This document shows, piece by piece, positions 1 to 64,000 of a stretch of 64,000 bases of DNA. Source of the DNA: Epiperipatus broadwayi (taxonomy: Eukaryota > Animalia > Onychophora); the NCBI GenBank assembly GCA_028023455.1, contig JAQFVV010000001.1, positions 22,568,001-22,632,000 on the forward strand, given 5' to 3'. The notes under the pieces were generated by a model that saw only the letters and a program-made list of their open reading frames with translations, was not told the DNA's origin and did not search any database. Position 1 is the first letter of the stretch. Every line of letters begins with the position of its first letter. The position numbers and the translations under genes were made by a program.

Positions 1-998
1 ATTAATTCCACCCTTATCAAAACAACATCAATTTATTTATACATCCAAATTAATTTTGACCAAAACATTTACATCTTTCTTTATAATTATTTTTATCTAC
101 GAAGACTATCCAATATTACAAAAATCTTTTTCTTTATATACATTTTGGTTAGTTAAAATAAGGAAGACATCATTAAAAATATCTATAGTTACCAGTCTAG
201 AATCAGACTTCTATAAATATGCAAGCAAGTTAGCTTTGATCCAAAATTTTATATATGTTTTTGAATCCTAGATATTTCAGTTAGTTAGTATGAAAAAACA
301 AAAGACTGCTAAAAATGTGGGCACAAATCCAATGCTCCTTATTAAAAATAGACAGAAATTAGCTTGAAGATTTGAATATAACCTTACTATCTAGGGTCTT
401 CTGATCATTTAAGCTTACAATAGCAGGTTCTACAATAGAATAAATAGAGTAAATTACTGCCCTAAAAATTAACAGAAAATGTTATATGATGCATTTTATT
501 TCTTAATATATATATATATATTCTTGCTATTAAAAGGTGTGAAGGTTGCCTTGACAGCAGTTAGAAATATTGGTTGCTATATTTACTGTGAATGTTTAGG
601 TGGTTACTGGTTGGAAACTAATTATATATATATATGTGTGTATGTATGTATGTATGTAAGTTTTCCAACTGATTTTGAAATATTAATATAGAGAATTGCT
701 TGCAAATGTTAAGAGTAATATTCTTTCAAATACAAAATTAAATAAATAATAACTTTAGTTATTAAAAAAAAAAAGATATAAGTAAAGTGTGCATTCAGAA
801 CATTAAAAAAACTGTAGTCTTTAACAAGATAATAAAAAAACCTCATTTCTCAATGAAAGATTATATAATATGTAAAATAAAATAAATCTGACATTTTTCA
901 CTACTTTGTTTAATTTAGTACATGTGCATTATATATAAGAAAAGATAAATTTCATGTGTCATTATAAAAATTTGCCAGGTAATTTTAAAGTAACTTAC

Positions 999-1168
999 TT
1001 CAAGTTTTTCTGAAATCCATTCAAAATTTTTTTTAACTTGTTCAAGAGCTTCAGCCGTAACTTCTTTCAGTTCTCTGTAAACCTGCTTGTCCTTCATTAA
1101 ACGTTTATCTCCAGATGGCCATAATCGCCAAGAATCACTATCAATAATATCAGCAACTACAACTTCAC
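999..1168 (-). CDS. PAICS: PAICS coding exon 5 (end of SAICAR synthetase domain; gene continues beyond the left edge)
   Basis: Acceptor TTTTAAG|GT, donor GAA|GTAAGT; 170 nt, phase 1 to 0. Translates [57 protein letters not shown] (DSWRLWP and DKQxYR motifs). No AIR carboxylase exon was recognised in 1-998. Confidence 0.95.
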
Positions 1169-2029
1169 CTTAAAATAAAAAACAAGTCAGCAATAGTATA
1201 AATAAAAACAAAGATTTACAGAATATTTTAAAATTACTTTTTTATCAATTTAAAGTTTCACTTTTGTTTATGTTAAAAATCTCATTTACAAACTACCAAA
1301 AATTTCTTTAAAATTACAAAGTTAATTGAAAAATCAATATTTTACTACAAATAAACTACAAATAGTTGTTTAACTTTAATATTTCATTTTTAGTCTCTTA
1401 TTTTAATTAAGTAAAATTTCATTCCATCAAAAATATATCTATAAAAAGATGTATGGTTATGTGGTATATCCTACACAAAGATAAATTTAGTGCTGTATTA
1501 AAAGTACAAGTCCATATCAATTATCCAATAACAATAAAAAACAGAAGCAAAAAAAGACAAATCTTTGGTTGGTATTTATTAGTTTAAAAAATGTGCATAT
1601 ATATAAAATGATAAAATTTTACAGTGTTAACAAATATATAATACTTGAAGAAATAAACCATAAGAGAGAATAAAAATCAGTCAAAATATTATTGCAACTT
1701 CATTGGAATTTGGCTTATATTTGAATTTGTAACCTTGGGTTAATTTTTGCTCATTTTAACAATCTTGCAAATAAATTACCAAATATCAAATACGTAAGGA
1801 TAGATTTTTACAATGCTGAACTAATAAAAACCAATATGTAACACTTAGATTGATAAATATCTAAATGCTTGCTAAGTCAATTTGAATAAGTTGCAATAGT
1901 TGATTTGATATTTACTTTTACTTGGACAACAGACAAAGATGAATTATTTTTATCTGTATGTAATTTTGATATTAGGGAATACTGCATTAATATAGCCAGT
2001 GCTCAGAGGTTTATTGCAACAAGTATTTC

Positions 2030-2065
<36 letters not shown>

Positions 2066-3808
2066 ATAATAACTAAAGGTGTGTGTGTGCACAATATTAT
2101 AAAACAAGATCTAATAATGCTTTAAGAAAACTTAGGATGTGAACAAAGATTGATGCTAATATTATTAATTTAATATTAATAGTTACAGCAACTTTAAATA
2201 AAACAAATTATTATGACTGATAATGTAATCCCTACAAAAAACATTTTAATTCTTTTCCTATAATTATTAAATTACAGTTAACATATATATGTACAAGTAT
2301 ATACAAGCATATTTATATATAAATTATAAAAATCCTTCATTTACTAAAACACCTATAATATTCCTTATGCTTTTCTATTTAAATATCCCTAAAATTTTAA
2401 AATTATAAAACATTCTATACAATTCTTTTTCTTTTTATTGGAAAAATTTCATCATTACATTAGCATTTTAGATAAATCAAGTTCATGTCTATAAAATTAA
2501 TTATGATTTAAATTAAGATATATGACATTGTACAATTAGAATTTTAAAAAAACTTGTCAATGTTAGCATAAATGTAACTGTTGTATTAGTATTAATAGAA
2601 TTTTGGTCAAAACATCAATATTAATAAATTTTTCCAGTTAAAAAAAAAAGTAGTGTATTTTCATATTTTTTATGACTATGAATATTTATATATAAACTAA
2701 ATTGGGTTTAACTATACTTTATAAATAATTTTATATATAGTATTATGTATAGAAATATAATATCTAAATTTTATTAATGGTATATAATATATACACGCAT
2801 AACTATAAATATGCGACTTTTTTTCGCATTAGTGAAGCTATAATTTTACTAATTTATAATAGCTTTGCTTAGCACTTTCGAGATTTCATGTTTGAATAAC
2901 CAAATTTTATAATATATATTGAGATAAAAATGTCTCTTACATGTATTACACACTTAAAAAGAAACTAACATAGTGTGTGTCATAGATTTGTGTTATCAAG
3001 GAAAAGAAAAAAATCACACTAATAAGTAATTTATAGAAATTATTAAAAAAAAAAACCCCCACTGTAGAATGACTGAAAATTTGGAAATACATAAGTAAAT
3101 AGTAATTTAAATATAAGAAAATTTCTGTGCTAGTAAAATTAGATTATTTAGTATGATTCTAATATAAAAATTATTGGTTAAATTATTTATTTTATTTAAA
3201 AAAATATGAATTGTAGAAATAAAATAAGTGCTTGCTTTATTAAGGTAATAAAAGTGAATTACTGGTGTTTATTTTAAATCAGAAAAAGTGACTAAAGATT
3301 AAATTTTAACTTTAAAAAATATTTCTATTCTTAATCAAAAGAGTGCAAAATTATGTTGTTTTTGTTTTGTGAATATAAATAGAAATACAACTATAGTATT
3401 TAAATTGGATTGTTATTATTATTATTATTAAAAATTTATTTTTACTCTTGTTTTCTGTGAAATACCTATCTAAACAATTCTTATCAATAAGCTATAAATA
3501 CTGAGTCACATGTTAATTCAGCAGCTTGAAAAGTCAAAAAGAGATTCACATACTAATAGGACTAATATGCCAATTGAAAATTTAGCTGTAAGAAAATATA
3601 AACTGACATTTATTCTCATGACAACTGTCAGGTTTACTGAATATTGCTAAGAATCAGTAGATCACTGTTGCTTTTTTGGAATTTAAATATGTATCTATCT
3701 GATGCTGATCAAGAAACCATTAACCATAACTTAGTCATTGTTTACACATTAATAAAAATATTCATCACCTAAATTATTCATACATAAAGCAAATGTATAT
3801 ATATATTG

Positions 3809-6800
3809 TACCCTCCTCCTTATATAATTTATCAATCTTTCACTAAAATATTACACTATCTTTAATATATAATATATAACTTATCAATTAATATATCAAT
3901 ATAATTAATATATTTATACTAATTATAAATTTATTACTTAATTATCAATATCTTTCAACATCTCAATCAATCTAACTTCTAATTATCCATTTAACTCTAC
4001 CATTCTTATATTTTATAAATAACTATCTTTAATAATATAATAAATAAATCTCAATCTTTTTAAAATATAATTAAATCTCATCTTCTAATTATCTATAATA
4101 ATATCATAATAATATAATTTAATATCAACCTAAATACCCTAACTTATTCTAATATAACATAACAATAATAATCTTTATTATATCTTAATCTTATCTATTA
4201 TATACTTTTAACATTAAAAATAATATATACATTCTTTATTTCCATATTATCTTAATTTTAAAATATACAAAATATAATTTAACAATCTCATAAATAATAT
4301 TATATCTTATCTTCATTATATTATTTTACATTAATATTATATCAATCAATTTCTATAAATTATATAAAAAATATTTATTTCTCCTCAAATAATAATATAA
4401 ATTCATATAAATATTATATTCAAAATCTGTTCAAATTTTTAAAATAATAATTACACATCTTTAAACAACTTAACAAATTTATTTACATCAACTTTAACAA
4501 ATAACTTATTTAACTATTTATTCAAATGGAACTAAAAAAATAAAACAAAAATAAAAAAATATAATAAAATTTTAACTTTATATTTATAATCATAATAATA
4601 ATTTATAATTTATAAATGTTTATCAATAACATTTAATAATTTATGATTTAAATTTAATAAAACATCATTTGTCATCAATTAATAAATAAAATTTTATAAA
4701 TATATTCATTACATAATAAATAAAAACTTTAATAATTTAAATCATTTCACTTAATCTATTTATTTATTTATAATACTAAATAATTTTATCATATTACTCA
4801 AATATTAATTAATTATAATGATAAATTTTAATATAATAACAATTATAATTAAACATTTATTTCATTCAATATAATTCATACTAATCTTACAAAATACAAT
4901 ATATATTCTTCTAAAATAATATTTTAAATTATTCAACAATTTCAAATTTTTATAAATATTATATTAAATAAAATTTATATTTTTTTATTTAAATCATTAC
5001 TTTTTTACTTTTATTCTTATTCCCTCTAATAAACTTCTACCTACAAATCATTTTAACTTATTTAACTTCAGAAAAATAGATACCAATTTTAAAAAAAAAA
5101 ATATTTATCCAAAATCTCATATACCTCATCATCTATACTAACCTTCAATCAAAATATAAATTTCTACATAAAATTAACTTAACTTATCTAATAAAAATAA
5201 AAAATAAATATAATTTTATAACCCTTAACTGAAAAAAAAATAAATAACTTACACTAATAATAAATCTAATTCCTAATATTTAACAAAACATTAAAATTTA
5301 TTCACAAAGAATCATATAATTATTTCTAGTTCTATATTATATTTATAACTTTCACCATCAATTTAAATAATATAAAATAAAATCTATTATTAATCTTATC
5401 TTATATTATTTAAATATTAACATTCATTCAACAATCAAAAACATTTTTATCTAAAGAAAACATAGTAAATACATCAAATTATTATTATCACAAATTTTTA
5501 CCAAAAGATATTTAATACCATCCTCCAATTATTTTAAAAATATTTAATTTCACCAACAATTATCTTTAAAAATCTTTTAATATAAAAAAATTCAATAAAA
5601 TTTATATTAATATTTACTTTTTAAAAAAAAACTTTCCTATCTTTAATAAATAATTTAATTAAATATTTATTTAGTTAATAAAAAAACATATCAAAAACCA
5701 ATGCTTCTTCCACTATAATTTTCTTTTTCCCAAATTTCACCAAACATACTTTTCACTTTTTAAATTTTTTAAAAAAACTTCTTTTTTTAAAAAAAAAATA
5801 AAGAAAATTTCCAACAACAAAATAAAATAAAATATTTATGACTAGATTTTTCTTTAAAAAAATATTTTAAATATTAATTTTTATAAATTTTATAAGTTTA
5901 TTTAATTATTTTTAATTGATTTGATACCTAATTATTTATCTAACAATATTTAGGTAAGATATTTTACTCCAATAAACTTAATAATATAATATTTTTATAT
6001 ATATTTCCCATAAATTTCCAATTTATTTCCTTTTAAAACTACATAATTTATCCTTTAAACCAAAAGATAACAAAATTAACTATTTCCACTTTTAAGTTAT
6101 AACTTAGATTTATAATTTATAAAACTTTTAAAAAATTTCTCTCTTAAATCTTTTTAAAAAATAATACCACACTTTTAAAATATAACAACATATTATTTTA
6201 ACTTACCTCCTATTAACCTTTTTAAATTTTTATATAAAGCCAAACATTTATCCTTACTTCAGACATTTATAAATATATCAGACAAGAAATATAATAAAAT
6301 AACACTCATTTAAATTTATAAATATTTTAAAAAAACTCCTATAATTTTAAAACAATTTTGAGCCTAAATTACTACTATTCTAACCCTTACGATTTAACAC
6401 CCCTCCGAACAATGACTGTTTTATACCAAAAACCCCACCTGATGGTAAATAAACAACAACCATATTTCATATTTTCCAACAAGACAAATAAAAAAAATAA
6501 ACTATTTAATATTTATTATTTATCACATTATTAAATTCTTAAAAACTTTATCTTTATTTAAACCATAACATTTTTAAATATTCCTTCTTTATTTCCTTTT
6601 AACTTTTATAAGATTATTTTTAAACAAATAAGCTATTTTTATTTTTAATTTTAAAAATCAGATTTAATATTTCACATTAATTATTTTTATTTTTATTTCG
6701 AGCAATATAATATTTATAAATTTTAACAAATTTAAAATATTTTCAACTCTAAAAAACCCCAACACACCACTTTTCAACAGACACAACGCGAAAACTAAAA

Positions 6801-7085
6801 AAAAAAAATCATTTTTAAAAATAAATATTTTTAAAAAAAAAACTTATAACAATTTTTAAAAAAATCGTATAAAACAAATATTAACTTCTATCATTCTAAA
6901 ATAAAATATTTATATTTATTTATTAAATATTAATCTTTATCAACAAAAAATCATTAATTTTAACTTGTCTTTTTAAACTTAACTTTAAACATTTATTTAT
7001 TAAATTTATTAACGTATAATACTTTCCCAACCAACTACATTCCCAACCCCCAAACACCCAACCACAACCCACTTTAAACACTCAA
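3809..7085 (-). mobile_element. Full-length-sized, heavily decayed RTE-type LINE with near-total loss of C on its sense strand
   Basis: Minus-strand motif remnants occur in the correct order and spacing: HQVGFLV (6424-6444, APE GVGF), LDKNVFD (5434-5454, xAFD), TAA-GGG = QG (5222-5227), DD (5128-5133), GIRIKVKK (~5000-5023), FEIVE*FK (4923-4946) and KRLRFIYYIIKDSYL*NI...MLKDI (~3947-4063, RTE-like C-terminus). Motifs were read by eye through many stops and indels. Confidence 0.55.
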
Positions 7086-8764
7086 GTGTTAAAAAAAAAC
7101 CAAAACAAATTTAAAATTTAGACAAATCCACAAAAGCACAGAAAGAAAAAAAGAAAATATTGCTACACAGTCAAGAAGTAGTCATTTATCTAAATATATT
7201 CACATATGGAGAAATGAAGGCAAATATTACAAATGAAGTACAGTATTAGTTTCATATGTATGACACACATTATTTACACTCAAACAGGAAAAATAAATAG
7301 AATATAAAAGCATTCCTTGTAAAATAACTTTATCTGATTTATAAAAAAGTCATTCTCACAGAAATGCAAAATCTGGATAAATATACTTTCTAGCACTAAT
7401 ACATTTAAAATAAATGATAATTGAATTAAAAAGGACATTTCTTCCTGCTGTAAAACATCTAACTATAACCTGGGAAAGATTGTCAAGGATATTTTTTTCA
7501 TGAATTTAATTACAGTAAAAATGTTGTACTCATTTTTTAATTTTTAAATCTTTTATTTAGAAAGTGAAATCTTGATTGACAACACTAATTTATTTAAACT
7601 AAAGTGATAATTTATTATTAAACAAAAATTATAAACATTGATTATATTTGTAAATTATAACAAGGTTATATATTAATATATTGCATCTATAATCAGGCAA
7701 ACACATATAAACCAAAATAATTAATTTTGATTTTATTAGAGTATTGAGCCTTAAACTAGAGAATCAACTAAGATAATTCAAACTTTATGTCTAATATACT
7801 TTATTGTCAAGTACATGCATGTATCTGCATATCTATTTTAAGATCAAATTTGGTAATTTTAAAGTTGATTAAGACATGTATACCAGACCAATATTATTGC
7901 CATTGTACAACTTCATTTCAATATATATGTACAGTGACAATTATTTTATATTCATTTGAAAATGTTCAGAATCAACTAAATTATCTATTCGTTAAATTAG
8001 CACAATAAAATATTTATATCTGCCAATAATCTATTATTTAGAGATTTATTACTTTATTTATTCAATACATCTTTATATATTTAATAAATGTAGTTGTCCA
8101 TCCACAATTTCATATATACATTTTTGGACTACATATCTTATTCATACATTTTATCAATATACCTCTCAGGTTCCTTACTTTATGTGAAATTGCTCTTGAT
8201 GGTTAATAACAAACTATGTATGTGGATTCTATATAGTTCCCTTTGGGAATCAGAAAGATTTTGGAGCATTACCAAGAATCATTTTCAAGAACCACACTCA
8301 TAAGAGAATTGACTGACAAGGAATGTCTTGATGGTTACACATTATTGTTGGCATACTTAATATCTATTAGTAAGTACATATACTAATCTATGATTATTTC
8401 TAACATTTATTATCCATTGTTAACCATTATCAATGAATCACATATAATACATATTTGGTGCAACGTGTGGCCAACCAAGTATATAAAAGTATACAAAGTT
8501 GTAACACACTCCAAACCATTTCAAATTATATATATATATATATATATTGTGGTACGAATGTATATTAAAGTTCACAAATGTCCTTGTCCAAACTTGCCAT
8601 TCTTATTAATAAGGTATCAACTAGAAAGGGATTCCCTTTTAGCTACTAGGATAGATGGATGGCATAATGTGAATTTCTTAATTATATTTAACAAAAAAAA
8701 GAAGCTGAAATTTTCATTATTTCTGCAATGTTTACATATACATAATACTTGAATTACCCATTAC

Positions 8765-8902
8765 TATATTATTCCAGCTATCCTTCCCTTTTGAATAAAG
8801 AAAGCTCAAATTTTTAGCAGTCCCGTGAAAAGGGAATTCCTTTTCAATGAACTGCTAAAATTTAAGCTTTATTTAAGGGGGAAGTGTGGCTGGAATAATA
8901 TA
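8765..8902. mobile_element. Short palindromic MITE (~138 bp)
   Basis: TATATTATTCCAGC pairs with GCTGGAATAATATA, TTAGCAGT with ACTGCTAA, and the centre is GAAAAGGGAATTCCTTTTC. Confidence 0.7.
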
Positions 8903-9199
8903 ACTATAGGGCGTTTCAAGTATTTTATATAGATTTCAGCTAGCATTATGAATTGTTTCTATTTCATATATATAAAAGATAGAAGTTTAAACTTATTCTT
9001 TAAACTGTCTACACATATATCTAAAATAAATAATTTCTAAATGAATATATACATATAATTAATAAATAACTATATGTTTAGTAATTATTCTTTTAAATCA
9101 CATTCTTAGCATTACTATACAAAAAATTAAATATTATTAGTCCTTTCTTTCTAAGGTCTAACATTTCTCATATCTCATTGCTAAAAGAAGTATAAAGAT

Positions 9200-9620
9200 G
9201 AACCTGTGATCCAAAAGCAAATTTCTTACCTTTTCTACAGTTATTCTAAAGAAGTAGCTTTTTCCTATATAAGTTCCTGGATTTGATCTTGGTTCACATT
9301 TTTCAAGAATAGGCTAATTAGTTTCTCTTATTTTTAATGATAATTCGGAAGATATAGCCACAACATTAAATTCTCTTTATGACTTACTTAGCCACCCTTT
9401 GATTTAATGAATAGTACTATACATATTTCTTATGGACAAATATTTAAATACCCTAAATATCAACAAGCTACTTTGAATGTTTGTATTACATGTCAGGAGT
9501 TTTACAGCAATCAATAAAAAATAATTTCTTCGGCTTTTTTGAAAAGGCATTTTGAAGTCTATAGCAGTATTAAATGATGCTAATTCATCTCTCCTATCTT
9601 ATTACTCACAATAATATAAA
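9200..9620 (-). mobile_element. Possible LINE post-RT fragment
   Basis: Minus-strand NQRVASKS*REFNVVAISSELSLKIRETN*PIL resembles the RTE-type pattern RIxKA..F......LS.K.....Y....PIL. Weak. Confidence 0.4.
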
Positions 9621-10758
9621 TAATAACTTTTATTTCTTTTCTTATAAAATAAATTATAATAATCCTCCCATATTCATGCCATTTGATTGGAAATCTTGGC
9701 ACAAATATTGAAATTCACGGATAATAGAACTGTATTTACTATGTACATGCATACATAAATGTGAGAATGTGCTGTAATTGCATTATGAAATAAAAAATAA
9801 ACCATGAGATATGAAAATTGCAAATATAGGGAAATATTATATAATAACTAATTGCTTTTTTTGGTATGTATTTTTCCAAGAAAAAACATTTTAAGAAGTT
9901 TTCAGTCATAAAAAGTATTCAATTTATTTTCCTTTATTCAAAGATTAATTAAGAAAGATTTCTGATTATAAAAATAATTATTTATATTTCAGATTTTTTT
10001 TTTTGTCAACAGATTATCCTGCACAATAAATATAATAAAGTATATACATTAATTTCTTATATTATTATTCTACATTATTTCTACTATCATTTTTAAATCT
10101 GTGTGATGTCTATAGTACAATGATTTGACCATATATGTATAATAATTTTTAGGAATTTATTGATTTCAGTCGAATGTAATTTAAGTTAGAATTTTAACCA
10201 ATCATTGACTTTAAATAACAAATGCTAATAAGTGTTAAGAAATATGGGCATGTGGCATACACCATCTTTTTTGTTATTGTATTGTCTTTGTAACAGTGTT
10301 TTTATTTTTTCTGTATCTTAAAAATTGGATTTTTTATTAAAATTTTAATAAAAGGAGGTTTTTAATTTTTTATTTGATTTTTTTTTTAAAACTTTATACA
10401 AAAGAATTAACGGCAATGTTTTTTTCTGAAAATATAATTTATTAATCTGATATGTATGCATTGAAATCAGAGGGCTTAGAATCTAAGTAACTGTACGAAT
10501 ATAATATTTTTCATATAAATAATTTATAATTTTGAGTTGCAGAATGTCTGCTTGGGTTCTGATACATATATATATGTAATTCCTTGGATTTAGATCCTAA
10601 CCAAAGATAAATATGATATTTCAGAGATAATATTTTTTATTACCTGTAACTATACAATATTTTTAATATAATTTTTTATATAAGTAATTTATAATGCAGT
10701 AGGATAATGGTTTGTTTTGTGTTGTAGAATGTCTGATTGCGTTCCAATATATATATAA

Positions 10759-13700
10759 CAGGGGTGGCCAACTTTTGTGTTCATAAGATCGACTTTTTAT
10801 TTTGAAAATGTGTTGCGATCGACTTGTTGTCATAGGCGTAGTCTAAGTGGAGAAAGATGTGAAATACATACTATTTTTATATATCTACTGACGTAAAAAA
10901 ATAACAATTATTTAACAGGCTAAAAAACTCATGCCCGTGGGAATTAAAGCAACATGGTTAATTATTAACAATATTTATTAATTCAAATTAGCTACTGATA
11001 AAGACATATTTAGAATTTATTTTATTATCTTAACATTAATGGGAAAACTGTGTTTGCATGTCTCTAACCAAGGAATCATAATTAGGTGTATATCCTGACA
11101 AAGATAATAATAAAGAATCCTCAGTATGGGAATCAGTTAGGACAGAACGTTGTTTAGTCTTCGTTAACTTTAAGTATGAAAATGCCGATTCTCACAGGTA
11201 TGTAGATCCGAAACAAGAATAAATATATTCGCTGCATTTGATGATATTGGGATATTTTTCTTGGTTGACGTATTTCCAAAAATCTTCTTCAAATTTTCTA
11301 GCTTGTAAGATTAAATCAGTTTGTAAAATTATAATTTCATTTTCTAAAGCCTTTTGCTCCATATGAAATATGTCTGAAATTTTTTGGCTAATGCATTTCA
11401 CATTTAAATCTATTTTAAAAGGAAAAGATATACATTCCACAATTTCTTTAATTTTTTCAAATTCTTGGAATCTTACTTTAAAATCTTCAATTACTTTTTG
11501 GATTTCCGCGATATATTTGTCGATATTATAATTAATATTTTTATGCTTTTGTAGGTGATCCGCCATATTTGGAAAATGATTCAGATTATTTTGTTGCAGA
11601 TCTTCTATTAGCATAATAAATTTTGTCTTATATGCATCTACACAATTGATCATACCAATTACTGTTTTATTTCTACCTTGTAATTCTATATTTAAATGAC
11701 TTAACATTGAAGTAAAATCGGTTAGAAAAGCTAAGTCACTAAGCCAAATTTCATCATTTAAATTTTCACATTTACCATCTTGCTCGTGGAGAAAATCTAT
11801 TACTTCAGGCAATAAATCACGAAATCGTTGCAGAAATTTAGCTCTGCTTAACCATCTTACATTGGTATGTAATAATAATTCAGGTTGGCCTTCATCAAGC
11901 TGCAGTTGGAAGAGACGTTGTTTGGAGGAACTTCCTCAAATTGAATTAACAATTTTAAACGCTATGTCCATTACTTCTTTTGTGTTTAGTCTCTTGCTGG
12001 CTAACACTTGCTGGTGAATTATACAGTGGTAGCTCAAAAAAGCTGGAAATTCATCTTCATTTTGACATAGGGCTATAAATCCATTTATGCGACCTATCAT
12101 TGCAGCTGCACCATCCGTTGTTATTGAAACTAATTTAAAAAGTGGTACTTTCAAATCATTGAGCAAGTTTTTAAAGGCTTTGAATATATCTACACCTCTA
12201 GTTCTTTCTTTCAAAGAAATCAGACCCAACAATTCTTCTTTAGATGTAAAATCTTTAAAAACCATACGAATGAAAACAAGTAATTGTGCTGTATCACTTA
12301 TATCTGTTGATTCATCACATTGAAGGGAAAAACAAGAACATCTATTAATATCATTATATAACTGTTCTTTTACATTTCCACTCATCTTCTCAATTCGTCG
12401 CACCACAGTGTTTCAAGATAGTTGCAGATCTTGAATTGCAGCAATAATTTCACTCTTGTTATGAAAATTGCTAAAAAGTGAATCTGACATTTCCAAAAAA
12501 ATTTCCTTTACAAATTCACCCTCGGAAAATGGTTTACATTTTTTTGCTAAAAGATAATTTACTTTGAATGATGCAGTAGTTACTGCTTGAGACTTCAACA
12601 TTGGCTTTTTAAAAACTTTTTGTTGATTTTTTAACTGAGTTTTAAGATCCCTAACTTTACGTTTTCTCAATTCGGTACTTTGTGGATAATCTGTTTGATA
12701 CTTGATATGTAAAGCTAAAAAATGTCTCTCCAGATTACCCTTTTTAGCAATGGCTATCGAGGTAAAGCATATTAAGCAACAACATTTACCATTCACCATT
12801 GTAAAAAAGTAGTCGAGTTCCCATTCTTCATTGAAATGATAAGTTTTCGATTTTTTTGGTTTACTACTCATGTTCATGGGTATACTAAAATGAAAAAAGA
12901 AATACTTATGACAATTTTATTTCCCCAAACTTAACTGATAAAAATTGAATATTCAAAGTAAATAATAAATATTGAATTAAATATTTTGCAAAAAAATTAA
13001 AAATTCATGAACTGCGATCATTAACTCTGTTAACGACTTCAGCTTAAACGTCTGTTGCCGAGAAGGCTCATTAATCAAGTAAATAGATAGATAAGAAAAG
13101 CCACAATTTAAATTAAAGCATAAGAAAAGGTACTTACATTTTAAACAGAAGAAAAATTGAAACTCCACGTGGTCACTGTCAATAGATAATATTGATTAAT
13201 AATAATAATATTGTTCATACGGGGGCACTACTACATTCTGAATATTAGAGAATGAACATTTAGTAATGAAAACTGGGAGTTTTTATATCAAATCTTTCTC
13301 TTCCCCTGCATAAGTCATAACTTGTTGACAACTTTAAGTCTTATATTTTAGTTTTTAACACTACTTTATTAAATCTTAGTAAAGACAAAAACTCCAGCTG
13401 AGTAATTGATAAATAGTGCTGGTCCAGTGATTTTGCCTTTGTCTTACATTTATTTTTAATTTTTTTTTTTTTTTCAAATTTCAGCTCTTGGTTACCAGGT
13501 GAGAGTCAGAATGATTTCCAAGAAATAAATCTTTTTTAAAAAAGAGATTTCAGTTCTGTAAAGTGTAAACATTCTCTTATATGTGTAACACTATCACACT
13601 GAATTTAGGATTTTATATGCAAATGCAAGCAAATTTATAAACTAAATTTATAATAACTTAAAATAGATAATTTAGAAAAGTTATTTAAATTCACAAAATC

Positions 13701-14368
13701 TATCACATTACAGTTTCCTTCGCATATATACATAGGTGTGCTTCTACACACACAATAATGTCTACACAACTTACTTTAATTTATTATTATTTTAAATTAG
13801 AACTGCGTATTATAGTTATATGCATACAAATATTATTAGCTAATTAATGTGCAATATGAATGTACGCACATACAATATACGCACATACTCGTTAACAGAA
13901 CTTTTATACAATATTTTAGTATTAATTTAAAATATACATGGACTTGGATGAATTTGAATTAGAGAAAATTATACTACTATGAAACATAGTAGTCTGAAAC
14001 TGGAAGATAGATAAATCATACTGTTTCAATACTAAAGAAAAGAAGCTATCGTATAACACTACCAAATATCCAAGCTAAATAGCTGTGTTTTTTTGAGTCA
14101 ATAACTGCATGCATACTGTTGCATTTGCACGTTATGTTCACGCATTGCATTTGGTTACAAAAATACATTAAGTCAAGATTAAAAATATTATTTTCAAAAA
14201 TCTAGAATTGAAAAAAATTTAAAACAAAAACAAAAATAACAAAAAAAGTTAAAAATCTTGACAATTTGTTTCACTCATAATTGGTCAGTTCTTGCCAGCC
14301 AGTTCTTGGCAGATTGGCCTAGTGATCGACCAAAATTGGCTTCGCGATTGACTTTTTGAACACCCTTG
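10759..14368 (-). mobile_element. Complete hAT DNA transposon (Buster/Charlie/SPIN-like, GTF2IRD2-type transposase), 3610 bp
   Basis: Ends are CAGGGGTG and CACCCTTG (reverse complement CAAGGGTG). Perfect 8-bp TSD ATATATAA at 10751-10758 and 14369-14376. GATCGAC-type subterminal motifs at both ends, with an internal transposase. Confidence 0.92.
11036..12877 (-). pseudogene. hAT transposase, 614 codons in one frame with three premature TGA codons
   Basis: The track ORFs 12413-12877, 11936-12406 and 11192-11812 are all in one frame. Motifs: EEWELDYFF...CCCLIC zinc-finger-like N-terminus, SLQCDESTD, ITTDGAAAM, HCIIHQQ, VRWLSR, STYL*ESAFS. Final TAA at 11036-11038. Confidence 0.93.
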
Positions 14369-15399
14369 ATATATAACAACAAAAGCCTAGAACCTAGCCA
14401 ATTGTAATTTTACACAAAAGTAGTATTTTCTATCAGTTGTAGTATAAATATTATATCTATATTTTAAATAATGATTACAATGAAAAGATCAAATTTATTT
14501 CATTGTCATATCTTACTAAGCAGTATCTCACAATTATATTTTATTTTTTGCAATCTATGGGTATTTTTTCCTACTTTCATTAATATTTTATATTGCATTA
14601 AATTGAAAAAAAAAAAAAAAAAGTTTTTTCTTGTTTAGTTATTACCATGTGTACATACATCCTTAAAAAAAACTTTTTAGTCTTTCATCTTGTCATTTTT
14701 TCTCTTTGCTATTTTATATTATATATATTTTTTGCAATTATTTTATAATTAATTTCACTTTTATACAATTAATTAAAGTTCTGTTTGCATAATATCTGAT
14801 ATACAATGCCTAATGTCCGATATACAATACTTATTGTGAAATATTATTTCTTTTTTACCTTAGAAAAAAGTATATGTGCAGCAGATAACTGTATAGGACA
14901 AGATCTGGGCTAGCTAGCAAAAATGAAACTCTTCAGCATGTCTTATTTCTAATGCTTTACAATTAAGAATTATCTCAGGTAAGTCATGTTATATATATTT
15001 TTTAAATTTCATAAGGAATTTGATTAATCTGTTTAGAAAAGTAACAGATTAAAATTTAACTTTCAAAATTTAGAATTTGTAAACCTATAACAAACTAAGC
15101 AGTTGTAAAAATGTTAAAAAATTAATTTTACAAGTATTTTTTAAGGTTAATAACTATATTTTTTTAGCATTATGATATTAATATATTTGCTCTTTTGAAC
15201 CATATATAACACATCACATCTGGTCATTAATCTTGAAGATATTATATAAATTGTATCTCAGTCCAATTGTTTAAAATTTAACATAGCATCCATTAGAATT
15301 GAAGGGGTTAAGTAAATCTACCAGCGCCATCTTTACTAAATTTAATTAACAATTTTGCAGTATGTCATCATTCAACTGCTACAGCAGATGAATAGGACC

Positions 15400-16300
15400 C
15401 TTTTCTAAATGATTCTTGAGATATTAGAAAAACAAGTACAGATAATGACATTTGCAAAAGTAAACTGAACATTCATGAAGAATATACACACAGCCTGAAT
15501 CAAATATTCACAAGATAGATTCTTGAAGTATTCATTTTAATACTCTTGCAAATTTTGAAATTATCATAAATATACATTATAGTATATTTTAATACATAAT
15601 AAATATCATCAGCAATTAATAGTCATTATTTATTATTTATGTGGTGTAAGGATTTAAACTACTTAATGATATACAAGGTGTCACAAAGAAACCTGTAGAG
15701 ATTCCAACCAAGAGATAGAATTCACTAATAGCTTTATTAAGTCCTTCAATTCTGCCATCATAACTATAAATCCACCTGTCATTAACTATGTAGTTTATAG
15801 TATATTTGTCCTTATTTACAAAGATCAGTTGCTGATAAATTCCATTTATAAAGAGTTGACAACAATGACCATGGATTGTCCTGAATCTGTTGAGATTTCA
15901 TTTGTGTCCAGGAAAATCAAAATCCAACTGGCTTTATTGTTAAATCTAGAAAAAGAAATTTGGAATCTCATAAGAATTCCATTTTTTGCACCATAATTCT
16001 TTTAATTGAAGATTCCTAATTAAACATCCAAAGAGGGGGTCTTGATATGAATCGTATGTTAATAGTCACTAGAGGAGGGTTAGTACTTCTCTACTAATTT
16101 AATTTCAATTTAGAATTTTTCAAAACACTCTCACTCCTTTAAATTCAAATGATAATTGTCCAGTTCATCAATTATTCTATTTCTTTTTCTTTTTTATAAT
16201 TATTTAAATTATATATTAATACAAAGTAATGTTGGTTTGAACACAAATCCGGATTGATTTCTAATTTTATTATTTCCAACACACTTATTTCTATACTCAT
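15400..16300 (-). mobile_element. Degenerate non-LTR retrotransposon RT fragment
   Basis: Minus strand has QSGF (~16250), ISEFYLLVGISTGFFVTP (a GxxQGxxLSP remnant, ~15670-15730) and LIADDI (~15600-15620). Confidence 0.5.
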
Positions 16301-17780
16301 TTTTGATAGTTACAATATTTGCTTCATTTTTTTTAAATTTTAAATCCATGTTCACAATCATAAATTAAATAATGTCTTTTTAAATATAGGAATAAATTTC
16401 TTATAAATATAAACCGATTAATTTTTTCCCCCCTCTTTTTGCGTTTTTTAATCCAACCCAAAAAAACAACCCCCCCCCCCCCCAAACCTTCAAAAAATAA
16501 CCATTAAGTTTATTTCAACATTTTTTATTCTTCTAATTATTTCTTTTAGTTCCACTTTAAAAGTCTAAATAAGCACAATTATTCACTATGTCAATCGTGT
16601 TCTCATGTATATACAACTGACTAATGAATGCTAATTTACTAAATATTTCTTTAGTTTTACAAAAATTTATTCTGAAGCCTATTCTTCAAATTGGATAAAT
16701 GTACTCCATAATTGATTGCTTTCATCATATTTTATTTCAAAAATAATATCCATAAATAGAATACATTTTAAATAAATACTATTTTATACATAAATTACTT
16801 CTTTAACAAAGTATAAATCATACCAGTAAATAAATTCATATATAACAAATTTTTACAAATTTTGACATTACATCAAAATAATAATTAATCAACTTCTCAA
16901 GTCATGCTTACAAATATTATTCCTCAGCTGACAGCAAAGCTATCTGGTAGAATCTCAATGTAACATACAAAGCTTTTTACTTTTATGTACCAAAATTCAG
17001 ATTAAATATTAAAACACTAAACAATTATGATGCAGTTTTTTTTAAGTATTAAACTTTTAAGTATCATAAATTAGCTGCAGCCAAATGAAACATGAGATTT
17101 GCAAACTATGAAGTGATTGTTCTATAGATGATTGGTTGATATTTTGACATGATATCACAGTTTTTAAGACTTTGTTACATGATTGGTATGATTTAAACTT
17201 TATTTAAGAAATAATTTGTTTATGTAAGATTTCCAGTTTGATTAATTTTATATATATATATTGCAAATATTTGATATAATTTATAAAAGACAAAGTTTTT
17301 ACATGTTTGATTTGGTTAAGCTTATACTAATTTTCTTTTTGATCTTAATATTATGCATACAAAAAGCAAATTCACATGACTATTTTAAAGATGTGGTAAT
17401 GGCTCATTAAAGTTTATTTTGCACTTCTAAAATTGAAATGCCAAAATAAATTATATTAAGGATTTGGAAAAACAAATTGCCACCAACAATGATTAAATGT
17501 TAGTTTGCTCATAGTACTATTCTACTGCCTAATAAATCTAATTGCCTTCAGATAGTGCACTTAATATATAGAGAAAAATAAGAAATCTAATTGACTTAAC
17601 ACAAAACTATAACTAATATAAACTTAATCTATATAATAATAATAATAGTTCATGAATGCCACATGTGATAAATTTTCATAAAAAAATTGATGAAATGCAT
17701 TAAAATTTAGAGATTATAGCATTTTATAGTTTTAAGAAACAAACTTTTAAAAGTTTAAGATTTCTATTTCAGATTAGTAC

Positions 17781-17988
17781 CTGTTGAAGGAATAACTCCA
17801 AATTCTATTTTCATATCTATAAGTGAACAATTAAGAAATGCCCAAGCTTTTTCAAGAACTTCAAAAACAGCAACTGTGGTCTTGCTGATAATATCAATTT
17901 CATGAGGCCCAATTACAACTCCTCCAAGGGTCAACTTAGCATCCACCAATTGTTCATACGACCATTGAGGATCATGATTAGCATCATC
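17781..17988 (-). CDS. PAICS: PAICS coding exon 4
   Basis: Acceptor TTTTAATAG|GAT, donor G|GTACTA; 208 nt, phase 0 to 1. Translates [69 protein letters not shown] (DDANxDP and LIDMKIEFG motifs). Confidence 0.95.
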
Positions 17989-18299
17989 CTATTAAAATAA
18001 AAATACAATAATATAAAAAGTATTTCACTTTTTTTAAAGTAGAATAATTATAAGAGGGGATCTAGAAATAAAAAACAAAAAATAAATTTTAAGCAGGAAT
18101 AATTTCAGAATAAAAATAATTAAGTGAAATAAAATGTTATGGTAATTGAAATATTTCATCACTATTTTATAGTTAATTTTAAATTCATATACATACTGTA
18201 CATATAAAAATAACACAAAAAATAAAACAAATTATAGCCCCCCCCCCCCCCCCCCCCCCCAAAAAAAGTTTTTTTTGGGGAATATGTAAAAGTAATAAT

Positions 18300-18780
18300 A
18301 ATAATGAATATTACTTTCCTTTTCCACATATCCATTCCCTTACTAAAAACTTTATTAAAACCTTCTTTCAATCTAAGTTTTCATACCCCTCTTCAACCAA
18401 TAGATTAATTAACATTTCAAAAGACCACCTATCCTCTGACCAGACTCCTCATACAATGTACAAGATTCCATGCCCCCAAACCGGCTGCAGTGCCAAATCC
18501 TATAGTGAATCCTGCGCATCTCTCTCCACTCATGTCTCTCAACACTGTTACTTATACAAAAGAACTCTGAATAAACCCAAATATAATTCCATCTTTTTAA
18601 AACATCAAAGGTCCATCGGCCATATATTTTGAACCATCTTCTGCTTCCATCGCATGGATAGAACGCTACAACTCTAGGCATAAAATCAAAGCAGCATTGT
18701 TTATAGCTAACAACACCGGAAGGAAGCATGCTTCTCTCTCTCCAAAAAGTGGACTTTCTAATTCGCATTGCCTATAATTA
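18300..18780 (+). mobile_element. Penelope-like element GIY-YIG endonuclease fragment
   Basis: The + strand reads KDHLSSDQTPHTMYKIPCPQTGCSAKSYSESCASLSTHVSQH...SIFLKHQRSIGHIF and then (frameshift) ERYNSRHKIKAALFI. This matches the PLE pattern KD..VYxIPC..C..YIGET..L..R..H..H..GH.F..R..KEAL.I. Confidence 0.7.
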
Positions 18781-21700
18781 AATATTTTTTGCATACATTT
18801 TCTATCATGCTCACACAACCCACTTCTATGATTTTGAAAAATAAAACCTCTCGAAAGTGTTCAGGCAATTAATGTTGCAATTTGTACTAAGCTTCACCAT
18901 TACCTGCTAGCACATTTAGATATAAAAAAATAAACCTAACTCAATATAAAAATGAAATATATAGTTTCAAATAAAATGCTAACAAAAACATTAATATATA
19001 ATAAAAAAATTAAAATGACATAAAAAAATAATATTAATTAAAAATATGAAGTCAAACTTTAATTCTGACCAAAGATTGTTCATTACTAATAATATATCAA
19101 TTAAAGCATCACATGACCTTTAACATCATCTGGACTATGAAAAACAGACTTTAAATAAATCATTGCAGACAAAAACCACTCTAACAATCCCTTACAGAGA
19201 AATAGTGAAGGAAACATTACTCACCAGACTTGATAATTACTGAATGATGAGAGTTCAGATGATTTTCTATCTAGCATTATTAAATATTAGATAACCAATA
19301 TTTAACTTTATTTAATTCTATTTTTACTAAAAGATTCAAAATTATGTAATAGACAATTAACAATTTTTATATATAAATTCCATTTCAGATCAGTCAATAT
19401 TTTAATTTTTTTTATTTAATAATTAAACACTCATATCTAAATAATTATTTAATATTTACTTATATTTTAATTAAAAGACAAGTATATAAATAATAATGAT
19501 ATGCATATATTAATTATATTCTTTTTAGACCATAACATTATATACATATATCATTAAAATGGTCAACACTTAGACAATCTCAATAACAAGAACAACCAAC
19601 CATCTTAAACTATTGTCAAGGTAACCTTTTAACGATAATATATATATAAAACCCACATATGGCAAGAATTAATTATTTTTATTTTATTCTATTATATACA
19701 TACATAAATTAATCAATAAAAATAACTGTTGTTTTAAACATTGTAATATTATTTATATTACATACAAATTATGTAACAGTTGATTGCTCATTTTTATTCC
19801 TACTCATATTGACTTTAATTAATACAATTAACTATATGTAAGATCACTTCCATATATTGTCATATTTTTAAAAAGTTCATTATACTTCATTATCAGTAAA
19901 TTTTAATGTGCATCATTATATAATTATTATATAACATTTAGTCTTCTCTTGCAATTTTAAAAAGAAGTATAAAACATCATAGAACTAGTACATTAAACAT
20001 TCAAATACTGATCTTTTACAAAATTAAACCCACTAACTAAAATATATGAAATATCATGTCTATTATGACATCTGATATTATACCTTTTCTAAAAAAAATA
20101 ATTTGGAAGATTTCTAGTTATATAGTTTTAAGTAAATACGAATATTGAAGAAATGATGACTTATTTTCTTCCCTACTTTATTCATTTTACATGTGAATCC
20201 TACATCATGGACACAACTTACAAATAATTAAGCATATTTGAATGTGAGAACTCTTCTAGGAAGTTCAATGATAACTAGGACATTAAATGATATATATAAT
20301 AGTCAATTTTTGAAACGAAAACTGACAATAAGGTTAGTAGAAAGCACTTCAATGCTGCGATTCATAAAGATCAAAGGAAAAATGATTTACTAAACAAGTA
20401 AACATTTTTGATTTCATTTAAATCTTTATCGAAAGAATGGCTAATGTAAAATAGTGTATTGGAACTAATAATCATAACTTTTACTAATATGAACAAAAAA
20501 TAAATATGTAAGCAAAATTATTTGATAATTTTAGATTGAAAGGGAAAGTAGATGTGTTTACAGTAATATATATTGAAACCCTATCCTATAACCTCCATTC
20601 TCTTCACTTATCTACTTCACTATATTTATGATTGCCCAGGCGCCAATTCTATGCAATATAGAATAAAATTTATCATTATAAATTATATTTAAAGTTAGTT
20701 AAAAGATTTTATATTATAATTACCCTACGGCTTAGCTCAGTTGAGGTTATAGGGTATGGTCTTTATATATGAGGCCAATAGAATAATACAAACATCTATA
20801 GACAATAATATTATAAGATTAATTTAATTATATTCAGGGCATCTGTTCAATACTAAAACTATTGCACAATCATAAAAATGTTCTTTTAATAGAAGTTCAT
20901 ATTTAACATAGAATAGATAATCATTAGGACCGTACTTTTCTATCCATATCACTATCCATTCCAACAAATAAAATGTGTCATTGGTATTATAATACTGAAA
21001 TTTATTACCACCAAACAAATTTAACTAAAACTAGAATTATTTTGACAACCCATATCTTCCATAACTATACTATGATAATTAGATGTGTGTGTGTGGAAAT
21101 GAAGAATCGAACTATATAATCAAGGAATTCCTATAAGCTGTTGATTCAATAAAATATTTATTATAAAAAAAAAAAATCAAAAATAAATCATAACTAAAAA
21201 AAAAATATTATTGATACCTTTATCACCCATTACATTTTTCTGTGATAAAATGAAAATTGACTACTTTTTAATATGTCATTATATATCTTCAATATTCTTT
21301 GTTTATATAGTAAATATCATGAATTTCCAAATTACATCCTATTAAATTATCTATAACCTTTGATGATAATAAAAATTAATAATCTTTTAGAAATATTATA
21401 GAATTTTAAATAACACTTTCCGTTATAATTATTATATATTCCATCTAGCATTAACTGTACAAAATTAGAACAAGCATGGGACTACAATACTAAAACACTT
21501 AATCTATATACTTAATCTAATCATTCCTGACCATTTCTATCGTTAACTTATTTTAATCTATTCCCTGTATAATAAACTTATAACTGGCAAGGTTTTAATT
21601 CTTTTTTTTTTTTTTTTATAACAATCATTATCGAAATTCTGCTTAATAAATATAATTAAAAAAATAATAATAATAATAATACGTAACATCACGCACACAT

Positions 21701-24202
21701 CCGAACATATATAATCACCTATAGTATAATCTCCGGATTATACCAAACACATTATCATATCATAATATATATATGAAATTACATTACTTCATTTTTTTTT
21801 TTAAAGGTACACAAAACACACGCAAAAAAAAAAAAAAAAAATTGTTTATACATCTATTATAAAAATAAAAAAATTATTTGTCAATACCTCATTATTACTT
21901 GTAAAATGTTTTTTTTTTTAAAATTTGAAAGTTAAGAAACACATATATTAATTTCAATGATACCGTAAATTCTAAGATAAAAAAAAAATGTCTATCCATT
22001 GTTAAAGCATATTTTTGTTAAGAATGACAATAGTCTTTTCCTTTTAGAATTTTGTGATAAGCTTTATAATTACATTTGCATGCATTGAAAATTATCCTGT
22101 TACAGACGCGTGTATAGTGAAGTGATATAATATAAAGTATCTTCTTGATATCATATTGGATATATATATCTTTTTTCATTTTAAATTTTGTTTTATCGAA
22201 TATTAATAGCAAATTCCTTAAATTAAAAAAAATTAGGCGTTTAATTTTAGCGTCTAAAGTTAAAATTTGAAATAGCTCTATCTTACAAGATGTTGCCATC
22301 TTAATGTTATTCATTTTTAATATACATTAAAATAGATTATAATAGTAATAACTTAACTTAGAGACATCCAGGCAATTTTATAGGTAGTAGATTCGAATCA
22401 TGAATTTTGGTAGAGATTTGAAGACAGGTAACCCTTTTGAGTCTATTCCTTCATGGTAACTCCAGTTTTACAATATAAATTTCCCATAAAAGTATTATTA
22501 TAATCCTTGCGATTTCTTTTTATATTTGTTATACTATTAGAGTTTTTTTTTAAAAAATATTTTAAGTTTCTTATCTTCTTCCTTGGAGCTTTTTTTTTTA
22601 TTATTTTTTTTTGTTGTAAACCCTGTCTTTCTCTCCTCACGCCCTCTATGTTTCCATGACAACTTTGGAATCTTGCCAGAAATATTATTTATAAAATTTT
22701 AAACAATATAATGTTTGAATTTACTATACATAGTAATTTAAAAAAAAAATGTATTAAACATTAATTATTAATTTTAAAATGTCATTTACTATTTCAAATA
22801 ATCTTTATCACTTTTAAAACCTAAGATTTTAAGACAATCTATAATCAGTAATTTATAAATAACATATAAAAAAAAAAAAAATTTCTAATAATACACATAT
22901 GCATCTGTCTATGATGATATGTAAATTTTCTATTGTACACAAACATCTACCACCAAACATATAGTTCCAAAACTCCACCCATCAATATATCTATTTAAAA
23001 TTTTAATTTTTGTTAAAATCCAAATTTCAATTAGCAAATCACATCACAGTTCAGATTTTATTTTTTTAAAACTCAATTTTAAATATTAATGATATCACAG
23101 TTTAGGCCTACTTTTTCCCCAAAATTCAATTCCAAATATTATATTATATCACAATTCATTTTTCTCAACTAATTGTCTTTATCCCAAATGTGACCTTCCC
23201 ATATTTCTTTCTAGTGCCAACCTGGAAGGTTACAATATATATATAATAGTTTCAGAGAGAGATTTCTGGACATGTAATCTCTGAAGAGAAATTTTATCCA
23301 TGACAAACCTATTTTATAATATATATTATAGCTAAAAGGACTTCTAGGTATAGTCATCCATGCAAAGAACATAATTTTATCCAAAGAAAAGCTACTTTAT
23401 ATCACAACTCTTTTATATCACATATTACGTTACAACTCTTTTAACATAATGCATTATACTATTAATTTACAATTATATTTTTAATTTCTATATCTAAATA
23501 AGAATTAGAATCCAAAAACATTTGCTGTTAGTTATGCATAATTGAAAAATATAAAAAAATTATTAAAAAATCTTAAAAAGTAATATTTTTAAAAAATCTG
23601 GGTAGTCAGTGACATATCTTCAGTCAGAAACCTCTTTTATAAAGAATTAAAAATCATAATGGAATGAAATAAATTTGAATAAGTCTAAACATTGAATAAA
23701 CTACTGAAATTTCAATTTTATTCAATAAAAAGCATGTAATATAGATTTAGAAAAATAAAAAATAACAAGATTTCATTCAGAGTTTCAGATACATTTCAAA
23801 ATAAAAATATATATCCATGAACTTTAAAAAATACAAAATTTTTATTGCTAATGTTTCTGTGGAAGGAAAAAATAAGACCATATTAACAATCTAAATGCTA
23901 ATAAAAACATTATTAAACAGAACATAAATAATAGTTGTAGTTGAGAAAATGACTATGTGAAGATATTAGACTGCTTCCATGGATAGCAAATGAATATACT
24001 TAAATAAAATGGGTGGAGAAAAAAAACACTCATAAACATGAAAAGAATCGTATTACAGATTATATATTAACAGTATTTGTAGAAATGCAGATATTAACTT
24101 TATAACATTAAATGGAATTATAAACCATTGGTACACAAATATTTAAATAGTTTACTTAAAAGAGTAAATATGAGATAAAATCTCTCTTTTTTCACAATTT
24201 AC

Positions 24203-24381
24203 CTTAAAAAATGTTTCCAATTTTATAGGAACAAATCTAAATCCTTCTTTGACACCAGGGTTTCTTCTTAGAAAAGATCCTGTCGCTACTCTTCTTGTTA
24301 CCCATTCTATAGGAATCATGTCACAGTATTTTGCAATAAATGCCTTTTGACCACATGGCCGAACAAAATGAGTTTTTATTC
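24203..24381 (-). CDS. PAICS: PAICS coding exon 3
   Basis: Acceptor TTTTAAG|GA, donor AAG|GTAAAT; 179 nt, phase 1 to 0. Translates [60 protein letters not shown] (MIPIEWVxRRxATGSF motif). Confidence 0.95.
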
Positions 24382-26579
24382 CTTAAAAATAAAAATAAAA
24401 TTTCATTTAAAAAGCTACTCAAGAAACTTTGTTAGATTATTAAAGAAAATATTAGTCCATTCATATATATTCTTTTCTTATTTAACTTTTTTTTTTAAAG
24501 ATTAATCTTCACCATTACTAAATATCTACTACTCATTTTAGATTTTTAAAACTCACAGATTATACACATAAATTATTCAAACATAATATTTGCAAGTAAT
24601 GGTTTAAAATCATAATAAACTTTTGTTAACATCATTATTATTTGAAAATTGATTATTTAACAAGTTTATACCACTTAAGATTGATTGCAGTCTCATTCTA
24701 ATAAAAATTTAGGTTATTTAATACATCATTACTTTCATTAATTAAACATGGATCTGCAAAGGTAAAGGCTTCTTCAACAGCCTGTCATAGAAAAAGCATA
24801 AAAATAAAAATTAAAGATATGATAAATGACAGATAATAAAGGTTTGAGAGTTCCTTCTAATGAAAAATAGCTGAATGCCTATATATTGACAGTATTGGAT
24901 GGTTATATGAGTTAACTAGGGGGCAAGCCATTTGAAAAAAACCCAAGCCAAATCACCACCTAAAAATTTTCCTAGACTCAAATCCAAGTTATGGAAATGG
25001 CAGTGCATAAATATATATTTAAACCCTAAGTATCAACAGCTAATTGGTTATGCTATATAAATCACCTTATGTCAGCCAATGCTTAAATAAACTAATATTA
25101 CATCAGCAATCTGTTGTCAAAGCAATACTCAAATAATAAATAGAAATATGCAAATTTCCATTTATTATCTGAGTATAGCCTTGATAACAGGTTGCTGACA
25201 TTCTATTAGTTTATTTAAGCAGTGACTGGTATCATATGATTTAAATATATACTATATTTGTATTTTTTTTATCACATGATAATATTCTTTTGTGATGAAA
25301 TGAAAATGCATAACAAAGTTCTAATGTCGTTGAAGTTTTTTGTTATTCATGAATATCTGCATATTCTTTTTAATTTCATTTTCTGGTTTGATTCTTTGAT
25401 ATTCTCCAAATGACTAGATATAGTTAAAGATAAACATGTATCTTTCTAAATAGCTTGTTTTATTGCTAACAATTCCTGTATCACATGATTTTGATGTTTT
25501 TACTATAATTGAAAGCTTGTATAGCTGAAGAAGAGTGGACTGTAATTTGATGACTTGCTTGAAATCTCAAAAATTAAACAAAATAATAAGTTTAATAATA
25601 TACTTACTGAAATGATGTGAGTCATATAAAAAAAAAGAATACAAGATTAAATTTACTGTATTGCATACATATGTATATGTTAAGGCAAACAAAAGATGAG
25701 AATAAAATTTTCAAGTTTTCCTACGCATATAATTACAGAAGTGAGATTTTGGACAATTTACTTCGCCATTGACTGTATATTATGGGGAATCAAAAACAGT
25801 TGGCATTGTTAAACACAACCATATTACCAAGATAATAGTAAGTGAGATTAACATTGACCCTATAATAATAAATAATCACATATATAGCAAAACCCGGAAA
25901 CTTTATTTATATATATAAAACAATAAGTTAATTATCACAACATGTAATTATATAATAATACGAATTGACAAGTCCTTTCTGATTGACAATAACCAATGAT
26001 ACTACTAAGTAATCAATAAGAGTAAATATTAATATAATAAAGAGAATAAAAGTTGTCCCATCAGCTTATTAGAATCAAATCAAATGATGTCTTATTTTAC
26101 TTATCTTAATTAAAGTATGAAGTGAAGTCCAGAAGATTTTTCAGGATACCAATAACATACGATCTTGTTTTTTTAATATGATTCAATTTGTGATGATCAA
26201 GTTATTCAAAATGATGAAATATAGATATAAAAAACAAATAATATAATCAGCTCTCTCTATAGTTCATAAGAGCAACATTAAGATCCAAAACTATTACACA
26301 TGCACATATCTGAATTAGTGATCCGATTAGTTTCGAAGTGCATGAAAAAGCTAATTTTTAAGAATTATTAAAGCACATTATAGAATTAAATGGGCACAGC
26401 TGTAAATTAACACATTGATTATGATAATTTAAATACTATTCTGCACTATGCAATTTAAATTTGAACATAATGTCAATAATGAATACAATTTATTTTTACC
26501 GATTGACTACAATGTGATGCACATAACTAATCATCGCATATAAAATTAAAGGATTGAACGCGCAATACAAACTTAAACA

Positions 26580-26860
26580 ATCACTATTACTTTATGTCCT
26601 ATCCTGCAAGCCTTTTTAAAATTACATCCTCAATAGTGAATTTTAATCCAAATATTCATCATCCTATCCAACAACTTCAATAATTATTTGATTAATTATG
26701 CCAAATTCATATTTTTAATCCCTATCTAACATAATCTATATACCAAAAAACAATCTTATTCCATTTATTGGTAATGTCTTTAATTTTCAGAATTCCATAT
26801 TAGTCTTAAACAACAATAAATTCTCCCAATTATTATCTTAAATATATTGAGGATAACTTT
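26580..26860 (-). mobile_element. Possible RTE LINE 3' end fragment next to the exon 2 donor
   Basis: Purine-rich minus strand with IKDITNK..KIVFW and an LA(Q)DR-like remnant. G-poor on the + strand. Weak. Confidence 0.35.
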
Positions 26861-26925
26861 CTTCTATATATTTGTATTGAAGCAGATGTGAACAAAATTT
26901 ACAAAACTAGTGCAAAAATACTCAC

Positions 26926-27123
26926 CAACAGAGGTAAGGTATTCAAACACTTTGCAAGTTGTTGCATTAGAAATGGCAGCTTTGCCTTCAAGGTCATGAG
27001 CTCTTGCTCCATCTCCGGCAGTAATACGATCTTTTGATTCAACAAGAACTAAACCAGGTTCATCGACAATCTCATGAATAATTTTTGTTTTGCCTTCAGC
27101 AAGTTGTTTTCCTGTTTTTGGAG
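26926..27123 (-). CDS. PAICS: PAICS coding exon 2 (SAICAR synthetase N-terminus)
   Basis: Acceptor TTTTAG|CT, donor G|GTGAGT; 198 nt, phase 1 to 1. Translates PKTGKQLAEGKTKIIHEIVDEPGLVLVESKDRITAGDGARAHDLEGKAAISNATTCKVFEYLTSVG, with the EGKTK and KDRITAG motifs of PurC/PAICS. Confidence 0.95.
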
Positions 27124-29186
27124 CTAAAATTAAACGTAAGTTATGCATAATTAAGAATGTTACCTTACAAATCATATAAAAATAAATTGAAAAACAAGTA
27201 TTAACATTAACTTATAATGATGATATAAAAATATTTAATGACTAAATGCTTAAATTCTTGGCCTGAGATAATTTCCAAGATACAAATAAACAATATTCTT
27301 ATTAGCAATTTATGTGCCATAAAAAAAAACAAAAAAACATGATAGACTCAGAGATTATTCATGCTTTTCATTAGAAGTATAGATTACAATCATTTTCAAA
27401 CATGTTTTAATAACACTCAACTGAGATTTTGCAAAATACCATAGGCAATTGTAATTTATTGATCAGTACTGTATCATTATCCTATAAAAAAAAATTGAAC
27501 TTAATTGGGGAATCCACAACTATCTAAAAACTTTTACATTAAAATTATCTACTTTATTACTTTATTCTAGCAAGTTTTGTAAGCATGATTAATCAATGGA
27601 TATCAGATAATAGTACCAATCAATCAAAATCCTAAACTAATTTAAATATTGGCTTTCATCAATGCTGTTTATTGAATAAGACCTATGGACAGAATTAGTC
27701 TTGAGATTTTGTTGGCTCTACAATCTAATATCCACCGATTAATTGCACTTATGTAGTTAGCTACAAAGTAATTACTGCCTTTGCAGATGTTGAATCTAAA
27801 TATATCATTAGATGCTTTGCTCATATATCTAAAATCTTTCCACTCTATATCCTCTACACGATGAAGCTCTTCTTTTTTGAATCATACACACATATTTTTT
27901 TTAAAAAAATATTTTTATTGTTATATCATGTCTACACAAATATATATTGTAACCAGTTGGTCACACTGCCGCACTGTTAAAAAGATAATTGGCAGCATGT
28001 TTCTTGGGCTTAAGTGTATTTAATTTTCCCATGCATGTTTTTTTTTAATAATAATAATAGGTCTGAAATTATTTAAATATTTTATTTTCCTTCCTATATG
28101 ATAGTAGGAACATTCTAGACAATTGTCAAACCTCTTTTTAGCATAGTATGCATATTTTAATATGTATTATAAGTCATAAATATTGGTAGAAGAGAGAAAA
28201 ATTATAAAATCAGATAAATAGTTTCTATGTTCTCTCTCTTGGTACTCTTTTGATAGCCAGGCACAGCCACAGCCTAAAAATGCCATTTACGTGGCCGTAC
28301 TTATGGCTAATACAACAGTTTTGTTGCATTAGGCATTTTAGGCCGCTTGATGGCATTACACAGTAATATTACAGCCTGTTTTGTGCTTTGCGATACTTCA
28401 TGCAAATTCGCACCATTGTTATGGTGTTTGTATTTCAAGTGGGCATCATTTTTTAAATCTCGAAGTAGTAATTTAATTTCTATTTAAATCATGCAGACTA
28501 AATTACTAAGAATTGTCACACCATCACCACCCTTCCCTACACAACATGAAATGTGGAAAACAGTGGCAAAGGATAGGGCTGAAGATGATTTCCAAAGATA
28601 ACACGGCAATTCATGTTTTCACGAGTAAATGTACGAGAAACATAAACCAATGCTCCGGAAAAACGTTTTTGAAAGCGGTCCATCTCATATATTATTTTTG
28701 TTATTATGTTTAAAAAAAAGAAAAGAAATGTTTTCCAGAAATTAATAAATAAAAAGACAACCAAAGTTAGTTTTTGTTTAGAAGAATAAACAAAAACCAA
28801 GAAAAAGGAGAACATGATTTTATTTAAAAAAATAATTTAATACAAATACTAAAAATAATTTTTTTTTAAAAAAAATAACATAAAAAATTTAAAGACATAG
28901 TAGAAAAATAAAAGTCTTGAAAAAAAAAAAAAAGTGTGTGATTGTTTTTAATTTTTGTTTTGAAAACCCAAAAAAAAAGTAGAACAAGATTTTATTAAAA
29001 AAAAAATTAAAAAGTAATATAAAAAATTATTTTTGATTTTACTGATAACATGTATATTTCTTGAATGCAGTATGATTATAAAGTAGTAACCAACAATTTT
29101 CAAAAAAAAATTAAGTGCTTATCTTAAGAAACAGAAAAAATAGAAGCCTTTATTAAATAGCACTGCAGTAAAAAAAGCATTACTCA

Positions 29187-29450
29187 TCAGATTTTATAAA
29201 TGCTGGGTAATGAATGTTTAAGTTGTTTTCTACCCGTGTTTAAACTCTTAAGAATAGTTATATACTCATTTAAACTGATCAATATTGTATAGTTAGCAGG
29301 AATGTCTAATAAGTAAACTGAGCTGGATAAAACTTGAAAAATCATAGGAACACCAGGAAATATGCTGTGCACTACCTTATTACTATAACACCCTTTCAAA
29401 CAGATTCCATATATTCTGTTAGAAAAATCAAAAATATAATTTTTATACAA
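29187..29450 (-). mobile_element. Possible Gypsy integrase C-terminal (GPY/F-type) remnant
   Basis: The track ORF segment SNKVVHSIFPGVPMIFQVLSSSVYLLDIP resembles KL...F.GP..I..V.S...Y.L.LP. Pattern similarity only. Confidence 0.3.
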
Positions 29451-31907
29451 TGATTATATTTTTTAAAAAAAGAAAACCTACAAGCATTTAAACAATTTAT
29501 TTTCAGTTTCCACACTGCCTTATGTTATCAAGTATTTATGTGTGCATATTATGTATATATATACAGTACAATTTATATTTACAGCCCAGAAGAGATTTTT
29601 CATTATATAATCCTGATAAACTTCACAAACCCTGAATTCATGAACATTTTCCTTTTTTAGAAGTTAAATTATCAATAATCTTATCTAAAATTACACAAAA
29701 TAAATAACAATATTCAATTCAAAGTGTCTTTATCAATCCAAAAAAATGTTTTTCTCAAAAATAAATTTATAAATATTCTAATTAATTAATATTTTATATA
29801 TACAGTACTATATATAAAAAGTAGATTACAGCAAATAAAAGTTAAAAAGTTTTGTGTATATGCACTGACACATACTGCATATTCCTACAAAAATCAGTGT
29901 ATTTAAAATGAAATATATATGCATACATACACACACACACACATTCTCTCAAACAACTTATGATTAGTTAATTTAATAATGTTTGATAATTCAAAAGTAT
30001 TAACTTTTAGTGCATTGATTTTTTTTCTCAGTCTAGTTATATATGTTTAGTTCTTTATACTTAACTTAAATTTTAAAAATCTTTTGTAATAATAGATACT
30101 ATAATCAAATGATAACATCAGCAAATACTTATCAACTCTACCATAGTTTATCATCAAATGATCTTTAAAAAGCAAAAACCTGTATTTAAAAAATCCATTT
30201 TAAAATATGAAATTGCACTAGTTTCATTTTTATGAGTTTATGGCAAATATATGGTGATACAACAATAAACTTCTATGGTATAGGAGTACATCTGAATAAA
30301 GCTGCTTTACTACATGATAAGTCTAATATCATCAGTATTAGGTATTAATCTATACTTGGATATCGATATAATATATGAATAATTGCGACAATGATATGAT
30401 TATTAATTATACATGTGAGAGATCAGATTTACAAAACAGAAATATTAATAAAATCACTTGTATATTCAGTGATGATGATATATCACATAGAGCATCAATT
30501 TATATTGTGGAAAATATGTGGTGAAACCAACAATGGCTAAATCAAATAACTACTATTATTAAGCTTAACTTTGAGATATCTAATTTATATAACAAATATA
30601 TATATATATATATATATATAACAGATAAATAGTTTGTATCTCCAACTATAATAAGACTAATACCTAATTAACTTTTTAATTATTATCACATGCTTTATTT
30701 TGTTTAAAGAACAATCATAGCTCTACATAAAATGATTAGAGAATATTGACTATCAACTAAGCAGACATACACACATTATAAATTTCAATTAAAAAACTTT
30801 AGCATAAAAACACTAAATATAACTTATGAATAGACACAAATAATAAATAAAGATTAAATCATATCATCATATCTTTACAAGAACAAATAATTGATAGGAT
30901 TAGCTGAATTCAAAATGTTTCCATCTCACATATAGCCTCTTTCTAGATCTTTTACTTAGTATCCAATTTAAAACTTCAAATAACATATACATTTCACCAA
31001 ACTATAAGACAATTTCAATAAATATTATTTTAAAAAATAATCAAAAAGACAAAACAGATATTAATAAAGTAACTTAGATAAAAAATACTGAAGCACAATT
31101 ATCAAGTAAAGAGTTTATACCTTATGCAGGATTTTAGACAATAATAAGTTTGTACATACCTTACTTAAATTATTCTTGCTTATTAATTTTCTTTCAGCAA
31201 TAAATTTTTTTGCTATATATTGGAATTCAGAATAAATATATGATGAGAATTCTTTCTTATCTATTAAATCTTTGCAAAAATTTTGGTTGATTTTTTATTC
31301 AAAATTTAGAGATGAATTCTTTGCTAAGATTGCATTCAGTGAAAAAGAAAAGATATTTGTGACTCAAGCAGTTGTGTTAACCACATACCATTTTTAAAAT
31401 CACTACATGCCAATAACTTTGTTATACTCAGCTGGTGAAATTGCTGGCTTTCCTTACTTAGACTTCTTTGCCTAATTGATTTAAAATTTTATTGGAACTC
31501 CTTTGTACAAATTTAAAGTAGCTTATTAAAAAAACAAAAATAACTAGATGTTTTCTGTCTGTACAAGTGTTTACCTATATATTATAGCATATTGACTTTC
31601 ATAAATCTGAAGATTATATAATTAAAAATAATCTCGATAATTATTTTTAGGGATTAAAAATGGATCCTGCTTACAAAAACAAGTCTACCAATATATTCAG
31701 AGAATTAAGTAATTACTTATTTATATTTAATCTTATAATTAACAAATAAATTAAGCACTTTTTCATTTTAAAAATACAGTATATATAAATTTATAATTCA
31801 CATGAAAACAGTCCGTACTTACCAACACCAACAATCTTGCAAGGCAATCATTTATTTTTTAAAAAATAAAGCAATATTAGTTATAGTCAATTTCACATAT
31901 ATTATTA

Positions 31908-33082
31908 CATCACATGATCACATTTCCTATACTAGCACATTAATTGTTGATAAACAGAGCAAAACTCTCCATACAGTATTGCCACCTGTGCTAAACAGAG
32001 TAATCAATGGATGCCAGAAGGCTTGTGCATAAAATCCCTATCTAATGCCTACTCATCCAATATCCCCAGACTAGTTTCTGGCTTGTGGCCTTCATCAGTG
32101 AGGAGCTTTGGATCTGAGAGCACTGCATCTAGATCTTAGGATCTAATGCAACCCTCTAGCAACCACCTTTTATCTCTAATTAACTACAAAACTATGAGAA
32201 TGAAATTGAAAACACAAAAAATATTTTCAATCTAAGCTCAATAGCTTATATAGTCATATGGGTCTGAACTCAGTTCAGCACCCATACACTTTGGTGTCTT
32301 TGGCTCTTTTACAACCATAGCCACCACTATCCTATTGAGCTTAGATTGAAAATATTTTTTGTGTTTTCAATTTCATTCTCATAGTTTTGTAGTTAAGTAG
32401 AGATAAAAGATGTTTGCTAGAGGGTTGCATTAGATCCTAAGATCTAGATGCAGTGCTCTCAGATCCAAAGCTCCTCACTGATGAAGGCCACAAGCCAGAA
32501 ACTAGTCTGGGGATATTGGATGAGTAGGCATTAGATAGGGATTTTATGCACAAGCCTTCTGGCATCCATTGATTACTCTGTTTAGCACAGGTGGCAATAC
32601 TATAAGGAGAGTTTTGCTCTGTTTATCAACAATTAATGTGCTAGTATAGTAAATGTAATCATGTGATGCTTAATGGTTTAACACCAATCCTGCCTAATAG
32701 GATAGTGGTGGCTATGGTTGTAAAAGAGCCAAAGACACCAAAATGTATGGGTGCTGAACTGAGTTCAGACCCATATGACTATATAAGCTATTGAGCTTAG
32801 ATTGAAAACATTTTTTGTGTTTTCAATTTCATTCTCATAGTTTTGTAGTTAAGTAGAGATAAAAGGTGGTTGCTAGAGGGTTGCATTAGATCCTAAGATC
32901 TAGATGCAGTGCTCTCAGATCCAAAGCTCCTCACTGATGAAGGCCACAAGCCAGAAACTAGTCTGGGGATATTGGATGAGTAGGCATTAGATAGGGATTT
33001 TATGCACAAGCCTTCTGGCATCCATTGATTACTCTGTTTAGCACAGGTGGCAATACTGTATGGAGAGTTTTGCTCTGTTTAT
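31908..33082. repeat. Fold-back element family A, cluster 1 (forward arm, inverted arm, second inverted copy)
   Basis: Forward arm 31908-~32280 plus a ~60 nt core (to ~32335). Inverted arm 32332-32681 ends in CATGTGATGCTTAATGGTTTAA. A second inverted core plus arm spans 32696-33082. The arms are nearly identical. Confidence 0.9.
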
Positions 33083-34209
33083 ATTATTACATCATTCTTT
33101 ATTACGTATAATCAAATCAATTAATTTATGACTAACTGAGATCAAACTTTCTCAATATGTATATATTTAAATTTTTTTCACAGATAACTAGATGAAAACA
33201 TAGTAAATAAATGGGAAATTCTGTGCATATAATTAGACAAAATTAATAAACAAATAATATTATCCTGGTAACAAGCAATTAAACATACTACTAATAACAT
33301 GACCACATGGTATATAGCTTTGTCTAGATTTAACTAAATCATATTTCTCTAATTTACAAACAGATTTCTCCATTTGTTTACTATTGTTATAATCTTATAA
33401 TATAATTGTTATAATCTTATAATCCAAAAAAAAAAAAAAAAATTAGTTTTAACTTGTATACCTCTAATGGGAAGTCACTTACTATTCTGAGATCTATTAA
33501 AAGGTGTTAGTTTTCAATCCTCATCATATAATAGTTATCTGTATTTGAAGTATATAAAACAAGCTACACATCAGGGTAAAATTAGTCTGAATTTTGTCTC
33601 CTATTTAAATCCAGATAACTTATTTACTATGTAGCCAAGGTAAATAGCTAGAAATTTATAATTATTTGTTACCATGGTAACATTTGTTAGTCACTTTTTT
33701 TCTAATTACACATATGGATTTCCCCATTTATTTACTATTCTTTCATTTATGCAGTATTATCAATTTATATCCTCCTATATGCATTAATAAAATTATAAAA
33801 AATTAAACAAATCCACTTTTCTTATTATTACAATGCTTATTTTATTAAAATTAATCAATCTTACAGTTTCAATTAACATGCAATTTTCTTCAGCGCTAAA
33901 AGATGTATATATATAAAAACATGAATCCACAAATAGCTTATCATATAAACAATTTAACATTATTTCCTTATATATTGATTCATTTTTTATATCTTATTAC
34001 AGTATATGCATTCATACCAATTATATATATGTATCAAATGTATTATACATACATTAAATATATATATATATATTAAATATATCATAGACATACACTAATA
34101 TATTCAAAATTTATATTACATTTATATCAAAAAATATCACAAAAGTCAAAATCAGAAAGCCCTTAGTATTTAAAAAATTTTATATTAATATTAACCTATA
34201 TATAAAAAT

Positions 34210-35496
34210 GGTATTTTGGTATTAGAGCTGCGATATAGCATAGGGAGATAGGCCTTTTCACACCCACCATAAATGTGTAATGTCGCAATGACATAAAATT
34301 GGAAAAAAAAAATCCCTGCGAGTATATGTGAAAACGTGTTTTTTTTTTATCAACACGATCTTTTTTTCCATAATACTCCAACATTTTCAGTCTCATAATT
34401 AATATGTATTTTTTTTTTTTTTTTGCGGTTTTTATTCCGTTTTAATATGTATTTTGTGTGTGTGTATGTTTTTTTTTTTGGGGATTAATTTTTTTTTTAT
34501 AAAAAAATATATTTATTAGCATTTCTGTTGAAAATCTCAGCATACTCTGCAATCACGTTCTACATTTTCGGTTTCAGTCTTATAATTAATATGTATTTTT
34601 TTTTTTGTGGTTTTTGTTCCATTTTTTGGGGGGTTTAATTTGTTTATAAAAAAAAATACATTTATTAGCATTTCTGTTGAAAATCCCAGCATAAACTGCA
34701 ATCATGTTCTACATTTTCAGAGAAAATTTTTTTAGTACAGATGTCCATTTTCTGTGATAATATTACGGTAAATATTGTATGAGTATACTTAATGTGTTTT
34801 TATAAATATTATTTAAAAATCAATATCATTTACTGTTTGTTTAGTAACAATTTTTTTGTGTAATGGCGTCATTTCATTAAGATCGTAAATCACTTTTTTT
34901 TTTGTAATGTCATTCTTAAAAGTTGTTACTGTGGAAGTTGAATGTATAGTTAATGTCTTTTTATAAATATTATTTAAAAACTAAAATCATTTACTGTTTG
35001 TTTAGTGTGTATTTAAATTAACAATTTTTTTTTTTTGTGTAATGCTGTCATTTCATTGAGATCGCGAATCACATTTTTTTTTTTTGCTTTCAGATGGCAT
35101 TCTCCGTTAAGAATGCAAATCACAATTTTTTTTGCTTTCAAATGGCATTCTCTGTTAAGAATGCAAATCACTTTTTTTTTTGATTTCCAATGTTTTTAAA
35201 AGTTGTTAGTGTTCAAGTCGTACATATTTGAATGTCTTGATTAAAATTATATTGTTTTTACTTTTATTTTTTTTAGTCCTGCAACATGGAGCATGTATTA
35301 GACCTACACTCATGTTGACATTTGTATCAACCTCCCAATAAATTTGTATATCTTGCCAAATACCATGTGCAAGATCCATATACACATTATTTTGGTCAGA
35401 TCCCAAGATTACAAAGTTATCAGCGAATTGATACGAATGTGAACAGGTGCCGTAGGTCTAATACATGCTCCTGTAGCAGCTCTAATACCAAAGTAC
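34210..35496. mobile_element. Mutator-like (MULE) non-autonomous element with internal tandem duplications
   Basis: Inverted ends GGTATTTTGGTATTAGAGCTGC and GCAGCTCTAATACCAAAGTAC, with the 9-bp direct repeat TATAAAAAT at 34201-34209 and 35497-35505. Internal segments are duplicated. The superfamily is assigned from TSD length only. Confidence 0.6.
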
Positions 35497-36019
35497 TATA
35501 AAAATATAAAAATATAGCCAATGTATAAAACTTATAATCCACTATTATTAATCTAAATATTAACAGTATGATTTTAAAATTTAATAATTATTGTTATTAA
35601 ACTTATTAACAATAATAAATTATTTTTATTAATATATATATATATTTAAAGTCTTACCTAATTAACACTAATACCTACCCCCTTATTATTCAGTTTTTCC
35701 AACTATCACCAAATTACTTTTTTTAAATATAGTGGCTCCTTTTTTTTTTTACTTTTTATATAACTAATTTTAATCTCTTATAAATTTATTATTTGAAATT
35801 ATTGCAATCCTAATTAATAATCAGTAGTTTTTAAACCAAAATCTTTACTTAATGTGCATCTGATACTATTTGTAATGATATCTTTTTTTGACATTTTTTT
35901 TTGTAAAATGTATTTATAAATATATATTTTTTTAAATTCTAATATTAATACCCACCCCTTTTTATTATTAGTTTTTCAGATCTGTTACTAATGTAAATTT
36001 TAATTTGCATTTTTTATAT

Positions 36020-36245
36020 ATAATAGCTCCCTCTTTTATTTTTTATATAATTAATTTTACATCTCTTATTAATTTATTATTTAAAATTATTATAGCAATC
36101 CTAATTAAATGAAGTGAGTTTTCAAGCCTGCTTGAAAACTCTTGATTTAATTAGGATTGTAATAATAATTTCAAATAATAAATTTATGAGAAGTAAAATT
36201 AGTTATACGAAAAGTAGAAAGAAGGAACTACTATATATATATATA
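36020..36245. repeat. AT-rich fold-back with a perfect central hairpin; an extra direct copy of one arm at ~35672-35820
   Basis: Stem GAGTTTTCAAG (36116-36126) / CTTGAAAACTC (36131-36141) with a 4-nt loop. Outer CAATCCTAATTAAAT (36096-36110) pairs with ATTTAATTAGGATTG (36145-36159), and imperfect pairing continues for about 100 nt on each side. Confidence 0.75.
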
Positions 36246-38930
36246 TAAAAACAAATTAAAATTCGTTGGAAAAGTTGAATAAGACATTTTACAATGAAAA
36301 TAATTTATAACAGTTAATAAGTTTAAGAATACAAAATTAATAAATAAATAATAAAAGATTATTAAGTTTTATAGACTGGCTATATTTTTTATATGTGATA
36401 TTAATTAATATATAATTTATAAAATATTAAGAGTGTTAATTTTGATTTTTGTGATATAAATGTAATATAATATAAATTGTGTGTATATAGTGTATGTATG
36501 ACATATTTAAGGTACATATACATTTGGTATATATATTGAATATGGTACTTGTTTATATGTTGTAGGCAAATGATGCATAATACACTTATATATATGATGA
36601 ATATATATATATGATATGTATGCACATATATGTATATATGCAATGAGGTGTATAAAAAATGAGTCAGTTTATAAGGATATATAATATTGTTTGTTTATAT
36701 GATAAACTATTTGTGTATTTAGGTATTTATAACTTATAGCTCTGAAGATGTACAGTTAATCAAAACAGTATGGTTATTATAACAATAATAAGAAAGATGG
36801 ATTTGCTTAATTTTTATATTATTTCATTTTGTTATCCATAAAAAAATTTTACATTTTATATCTCTCATAGAAAGACCACTTATTATTCTGAGATATATTA
36901 GAAAGATATTAATCTTCAAAATCTCATTACACAATAAATGTCAGACAGCCTATATGCAAGATAAAATTGATCGACTTCTGAATCCTAGTTAAATCCAGAA
37001 AATATGCTATAAATCATGTGGCCAGCTTGGTAGCTAGTGATTTAAAGTGATTGTTACTAGGGAACATCATTTCATCTCACTATCTATGAAAAATTTAATT
37101 TAAACATGTATTTCTCATTGCTTTAAGATTTGTTAGAAGTATATTAGGCTTCAAAATTCCATTACATAATAAATAGCTGTCTGCATTTACAGCATGCACA
37201 TTGGGAGAAATAAAAGTGGTCTGATTTTTGCTTTCTAGTTAAATTCAGGTAAGTTATATATTACATACCCAGGTTAGTAGCTAGTAATTTTAATTGATTG
37301 ATATCAATGTAACATCATTTATTAATCACATTTTTATTTATATACATGGATTATCTCATTTATTATTGTTTCATATACATACAGTTAAAATGAAAATTAT
37401 ATTTCTAAATACAAAGAAAATACAATATTACTAAATCTTAAAAAACAAAAATCAGAAAAAGTAATGTAATATACAACATAGATTCTATATAATATGAAAT
37501 ATCCTATAATAATATTCGCCTTTGAATCTTAATGTACAACATGGTGATAGCTGAATAATTTCAGTCTTTCCTATCACTTTTAAAGTTTTGACATTTGCAT
37601 ACTTCTTGTTAATTCAGTGTTTAGAATAAAATTTCTTCCATTATTTGCTATCAAAGAAAATAAGTGATAGATATTATTGTTATATTTTATTGTGACGAAA
37701 TAGATTTAACTTCATTTAAGATAGATTTGTGTTTCAAATAAAAACTATGTTTAAATTTATTGCAAGATTAATTTATTGAAGAAGTAAAGACTTTTCTAAT
37801 TATTTATGTATTTTTTAAACCAATGTATGCAAAAGATATGTTTTTATGTGTATACTTAAAAAAATGTGCATTTAAAAGACGGTTATTTAAAAAACGAATA
37901 AAAAAAAAGATTAATTTTCTTCCAAAGATTTATGATCTACTACATTGATATATTTATAATTATATTGTAAAATCATCTTATATAAATTCAAACTAAAAAA
38001 AAAAATACTCATTTATACTTGGTTTTCTTTAATTTGCTGATGTTATTCTTAAATTATTTTAACATAGACTGATTTATTAAAATTGTTTGAGAGGAGTTTG
38101 CAAATAAATGTTTTGAAATTATAAACAGTAATTATAAAAATGAAATTTCAATGCTAAATCATTTATAATACAATCAAAAACTTTGAATCCTGAGAAATGA
38201 ATTATATCAGTACAATTTAAAAAAAAAAGTCATACAACTCTCTTGGCTATTTTTAAAATATACATTACAGGCAATGAACTATTCTATTTACTCTACTCCA
38301 GTCATCAATTGAAGGCCTGAGTAAATAATGAATACCTGATAGTAAACCCCATATCCAAAACCCCAGATTGTTTTCCATCTACTGGCCTTTTTCAATGAGA
38401 AGCATATAATAGCTCTGGGAAAATGTGAATAAAATGGATTAATACTCTCAATGCTCATTTTAAAAATATAACAGATAATAAAAGTAGGATGTAAAGCAAT
38501 AAAAGATGAACATTTTTCACATTATTATCATGGTTTAGAGACTATTTATCAAACAACTTATATAACTTTCAAATTCTTTAAATAACTTTTCATCATAAAT
38601 CATAAAATAGCTGTAATTTTTTTTCTAATTATTTTAGCCATTCAACAAGGTTATAGGATTTCTACTCTTACTTCAGAAATTAAAATAAATAAAATAAAAT
38701 TGGGAATCTAAATTTATTTTCATTTAAGATTAATTTTTTAATTACTGTGCTTATATAAAACTTATAGTCTGTCAGAAATGAATTTTAAAAAATAAAAAAA
38801 TATAAAATCCTTTAAATTTCTGGTTTTAAATTTAAACAAAACACAAGTATAATATTAATACACATTTTTCTACATATATAAATTTTTTACAATGAATTTT
38901 TAGTCGATCATATATATTTAATAGCAATAC

Positions 38931-39228
38931 CAAATTCTCCATACAGTAGTGTCACCAAGTGCAAGCCTTCATAATCAATGGATGCAGGAAGGTTTGTGCA
39001 TAAAATCCCTACCTAGTGCCTTCTCATCAACCATTCCCAGGCTAGTTTCTAGTTTTTATCAATGAAGAGCCTTAGATTTGAGAGCACTGCACCTAGATCT
39101 TAGGACTTAATATAACACTCCAGCAGCCATCTTTTACCTACTTGGTGCCCCGTATGGAGGGTTTGGCGATCTAATTAATAGCATGTGTAAGCATATGAAA
39201 TAATGATCATGTAATGTTTTGATAGTTT
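38931..39228 (+). repeat. Fold-back family A, diverged internally deleted copy
   Basis: CTCCATACAGTAGTG...CAGCAGCCATCTTTT matches the family arm. An inverted terminal remnant (GATCATGTAATGTTT) lies near 39200-39228. Confidence 0.7.
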
Positions 39229-39874
39229 CATATATATTTATAAGTAACAAATGAAGCACTGGTATTAAGGTGCCTTAATATAATTAATAATTATTACATA
39301 ATTGTAGATATTTTTTATTATAACCATTTTAAATCAAATGCATTCCATTAAGAAGTCACTAAAACTTTTAAATTAAGTTTTAATATAAGAACCTCTATGA
39401 AAAAGATGTACTAATCAACTCAGATAGCAATGGAAAGTCATAATTATAGTACACTACACCAAAAAAGCCTTTAACTTAAAATGCCTTATTGTAATTTTCA
39501 AAAATACAATCTACTTCAGTTACTCTCTAAAATTTGTCATACTTTCAGTCCATTATTGCTCCAGCAAGTACATTTCTCTTTAATTTCTAATAAGTATGTA
39601 TGTTGTCTTCCTAAGGCAAGTTGGTAACTAAGCGAAAGAGTATTACAATCAAACCTTTAATCATCTTCAATGACAGTTTGCCATTATTTGCAATACACAT
39701 ATATTTGACAAATAAGACAGATAACAAAGATCACATACTACATTAAATAAGCTTAATATTAAAAATAATCAATTCAAAATGATATATATCATATTAAAAA
39801 ATAACAATAAAGCAATATTTAAAAAGTGAAAAAGTTAAACTATACACAAAGATTATTTCTATCAAAATGAATTC

Positions 39875-40485
39875 TTAAACCACTAAACATCACATGATCC
39901 CCATTTCTTATGCTTGCACATAACTGTTATTAAAACAGGCAAAACCCTCCATACAGTAGTGCCACTCAGTGCCAGCCACAGTAATCAATGGATGCCAGAG
40001 GCTTGTGCATAGAATCCCCATCTAGTGCTTACTCATCTAGTATCCTCAGACTAGTTTCTGGCTTGTGGCCTTTGTCAGTAAGAAGCCTTGGATCTGAGGG
40101 CACTGTACCTAGATCTTAGGATCTAATGCAACCCTCCAGCAGCCATCTTTTATCTCTACTTAACTACAAAACTATGACTATATAAGCTATTGAGCTTGGA
40201 TTGAAAATATTATTGTGCTTTCAATTTTATTCTCATAGTTTTGTAGTTAAGTAGAGATAAAAGGTGGCTGCTGGGGGGTTGCATTAGATCCTAAGATCTG
40301 GGTGCAGTGCTCTCAGATCCAAGACTCCTCACTGACGAAGGCCACAAGCCAGAAACTAGTCTGGGGATATTGGATGAGTATGCATTAGATGAGGATTCTA
40401 TGCACAAGCCTTTTGGCATCCATTGATTACTCTGGCTGGCACTGAGTGGTAGGTACTACTGTATGGAGACTTTTGCCTGTTTTAA
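39875..40485. repeat. Fold-back family A, cluster 2 (hairpin with central deletion)
   Basis: Forward arm from TTAAACCACTAAACATCACATG to ACTATGA (40177), joined through TATGA microhomology to an inverted arm ending CCTGTTTTAA. Confidence 0.9.
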
Positions 40486-41484
40486 AATGATTTCTTATTA
40501 GTAACTCGGTGCATAATTACCATATTTCAAAAACCAGCTTTATAAGAATCAACAAATTTTTCAGAACTTTATATTGAAATGTTATGCCAGCAAACAAAAT
40601 CAGTAGAACTATTGTGCTCAGCCTGGCACTTTCGTATGGCATCCAGAGTAAATGATCATACAATAACTAAAATATATTCTCCTACACCCCCCCCCCCCAA
40701 TCATTAGAAAATATATCAGGGATAAAAGAAGTTATTATAGTATTAAGGTTAATCAAATGCATCAAAAAACTTATCATTAAAAAATTACTAAGAAACTGAT
40801 GTAACCAAATGATTGTAAAAAATTATTTGAGGTTATTCCTAATTTAAATAGATCTCATTTTCTCAGTTGGAAAATACAGCATTTATCAAGTAATTTGAAA
40901 AAAAAATTAAAATTAATCTAATTATCATTAGTATTTAGTAACAATTACTATTAAGTGTGAATAGATTAGTTAAAACATAAAGTTTTTAATATAACATAAT
41001 ATCTTGCTGTGAATACTATTATTAATGCCATGGTAATATGCGATTTCTCATCCAGTATGATTTTAGATAATACCTTATATCAATCTAAATGTCTTTATGG
41101 CTTAGACCAATAGTAGAGTAGCAGGTTCTGGAGTTTAAGGTCATGGATCACAATATTAGCTCTTCTCACTTCTGGTATTCAAAGTTCATATGAACTTCCA
41201 GCAATCACTGTGTTTTCTTGCAGCCAATGTGAATAAAATGTTTGGCCATCACATTATCATTTGATAGATGTATTTGAAATATTAGATTTGTCTGAATCTT
41301 TTAATGTACTAAACATAAGTTTTTTATACTTTTATTAATATTTTTCAAGTATAAAATTAATTTTGGTTAATTGTGGAAAGAATTATATCCAATAATACAA
41401 AGAAAATAGCAAAATGCTATTAGAAATTTTCATAAAAGTTTGCTATTGTATATTTTCATTTTAAAAAGCCATATGAAATTTTTA

Positions 41485-41838
41485 TTAAACCATTAAACAT
41501 CACATGATCACCATTTCTTTTGCTTGCTCATAACTGTTATTAAAACAGGCAAAACTCTCCATACAGTAGTGCCACTCAGTGCAAGCCAGAGTAATCAGTG
41601 GATGCCAGAAGGCTTGTATATAAAATCCCTATCTAGTGCCTACTCATCCAATATCCCCAGACTAGTTTCTGGCTTGTGGCCTTAGTCAGCGAGGAGCTTC
41701 GGATCTAAGAGCACTGCACCTAGATCTTAGAATATTGGATGAGTAGGCACTAAATAAGGATTTTATGCACAAACCTTCTGGCATCCATTGATTACTCTGG
41801 CTTGAGTGGCACTACTGTATGGAGAGTTTTGCCTGTTT
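41485..41838. repeat. Fold-back family A, cluster 3 (hairpin with larger central deletion)
   Basis: Forward arm TTAAACCATTAAACATCACATG...AGATCTTAG (41730), joined to an inverted arm AATATTGGATGAG...GCCTGTTT. Confidence 0.9.
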
Positions 41839-42111
41839 GGAGGTTTACTGCATTGTTTTAAACAATATTATAAAAAAAATTTTTTTAACCAGGCTCAATT
41901 CAAATAATTCATTTTTTTTTTTTTAGAATGAAGTAATTCTGCAACTGAATGATTATTTAAATTATTAGAAGCTGAGAAAAATATAGATATGGATCATTTC
42001 ATTTTTTTTAAGCACAGTTATCATACCACAATTCTCTAAATATAGAAATGCCAGTTGTTAAATAGCAGTCATAAAGTTTTCAATGTTTCAATTTATCTTT
42101 TTTATTTAGTA

Positions 42112-42728
42112 CTAGCTGTACGCGACCATGCGTTGCTGTGGCTCAGTCTGGTTAAATGGAAAAAGAAAAGAGAAAGTGCATGTTTCTAATATGTTTAATT
42201 TCACAATGCTTGTGGGTATACAATATTTTTTTGTTGTTCCAGTGTCTGTGCAGATGTAGATTGTCTGGTTTACCAACTCTAGAACATGCAACATATAATT
42301 GTCCATGTGAAAAGTAATTCATGTCTAGATCTAAACTGCACAATTCTAAAGATTGGCCATGAGCTTTGTTGATGGTGATTGCAAATACCAATCGAATTGG
42401 GAATTGCATTCTCTCACACAAAATAATTAAATCAAAATGAAAATAAATTGAAATCTATGAAAATTCAATTTAACAATGCAATCGAAAACATTGAAATGGA
42501 ATCGTAAAATATTTAGTATAGCGTGTGTTGCTTTTATGTCCAACAGATAGAGCTGTTTTTCAAAAAAAAAAAACCTTTTTACCTGTCACAGGTATATAAT
42601 AGTAGATATATAAAAGTACGCGCATATTTGAATGCAACGTTGTGTCAAAATTTCAAAGCAATCGGTGAAGAACTTCCGGAGATTTAAGATTTTGAACAAA
42701 CGAACATTTACATTTTTATTTATATAGA
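42112..42728 (-). mobile_element. Non-autonomous Helitron carrying the 3' end of a PIF1-like helicase
   Basis: Minus strand starts A|TCTATATAAATAAAAATG and ends with a GCCACAGCAACGCATGGT hairpin plus CAGCTAG|T (insertion between A and T, no TSD). Peptide [20 protein letters not shown]...[19 protein letters not shown] matches Helitron helicase motifs V/VI. Confidence 0.9.
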
Positions 42729-44337
42729 TTTTTTATATGCTTATTAAACACAAAGTTCATTTTCTATCAAATAAAAATCTTCTATAACATATTGTGAAGG
42801 TAGCTAAAAATCGCTACCACAACAAACCTTAGCCATCTGAAATAATGGAATGTTTTTTTATGTAAAATGTTTTTCTATTTTTAACAGTGTATTAACTTCA
42901 TATTAAGTATTGGGAATGATGGGTAATTTACTGGTAAAAACACACATATATATTAGTAATAAAATTTTATTACTAAGAAAATATCAATCTTGATAAAAAA
43001 AAAAAATGTACATAGTTATATATATGTTAATCATTGTATTGTGCTAATTAAAATGACAATGACTTAAATAAAAACAATAATTATAGCAATAGAAAATAAA
43101 TCAATATCTGAATATAAGAGATAATAATATGTTGTAAATTTATTTTCTAATGTTTTTTTTATAATGAATCGGTATAAAAAATATTTTAAAAGATGCAACG
43201 CTGGTGTAAAACAATGGGAATAGCGTGGATATAAAAAGAAAACAATTAAGATTTTTTTTTTTATTCTTGCTCTGCGTTCGATCTGACAAGTTTTATTAGA
43301 ACTATTATTTTAATATTTTTTCTGCAAAATGGACATTTTTTAAAGTAGTGTCTCAACAAATATCAATGTTTTCCTGGTTAATTCGTCATTCGGAAAAAAA
43401 TAGAGGAACTGAATAGAACTTTCTTATTCTAATTCAAGAGTCAGATAAGTCAAAATAATTTATCAATTTAAATTTTAAAAAAAGAAAGTATTATGATTTT
43501 TGTTTAAAAGAAACTTAAAAAAAAAGAAATCAGAATAGTTGATTTAATTTAATGTTTATATAGCCAAAATTACAAACAGGAAAGAGCTTTATTCTGTCTA
43601 TAAATATATTTCATTAAATGCAAACCGCATATATATTTATATAAAGCTATATATATAATTAAAATATGAGATACATTGGCTAGAAGGATTAATTGTCATT
43701 GGGGTGGAGCATTTATCTTATCCACTATGGCCATATGAGTATTAATATTTAACTATCTACAATTTAAGTGCCTGAGAAGTTGCAGCTACACAAAATGAAA
43801 ATCTACGTAACACAAAACTACTACTGCCAACTTAAATAAATTCAGGATATGCTATATAAAATTAATCAGGAGTTAATGTCAACCATAAGAACTTTGTGTA
43901 AAAAGGACTCTGAAAAATAATTATGCTTTAACATATCGATTCATAGAAGATTGTAAAATTATGTTTTATTTTCTGTTGTACAAATCTGTATTTTTATTTA
44001 TTATCTCATCTTATATTTGAGAAGTGTTATTTCTAATTCTACCAGGAACAGTCCAATATATGAAAATATCAAGAGAGTAGGGGAGGGGAAAGGTTGAAAA
44101 GTCTTTTTTTAAATAAAATCTAGGCGATTTATTTTCTATCAAGATATTTAGTTATCAACTATGCACATAAAATTAAGCACTCCAATAGAATACTTAACGG
44201 TAAGAGTTTTTTTTTTTTAAAGTCACTGAAATAATCATTGCCACAACATGACATGACTATTTATTATATATGTGTTACTAATTGTATTCTTAAGATATAA
44301 TGAGGAAATGATTAACACTTTTAAAATAGTATTCTTT

Positions 44338-44410
44338 ATCATTTTCTATTATATTCTGTCCCCCCCCCCCCCCCCCCCCCCCCAAGGGATCATTTTCTAT
44401 TATATTCTGT
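44338..44410. other. C24-AAGGG insertion flanked by a perfect 22-bp direct repeat
   Basis: ATCATTTTCTATTATATTCTGT at 44338-44359 and again at 44389-44410, with C24 (44360-44383) plus AAGGG between the copies. Confidence 0.9.
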
Positions 44411-44804
44411 GTTGTTTTATTATTATATTTGTCCACAATTAAAATTGCATACTATATCTGAGGTTACATTTAAATTTACATGGAGTTCGCAATCTCACTT
44501 TTAATTAATATTTTTTTATTATTATCTTGGATATATAGATGTCTATATTATGGGTGTCTATCATGGGAGGGTGATTAGTTTTAAATTAAGTAAAGAAATG
44601 ATAGATACTCATCATAGACATAGAAACTGTAAGTACATAGGGATATCCAAGTAATTTATAGGCATTTGTAAATATTTTTCTTTATTGAAATTTTTCTATT
44701 CTAAATTGATTGGAAATTTCTTTTATGTTTGAATATATCTTACTTTTTTGTAAATAAATATTATGAAGTTTTGTTATTTGACAAGGTCTCTGTAGTTTTG
44801 TTGA

Positions 44805-44856
44805 TCCAGCATTTACATTCAGTCCAGCATTTACATTCAATCCAGCATTTACATTC
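44805..44856. repeat. Three tandem copies of TCCAGCATTTACATTC (18-nt period)
   Basis: Units start at 44805, 44823 and 44841. They produce the NVNAGL repeat in track ORF 44682-44894. Confidence 0.9.
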
Positions 44857-45003
44857 CATCCTATAACCAATATTTTACACATGCACACATCCACATTATT
44901 GTTTGATAAGCATGTGAGAGAATATTAAATAAAGGTTATTTCTTTCTAATAGATAGGATGTATTATTTTAGTTGTTGATTAACAGTTTGCATAGATACAT
45001 ACC

Positions 45004-45444
45004 TGTTAAGAGAGTCGAATGCGAATTCTTCCTGAGTTCGAATATCTGAGGCAATGGTTTTGGAAAAGAGTGGTGAGATGTTAGATGAACTGATTTAAAT
45101 TACATGTGGCTTTGATGGATAATGCTTAGGCTAGTCTATGAGAGATGTATGTAATCATGAATCAGATACTTCATCGTGTTATCTCTAACATCCTACATGA
45201 AGACCCTAGGTCCGACAGTAGTTAGATGCGAGCTTGCTCTCTTTCTCCTATATACGTGGATGGACCTGACTTGCATTTGGCACTATTAACTTTAGGATAT
45301 GGCAGATAGGTGTACTAGCACTTTTAGATTGGATGTAAATTAATTATACGTTGTGGACAAACCAGCTGATTGATGAAGTTGATTTGTGTAGCCAAGTGTA
45401 TTTGCGGACCGGCACATCCGGGTATATCCGACCATAGCATTACA
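45004..45444 (-). mobile_element. Candidate solo LTR (441 bp)
   Basis: Sharply bounded GC- and CpG-richer block with TGT...ACA ends (TGTTAA at 45004, ATTACA at 45444) and a TATA-like TATATAGGAG on the minus strand. The flanks (ATACC / ATATA) give only an imperfect TSD. Confidence 0.45.
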
Positions 45445-46899
45445 ATATATTATAAACTTTTTCAAAGAAGTTAATTAATTCCAAAGAATCTCCAAACAAA
45501 AAATATTTTAATTGAAAAATAAAAACTATCTTAGAATCTGTATTTTCCTTAATATGAATTGAGATCTAGTTTTTAAGCTTCATTATAAAAGCAGATAATA
45601 ATAAAAATTTGCAATCTCATGACTCATAAATGTTATTATATAATAAAAATTAATTATCGAACTTCTAATTTCAAATAAAATTAAACATTAACTTAAATCT
45701 ATTTTATAATAAAATTAGCATTTATATTTTATTGAACTCACATTTATTTTTCTCTTTATCTAGTACTTTGCTATTATTAATCTGTAAAATTATTTATAAA
45801 AAATTTCAAATTATTTAAATTATGTATAATAGTTTAATTAATGTGGTAAAAATAAAAATAAATGAGTTATTGACATGAAGTTTGGGCATCAAAAGTGACC
45901 GAATCATGCCCCATGGATCTTGAACTATAGAGCTGCCTTTCTATTACTGTATTAAAGAACATGGACAAGTAGTCAGATATCTGGCATCTGGATTCATAAC
46001 CTGGAGTTAAAACACAAATGAAACTTTGGAAAAAAAATTTCAGAGCTTAAGAAAACAGGATTTTTATTTGAGGAGAAACCCACAACCAGATCAGTTAGCC
46101 ATTTAATTATTGGTTGATAAATAGGTATTTAATTACTCTTGACTAGAAGGTAAAATAATTTCAAAAACTGAAAACTCTCACTATATAATAACTTAGAAGG
46201 AAATAGCTAAAAAGAAGTCAATTATTATTTTATTGTTTGTTTATAGTAGTTGTTTTCTATCTAGATTTTTTACAAAAACTATCTTGTCATTCATTGCCAT
46301 ATATACCATTGCAAAATCTTTCTGACTGATATAAATTCAAATCAACATATTTTTATTCTTTAAATTATTTTTTATCTTTTGTTAAAGAGCCATTCACAAA
46401 TGTTAATTTTTAAATAAATCTTGAATTAGTAAATCAATTTCAGGATTCTTCAATTTTAATTAAGGTAAATTAATATGGATAGTAAATAACTTGGTTAAAA
46501 AAAAATAAAAAAAATGTGTTTGAAAAAATGCGACAAACAATTTTAGAAATTATATTTGTATAATATAAACTCAAATTAATTATATGAATACAATTTCTGA
46601 AATTGTTAATTGTAAGCTGTCTAATTTTAATTTCAAACCTTTATATTAATATAAATTGTTGTGAATATAGCATAAACAGGATAAAAATAATCAGTTAAGA
46701 ATTCATATATAATTTTTATTAATTTTGGAAATATATTTTGCTATTTACTTAGTCATTTTCTTCTACGCTTTTATGCAGTAATTTTATCAAACAGCCAGTC
46801 ACTATAGAATCACATAGCTTTTTTCATTAAAAAATTAAAATAAATATTTCTCCAAACATGTGAACTAATTTTAAAAAATATATAAAAGATCATCAATAT

Positions 46900-48600
46900 C
46901 AATTTAATATATGATAGTTTCTCCAAGTTTAACACAATTTCTTCTATCCTAGTTTTTTTCTTTATCTCATATGAAATATCTAAGTCTCTTCCAATCTTTT
47001 GGGATTAAGTTTAAGGGTTCAGTTGGTCTGTTATCTTTTCTATAATATAACCAGCCCAGTTCCATTGCAGCTTTCTAATCGTCTCAAAAATGTCAGTGAT
47101 GCCAATTTGTTCTCTATTCCATAGATTTCATTTCTAATACCTCCTTGATAATACAACACACATTTCTTCATACATGACTATGTGGTCTGTAGTTTCCATA
47201 CTGTTATTTTGTTATATCCAAGTCTCATGTCTATAAATAAAACTTTTTCAAGTATATACATATCTTTTTTGTTATTTCTACCAAAACACTGAAATTAAAT
47301 TTTATGTTTAATTTCAATCGTTAAATTTTCATTCAAATTAATAAATTGACAACCATGGTCAGAGGTTTGGGGGGGGGGGGAGTTTTCTGACAGAGATATT
47401 TTAAATGCTTTCTCTGGCTAAGCATTTACCACAAACCTTGTTGAGGAATTGGTAAACCTCACTGTTTATATCTCACAAGCTTAAGAAAATTGGGTCATGT
47501 AATCTATGACTCTTATTTTGACTAATTATAATTAACTTTCATTTCATTACTATAAATCTTTATTTTCTTCTTATTGAAAACCATAATATAATTACTTAGC
47601 ATTTATTTTTAGGCTTACTTTCTCACTGTCAAATGATAAGTTCCTGTAACATTTTCTGAACCTCTGAAACATAATTTTTGAAAATAATTACAGTATATCA
47701 TCTGCAAAATCTTCATAACTTGAATAATCTTGACTTATTTTATTTTCTAACTTCCCATAAAATGTTTTTTTGAGAAATAAAATCACATTATATTATATCT
47801 TGCCAAGTTATGCTTCTTTGTAATATGTAATCTATTCAGACTCAATGGAGATGTCAGTAAATATTATTATTAATAGTTGATTATTTCAATCTAATTTTGA
47901 TTATTTGTTATTATATTTGCTTTAGAATCTGACAATATTTTGGGGACATATCTAGATATTTCAAAGCCTTAATCAATATAAGTATGCTTACAGAATCAAA
48001 TGCTTTTTTTTATTATAATCTATAAAACCAATGCAAAGTGGCAACTCATATTCACTAACTTTCAATAATTTTTCTCAAATCTTGGATGTGATCAATTCTC
48101 AACAAATACTATGTAATGACTTGAAGTAAAGATTTTATATGAAACTATGCTTAAAATAACTATAATAATTCCATCATTTTCTGGAGCTTTTCCATTTTAT
48201 TTAGATTTAATTGCTTATCCCATTTTTCATTTAAAATACTTGGACATTTCAAAAAGTTTTGTTATAATTTTGGGGCTACTTTATTTTCTTGTTTTTTATT
48301 ATTATGTAATTTTTATTGAATACTTCTACACACTTAATAATGTTATCCCACCTTTTAGTAATGGCCCATATTTTCTTCTTATTGCTGAAAAATTCTATAT
48401 TGTTAAATTTTTGTTCTCTTCTAAAGCTTCATGTCAATTTAATTATATACATTCCTATGTTAAAATTAACTCATTATTATTCAATTTAATGGTAATCCAG
48501 AAATTCAGTTCTTCTCAATAGATTCTTGTAAACATTTTCATACTCCCCCCCCCCTCCTTTTTTGGACATATTGTTAGTCTTAATTGAAGATTTACTGAAT
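46900..48600 (-). mobile_element. RTE-clade LINE remnant (RT domain and 3' region)
   Basis: Minus-strand motifs: AIKSK*NGKAPENDGI (~48160-48230), EYELPLCIGFIDY..KAFDSV (~47995-48060), L*RFADDIL (~47690-47720), QKMLQEL..SEKVSLKIN and IRKLQWNWAGYII (~47050-47100). Frameshifted. Confidence 0.85.
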
Positions 48601-51600
48601 TGCTTTTTTTTAACTTCCTATTATATAAATAGCTATTCTTTCTTAGTAAAGTTCTAATATTTTCTTCTTAATCTATTCCAAGTTAGACTAGCTTCAAAAT
48701 CTTAATATCTAAAGCAAGTTGAAAAAATTTAACTTAAATTCAATGAAATAATTCTTAAAGTTAGGAGACTCAAATATTGAGAAATGCAGAGCTTAATTGG
48801 AAATATTTTTTTACTAGACTCTAGTATCACAGTTAAGATCTGTGGAATTTTAGAAATATACAATTTATTATAAATTGTATATCTTTATGGTAGAGTGATA
48901 AGCAATCAGAATGAGTTTTAAAAGTACATGTAAATTAATGGATCAAATGGATTTAAGTACATTTTAATAGAAAATTGTATACATGCAAATGAAATTAGTC
49001 AACATGCAGAATGCAAAAGTATTTTTAAAAATAAGTTGTTACAAATCACTTCTTTGTGACTAAAACGATTTAATAAAAATATGAGATTTAATTTTTGTTT
49101 GGGAAAAAATCAAAATATACACAGCAACATAGTCATATATGTGCACATATATATATAAAGGAAAGGAAAAGTAGAAACAAACACAGACAAAATTTTTGTT
49201 GATCTATATTTTCTACATTTCTTGGAATAAAATAATCATAGTAAAAGAGTTAAATAACTCTGGATTTAAAATAGAATTTTATTATAAAATAAACATTTAA
49301 AAAGAGCTAATAAATAGTTCTATTTGTAATTCTGATTTTAAAATTGAGAAACAAGCATGTTTTATGATCTACTGATAATTGTACAAATTTCTGTTATCTA
49401 TTTTTGAAATCTTTTAATCAATGCTCTATCTATCTAAAAACATGTAAATCACACCTTTGGTAAAATTTCAAAGTTGTTTCCAAAAGTAGTTTGTAATTAA
49501 AAGTGATTTGAAAAGATTAAAATTGTTTTAAATCAAGATAAGGATTAGACAGAAGAAACTGTTTTAATTAAGGTGTTTTTTATCATCTCAGATGACACTT
49601 AGAAAAAGGGCTGATAAAAATATCAGTTCAGTTTGACTAATAATTTTTAGAGAAGCATTGTCAGTAAAAGCTAGCTAGTAGAGTTACACAGAAAACTATC
49701 ATGACAATGTAAGGATGCAAGGAAGCAGCTGCTCACAATTCAATGGCAGAGTTTGAATTCATATGGAGGAAAATGATTCACTTCTTTGTGTTGAAATTCA
49801 TAGGCTACAAAGGTGTTCCGAAAAACAACTTGCTGGCCTGAAGCCCATCAAATCCTAAACAGAAGGGAAATGATGCAATGCCAACCATACCTGAATTATA
49901 CTTTCCTGATAATGACAAGACCTGGACTATATCTTTCTTGATGGGACAATCCTGGACTGGCTCTTACCAAGAGAACCCCAGCTTGCTGAAGAAGCAATTA
50001 TACATATGCTGCTGTTTATATGCAGAGAAGCACAGATAAATGTATACACAGCTGGTGAGTAGCATTATATATAATAACAAATTTTTAAATAATTTCTTTG
50101 GTAAAATCACAAATAAAATTATATATTTTAAAAGAAGGCAAGTAAAATTTTGCTGGAATGAAATGATTGATTCATAGTCACTTCCAAAACTCAAAAATCT
50201 TTTAGGGTAAAAAAAAAAAAAGAACAAAGGAAATTTGCTGGAATTTTTTTTTTTTTTAAAAAAAAAGACATTTACAATTAAGAGTACCATGAATAATATA
50301 AATCTGCTTGGATTAAAAATCTAGAAATAAAAATTTAATTCATTGACCTTATATTTTTTTAAAGAAAACTTTAAATAGTAATGAGAGAATTAATAATTGA
50401 TTTATATTATTTTTTATATACTGTATATACACGCAATGTGAATTTTATGCATATTCAAAATGGAATTAGTAATTATAAAAATTAATGTTGTTTATTATTT
50501 TGATAAATTCAAATATGATAAAAAATGAACTTCATTTATATCTTATTCATCAATTGTACTGCACTTTGTATGCATATTTATATATCAATGCGGTTAAAAA
50601 TTAATGTCATTTATTGTTTTGACAAAATTACATTTATGTTAATAAACACATGTCTGTGCGATTATATCTATGTATTGTATGCAAATCTATTGGAAGACAT
50701 GTGTAAATCACAATGTAATAAATCGAATTTTTCTTTTATGTTAATCAACACATATATGTAAAATTTAATCTTTTTTTTTTATTAAATGTCAATTCAAACA
50801 TGTTCATTTAATATCAAGCCAAACCTAGTAAAACATATATGTAAACCACAATGGTAACTTGAGTTTTGTATAGTAACCATTGTAAATCACAATGTGATAA
50901 TTTTTTATTGTATGTTAATCAAAATAAGAAAGCTTTAATGTGTATAGCCATATTCTAAAGACCTTAGTATCATTTTTTTGTTATTAATAAACTTATTCAA
51001 TTATTAAAATTATTCCAATGTACTTGATTCTAAAAGTTTTGATCATGTAAATCATCATCTTAATCACAATAACAGTAATAGAGCTTATGTTCACTGAGCT
51101 AGATTCGTATATAACAGTCTGATTATATTAATAGGGACATATTTAGTGCTTAAGGGATACCCAGTATGATTGATATATCCAGAGATTATATTCTTTAAAG
51201 CCTATGCATATTTTTTACATGTCTTATTAAAAATTAAGTTTATAGTTGGCCAGTATATTAATGGTACAAGTGGCCTGAGCATTGATGATGATCAGCCCCA
51301 GCATTATTGTTTAGATTTTTGATTCTTATGTATTCTGATGGATGAGCACTTAAAAGATAATTGCCCCAAGCTGGCAATGGCAGAATGACTATTGATTTAT
51401 TGTATTCATTTGATTGCTGATCATTCATGATGATGAATAGTTATTTCTTTTGAGTATTACTTATACTTATTGATATGGTTAATTATTCTTTTAGGTGCTC
51501 TAAGGAGATAACTGATCTCTTCTGATCTAGCTGGCTGATCTCTCATGATTTCATGCTCTCTTTAGAATCTTATTTATTAGAAATTATACTTAAATAATAA

Positions 51601-51689
51601 AAATTACTTTAATATTTAATTTTAAAATGTTTATTATTGATGAATGACCACCTAATACCCCATCACATTATAATATATATATGATACTT

Positions 51690-52260
51690 TTTTTTTAATG
51701 AATATAACTGCCACATTGTTCAAATGTTCATGCTGAATTGGTATCTCAAGTAAATTTTGATCAGGTTTTTGGTTTAGAAAAATTATTTTCTCCTGATGCC
51801 AATCAATAAGATTTTCAAAAAAATCCAAAGGGCAATAACATTTGGAAATGCAATATGCCACTTGTTGCAAACAAGGAATTCATGAAGTTTTGAACCTCTG
51901 TTCGCAGAACTGGTTTCATTTTCTCACAAAGCATGAAATCATTAATACCCGCTAGTTTTATGGCTTGTTCTTTTTACTATGTCACCTTAACATTTAGCAA
52001 TGTCATTTCCTGGTTGGTTCAAGTGTTATGGACATTATCATTTGACCAAACAATTTCACTATAATGATTGTTTCTAAATCTATCAAAGGTTCATCAGCAA
52101 ATTCATTATTTTAATTTTTTTTGAGAATTGAATATCTAATTTTTATGCAAATTATCTGCCTGTCGAGGCTTCATCAAAATCTTTTTCTTTATATGACTTC
52201 ACTCAGAAAGTTTTTGCAATGAAGGAAACCCTGTAGCAACATCCACAATATTACACTGAA
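51690..52260 (-). mobile_element. Degenerate hAT transposase C-terminal (dimerisation domain) fragment
   Basis: Frameshifted minus-strand reading FPNV.IALWIFLKI...ASGE..NFSK..LIK.YLR...HLNNVAVIFIK matches the hAT consensus FPNxxIALRIFLTIP.T.AS.ERSFSKLKLIK.YLR...RL..LA.I.IE. Confidence 0.55.
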
Positions 52261-54149
52261 GTACTTTATAAAATTCACTTCAAAAAATATTTGCAAAGTA
52301 ATAATTCAATATTACTTTTTACTTAAAATAATTCTTAACACTATAATCATTCTCTTCTTTTAGAATCTATATAACAGCAGAAAAAAAAAGCTTAGACCCT
52401 TCTTTTATCAATAGGTATGAATAGAAAATAATTAAATGGATCAATTACCAACTATCACTACTTAGATTTTTATTATTATTGCTATAAAGTGCAAAGAAAT
52501 AGAGGTCAGCAGTTGTACTGATAATCATTTTAACTCTCATTATCCCAAGATCCTGATCAATAGTCATCTAGTTTTATTTTCAAATTTATAATTTATTTTT
52601 TAAAAAATAGTACTTGGTGGAATAAGACTTGTTTATAAATTCATTTTATTTATTTTTTTTTTGTAACTATTCATAAATTCTCTTTTTTTTTCACATTAAA
52701 TTTACAAATATTTTTTTCCAATCTATAAGTAAAAAATAAATTGCAGAAAATGTTTAAATACAAAAAAATTATTGCAGTTAATAGCAAATTTCTTGTTATA
52801 ACTATATAATATATAATTCAGCTTTTTTGTGCTTTTTAAAAGCAATTTTATTTTATTTCCTTCTGATTAATATATAAAAGATTAAACAGATCTCTGATGG
52901 ATGCTGCAGATTCAACTGAAATAGAAGAAAATAATACAAAATTGCTAAAATGCAAAAAAGAGAAATGATGTTATATTAAATTGAACAATAAAGATAATGA
53001 AGATATTGAAACACATATATATATATACAAAATATGAAATTAAAACAGATTTTGGGAAATATTGTCAAAATCCTTAACAATAATTTTTATGGTCAAAACA
53101 AACTCTTTAAAATGACTTTGGTCCACAAATGGACAAAAATTTAAATAAGCAGATAGATTAAATTGCAATAAGTATAATACATCTTCAGGGCTAATATGTA
53201 GTTGGGAGCAAGTGCTATGAGCTTTATAGACTTTTTTTTCCCTTTTAATCACAATTTCGATCAATCATGGTTGAAGAAAATTGAAAACAAATTTGTAAAC
53301 TGTTTCTAACTGCTTTTTGCCTGAAAAGCTTTAAAAAACCAAATCAGTGTTTTAAAAAAGAAAATAACTAAGAAAATAGATACAGAATAACCAAATGCTT
53401 GCTGTTAAGCTTTTTCAATTTTCCTTTCTTGTTTGATCCTCTAATTAAAAATAGGTAGTCATTTATCAATCAATAATTTAACATTGATATTTAATATGAC
53501 ATCAACCTAAAAAAAAAAAAAAGAAATTCTAAACTTTCTAAGGAACTGAAAAGATGTCACAGTTTATGAATATCAGATCATAAGCTTGGTATTCAAATAC
53601 TCTAATCACCATTATGCTTTAGTAGCTGTTAATAAAATGAAATTGACATTTCTATCCAAAGAATCTTTTAAGATTTACAATTCTTAACCCTGCCAAGCGA
53701 TATGATACAATTGAGATAAGGGATGCGCTGATAAAAATCAAAAACTTTGTAAATGTAATTCAAAATCGTAAAAATTAGACTAATTATTTAAATATGATAC
53801 TATATATAAAAAGATCAAGAAAAGAAAGTACTGTATTAAAATTGCAAAAAAAAAATTAAGATAGATATTAAGAACACTTGCAAACACAATACAAGTATTT
53901 ATAACTTTTATGACAAGACGAACAATTGTAATTAAAAGTTTTTCTTATAATTTCATACTTAACAAAAAATTAAAACTGCATACTGTGCAATGTATTACAA
54001 AAATATGTCTATGGAAATCATAACTAAAAACACTATGACATATTAAGATTGATTAATTACAACAATCCGTCCACGGAAGTTGAACCAATAAAATATCTTT
54101 TAGAACTAAAAAAAAAAAAAACCCACAAATTTTACTAAAAATTTAACTT

Positions 54150-54410
54150 GCAATTTCAAACTTATTAAATATATAAGAATTGGAAAACTTACTTTCGGTC
54201 ATTTTTTGCTAATTTGTGCAGGTGGCGAAATAACTTCTAACCTAAAACTTAGCGCCACACACTGACTCTACGAGAGTGCGTGAGAACTTCACGATATCTT
54301 TTTATTGGTGCTTAAAATGGCTGACGTAGAGTTTTCGTCAATAAATCCGTGGAAATTTTACCCAATTATGACGTTCTTATTAAATAAATTGTATTAAAAT
54401 TAAACGCAAT
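54150..54410. promoter_or_regulatory. CpG-rich promoter of PAICS, possibly bidirectional
   Basis: About 11 CpGs in ~230 nt against a CpG-poor background, directly upstream of the inferred PAICS ATG. Contains AAAATGGCTGAC (YY1-like AANATGGC motif and a + strand ATG at 54317). Elevated CpG extends patchily over about 53.7-55.0 kb. Confidence 0.55.
54193..54202 (-). CDS. PAICS: PAICS coding exon 1 (10-nt start exon: ATG ACC GAA A)
   Basis: Minus strand reads AAAAA-ATG-ACC-GAA-A|GTAAGT, a perfect donor inside a CpG-rich promoter-like patch. The trailing A (phase 1) plus the first two bases CT of the 27123 exon give ACT, producing MTETPKTGKQLAEGKTK. The join is inferred from phase and context, not from transcript data. 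Confidence 0.7.
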
Positions 54411-54999
54411 TATTAATCTTTTTGTTTGATTGATTAATTAGCTTTTTTAAAATCTCTAAATATATTACTTTACTATGTTCAGATATTGTATAAATTGTCT
54501 GAATGACGATAAGTATTATAATTTTTAGTCATTGTCCTTATCTACAAAATTTTTATTATGTAACTTGGAAATCATAAATTTGGTAATGTACATGCTGCAA
54601 AAACTACTAATATTTTAGTCATCTAATATTTTATAATGTAACTTTAAAATGAGATATGTAAAGGAAATAAAGATAGGTTGCAGCAAATAATCGTAATGGC
54701 TTAATGGTCGGGAATTCATGAGAAGTTTCGAGCTACGGAATTGGACAGCTATCCGTAGACTTTAGTTTCAGATCACGCAGTGTATCACTGAAGATTGGCT
54801 ATAGTATGCAATTGCTTAATTAATACACAAATTTTATTCTTATATGCAAAAAATTAATATTGTGTGATAAACGTTCAATTACAGTTCATCTGTTTTTGCA
54901 TATTTTAATTATACGATGTATATATTGAATTTGCCGAATTATAATGGAACAGTTTGTGCTTGTCTCGAAGTCGCGTAATTTTATTCTTATTGAATATAA

Positions 55000-56830
55000 T
55001 AAAAAATCGTATTGATGTAAATTGGTTTCTCCTTAAATGAAGTTTGTGTGTTTTAATATTATATCCATTGATCCTGTTAGCAAAATTAAAAACTATTTGA
55101 AACCATAATTTACTATAGCAAATTGATGTATTGCCAAATTATTATTCTAGCCCTTATTCATAAAAGCTGCTTCATTAATTCCTCTACCCTATTCTCATAT
55201 TCCCCATTTTTTTTATAAAAAAAAAAAATATCTTCATTCTGTTTATAAATTTCTTTTTACACAGGATTTATTCTGCTCTATTCGCCAAACATAAATGTTC
55301 AATACTCTTTTCCATCTCTATATTTAAAGTTCAAATCCTTATTCCATTTTTTTGCCTTTCCCCCATGATTTCTGAAGCTTTTCTCTTTTGTACCACATCA
55401 CACTAAGTCTTTAGTGTTGAGATATATATTATATGATTCCAAACTTTATTCATTTTTTGGAAGTTTTTTTTTTTAATCAATTTATCTGTCCAATTTCCCC
55501 ACCAGCATAATTGTGCCCTCCATGGTACCCTGGCTATAGGGATACTGCGAGATGTAGAAATAATGTTAAATTTTCAGGAGAATGCATTTGATAAAACATA
55601 ACATAGGACCATTAAAGATAAATGCTTCAATTTTAATATTATGTTAATGTCTTAATTTAATTATTTTAAATTATGTTCATTTTCACATCATTGATTAATG
55701 AATAAACAGAAACTTATCAACGATAAACTAATAATTAGAAAGTAAATTAATTTGAAAAAAAAAAGTATTTTCCTCAAGGGTGTACCGTGAGATGTAAAGA
55801 GCGAGATCAAGGGTACTGTGACATCAAAAAGGTTGGAAAATGCTGCTCTACACATCCCATTTTTTATATAAATATAGGAATAACATCTATATATTAATAT
55901 TGCACATTGTAAATCTTTCTTGCCCAATATGTTTTGATGTTGCCACACAATCTAATTAAATATTATTTATATTAATATATTTCCATTCACATATTTTGAC
56001 TTTCAAACGTTTTTAATTTCCTTCATTAAAAGAGAAATCCAATTCATTTCCATTTCAAAAGCATCAGTTGCTGGCAAAAATTTAATGCATATCTATTTTT
56101 TTAAAATTATATCAATATTTCTGAGTTCTTAACTAGTACAAACTCTCAGTATTTATAATGTTAAATAAACTACCATCACCCTTTCAAAATTATTTACACA
56201 CCATGATCCCTTTTCTTTTCATCATTTAACAATTACTTAAATACTTATCCTTTCACTTTTTCAAGACAAAATACTTTCCATTTTTCATTCTTCAATTTTT
56301 ACTTATCTAATAAATCCCAATATCTTAAAGATTTTTTTCTCATGATATTTCATTTTTGCACATCCGCCATCCCCACCCTTTCTTTAAAAATAGTTCATAT
56401 ATTTTATATTATTTGCCAAAACTGCCATATCATTGCAAAAAATAATTGGCCTATTATCATTTATTATGAAAATTTTCACATGTATTCTCAATCTTTAAAT
56501 TTTAATCTTGAATTCTTTTGAAATAAAACTATAATGAATATATCTCTTTTAATCCAATTTCATATTTAATATAATTCAATTCTATGTCCCTGATTGGTAT
56601 TTAGAAATAATTATAAATCATTCTTAACAATTTCCCATATTTTTAAATTTTCTCTACAATCTATTCCTATTGACCCAGTTCATTCATTTCTATTTTTAAA
56701 AATGAAATATATAATGTTGATTTCTCCATAAAACATTTCAATCAGTACAACAACAATGATTAAATTATTCTACATCTGTTTTCCTTAATGGAATCCATTC
56801 TGAATCTTTTTTAAGATTTTATTCTCTTTC
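55000..56830 (-). mobile_element. Degenerate non-LTR retrotransposon RT fragment
   Basis: Minus strand has QNGFH*GK (~56780-56800), EIGLKRD (~56545), IFCNDMAVLA (FADD remnant, ~56415-56445) and a YKY-like stretch near 56150. Clade not determined. Confidence 0.55.
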
Positions 56831-59303
56831 ATACAAGTTCTAATCCTAATTCTCTCTCTATATATATATATATATTGTATATGTAAATATTTTATAAACT
56901 ATGAAAGTTAATAAATATTTTCTTTATATATATATAACAATTTAATTCTCACATAATTTTCCTTCATTTATAATTTTATCAAATATAGTTTTACTAAAGT
57001 TTTTGTTTTTTTTTGCCCTTGCATACTTTTTTTCATAACTATTTATAGTATACCTCCATATCATCTTGTCTTGCTTTTCTCTACACTCCACTTTTTATCA
57101 GATTACTCAAGGTATTTATTTATATAGGTCTCGGTAGGAGTATAAACAGGTAAATAGATAAGTAGAATAATCAATGAATAAATAAATAAAAAACAAACTG
57201 GAATTCCTTAAAAGATACAACATGCCTTGACAATGATTCTTTATAGAGTAAGAGATTTCTGAATTAATTCGAACTGAAGCAAAAAAGAAAAATCAATTCA
57301 ATTGATTGGATGGAATTATTTATGAAGAATCCATCACTTTAATGCTAAAACATCATATAACATTAGCAACTGATCTCTCTTTTTTTTTCTTACAGTGGGA
57401 ATAACAGTTAATTTTATTTTAATAATAAAAAATTTTATATTATAGTGTAGACTAATTTTTTGTATTTACAACTCTTAAGATTTTGTATTAGATAAAGTAA
57501 GCTATTTTATATTTATGAACAAATCCATTTCATTTTGTAGCAGAACATATTTTATCTGATATAGAGTATATTTATTTGAAATTGCATCAGATTGTGTTAT
57601 TGGGATTTAATTTTTTTTTAAAAAAAATACACTTTATTATTATTTAAATTATCAGTTGTTGTGCTATTATTTGCTGACAATTTCTGACCTTTGCTTATCT
57701 TAATAATTTTTATCAAAATTTTTCAATAGCCATTACTAATTCATTTTGGCACAAAAGCACAATTTGATTACAATCAGATAATATCAAATTTTAAATTCTT
57801 AATTATAGCAATAAAAATTGTTTTTATTTATGTTACACACACACCAAAAAATACAGTACTATTAACATTGATGTATGTGTGATGTTTTATTCCATAGGAC
57901 ATTAGTTTATATTTGGATTATTGCTACAACAGCATAGCCTAGATTCCTGTGTTTGTGAATTGAAATGAGAAAAGAAGACTTTATTTTTCTTTGCTTGATA
58001 TTTACAATTGTCTTATCTAGCATAGGCATCTTAAAAATCATTAATATACTTTTTATATTTTGCATTTTTTTATGCTGCCCTCCACTTTTTCATTAATAGA
58101 TTATGACGTTCTTTTTAAAACATGTCTTGTTTCTTATCTATATGCTGTTTTCATTTTAGTTTTTTATCCATCTGTTATCATTGGTATGGCTTATAACTTT
58201 GTGTTTTATATTATTTTGATCATAATTGGTACATCTCAGATTTAGTGATTGTAGCATTTGTTTTTTTTTTTTTGTTAAATAAAATCATGCCTGCACTATG
58301 TGGCCAATTTTATCACTAAAATTGCGTGATTTCTTTTTGAATCTTCAAACTTTAGAAACATGAACACCTCACAATGGAAATATCTTCTACCAATGGACTT
58401 TGTGATATAATTTTTTTTCTGTCACTATCTGGTCCTTTTTTTATTTAATTGATACTGTGAATTTAATGCTTGAGTTGTCATCTGCTAATTGGGTTTTCTT
58501 GATAACTGTTATTTCACCCAAGTTTGTTTCATTTGTTACAAACTCAAACATTATTTCTGCATTTGTAAATAGCTTTAACTATAATTCATAGTTTTTTTTC
58601 TACTAGAAATAAATCTATCAAGTAAAGCTTTATTTTAATATATTTGCAATTTGACTGAATTTCAATATGTTTTCATAATCATTCTGGCTTTTAGATTGAA
58701 ATTGTCTCTTAATAAAATGGTTAGTGGTTTGGAACAAAATATTTCATAAATTGCCTTATCATACATTATATCCAAGGGATGCATTAATCTTATAGATATA
58801 TATACATAAAATTTTATGCATGGCTGGTCTAAAAATATTAACAAATATGGCTGACTTTAGCTTGAATACAATATAAGTTATAAAAATTAGTTTGAAACAG
58901 TTTAAGTAAAGTCTCTAGTTCTTTTGTAAGTTTACATCAATTTTATCAGGAGCCTACCTTAATTATTTTTTATTTATGCTTATTTTTAGGAAACTTAGAG
59001 GATAATAATGAGCAAATCATTCCTTTAAAAAATTATTTCATTGCTATTTACTGAGTTTGACTTAAAGAAAAGTCATGTAGAAGAAACAATATTTATTTAC
59101 ATAAATAAATATATAGCTAGGTTAATTTGTTTTTGTGAATATTACTCATTTGTTATCTACATTTAATTGGATTTAATATTGTCATGTGTGTACTTCGATA
59201 ATTATACATGAGTCTTTATTGCTTTATATAGATTATATTGAAATTACTATACAGAAAAAGAATCAGAATTAAAACCAATTCTTTTTTTATGTTGCACTTC
59301 AAG

Positions 59304-60287
59304 TATACAATAGTCAAATATGTTTAAAAATACATATATACAAGCAACAAAGATTACAAATTATAAAATTATTATAAAAAAGCCTTTTTCGGCAAATTGT
59401 TTTTTTTTTTTCCCTTTTCAATATGTCTCCACGATTTAAAGCACATACAGCGACATCTATATCAATACATGATAGAAGATAGATAAACAAATGGATATTT
59501 GACATGATCTATTATGTGATTTCCCCCCCCCCTCAATTCTACTACAAAATTACTCTGTTATATATATTGAATGGATATATATCCACATATATTAATTAAT
59601 TAACTATCCATTCTTTATCCATTAACCACTTATTATTTAACTTAATGGATGTTTTGTATATATTCATACAGTTGTTTTTATTATACATGATGTAGTTTGT
59701 TTCATATATTTTACGTCTATTAACATTTTTAATATAATCAAGAACACTTATATTATCAATACAATTTATTTTATGTCCATACTGCAAATAATGAACATAT
59801 AACGCAGATATATGCGTTATATGTTCATTATTTGCAGTATGGACATAAAATAAATTGTATTGATAATATAAGTGTTCTTGATTATATTAAAAATGTTAAT
59901 AGACGTAAAATATATGAAACAAACTACATCATGTATAATAAAAACAACTGTATGAATATATACAAAACATCCATTAAGTTAAATAATAAGTGGTTAATGG
60001 ATAAAAAATGGATAGTTAATTAATTAATATATGTGGATATATATCCATTCAATATATATAACAGAGTAATTTTGTAGTAGAATTGAGGGGGGGGGGGAAT
60101 CACATAATAGATCATGTCAAATATCCAGATGTCGCTGTATGTGCTTTAAATCGTGGAGACATATTGAAAAGGGCAAAAAAAAAAAAAAACATAATTTGCC
60201 GAAAAAGGCTTTTTTATAATAATTTTATAATTTGTAATCTTTGTTGCTTGTATATATGTATTTTTAAACATATTTGACTATTGTATA
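59304..60287. repeat. Near-perfect spacerless palindrome of ~1 kb (fold-back or MITE-like)
   Basis: Centre at 59809/59810 (AACGCA-GATATA-TGCGTT). Arms pair out to TATACAATAGTC (59304) and GACTATTGTATA (60287). Differences are a 34-nt insertion in the left arm, homopolymer lengths and a few substitutions. TA flanks and CAATAGTC ends resemble Tc1/mariner-type termini. Confidence 0.93.
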
Positions 60288-60847
60288 GATTATATTATCT
60301 AAATAAATCCATGAATCCTTAATGACAATTTGGGCTATGAAAGAATGAAATTACTGCCTAACAATTAGACTTCCCTTCTTATAAGACTTATACATTACCT
60401 ACCTAATGTTGAAAGAGAGCTAAAAGAAAAGATAAAGGCAATAAACCACAGATATGCAGGAAATTTAAGCAATGTAATCATGATCCAGAATTTGAGCTAT
60501 CCACCAACCAATGATTTGACTTGGAATTTTTTACACTTTCAAGGAATCTAATCTGGAAAGTTAACACTATCTATGTTTATTGTGACAATATATTATTTAT
60601 AATAATATGTTTAACAGAAAGAAGTAGTGTTGTATTTTAAAAATATAAATGCTTAAATAACTATTTAAAAATTTTAAGGAATATATGAATTCATGAAATT
60701 GTGCAATCTGATTTTAAGAATTTTTATTTATTTTCCTATTAAAAAGACTACTAAATATCATGGAATATTACTATTATTCACTACAGAAAAAAAGCTTTCA
60801 ATGGTTTTATAAAACTTGTTGTTTGAATTAAGTCATAGTTTAGTTAT

Positions 60848-61550
60848 TACAGTAGCAATCCACACAATAATGCCATCTAATGTAAGCTCTAGTAATCAAC
60901 ATATGCCAAAAGATTATGCATTTTAATCCCTATCCAATGCCTTCCTGTGGCTTTCATTGGTGAGAAATCTTGGATCTGGAAGCAGTGAATCTGGATCTTT
61001 GCATCTAATGCAGCTTTATTTTTTTTGATTAATCATAAAGCTATGAGTCTAAACTGAAGACAATACATTTTCAATTCAAGCTAATTTATCTGTATAATCA
61101 TACAGATCTGAATTCAATTCCTTCAAAGAATAGAGGGAACTATGGTTCTTGAAAAATCAAAAACACCAAAGTATATAAATTTTGAACTGAATTGATATCT
61201 GATTGACTACACAGGCAAATTAGCTTGGATTGAAAACCTTATATTTTCAGTTTGGGTTGAAAGTTTTATAGTTAATCAAAAAGATAAATGGTAAGTGCTG
61301 AAGGGGTGCATTAAACCCAAAGATCCAAGTGCATTTCTCCCAGATCCAAAGCTCTTCACTGATGAAAGCCATAAGTTAGACAGTAGTCTGAGGATGTTAG
61401 ATAAGAAGGCACTGAATAGAGATTAAAATGTACAATCTTCAAACATCTATTGATTATTAGGGTTACACTAGATGTTTCTATTGTATGAAAAAAGTTTTAC
61501 TACTGTTTTAACAACTTGTGTAAGCACAAAGAAATGGTAATCATATGGTT
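60848..61550. repeat. Fold-back family A, old diverged copy with both arms and central core
   Basis: Degenerate forward arm (GGATCTGG...ATCTAATGCA), the core in reverse orientation (CTATGGTT...AAACACCAAAGTAT) and an inverted arm (CAGATCCAAAGCTCTTCACTGATGAAAGCCA) are recognisable. Confidence 0.7.
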
Positions 61551-62379
61551 TTTTAGATGAATGATAATAGAAAGTATAATTTTAGATAATTAATATGATA
61601 TGATTTTTAATTAGTTGCCGAAAACGCTTTCTAACATTGGCTAAGGTAAAAATTTATTCCATCTATTTATTAACAGTAGCTGAGTGCACTTTTAGCTAGA
61701 GAAGACAGTTTCATAATTTTCATAAGGCAGCTAGCATGCTGCAACATTATCAGAAAAATACAATGATTAAAAACATGCTTTATATATTGGGATTTTATAG
61801 AGTCAAATTTCTTAATCAAAAAGATATCCAGTTTTATTAAAAAATAATTGGTTATTCATATAAATTTATTCACATTATATAGCTTCAATACATTACAGTA
61901 AGAAATTGTTTCTTACTAGTACTTGATGAACAAATGCCCTTCATCATACCAAAAAAAAGGGAAGTCCAAGAAAAATGCTAAGAAGAAATTAAATAATTCT
62001 GCCCATTCAATTAATGACACAGAGACCAATTTATAAAAGTTCAGATCCTAGGCAGGCGGCGGGAAGCAAAAAGAAAATATTGGCACCTGATGAAAGATTT
62101 AAAGACTCCAAAAAACAGAAGAGATAAATCCAAAGAATACAGTACACACTACTGAAAACAACCTAGGACATTACAGAATGAGCTCCCTGAGGGACCATCC
62201 CTGTCAAAAATCAGACTAAACCAAGGCATTCTTCCAGACTCACACAACAGCAAATAAGCGATGACAAAGACCAATTGTCATCGGCAGTTGAAATATCTCT
62301 CTGTGATGACTTAGAAGAAATATTCCAATAACTAATTCAATCCCACCCTCAGTCTAGCTTGCATACCTACACCACAAAG

Positions 62380-64000
62380 TTATGACTATAAAAATATCAG
62401 ATAAATGTCAAAGGCCTTCACTCTTTCAAAAGAGTATAGGCTATCAGCCACTGGATTCAACAATACACACCACAGATTATATGTCTCTCAGAAACAAAGA
62501 TAAATCTCCACACACAAGTCAATCTAAACAAACTTTTGGGTAGATTTGGGTCCTTCCATCACTCTATCTTTTCCTTGCCAACAGCAAAAGTTGCCATTCT
62601 TATTCACAATAGTTCTCTCTTTACTTCATTTAGGATGAACCAGATTAATCAGTACCTAATAATAGCTACTTTCTTTCACCAATCTTTTACCATCAATATC
62701 ATCATTTATATATATTTCTATAAAATTTTAACACTCATCAACTAATTCAGCAAATAAACCTTATCCTTGCTTCTAATCCTTTTCCAACAATCATGTTTGG
62801 AGACTTCAACAGTACACATAAAGAATTTAACTCCAAGTACTTACATCTCATTAATAGTAACCTTAGTGGAGAGTTTTCCCCTCCAGATGCCTTCTCATTC
62901 TATACACGAAAATACACACCCTTGATTGACCTGTTACTGTTTTCCCCTGAACTTCAATTGATCATCACCCCATTTCTTGAACTGGTTCCATTCTCAGACC
63001 ACTTTGCACTCACCATTAATCTGAATGTTAACTTCAATACTCAATCAACTCCCAAAATTTAATAGCACACTCAGACTGCTTCAAAAAAATACCACACTAA
63101 AAGCAGTAATCTCAGAATCCTACATATTTTTCAATATACTCACTCTACATCTGGTGGAAGCTTGGTTTGCCTTTATCAATATTCTGAGAGACATTATCAA
63201 ACACTTCACTTATAATAACAAAGCATCATCATTCATTATTAAAGAGATGGAAGCCATAAACAATTTTCTCAAATCCCTTCATTGCAACCTGAGTTAAAAC
63301 AACAATATAAAAACAAATTATACTGGCTGAATATCTCTCTATTAAAAAATTCAAAATTTATCTTTCCCAGCCCCATTGCTGGTCCAGAGGCTACATTAGA
63401 TGGGCTCTTGGATATATAGAAAACTGTACTCTCATCTATCATGATTAAATAATAAACTTTTCACAGATGCTATCATGCTATATGAGACCTATAAATACTT
63501 CAAAACTAAGATAACATCTAACATACTCCTCCAATGCCATGCAATAGACCAAGTAGGTTCTATTGAGCCTATGGATATCTCAGGAACAGATTTACTAAAT
63601 AAACAGATCCTTCCCAGACAGTCCTGAGATGCTATCTGTTGCACCTCTCCAGATTCTCTGTACCCATTATATTTAACATGCTCAATTTCCTATCTACCAA
63701 TTCTTATCAAACTGATGGTCTGTGCCCTATTTCTCTGGTCCATTTTATTAAGAAAAACCTTCTTCCTTCTCTGACGGATAATCTCAGACCCATCTCTATG
63801 ACTCCCATCATGATTAAGGTGATTGAATCAATGATTAAGGACAAAATTCAAGGAAAAATTCTTTTGTCAAGCTCGGAATTCCAGTTTGCTAGAAAAGGAA
63901 CCTCAACAGCCAATGCTATCAACCTTCTCCAGATCATCCATGATCACATCAGAACTAACAGAAAAACTTGCCTTATAGTTGTTCAGCTTAACATTGCTGG
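62380..64000 (+). mobile_element. L1/Tx1-like LINE ORF2 (APE endonuclease plus start of RT), degenerate, truncated by the window end
   Basis: QINVKGLHSFKRV*AISHWIQQYTPQIICLSETK (APE N-terminus), FGDFNS, IDLLLFS, FSDHFAL, then LRPISMTPIMIKVIESMIKDKI and FQFARKGTSTANAI. Contains stops and frameshifts. The lysine-rich stretch at ~61950-62380 may be ORF1 or 5' sequence. Confidence 0.88.

Follow-up and report, generated by a model that had tools for sequence, protein, structure and literature searches.

A strand-specific G desert in the genome of the onychophoran Epiperipatus broadwayi and its relation to a C-poor, gypsy-type solo LTR

Here, we analysed a 64,000-nucleotide window of the Epiperipatus broadwayi genome (GenBank assembly GCA_028023455.1, contig JAQFVV010000001.1, positions 22,568,001 to 22,632,000 of the forward strand) that contains a 3.3-kb tract almost lacking G on its plus strand. 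The tract is an LTR of a Ty3/gypsy-type retrotransposon, the sense strand of this family is poor in C throughout, and substitutions among its older copies are asymmetric between the strands. We consider it probable that the desert is simply the antisense view of an inherited, C-poor solo LTR, in which the bias was built up over many replication cycles and not by a single burst. We infer that this bias acts during replication on single-stranded sense nucleic acid, with the private branches of old copies mixing changes that preceded insertion with changes made in situ.

The G desert and the solo LTR

Base counts bear out the G depletion, the normal flanks and the gradient that had been noticed from the letters of the window (the sequence-only reading). 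On the plus strand, G is absent from the 620 nt between 3809 and 4428, occurs 7 times between 3809 and 5040, and reaches 54 in the 3277 nt of the whole block at 3809-7085 (1.6%), where C stands at 13.6%. Both flanks are balanced, with 437 C vs 430 G in positions 1-3808 and 644 C vs 616 G in 7086-12000. Elsewhere in the window the longest G-free run is 98 nt, and a C-free tract of comparable length occurs nowhere within it; at the 12.05% G of the rest of the window, 620 consecutive nucleotides from any one position would all be free of G with a probability of ~1e-35. On the sense strand of the block, C falls from 2.5% in the 5’ part to 0.9% in the 3’ part, i.e. depletion is strongest at the 3’ end of the element. 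The block thus described is a real element, although its right edge had been set slightly short, as the repeat spans 3807-7140 and not only the interval up to 7085. The skew ends exactly at the LTR termini, the DNA on either side being unskewed, and the lone plus-strand G at 3808 pairs with the C in the ..TACA that closes the LTR. The parts of the window copy are as follows.

3807..7140, minus strand: solo LTR of 3334 bp, homologous over nearly its whole length to the ~4.33-kb family LTR
7131..7140, minus strand: 5’ LTR terminus TGTGCTTTTG, which retains a C; the same terminus occurs in the older copies L002 and L003
3807..3813, minus strand: 3’ LTR terminus GGGTACA, which forms an inverted repeat with TGTRCCC at the 5’ end
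3796..3806, minus strand: (AT)n flank adjoining the 3’ end of the LTR; young and old copies are bordered by (TA)n at both ends
3809..4428, plus strand: 620-nt G-free run (base count), corresponding to the C-free 3’ part of the LTR

The window LTR (sense composition A 40.3, C 1.8, G 13.6 and T 44.3%) is an old copy that has diverged and accumulated many small deletions, and a local blastn comparison of the family loci with the window detected no homology to the family's internal region anywhere in it. Young copies begin with TGTGCCCTTTTG; in L002 and L003, the terminus shared with the window copy directly follows (TA)n. At the opposite end, ..GGTACA closes all 24 of the 24 copies examined and ..GGGTACA nearly all of them, and apart from the C of this terminus, the sense strand of the window LTR has no C over its final 622 nt. 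The (AT)n flank of the window copy is found on the 3’ side only, and no target-site duplication is evident in it (CTTTC on the 5’ side vs ATATA on the 3’ side); in young copies, the (TA)n on both sides masks any such duplication. The LTR probably sits in an intron of PAICS.

In the alignment, other lineages carry 7-51 C in the region of 3809-4428. The 620-nt part has 22 columns in which at least two other lineages contain a C, and at these the window copy shows a gap in 15, a T in 4 and an A in 3. The disproportionate fall of young-copy C columns into gaps of old copies we put down to the way the aligner places gaps where sequence is rich in indels and in AT. The locus is an ordinary solo LTR that carries no evidence of one-off editing or of a defence system.

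A gag-only Ty3/gypsy-type family with giant LTRs

The family to which the window copy belongs is a gag-only, non-autonomous Ty3/gypsy-type retrotransposon that has giant LTRs and (TA)n as its integration site. These LTRs, ~4.33 kb in length, have TG..CA termini and a 7-bp inverted repeat; young copies read TGTGCCC...GGGTACA, and the window copy reads TGTGC...GGGTACA. A full copy, L035, contains two direct LTR copies in the same orientation around a 3866-bp internal part, with the 5’ LTR ending at 2042 and the 3’ LTR starting at 5909 of that locus; in two further loci (L005 and L007), the LTR is followed by the same internal start. A PBS-like sequence located 17 nt after the 5’ LTR of L035, TGGCGCCCAAACG, looks like a complement to the 3’ end of a tRNA, and a putative polypurine tract, GAAGGAGGAGGA, lies 2 nt before the 3’ LTR. 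The internal part holds a stop-free gag frame of 762 codons, whose C-terminal part matches the Pfam Ty3_capsid family (E 7e-5, below the curated cut-off), and the profile of the Gag family matches the Arc capsid structure 7r24 (E 9e-15). Relatives of this Gag numbered 0 by word search and 349 by exhaustive search (E up to 1e-3), some of them accompanied by protease, RT, RNase H and integrase. The internal region of L035 contains the gag frame only and none of the pol domains (protease, RT, RNase H or integrase), which leads us to regard the family as non-autonomous. An Rfam search of the full element returned no match.

In these features the family resembles solo LTRs of Ty3/gypsy elements: TG..CA ends with a short inverted repeat, full copies ordered as LTR, PBS (a PBS-like site here), gag, PPT and LTR, a Gag whose capsid is homologous to that of Ty3/Arc, and solitary LTRs dispersed through the genome. 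The present family differs in its ~4.33-kb LTR, in a sampled internal region that lacks pol, in its insertion into (TA)n and in its extreme strand composition, and the window copy shows no target-site duplication. Among plants, LARDs are a type of non-autonomous LTR element. TR-GAG elements are another (PMC13570524, PMC8704663). Such plant elements resemble the family in having long LTRs, a short internal region with Gag only or with nothing, and a need for an autonomous partner, whereas the family described here has an animal host and a C-depleted plus strand.

The sequence-only reading had taken the block for a full-length RTE LINE in which C was converted wholesale to T in one event. It was right that the block is a retroelement whose sense strand is the minus strand of the window, that the depleted base is sense-strand C, and that this polarity is opposite to that of APOBEC3 editing; the RTE identity did not survive. 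The size of ~3.3 kb, the nearly C-free sense strand and the simple-repeat 3’ flank would all suit a converted RTE element, but the family has LTR anatomy linked to a gypsy-type gag, and its young, near-identical copies have neither an ORF of at least 100 aa nor a Pfam match. No ORF of at least 100 aa is found in L002, L003 or L019, the young copy L005 has just two of at least 50 aa, and none of ten stop-free pieces from the sense strand of a young copy matched an RT or APE Pfam family at E up to 10. The argument from restored codons carries no weight, as all stop codons begin with T and any frame opens when T is restored to C. An RTE-type 3’ simple-repeat tail combined with variable 5’ truncation was also rejected, as (TA)n flanks both sides and the copies share the precise 5’ terminus TGTGC... 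Together with the C-poor ancestry described below, this makes a converted RTE element highly improbable.

Family-wide C poverty and the asymmetry of substitutions

The sense strand is C-poor in every copy of the family, so the window copy inherited its odd composition. Young LTRs stand at 7.6% C vs 13% G. Sense C amounts to 7.3-8.0% in the 23 most similar young copies (vs ~13% G), to 6.3-7.0% in three more diverged copies, and to 3.6, 2.5, 2.0 and 1.6% in four old copies, a bias that is therefore common to 30 copies at different loci and graded between subfamilies. Invariant alignment columns comprise 5 C vs 135 G. In an unpolarised comparison of the lineages sampled, C already stood at ~2.4% in their common ancestor, and the window copy has just 4 C>T changes of its own. 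Wholesale conversion of this copy is contradicted by these values, and the family consensus, to which the sequence-only reading itself had looked for a decision, is C-poor on the sense strand. The bias extends to the internal region: the leader contains 4.9% C, and at twofold codons of gag, T-ending outnumber C-ending codons by 197 to 31 and A-ending outnumber G-ending codons by 204 to 83, while the frame stays open. Cytosine is retained at the LTR termini, in the PBS-like site and in the capsid domain of Gag, and among the remaining C, CpG is not specifically avoided (observed/expected 0.90-0.95).

These observations leave next to no room for an artefact of assembly, basecalling or polishing. 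The sequencing runs that contain the stretch all come from one sample, which may be the assembly's own source; against this, the bias is present in 30 copies at different loci, ends exactly at LTR termini, is graded between subfamilies and reappears in the codon choice of gag, a frame free of stops.

Private changes of old lineages were counted in 986 gap-free columns (no gap within 3 columns), a recount made because C columns of young copies fall disproportionately into gaps of old copies. In the old lineages, C>T affected 12 of 42 sites and G>A 35 of 385 (p 7e-4); sense-strand C is lost ~4 times faster than G, although ancestral C sites are few (42). Adenine was likewise replaced by G ~4 times more often than T by C (A>G 68/1736 vs T>C 15/1606, p 1e-8), and T>G changes numbered 21 vs 4 for A>C. 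At equilibrium, the old-lineage rates predict ~1.3% C and ~15% G, roughly the composition of the window copy. Singletons of the young copies show an A>G excess (115 vs 44), whereas their C>T excess is not significant (0.77% vs 0.59% per site, p 0.18), which indicates that the C-removing pressure is historical or lineage-specific and not demonstrably active now. The excess of C>T over G>A that the sequence-only reading anticipated is thus present in old lineages, but it comes with no specific sequence context, as the C>T changes have no dinucleotide preference and no clustering. The A>G changes have a 5’ neighbouring G in 18% of events vs 13% in the background, i.e. they lack the 5’-G avoidance of ADAR, and their within-copy gaps of 30 nt or less (12%) are like those of other change classes and indicate no clusters. 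In the LTR pair of L035, 28 of the 29 differences lie on one LTR; the two LTRs may not be sisters.

The bias is neither specific to the locus nor confined to LTRs. An unrelated LINE (RVT_1 + zf-RVT) in the flanks of the sampled loci has a sense strand with 5% C and 24% G, and at its third codon positions 2.2% C vs 21.9% G; a second copy of this LINE was found. A DNA-transposon-like ORF in the window is symmetric, and a further LINE, likewise in the window, is skewed in the opposite direction, showing that the bias is not universal for retroelements here. The genome contains many RT-bearing loci.

Causes of the bias and what they would mean

Loss of sense C in situ, after integration, appears quite unlikely as the source of the bias. 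The idea is that the element's own transcription or R-loops, or the co-oriented transcription of PAICS, which the sequence-only reading had also considered, exposes the non-template strand. In mammals, the asymmetry linked to transcription takes the form of C>T and A>G changes of the non-template strand, and the changes reported here match that signature; a PAICS exon at 17767-17988 lies on the same strand as the LTR, and a sense strand with positive GC skew, as here, would be prone to R-loops. However, both LTR flanks are unskewed although they share the strand of the PAICS exon, the bias breaks off precisely at the ends of the LTR, and it recurs in copies at other loci, so PAICS transcription fails as a cause. 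Moreover, the synonymous sites of gag are already biased in intact young elements, and there is no C>T excess among the singletons of young copies, most of which are probably of in-situ origin.

Selection that keeps the family C-poor is, in our judgement, very unlikely. It could operate if the absence of CpG allowed escape from methylation or from C-/CpG-dependent restriction, or if the RNA required G.U-only pairing, and the retention of C only at functional sites (termini, PBS-like site and capsid domain) is in keeping with it. Dead solo LTRs at different loci nevertheless go on losing C, which selection on an active element cannot cause, and the observed/expected ratio of the remaining CpG is near one. 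The sense strand of the window LTR folds no more strongly than shuffled controls (z -1.2 to +1.7 in eleven 300-nt windows), and Rfam was negative for structured RNA. The sole outlier in the folding analysis was one antisense window (z -2.5).

Enzymatic editing, in which a host cytidine deaminase would convert C to U in sense RNA or plus-strand DNA as a defence, cumulatively or in bursts and perhaps together with ADAR, seems unlikely to us. In its favour are the strand-specific loss, with C>T in old lineages ~4 times as frequent per site as G>A, the presence of the bias in two unrelated retroelement families but not in the DNA-transposon ORF, the extreme end state of 620 nt lacking C, and the presence of ADAR-type deaminase genes (three A_deamin loci, PF02137). 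The same six-frame, exon-by-exon genome scans revealed no AID/APOBEC-like domain (APOBEC_N, NAD1, NAD2 and SNAD4; PF08210, PF18778, PF18782 and PF18750), although divergent or intron-split genes may escape such scans. The changes also lack the context and clustering of an enzyme, young copies have no significant C>T excess, and a Gag that remains open under the bias fits slow pressure better than bursts. The established signature of APOBEC hypermutation is a clustered sense-strand G-to-A change in a dinucleotide context, seen in one copy relative to its family; in the study that describes it, C-to-T served as the negative control and invertebrates were reported to be devoid of editing (PMC4866542). 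The bias described here is alike in being a strand-specific transition bias tied to element orientation, but its polarity is reversed and its changes are diffuse, context-free and inherited family-wide. APOBEC-type hypermutation was rejected accordingly, given the reversed polarity, the 4 private C>T and the missing context and clusters. ADAR hyper-editing fixed by retrotransposition was rejected too, as the A>G excess is present but neither 5’-G avoidance nor clusters accompany it, and so was RIP-like mutation, as G is kept at host level (13%) while C is lost and there is no preference for CpA or any other dinucleotide.

We prefer to read the pattern as the product of a replication-linked transition bias that has acted on the sense strand over a long time. 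Its components would be plus-strand C>T, plus-strand A>G and a very low supply of new C, and purifying selection would keep C where it is needed, at the LTR termini, in the PBS, which would be recopied from a tRNA in each cycle, and in the capsid domain of Gag. Because the changes have no context and no clustering, spontaneous deamination, or G.U/G.T wobble misincorporation while the sense strand is synthesised, would be favoured over an APOBEC- or ADAR-like enzyme.

Two known systems offer partial parallels. Retroviral genomes can carry long-term nucleotide biases, as in lentiviruses, which are A-rich and C-poor; there, too, a replication-linked bias of the sense strand shapes synonymous positions while the genes remain functional. 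In the onychophoran elements, however, C has fallen to 2-8% (~2% at LINE third positions), it is T and not A that gains, and G is kept. In animal mitochondrial DNA, the strand that is exposed as a single strand for part of the time undergoes C>T and A>G and becomes G+T-rich, the same pairing of changes on one strand as observed here, whereas the present case concerns a nuclear retroelement and the exposed strand would be RNA or plus-strand DNA.

We give a small chance to the broader proposition that an as yet undescribed C-removing mutator, restricted to the sense strand and of a polarity opposite to APOBEC3 editing, operates or once operated in this invertebrate on at least two unrelated families, one gypsy-type and one LINE. 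If it did, it would have driven LINE third positions to ~2% C and LTRs to hundreds of C-free bases with no recognisable AID/APOBEC gene. In either case, two unrelated retroelement families of one genome have sense strands that are nearly C-free while their genes remain open, with a polarity opposite to that of the only well-known retroelement editing signature and with changes that lack an enzyme-like context. Should a host activity lie behind the bias, it would represent a new kind of retroelement mutator. If it is a property of replication, such as spontaneous deamination or wobble misincorporation, the family shows how far such biases can go, and it would counsel caution, as strand-specific base deserts in large AT-rich genomes may then reflect inherited repeat composition and not the footprints of editing.

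The G-poor block and its element

On the plus strand of the window, G is absent from 3809-4428 and occurs 7 times in 3809-5040 and 54 times in 3809-7085 (1.6%, while C is 13.6%), whereas G and C each make up about 11-13% of the flanks on both sides, as a sequence-only reading had described. Its gradient also held, as C on the sense (minus) strand falls from 2.5% in the 5' part to 0.9% in the 3' part. Given 12.05% G outside the block, a G-free run of 620 nt has a chance of ~1e-35 per position; the longest other such run in the 64 kb window is 98 nt, and no 300-nt stretch across the window is comparably C-poor. An assembly, basecalling or polishing artefact is kept as an unlikely rival; the sequencing runs containing the block's stretch are four DNA runs, all from one sample, and no RNA runs.

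The block, window positions 3807-7140, had been taken for an RTE LINE converted from C to T on one strand. A genome search with the block as query gave 1539 candidate places, 40 of which were scored, yielding 47 matches. Identity among the 26 fetched copies is 89-99% (mostly 95-99%), and their identity to the window copy is 80-83%; copies at three loci, L002, L003 and L030, are older, diverging among themselves as much as from the window copy. The LINE assignment did not survive this comparison: an ORF of at least 100 aa occurs in 0 of the 4 copies checked, and ten stop-free sense pieces of one young copy have no RT or endonuclease match in Pfam. The copies begin and end at the same points, with TGTGCCC... 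and ...GGGTACA as the two arms of a 7-bp inverted repeat, and (TA)n borders them on both sides, so the simple repeat resembling a LINE tail is instead the insertion target. These (TA)n microsatellites adjoin both LTR ends in nearly every copy (L031-L036, L002-L030), and the family's distribution suggests a strong target preference for (TA)n.

At one fetched locus, L035, two co-oriented copies enclose a 3866-bp internal region. The landmarks of the LTR and of this region are as follows.

Features of the LTR in the window and of the L035 internal region
7140-7131, minus strand: LTR 5' end, TGTGCTTTTG
3813-3807, minus strand: LTR 3' end, GGGTACA; the plus-strand G at 3808, adjoining the desert, is the C of its terminal CA
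17 nt downstream of the upstream L035 copy: TGGCGCCCAAACG, resembling the complement of a tRNA 3' end
Between TGGCGCCCAAACG and GAAGGAGGAGGA: 762-codon stop-free frame
2 nt upstream of the downstream L035 copy: GAAGGAGGAGGA, a purine run

The C-terminal third of the frame matches Ty3_capsid in Pfam (E 7e-5, below the curated cut-off) and also Arc_capsid_dom. An exhaustive protein search with this third returned 349 relatives, some of which bear protease, RT, RNase H and integrase, and a profile built from them matches solved Arc capsid structures (E 9e-15). Based on the paired L035 copies, TGGCGCCCAAACG, GAAGGAGGAGGA and the capsid-matching frame, we are highly confident that the repeat is an LTR of about 4.33 kb belonging to a gag-only Ty3/gypsy-type element; its structure is like that of plant gag-only (TR-GAG) and long-LTR non-autonomous elements. 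Because homology to the internal region is absent from the window, the block is a solo LTR. The L035 LTRs around gag (L035:1-2042 and L035:5909-10000) have 29 differences over 1828 aligned sites, 28 of these being changes on the upstream LTR. The pair may not be sisters of one insertion, and may instead reflect a tandem or recombinant arrangement.

Cytosine poverty across the family

The poverty of sense-strand C is family-wide and reaches coding synonymous sites. C amounts to 7.3-8.0%, versus about 13% G, in the 23 most similar young LTRs, 6.3-7.0% in three more diverged young LTRs, 3.6% in L002, 2.5% in L030, 2.0% in L003 and 1.6-1.8% in the window copy. Across the 2308 columns covered by the young majority together with all four old copies, the base common to all five is C in 5 and G in 135, and a tally of the same column patterns gives C common to two or more lineages in ~2.4% of columns and shared G in ~13%. 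Elsewhere in the element, C is 4.9% in the leader and 6.9% in the region 3' of gag; twofold codons of gag end in T 197 times versus C 31 times, and in A 204 times versus G 83 times. Within gag, C peaks in the conserved capsid part. Wholesale conversion of this one copy is thus not upheld, as the family consensus is itself C-poor, an outcome that the sequence-only reading had set against its own proposal, and private C>T changes in the window copy number only 4.

Changes private to each old lineage were counted in the 986 columns that lie more than 3 columns from any gap, whichever lineage has it. The sense strand of the old lineages carries an excess of C>T (12/42, versus 35/385 for G>A, p 7e-4, with few ancestral C sites) and of A>G (68/1736, versus 15/1606 for T>C, p 1e-8); T>G changes number 21 versus 4 for A>C. 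Arithmetic on these counts gives an equilibrium of about 1.3% C and about 15% G. The window copy, whose G is 13.6%, is near this prediction in both bases and therefore resembles the endpoint of a process that acted over a long time. Among young-copy singletons, A>G again exceeds T>C (115 versus 44, p 4e-8), the C>T excess is not significant (0.77% versus 0.59% per site), and the rates predict about 8% C, as the young LTRs have; the pressure that removed C therefore acted more strongly in the older lineages.

Origin of the strand bias

The bias was compared with other elements and with the genomic setting of the solo LTR.

Other features of the window
11195-12916, minus strand: DNA-transposon-like ORFs, three adjacent stop-free frames with zf-C2H2_12 and DUF4371, which look like a DNA-transposon remnant
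17767-17988, minus strand: PAICS exon (SAICAR_synt, E 1e-10, profile positions 119-179)
62000-64000, plus strand: LINE fragments (Exo_endo_phos_2, E 2.7e-7; RVT_1, weak)

A LINE flanking another fetched copy (L034:1-1900, minus strand; RVT_1 and zf-RVT pieces) is unrelated to the LTR family, yet its bias has the same polarity, its sense strand being 5% C and 24% G and its third codon positions 2.2% C versus 21.9% G; a second copy at L018:3761-4731 (79% identity) has the same skew. The L034 LINE is broken by a (TA)n run. The flank L013:1-500 is also strongly skewed (15 C and 72 G in 500 nt), with no clear coding frame. Of two controls within the window, the DNA-transposon-like ORFs are strand-symmetric (11.5% C and 12.2% G at third positions) and the LINE at 62-64 kb is oppositely skewed (sense strand 23% C, 12% G); the strand bias therefore characterises particular retroelement families rather than host DNA.

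At many loci the bias tracks the orientation of the element. A LINE and an LTR element, which have a sense RNA step in common, both carry it, and the DNA-transposon ORFs and the sequence bordering the LTR lack it. We infer from this that the bias would arise in single-stranded sense nucleic acid, or during sense-strand synthesis. The rival of an in-situ transcription or R-loop process would act at the insertion site, and here the sense strand of the solo LTR is co-oriented with the PAICS exon. Motif patterns for the downstream AIR-carboxylase domain of PAICS match nowhere in the window, so the LTR probably sits in a PAICS intron. Elsewhere in the window, three identical 61-codon stop-free segments (31954-32136, plus; 32440-32622 and 32896-33078, minus) occupy a locally GC-rich kilobase (38% GC), with related ones near 38.9, 40.3 and 41.5 kb; they are an interspersed repeat.

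Enzymatic editing is kept as a further rival. ADAR-type deaminase domains occur at three loci in six-frame genome scans, and the same scans contain no APOBEC_N, NAD1, NAD2 or SNAD4 domain, which is weak negative evidence. One ADAR-type frame (C6469:29096-30067) holds a full-length A_deamin within 760 stop-free aa and may represent an ADAR gene that is intronless or a retrocopy, besides multi-exon loci on C73 and C30. Context and clustering tests revealed neither an APOBEC-like nor an ADAR-like footprint: C>T changes have no neighbour preference, among A>G singletons a 5' G is no rarer than in the background (18% versus 13%), and none of the four transition classes clearly exceeds the others in clustering. 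The known APOBEC signature consists of clusters of G-to-A changes in the sense strand, with C-to-T used as a negative control, and invertebrates are reported to be devoid of such editing (PMC4866542); the bias of the LTR family is, in contrast, of reverse polarity, diffuse and inherited. Selection for a CpG-free strand is also retained as a rival, and CpG is without special depletion. Hydrolytic deamination of an exposed strand would give a single strand both C>T and A>G, as would G.U/G.T wobble misincorporation in sense-strand synthesis, and both causes are favoured over a dedicated editing enzyme by the absence of a preferred context and of clustering. Our tentative choice is therefore that spontaneous deamination or wobble misincorporation, tied to the sense strand, may have shaped this family.
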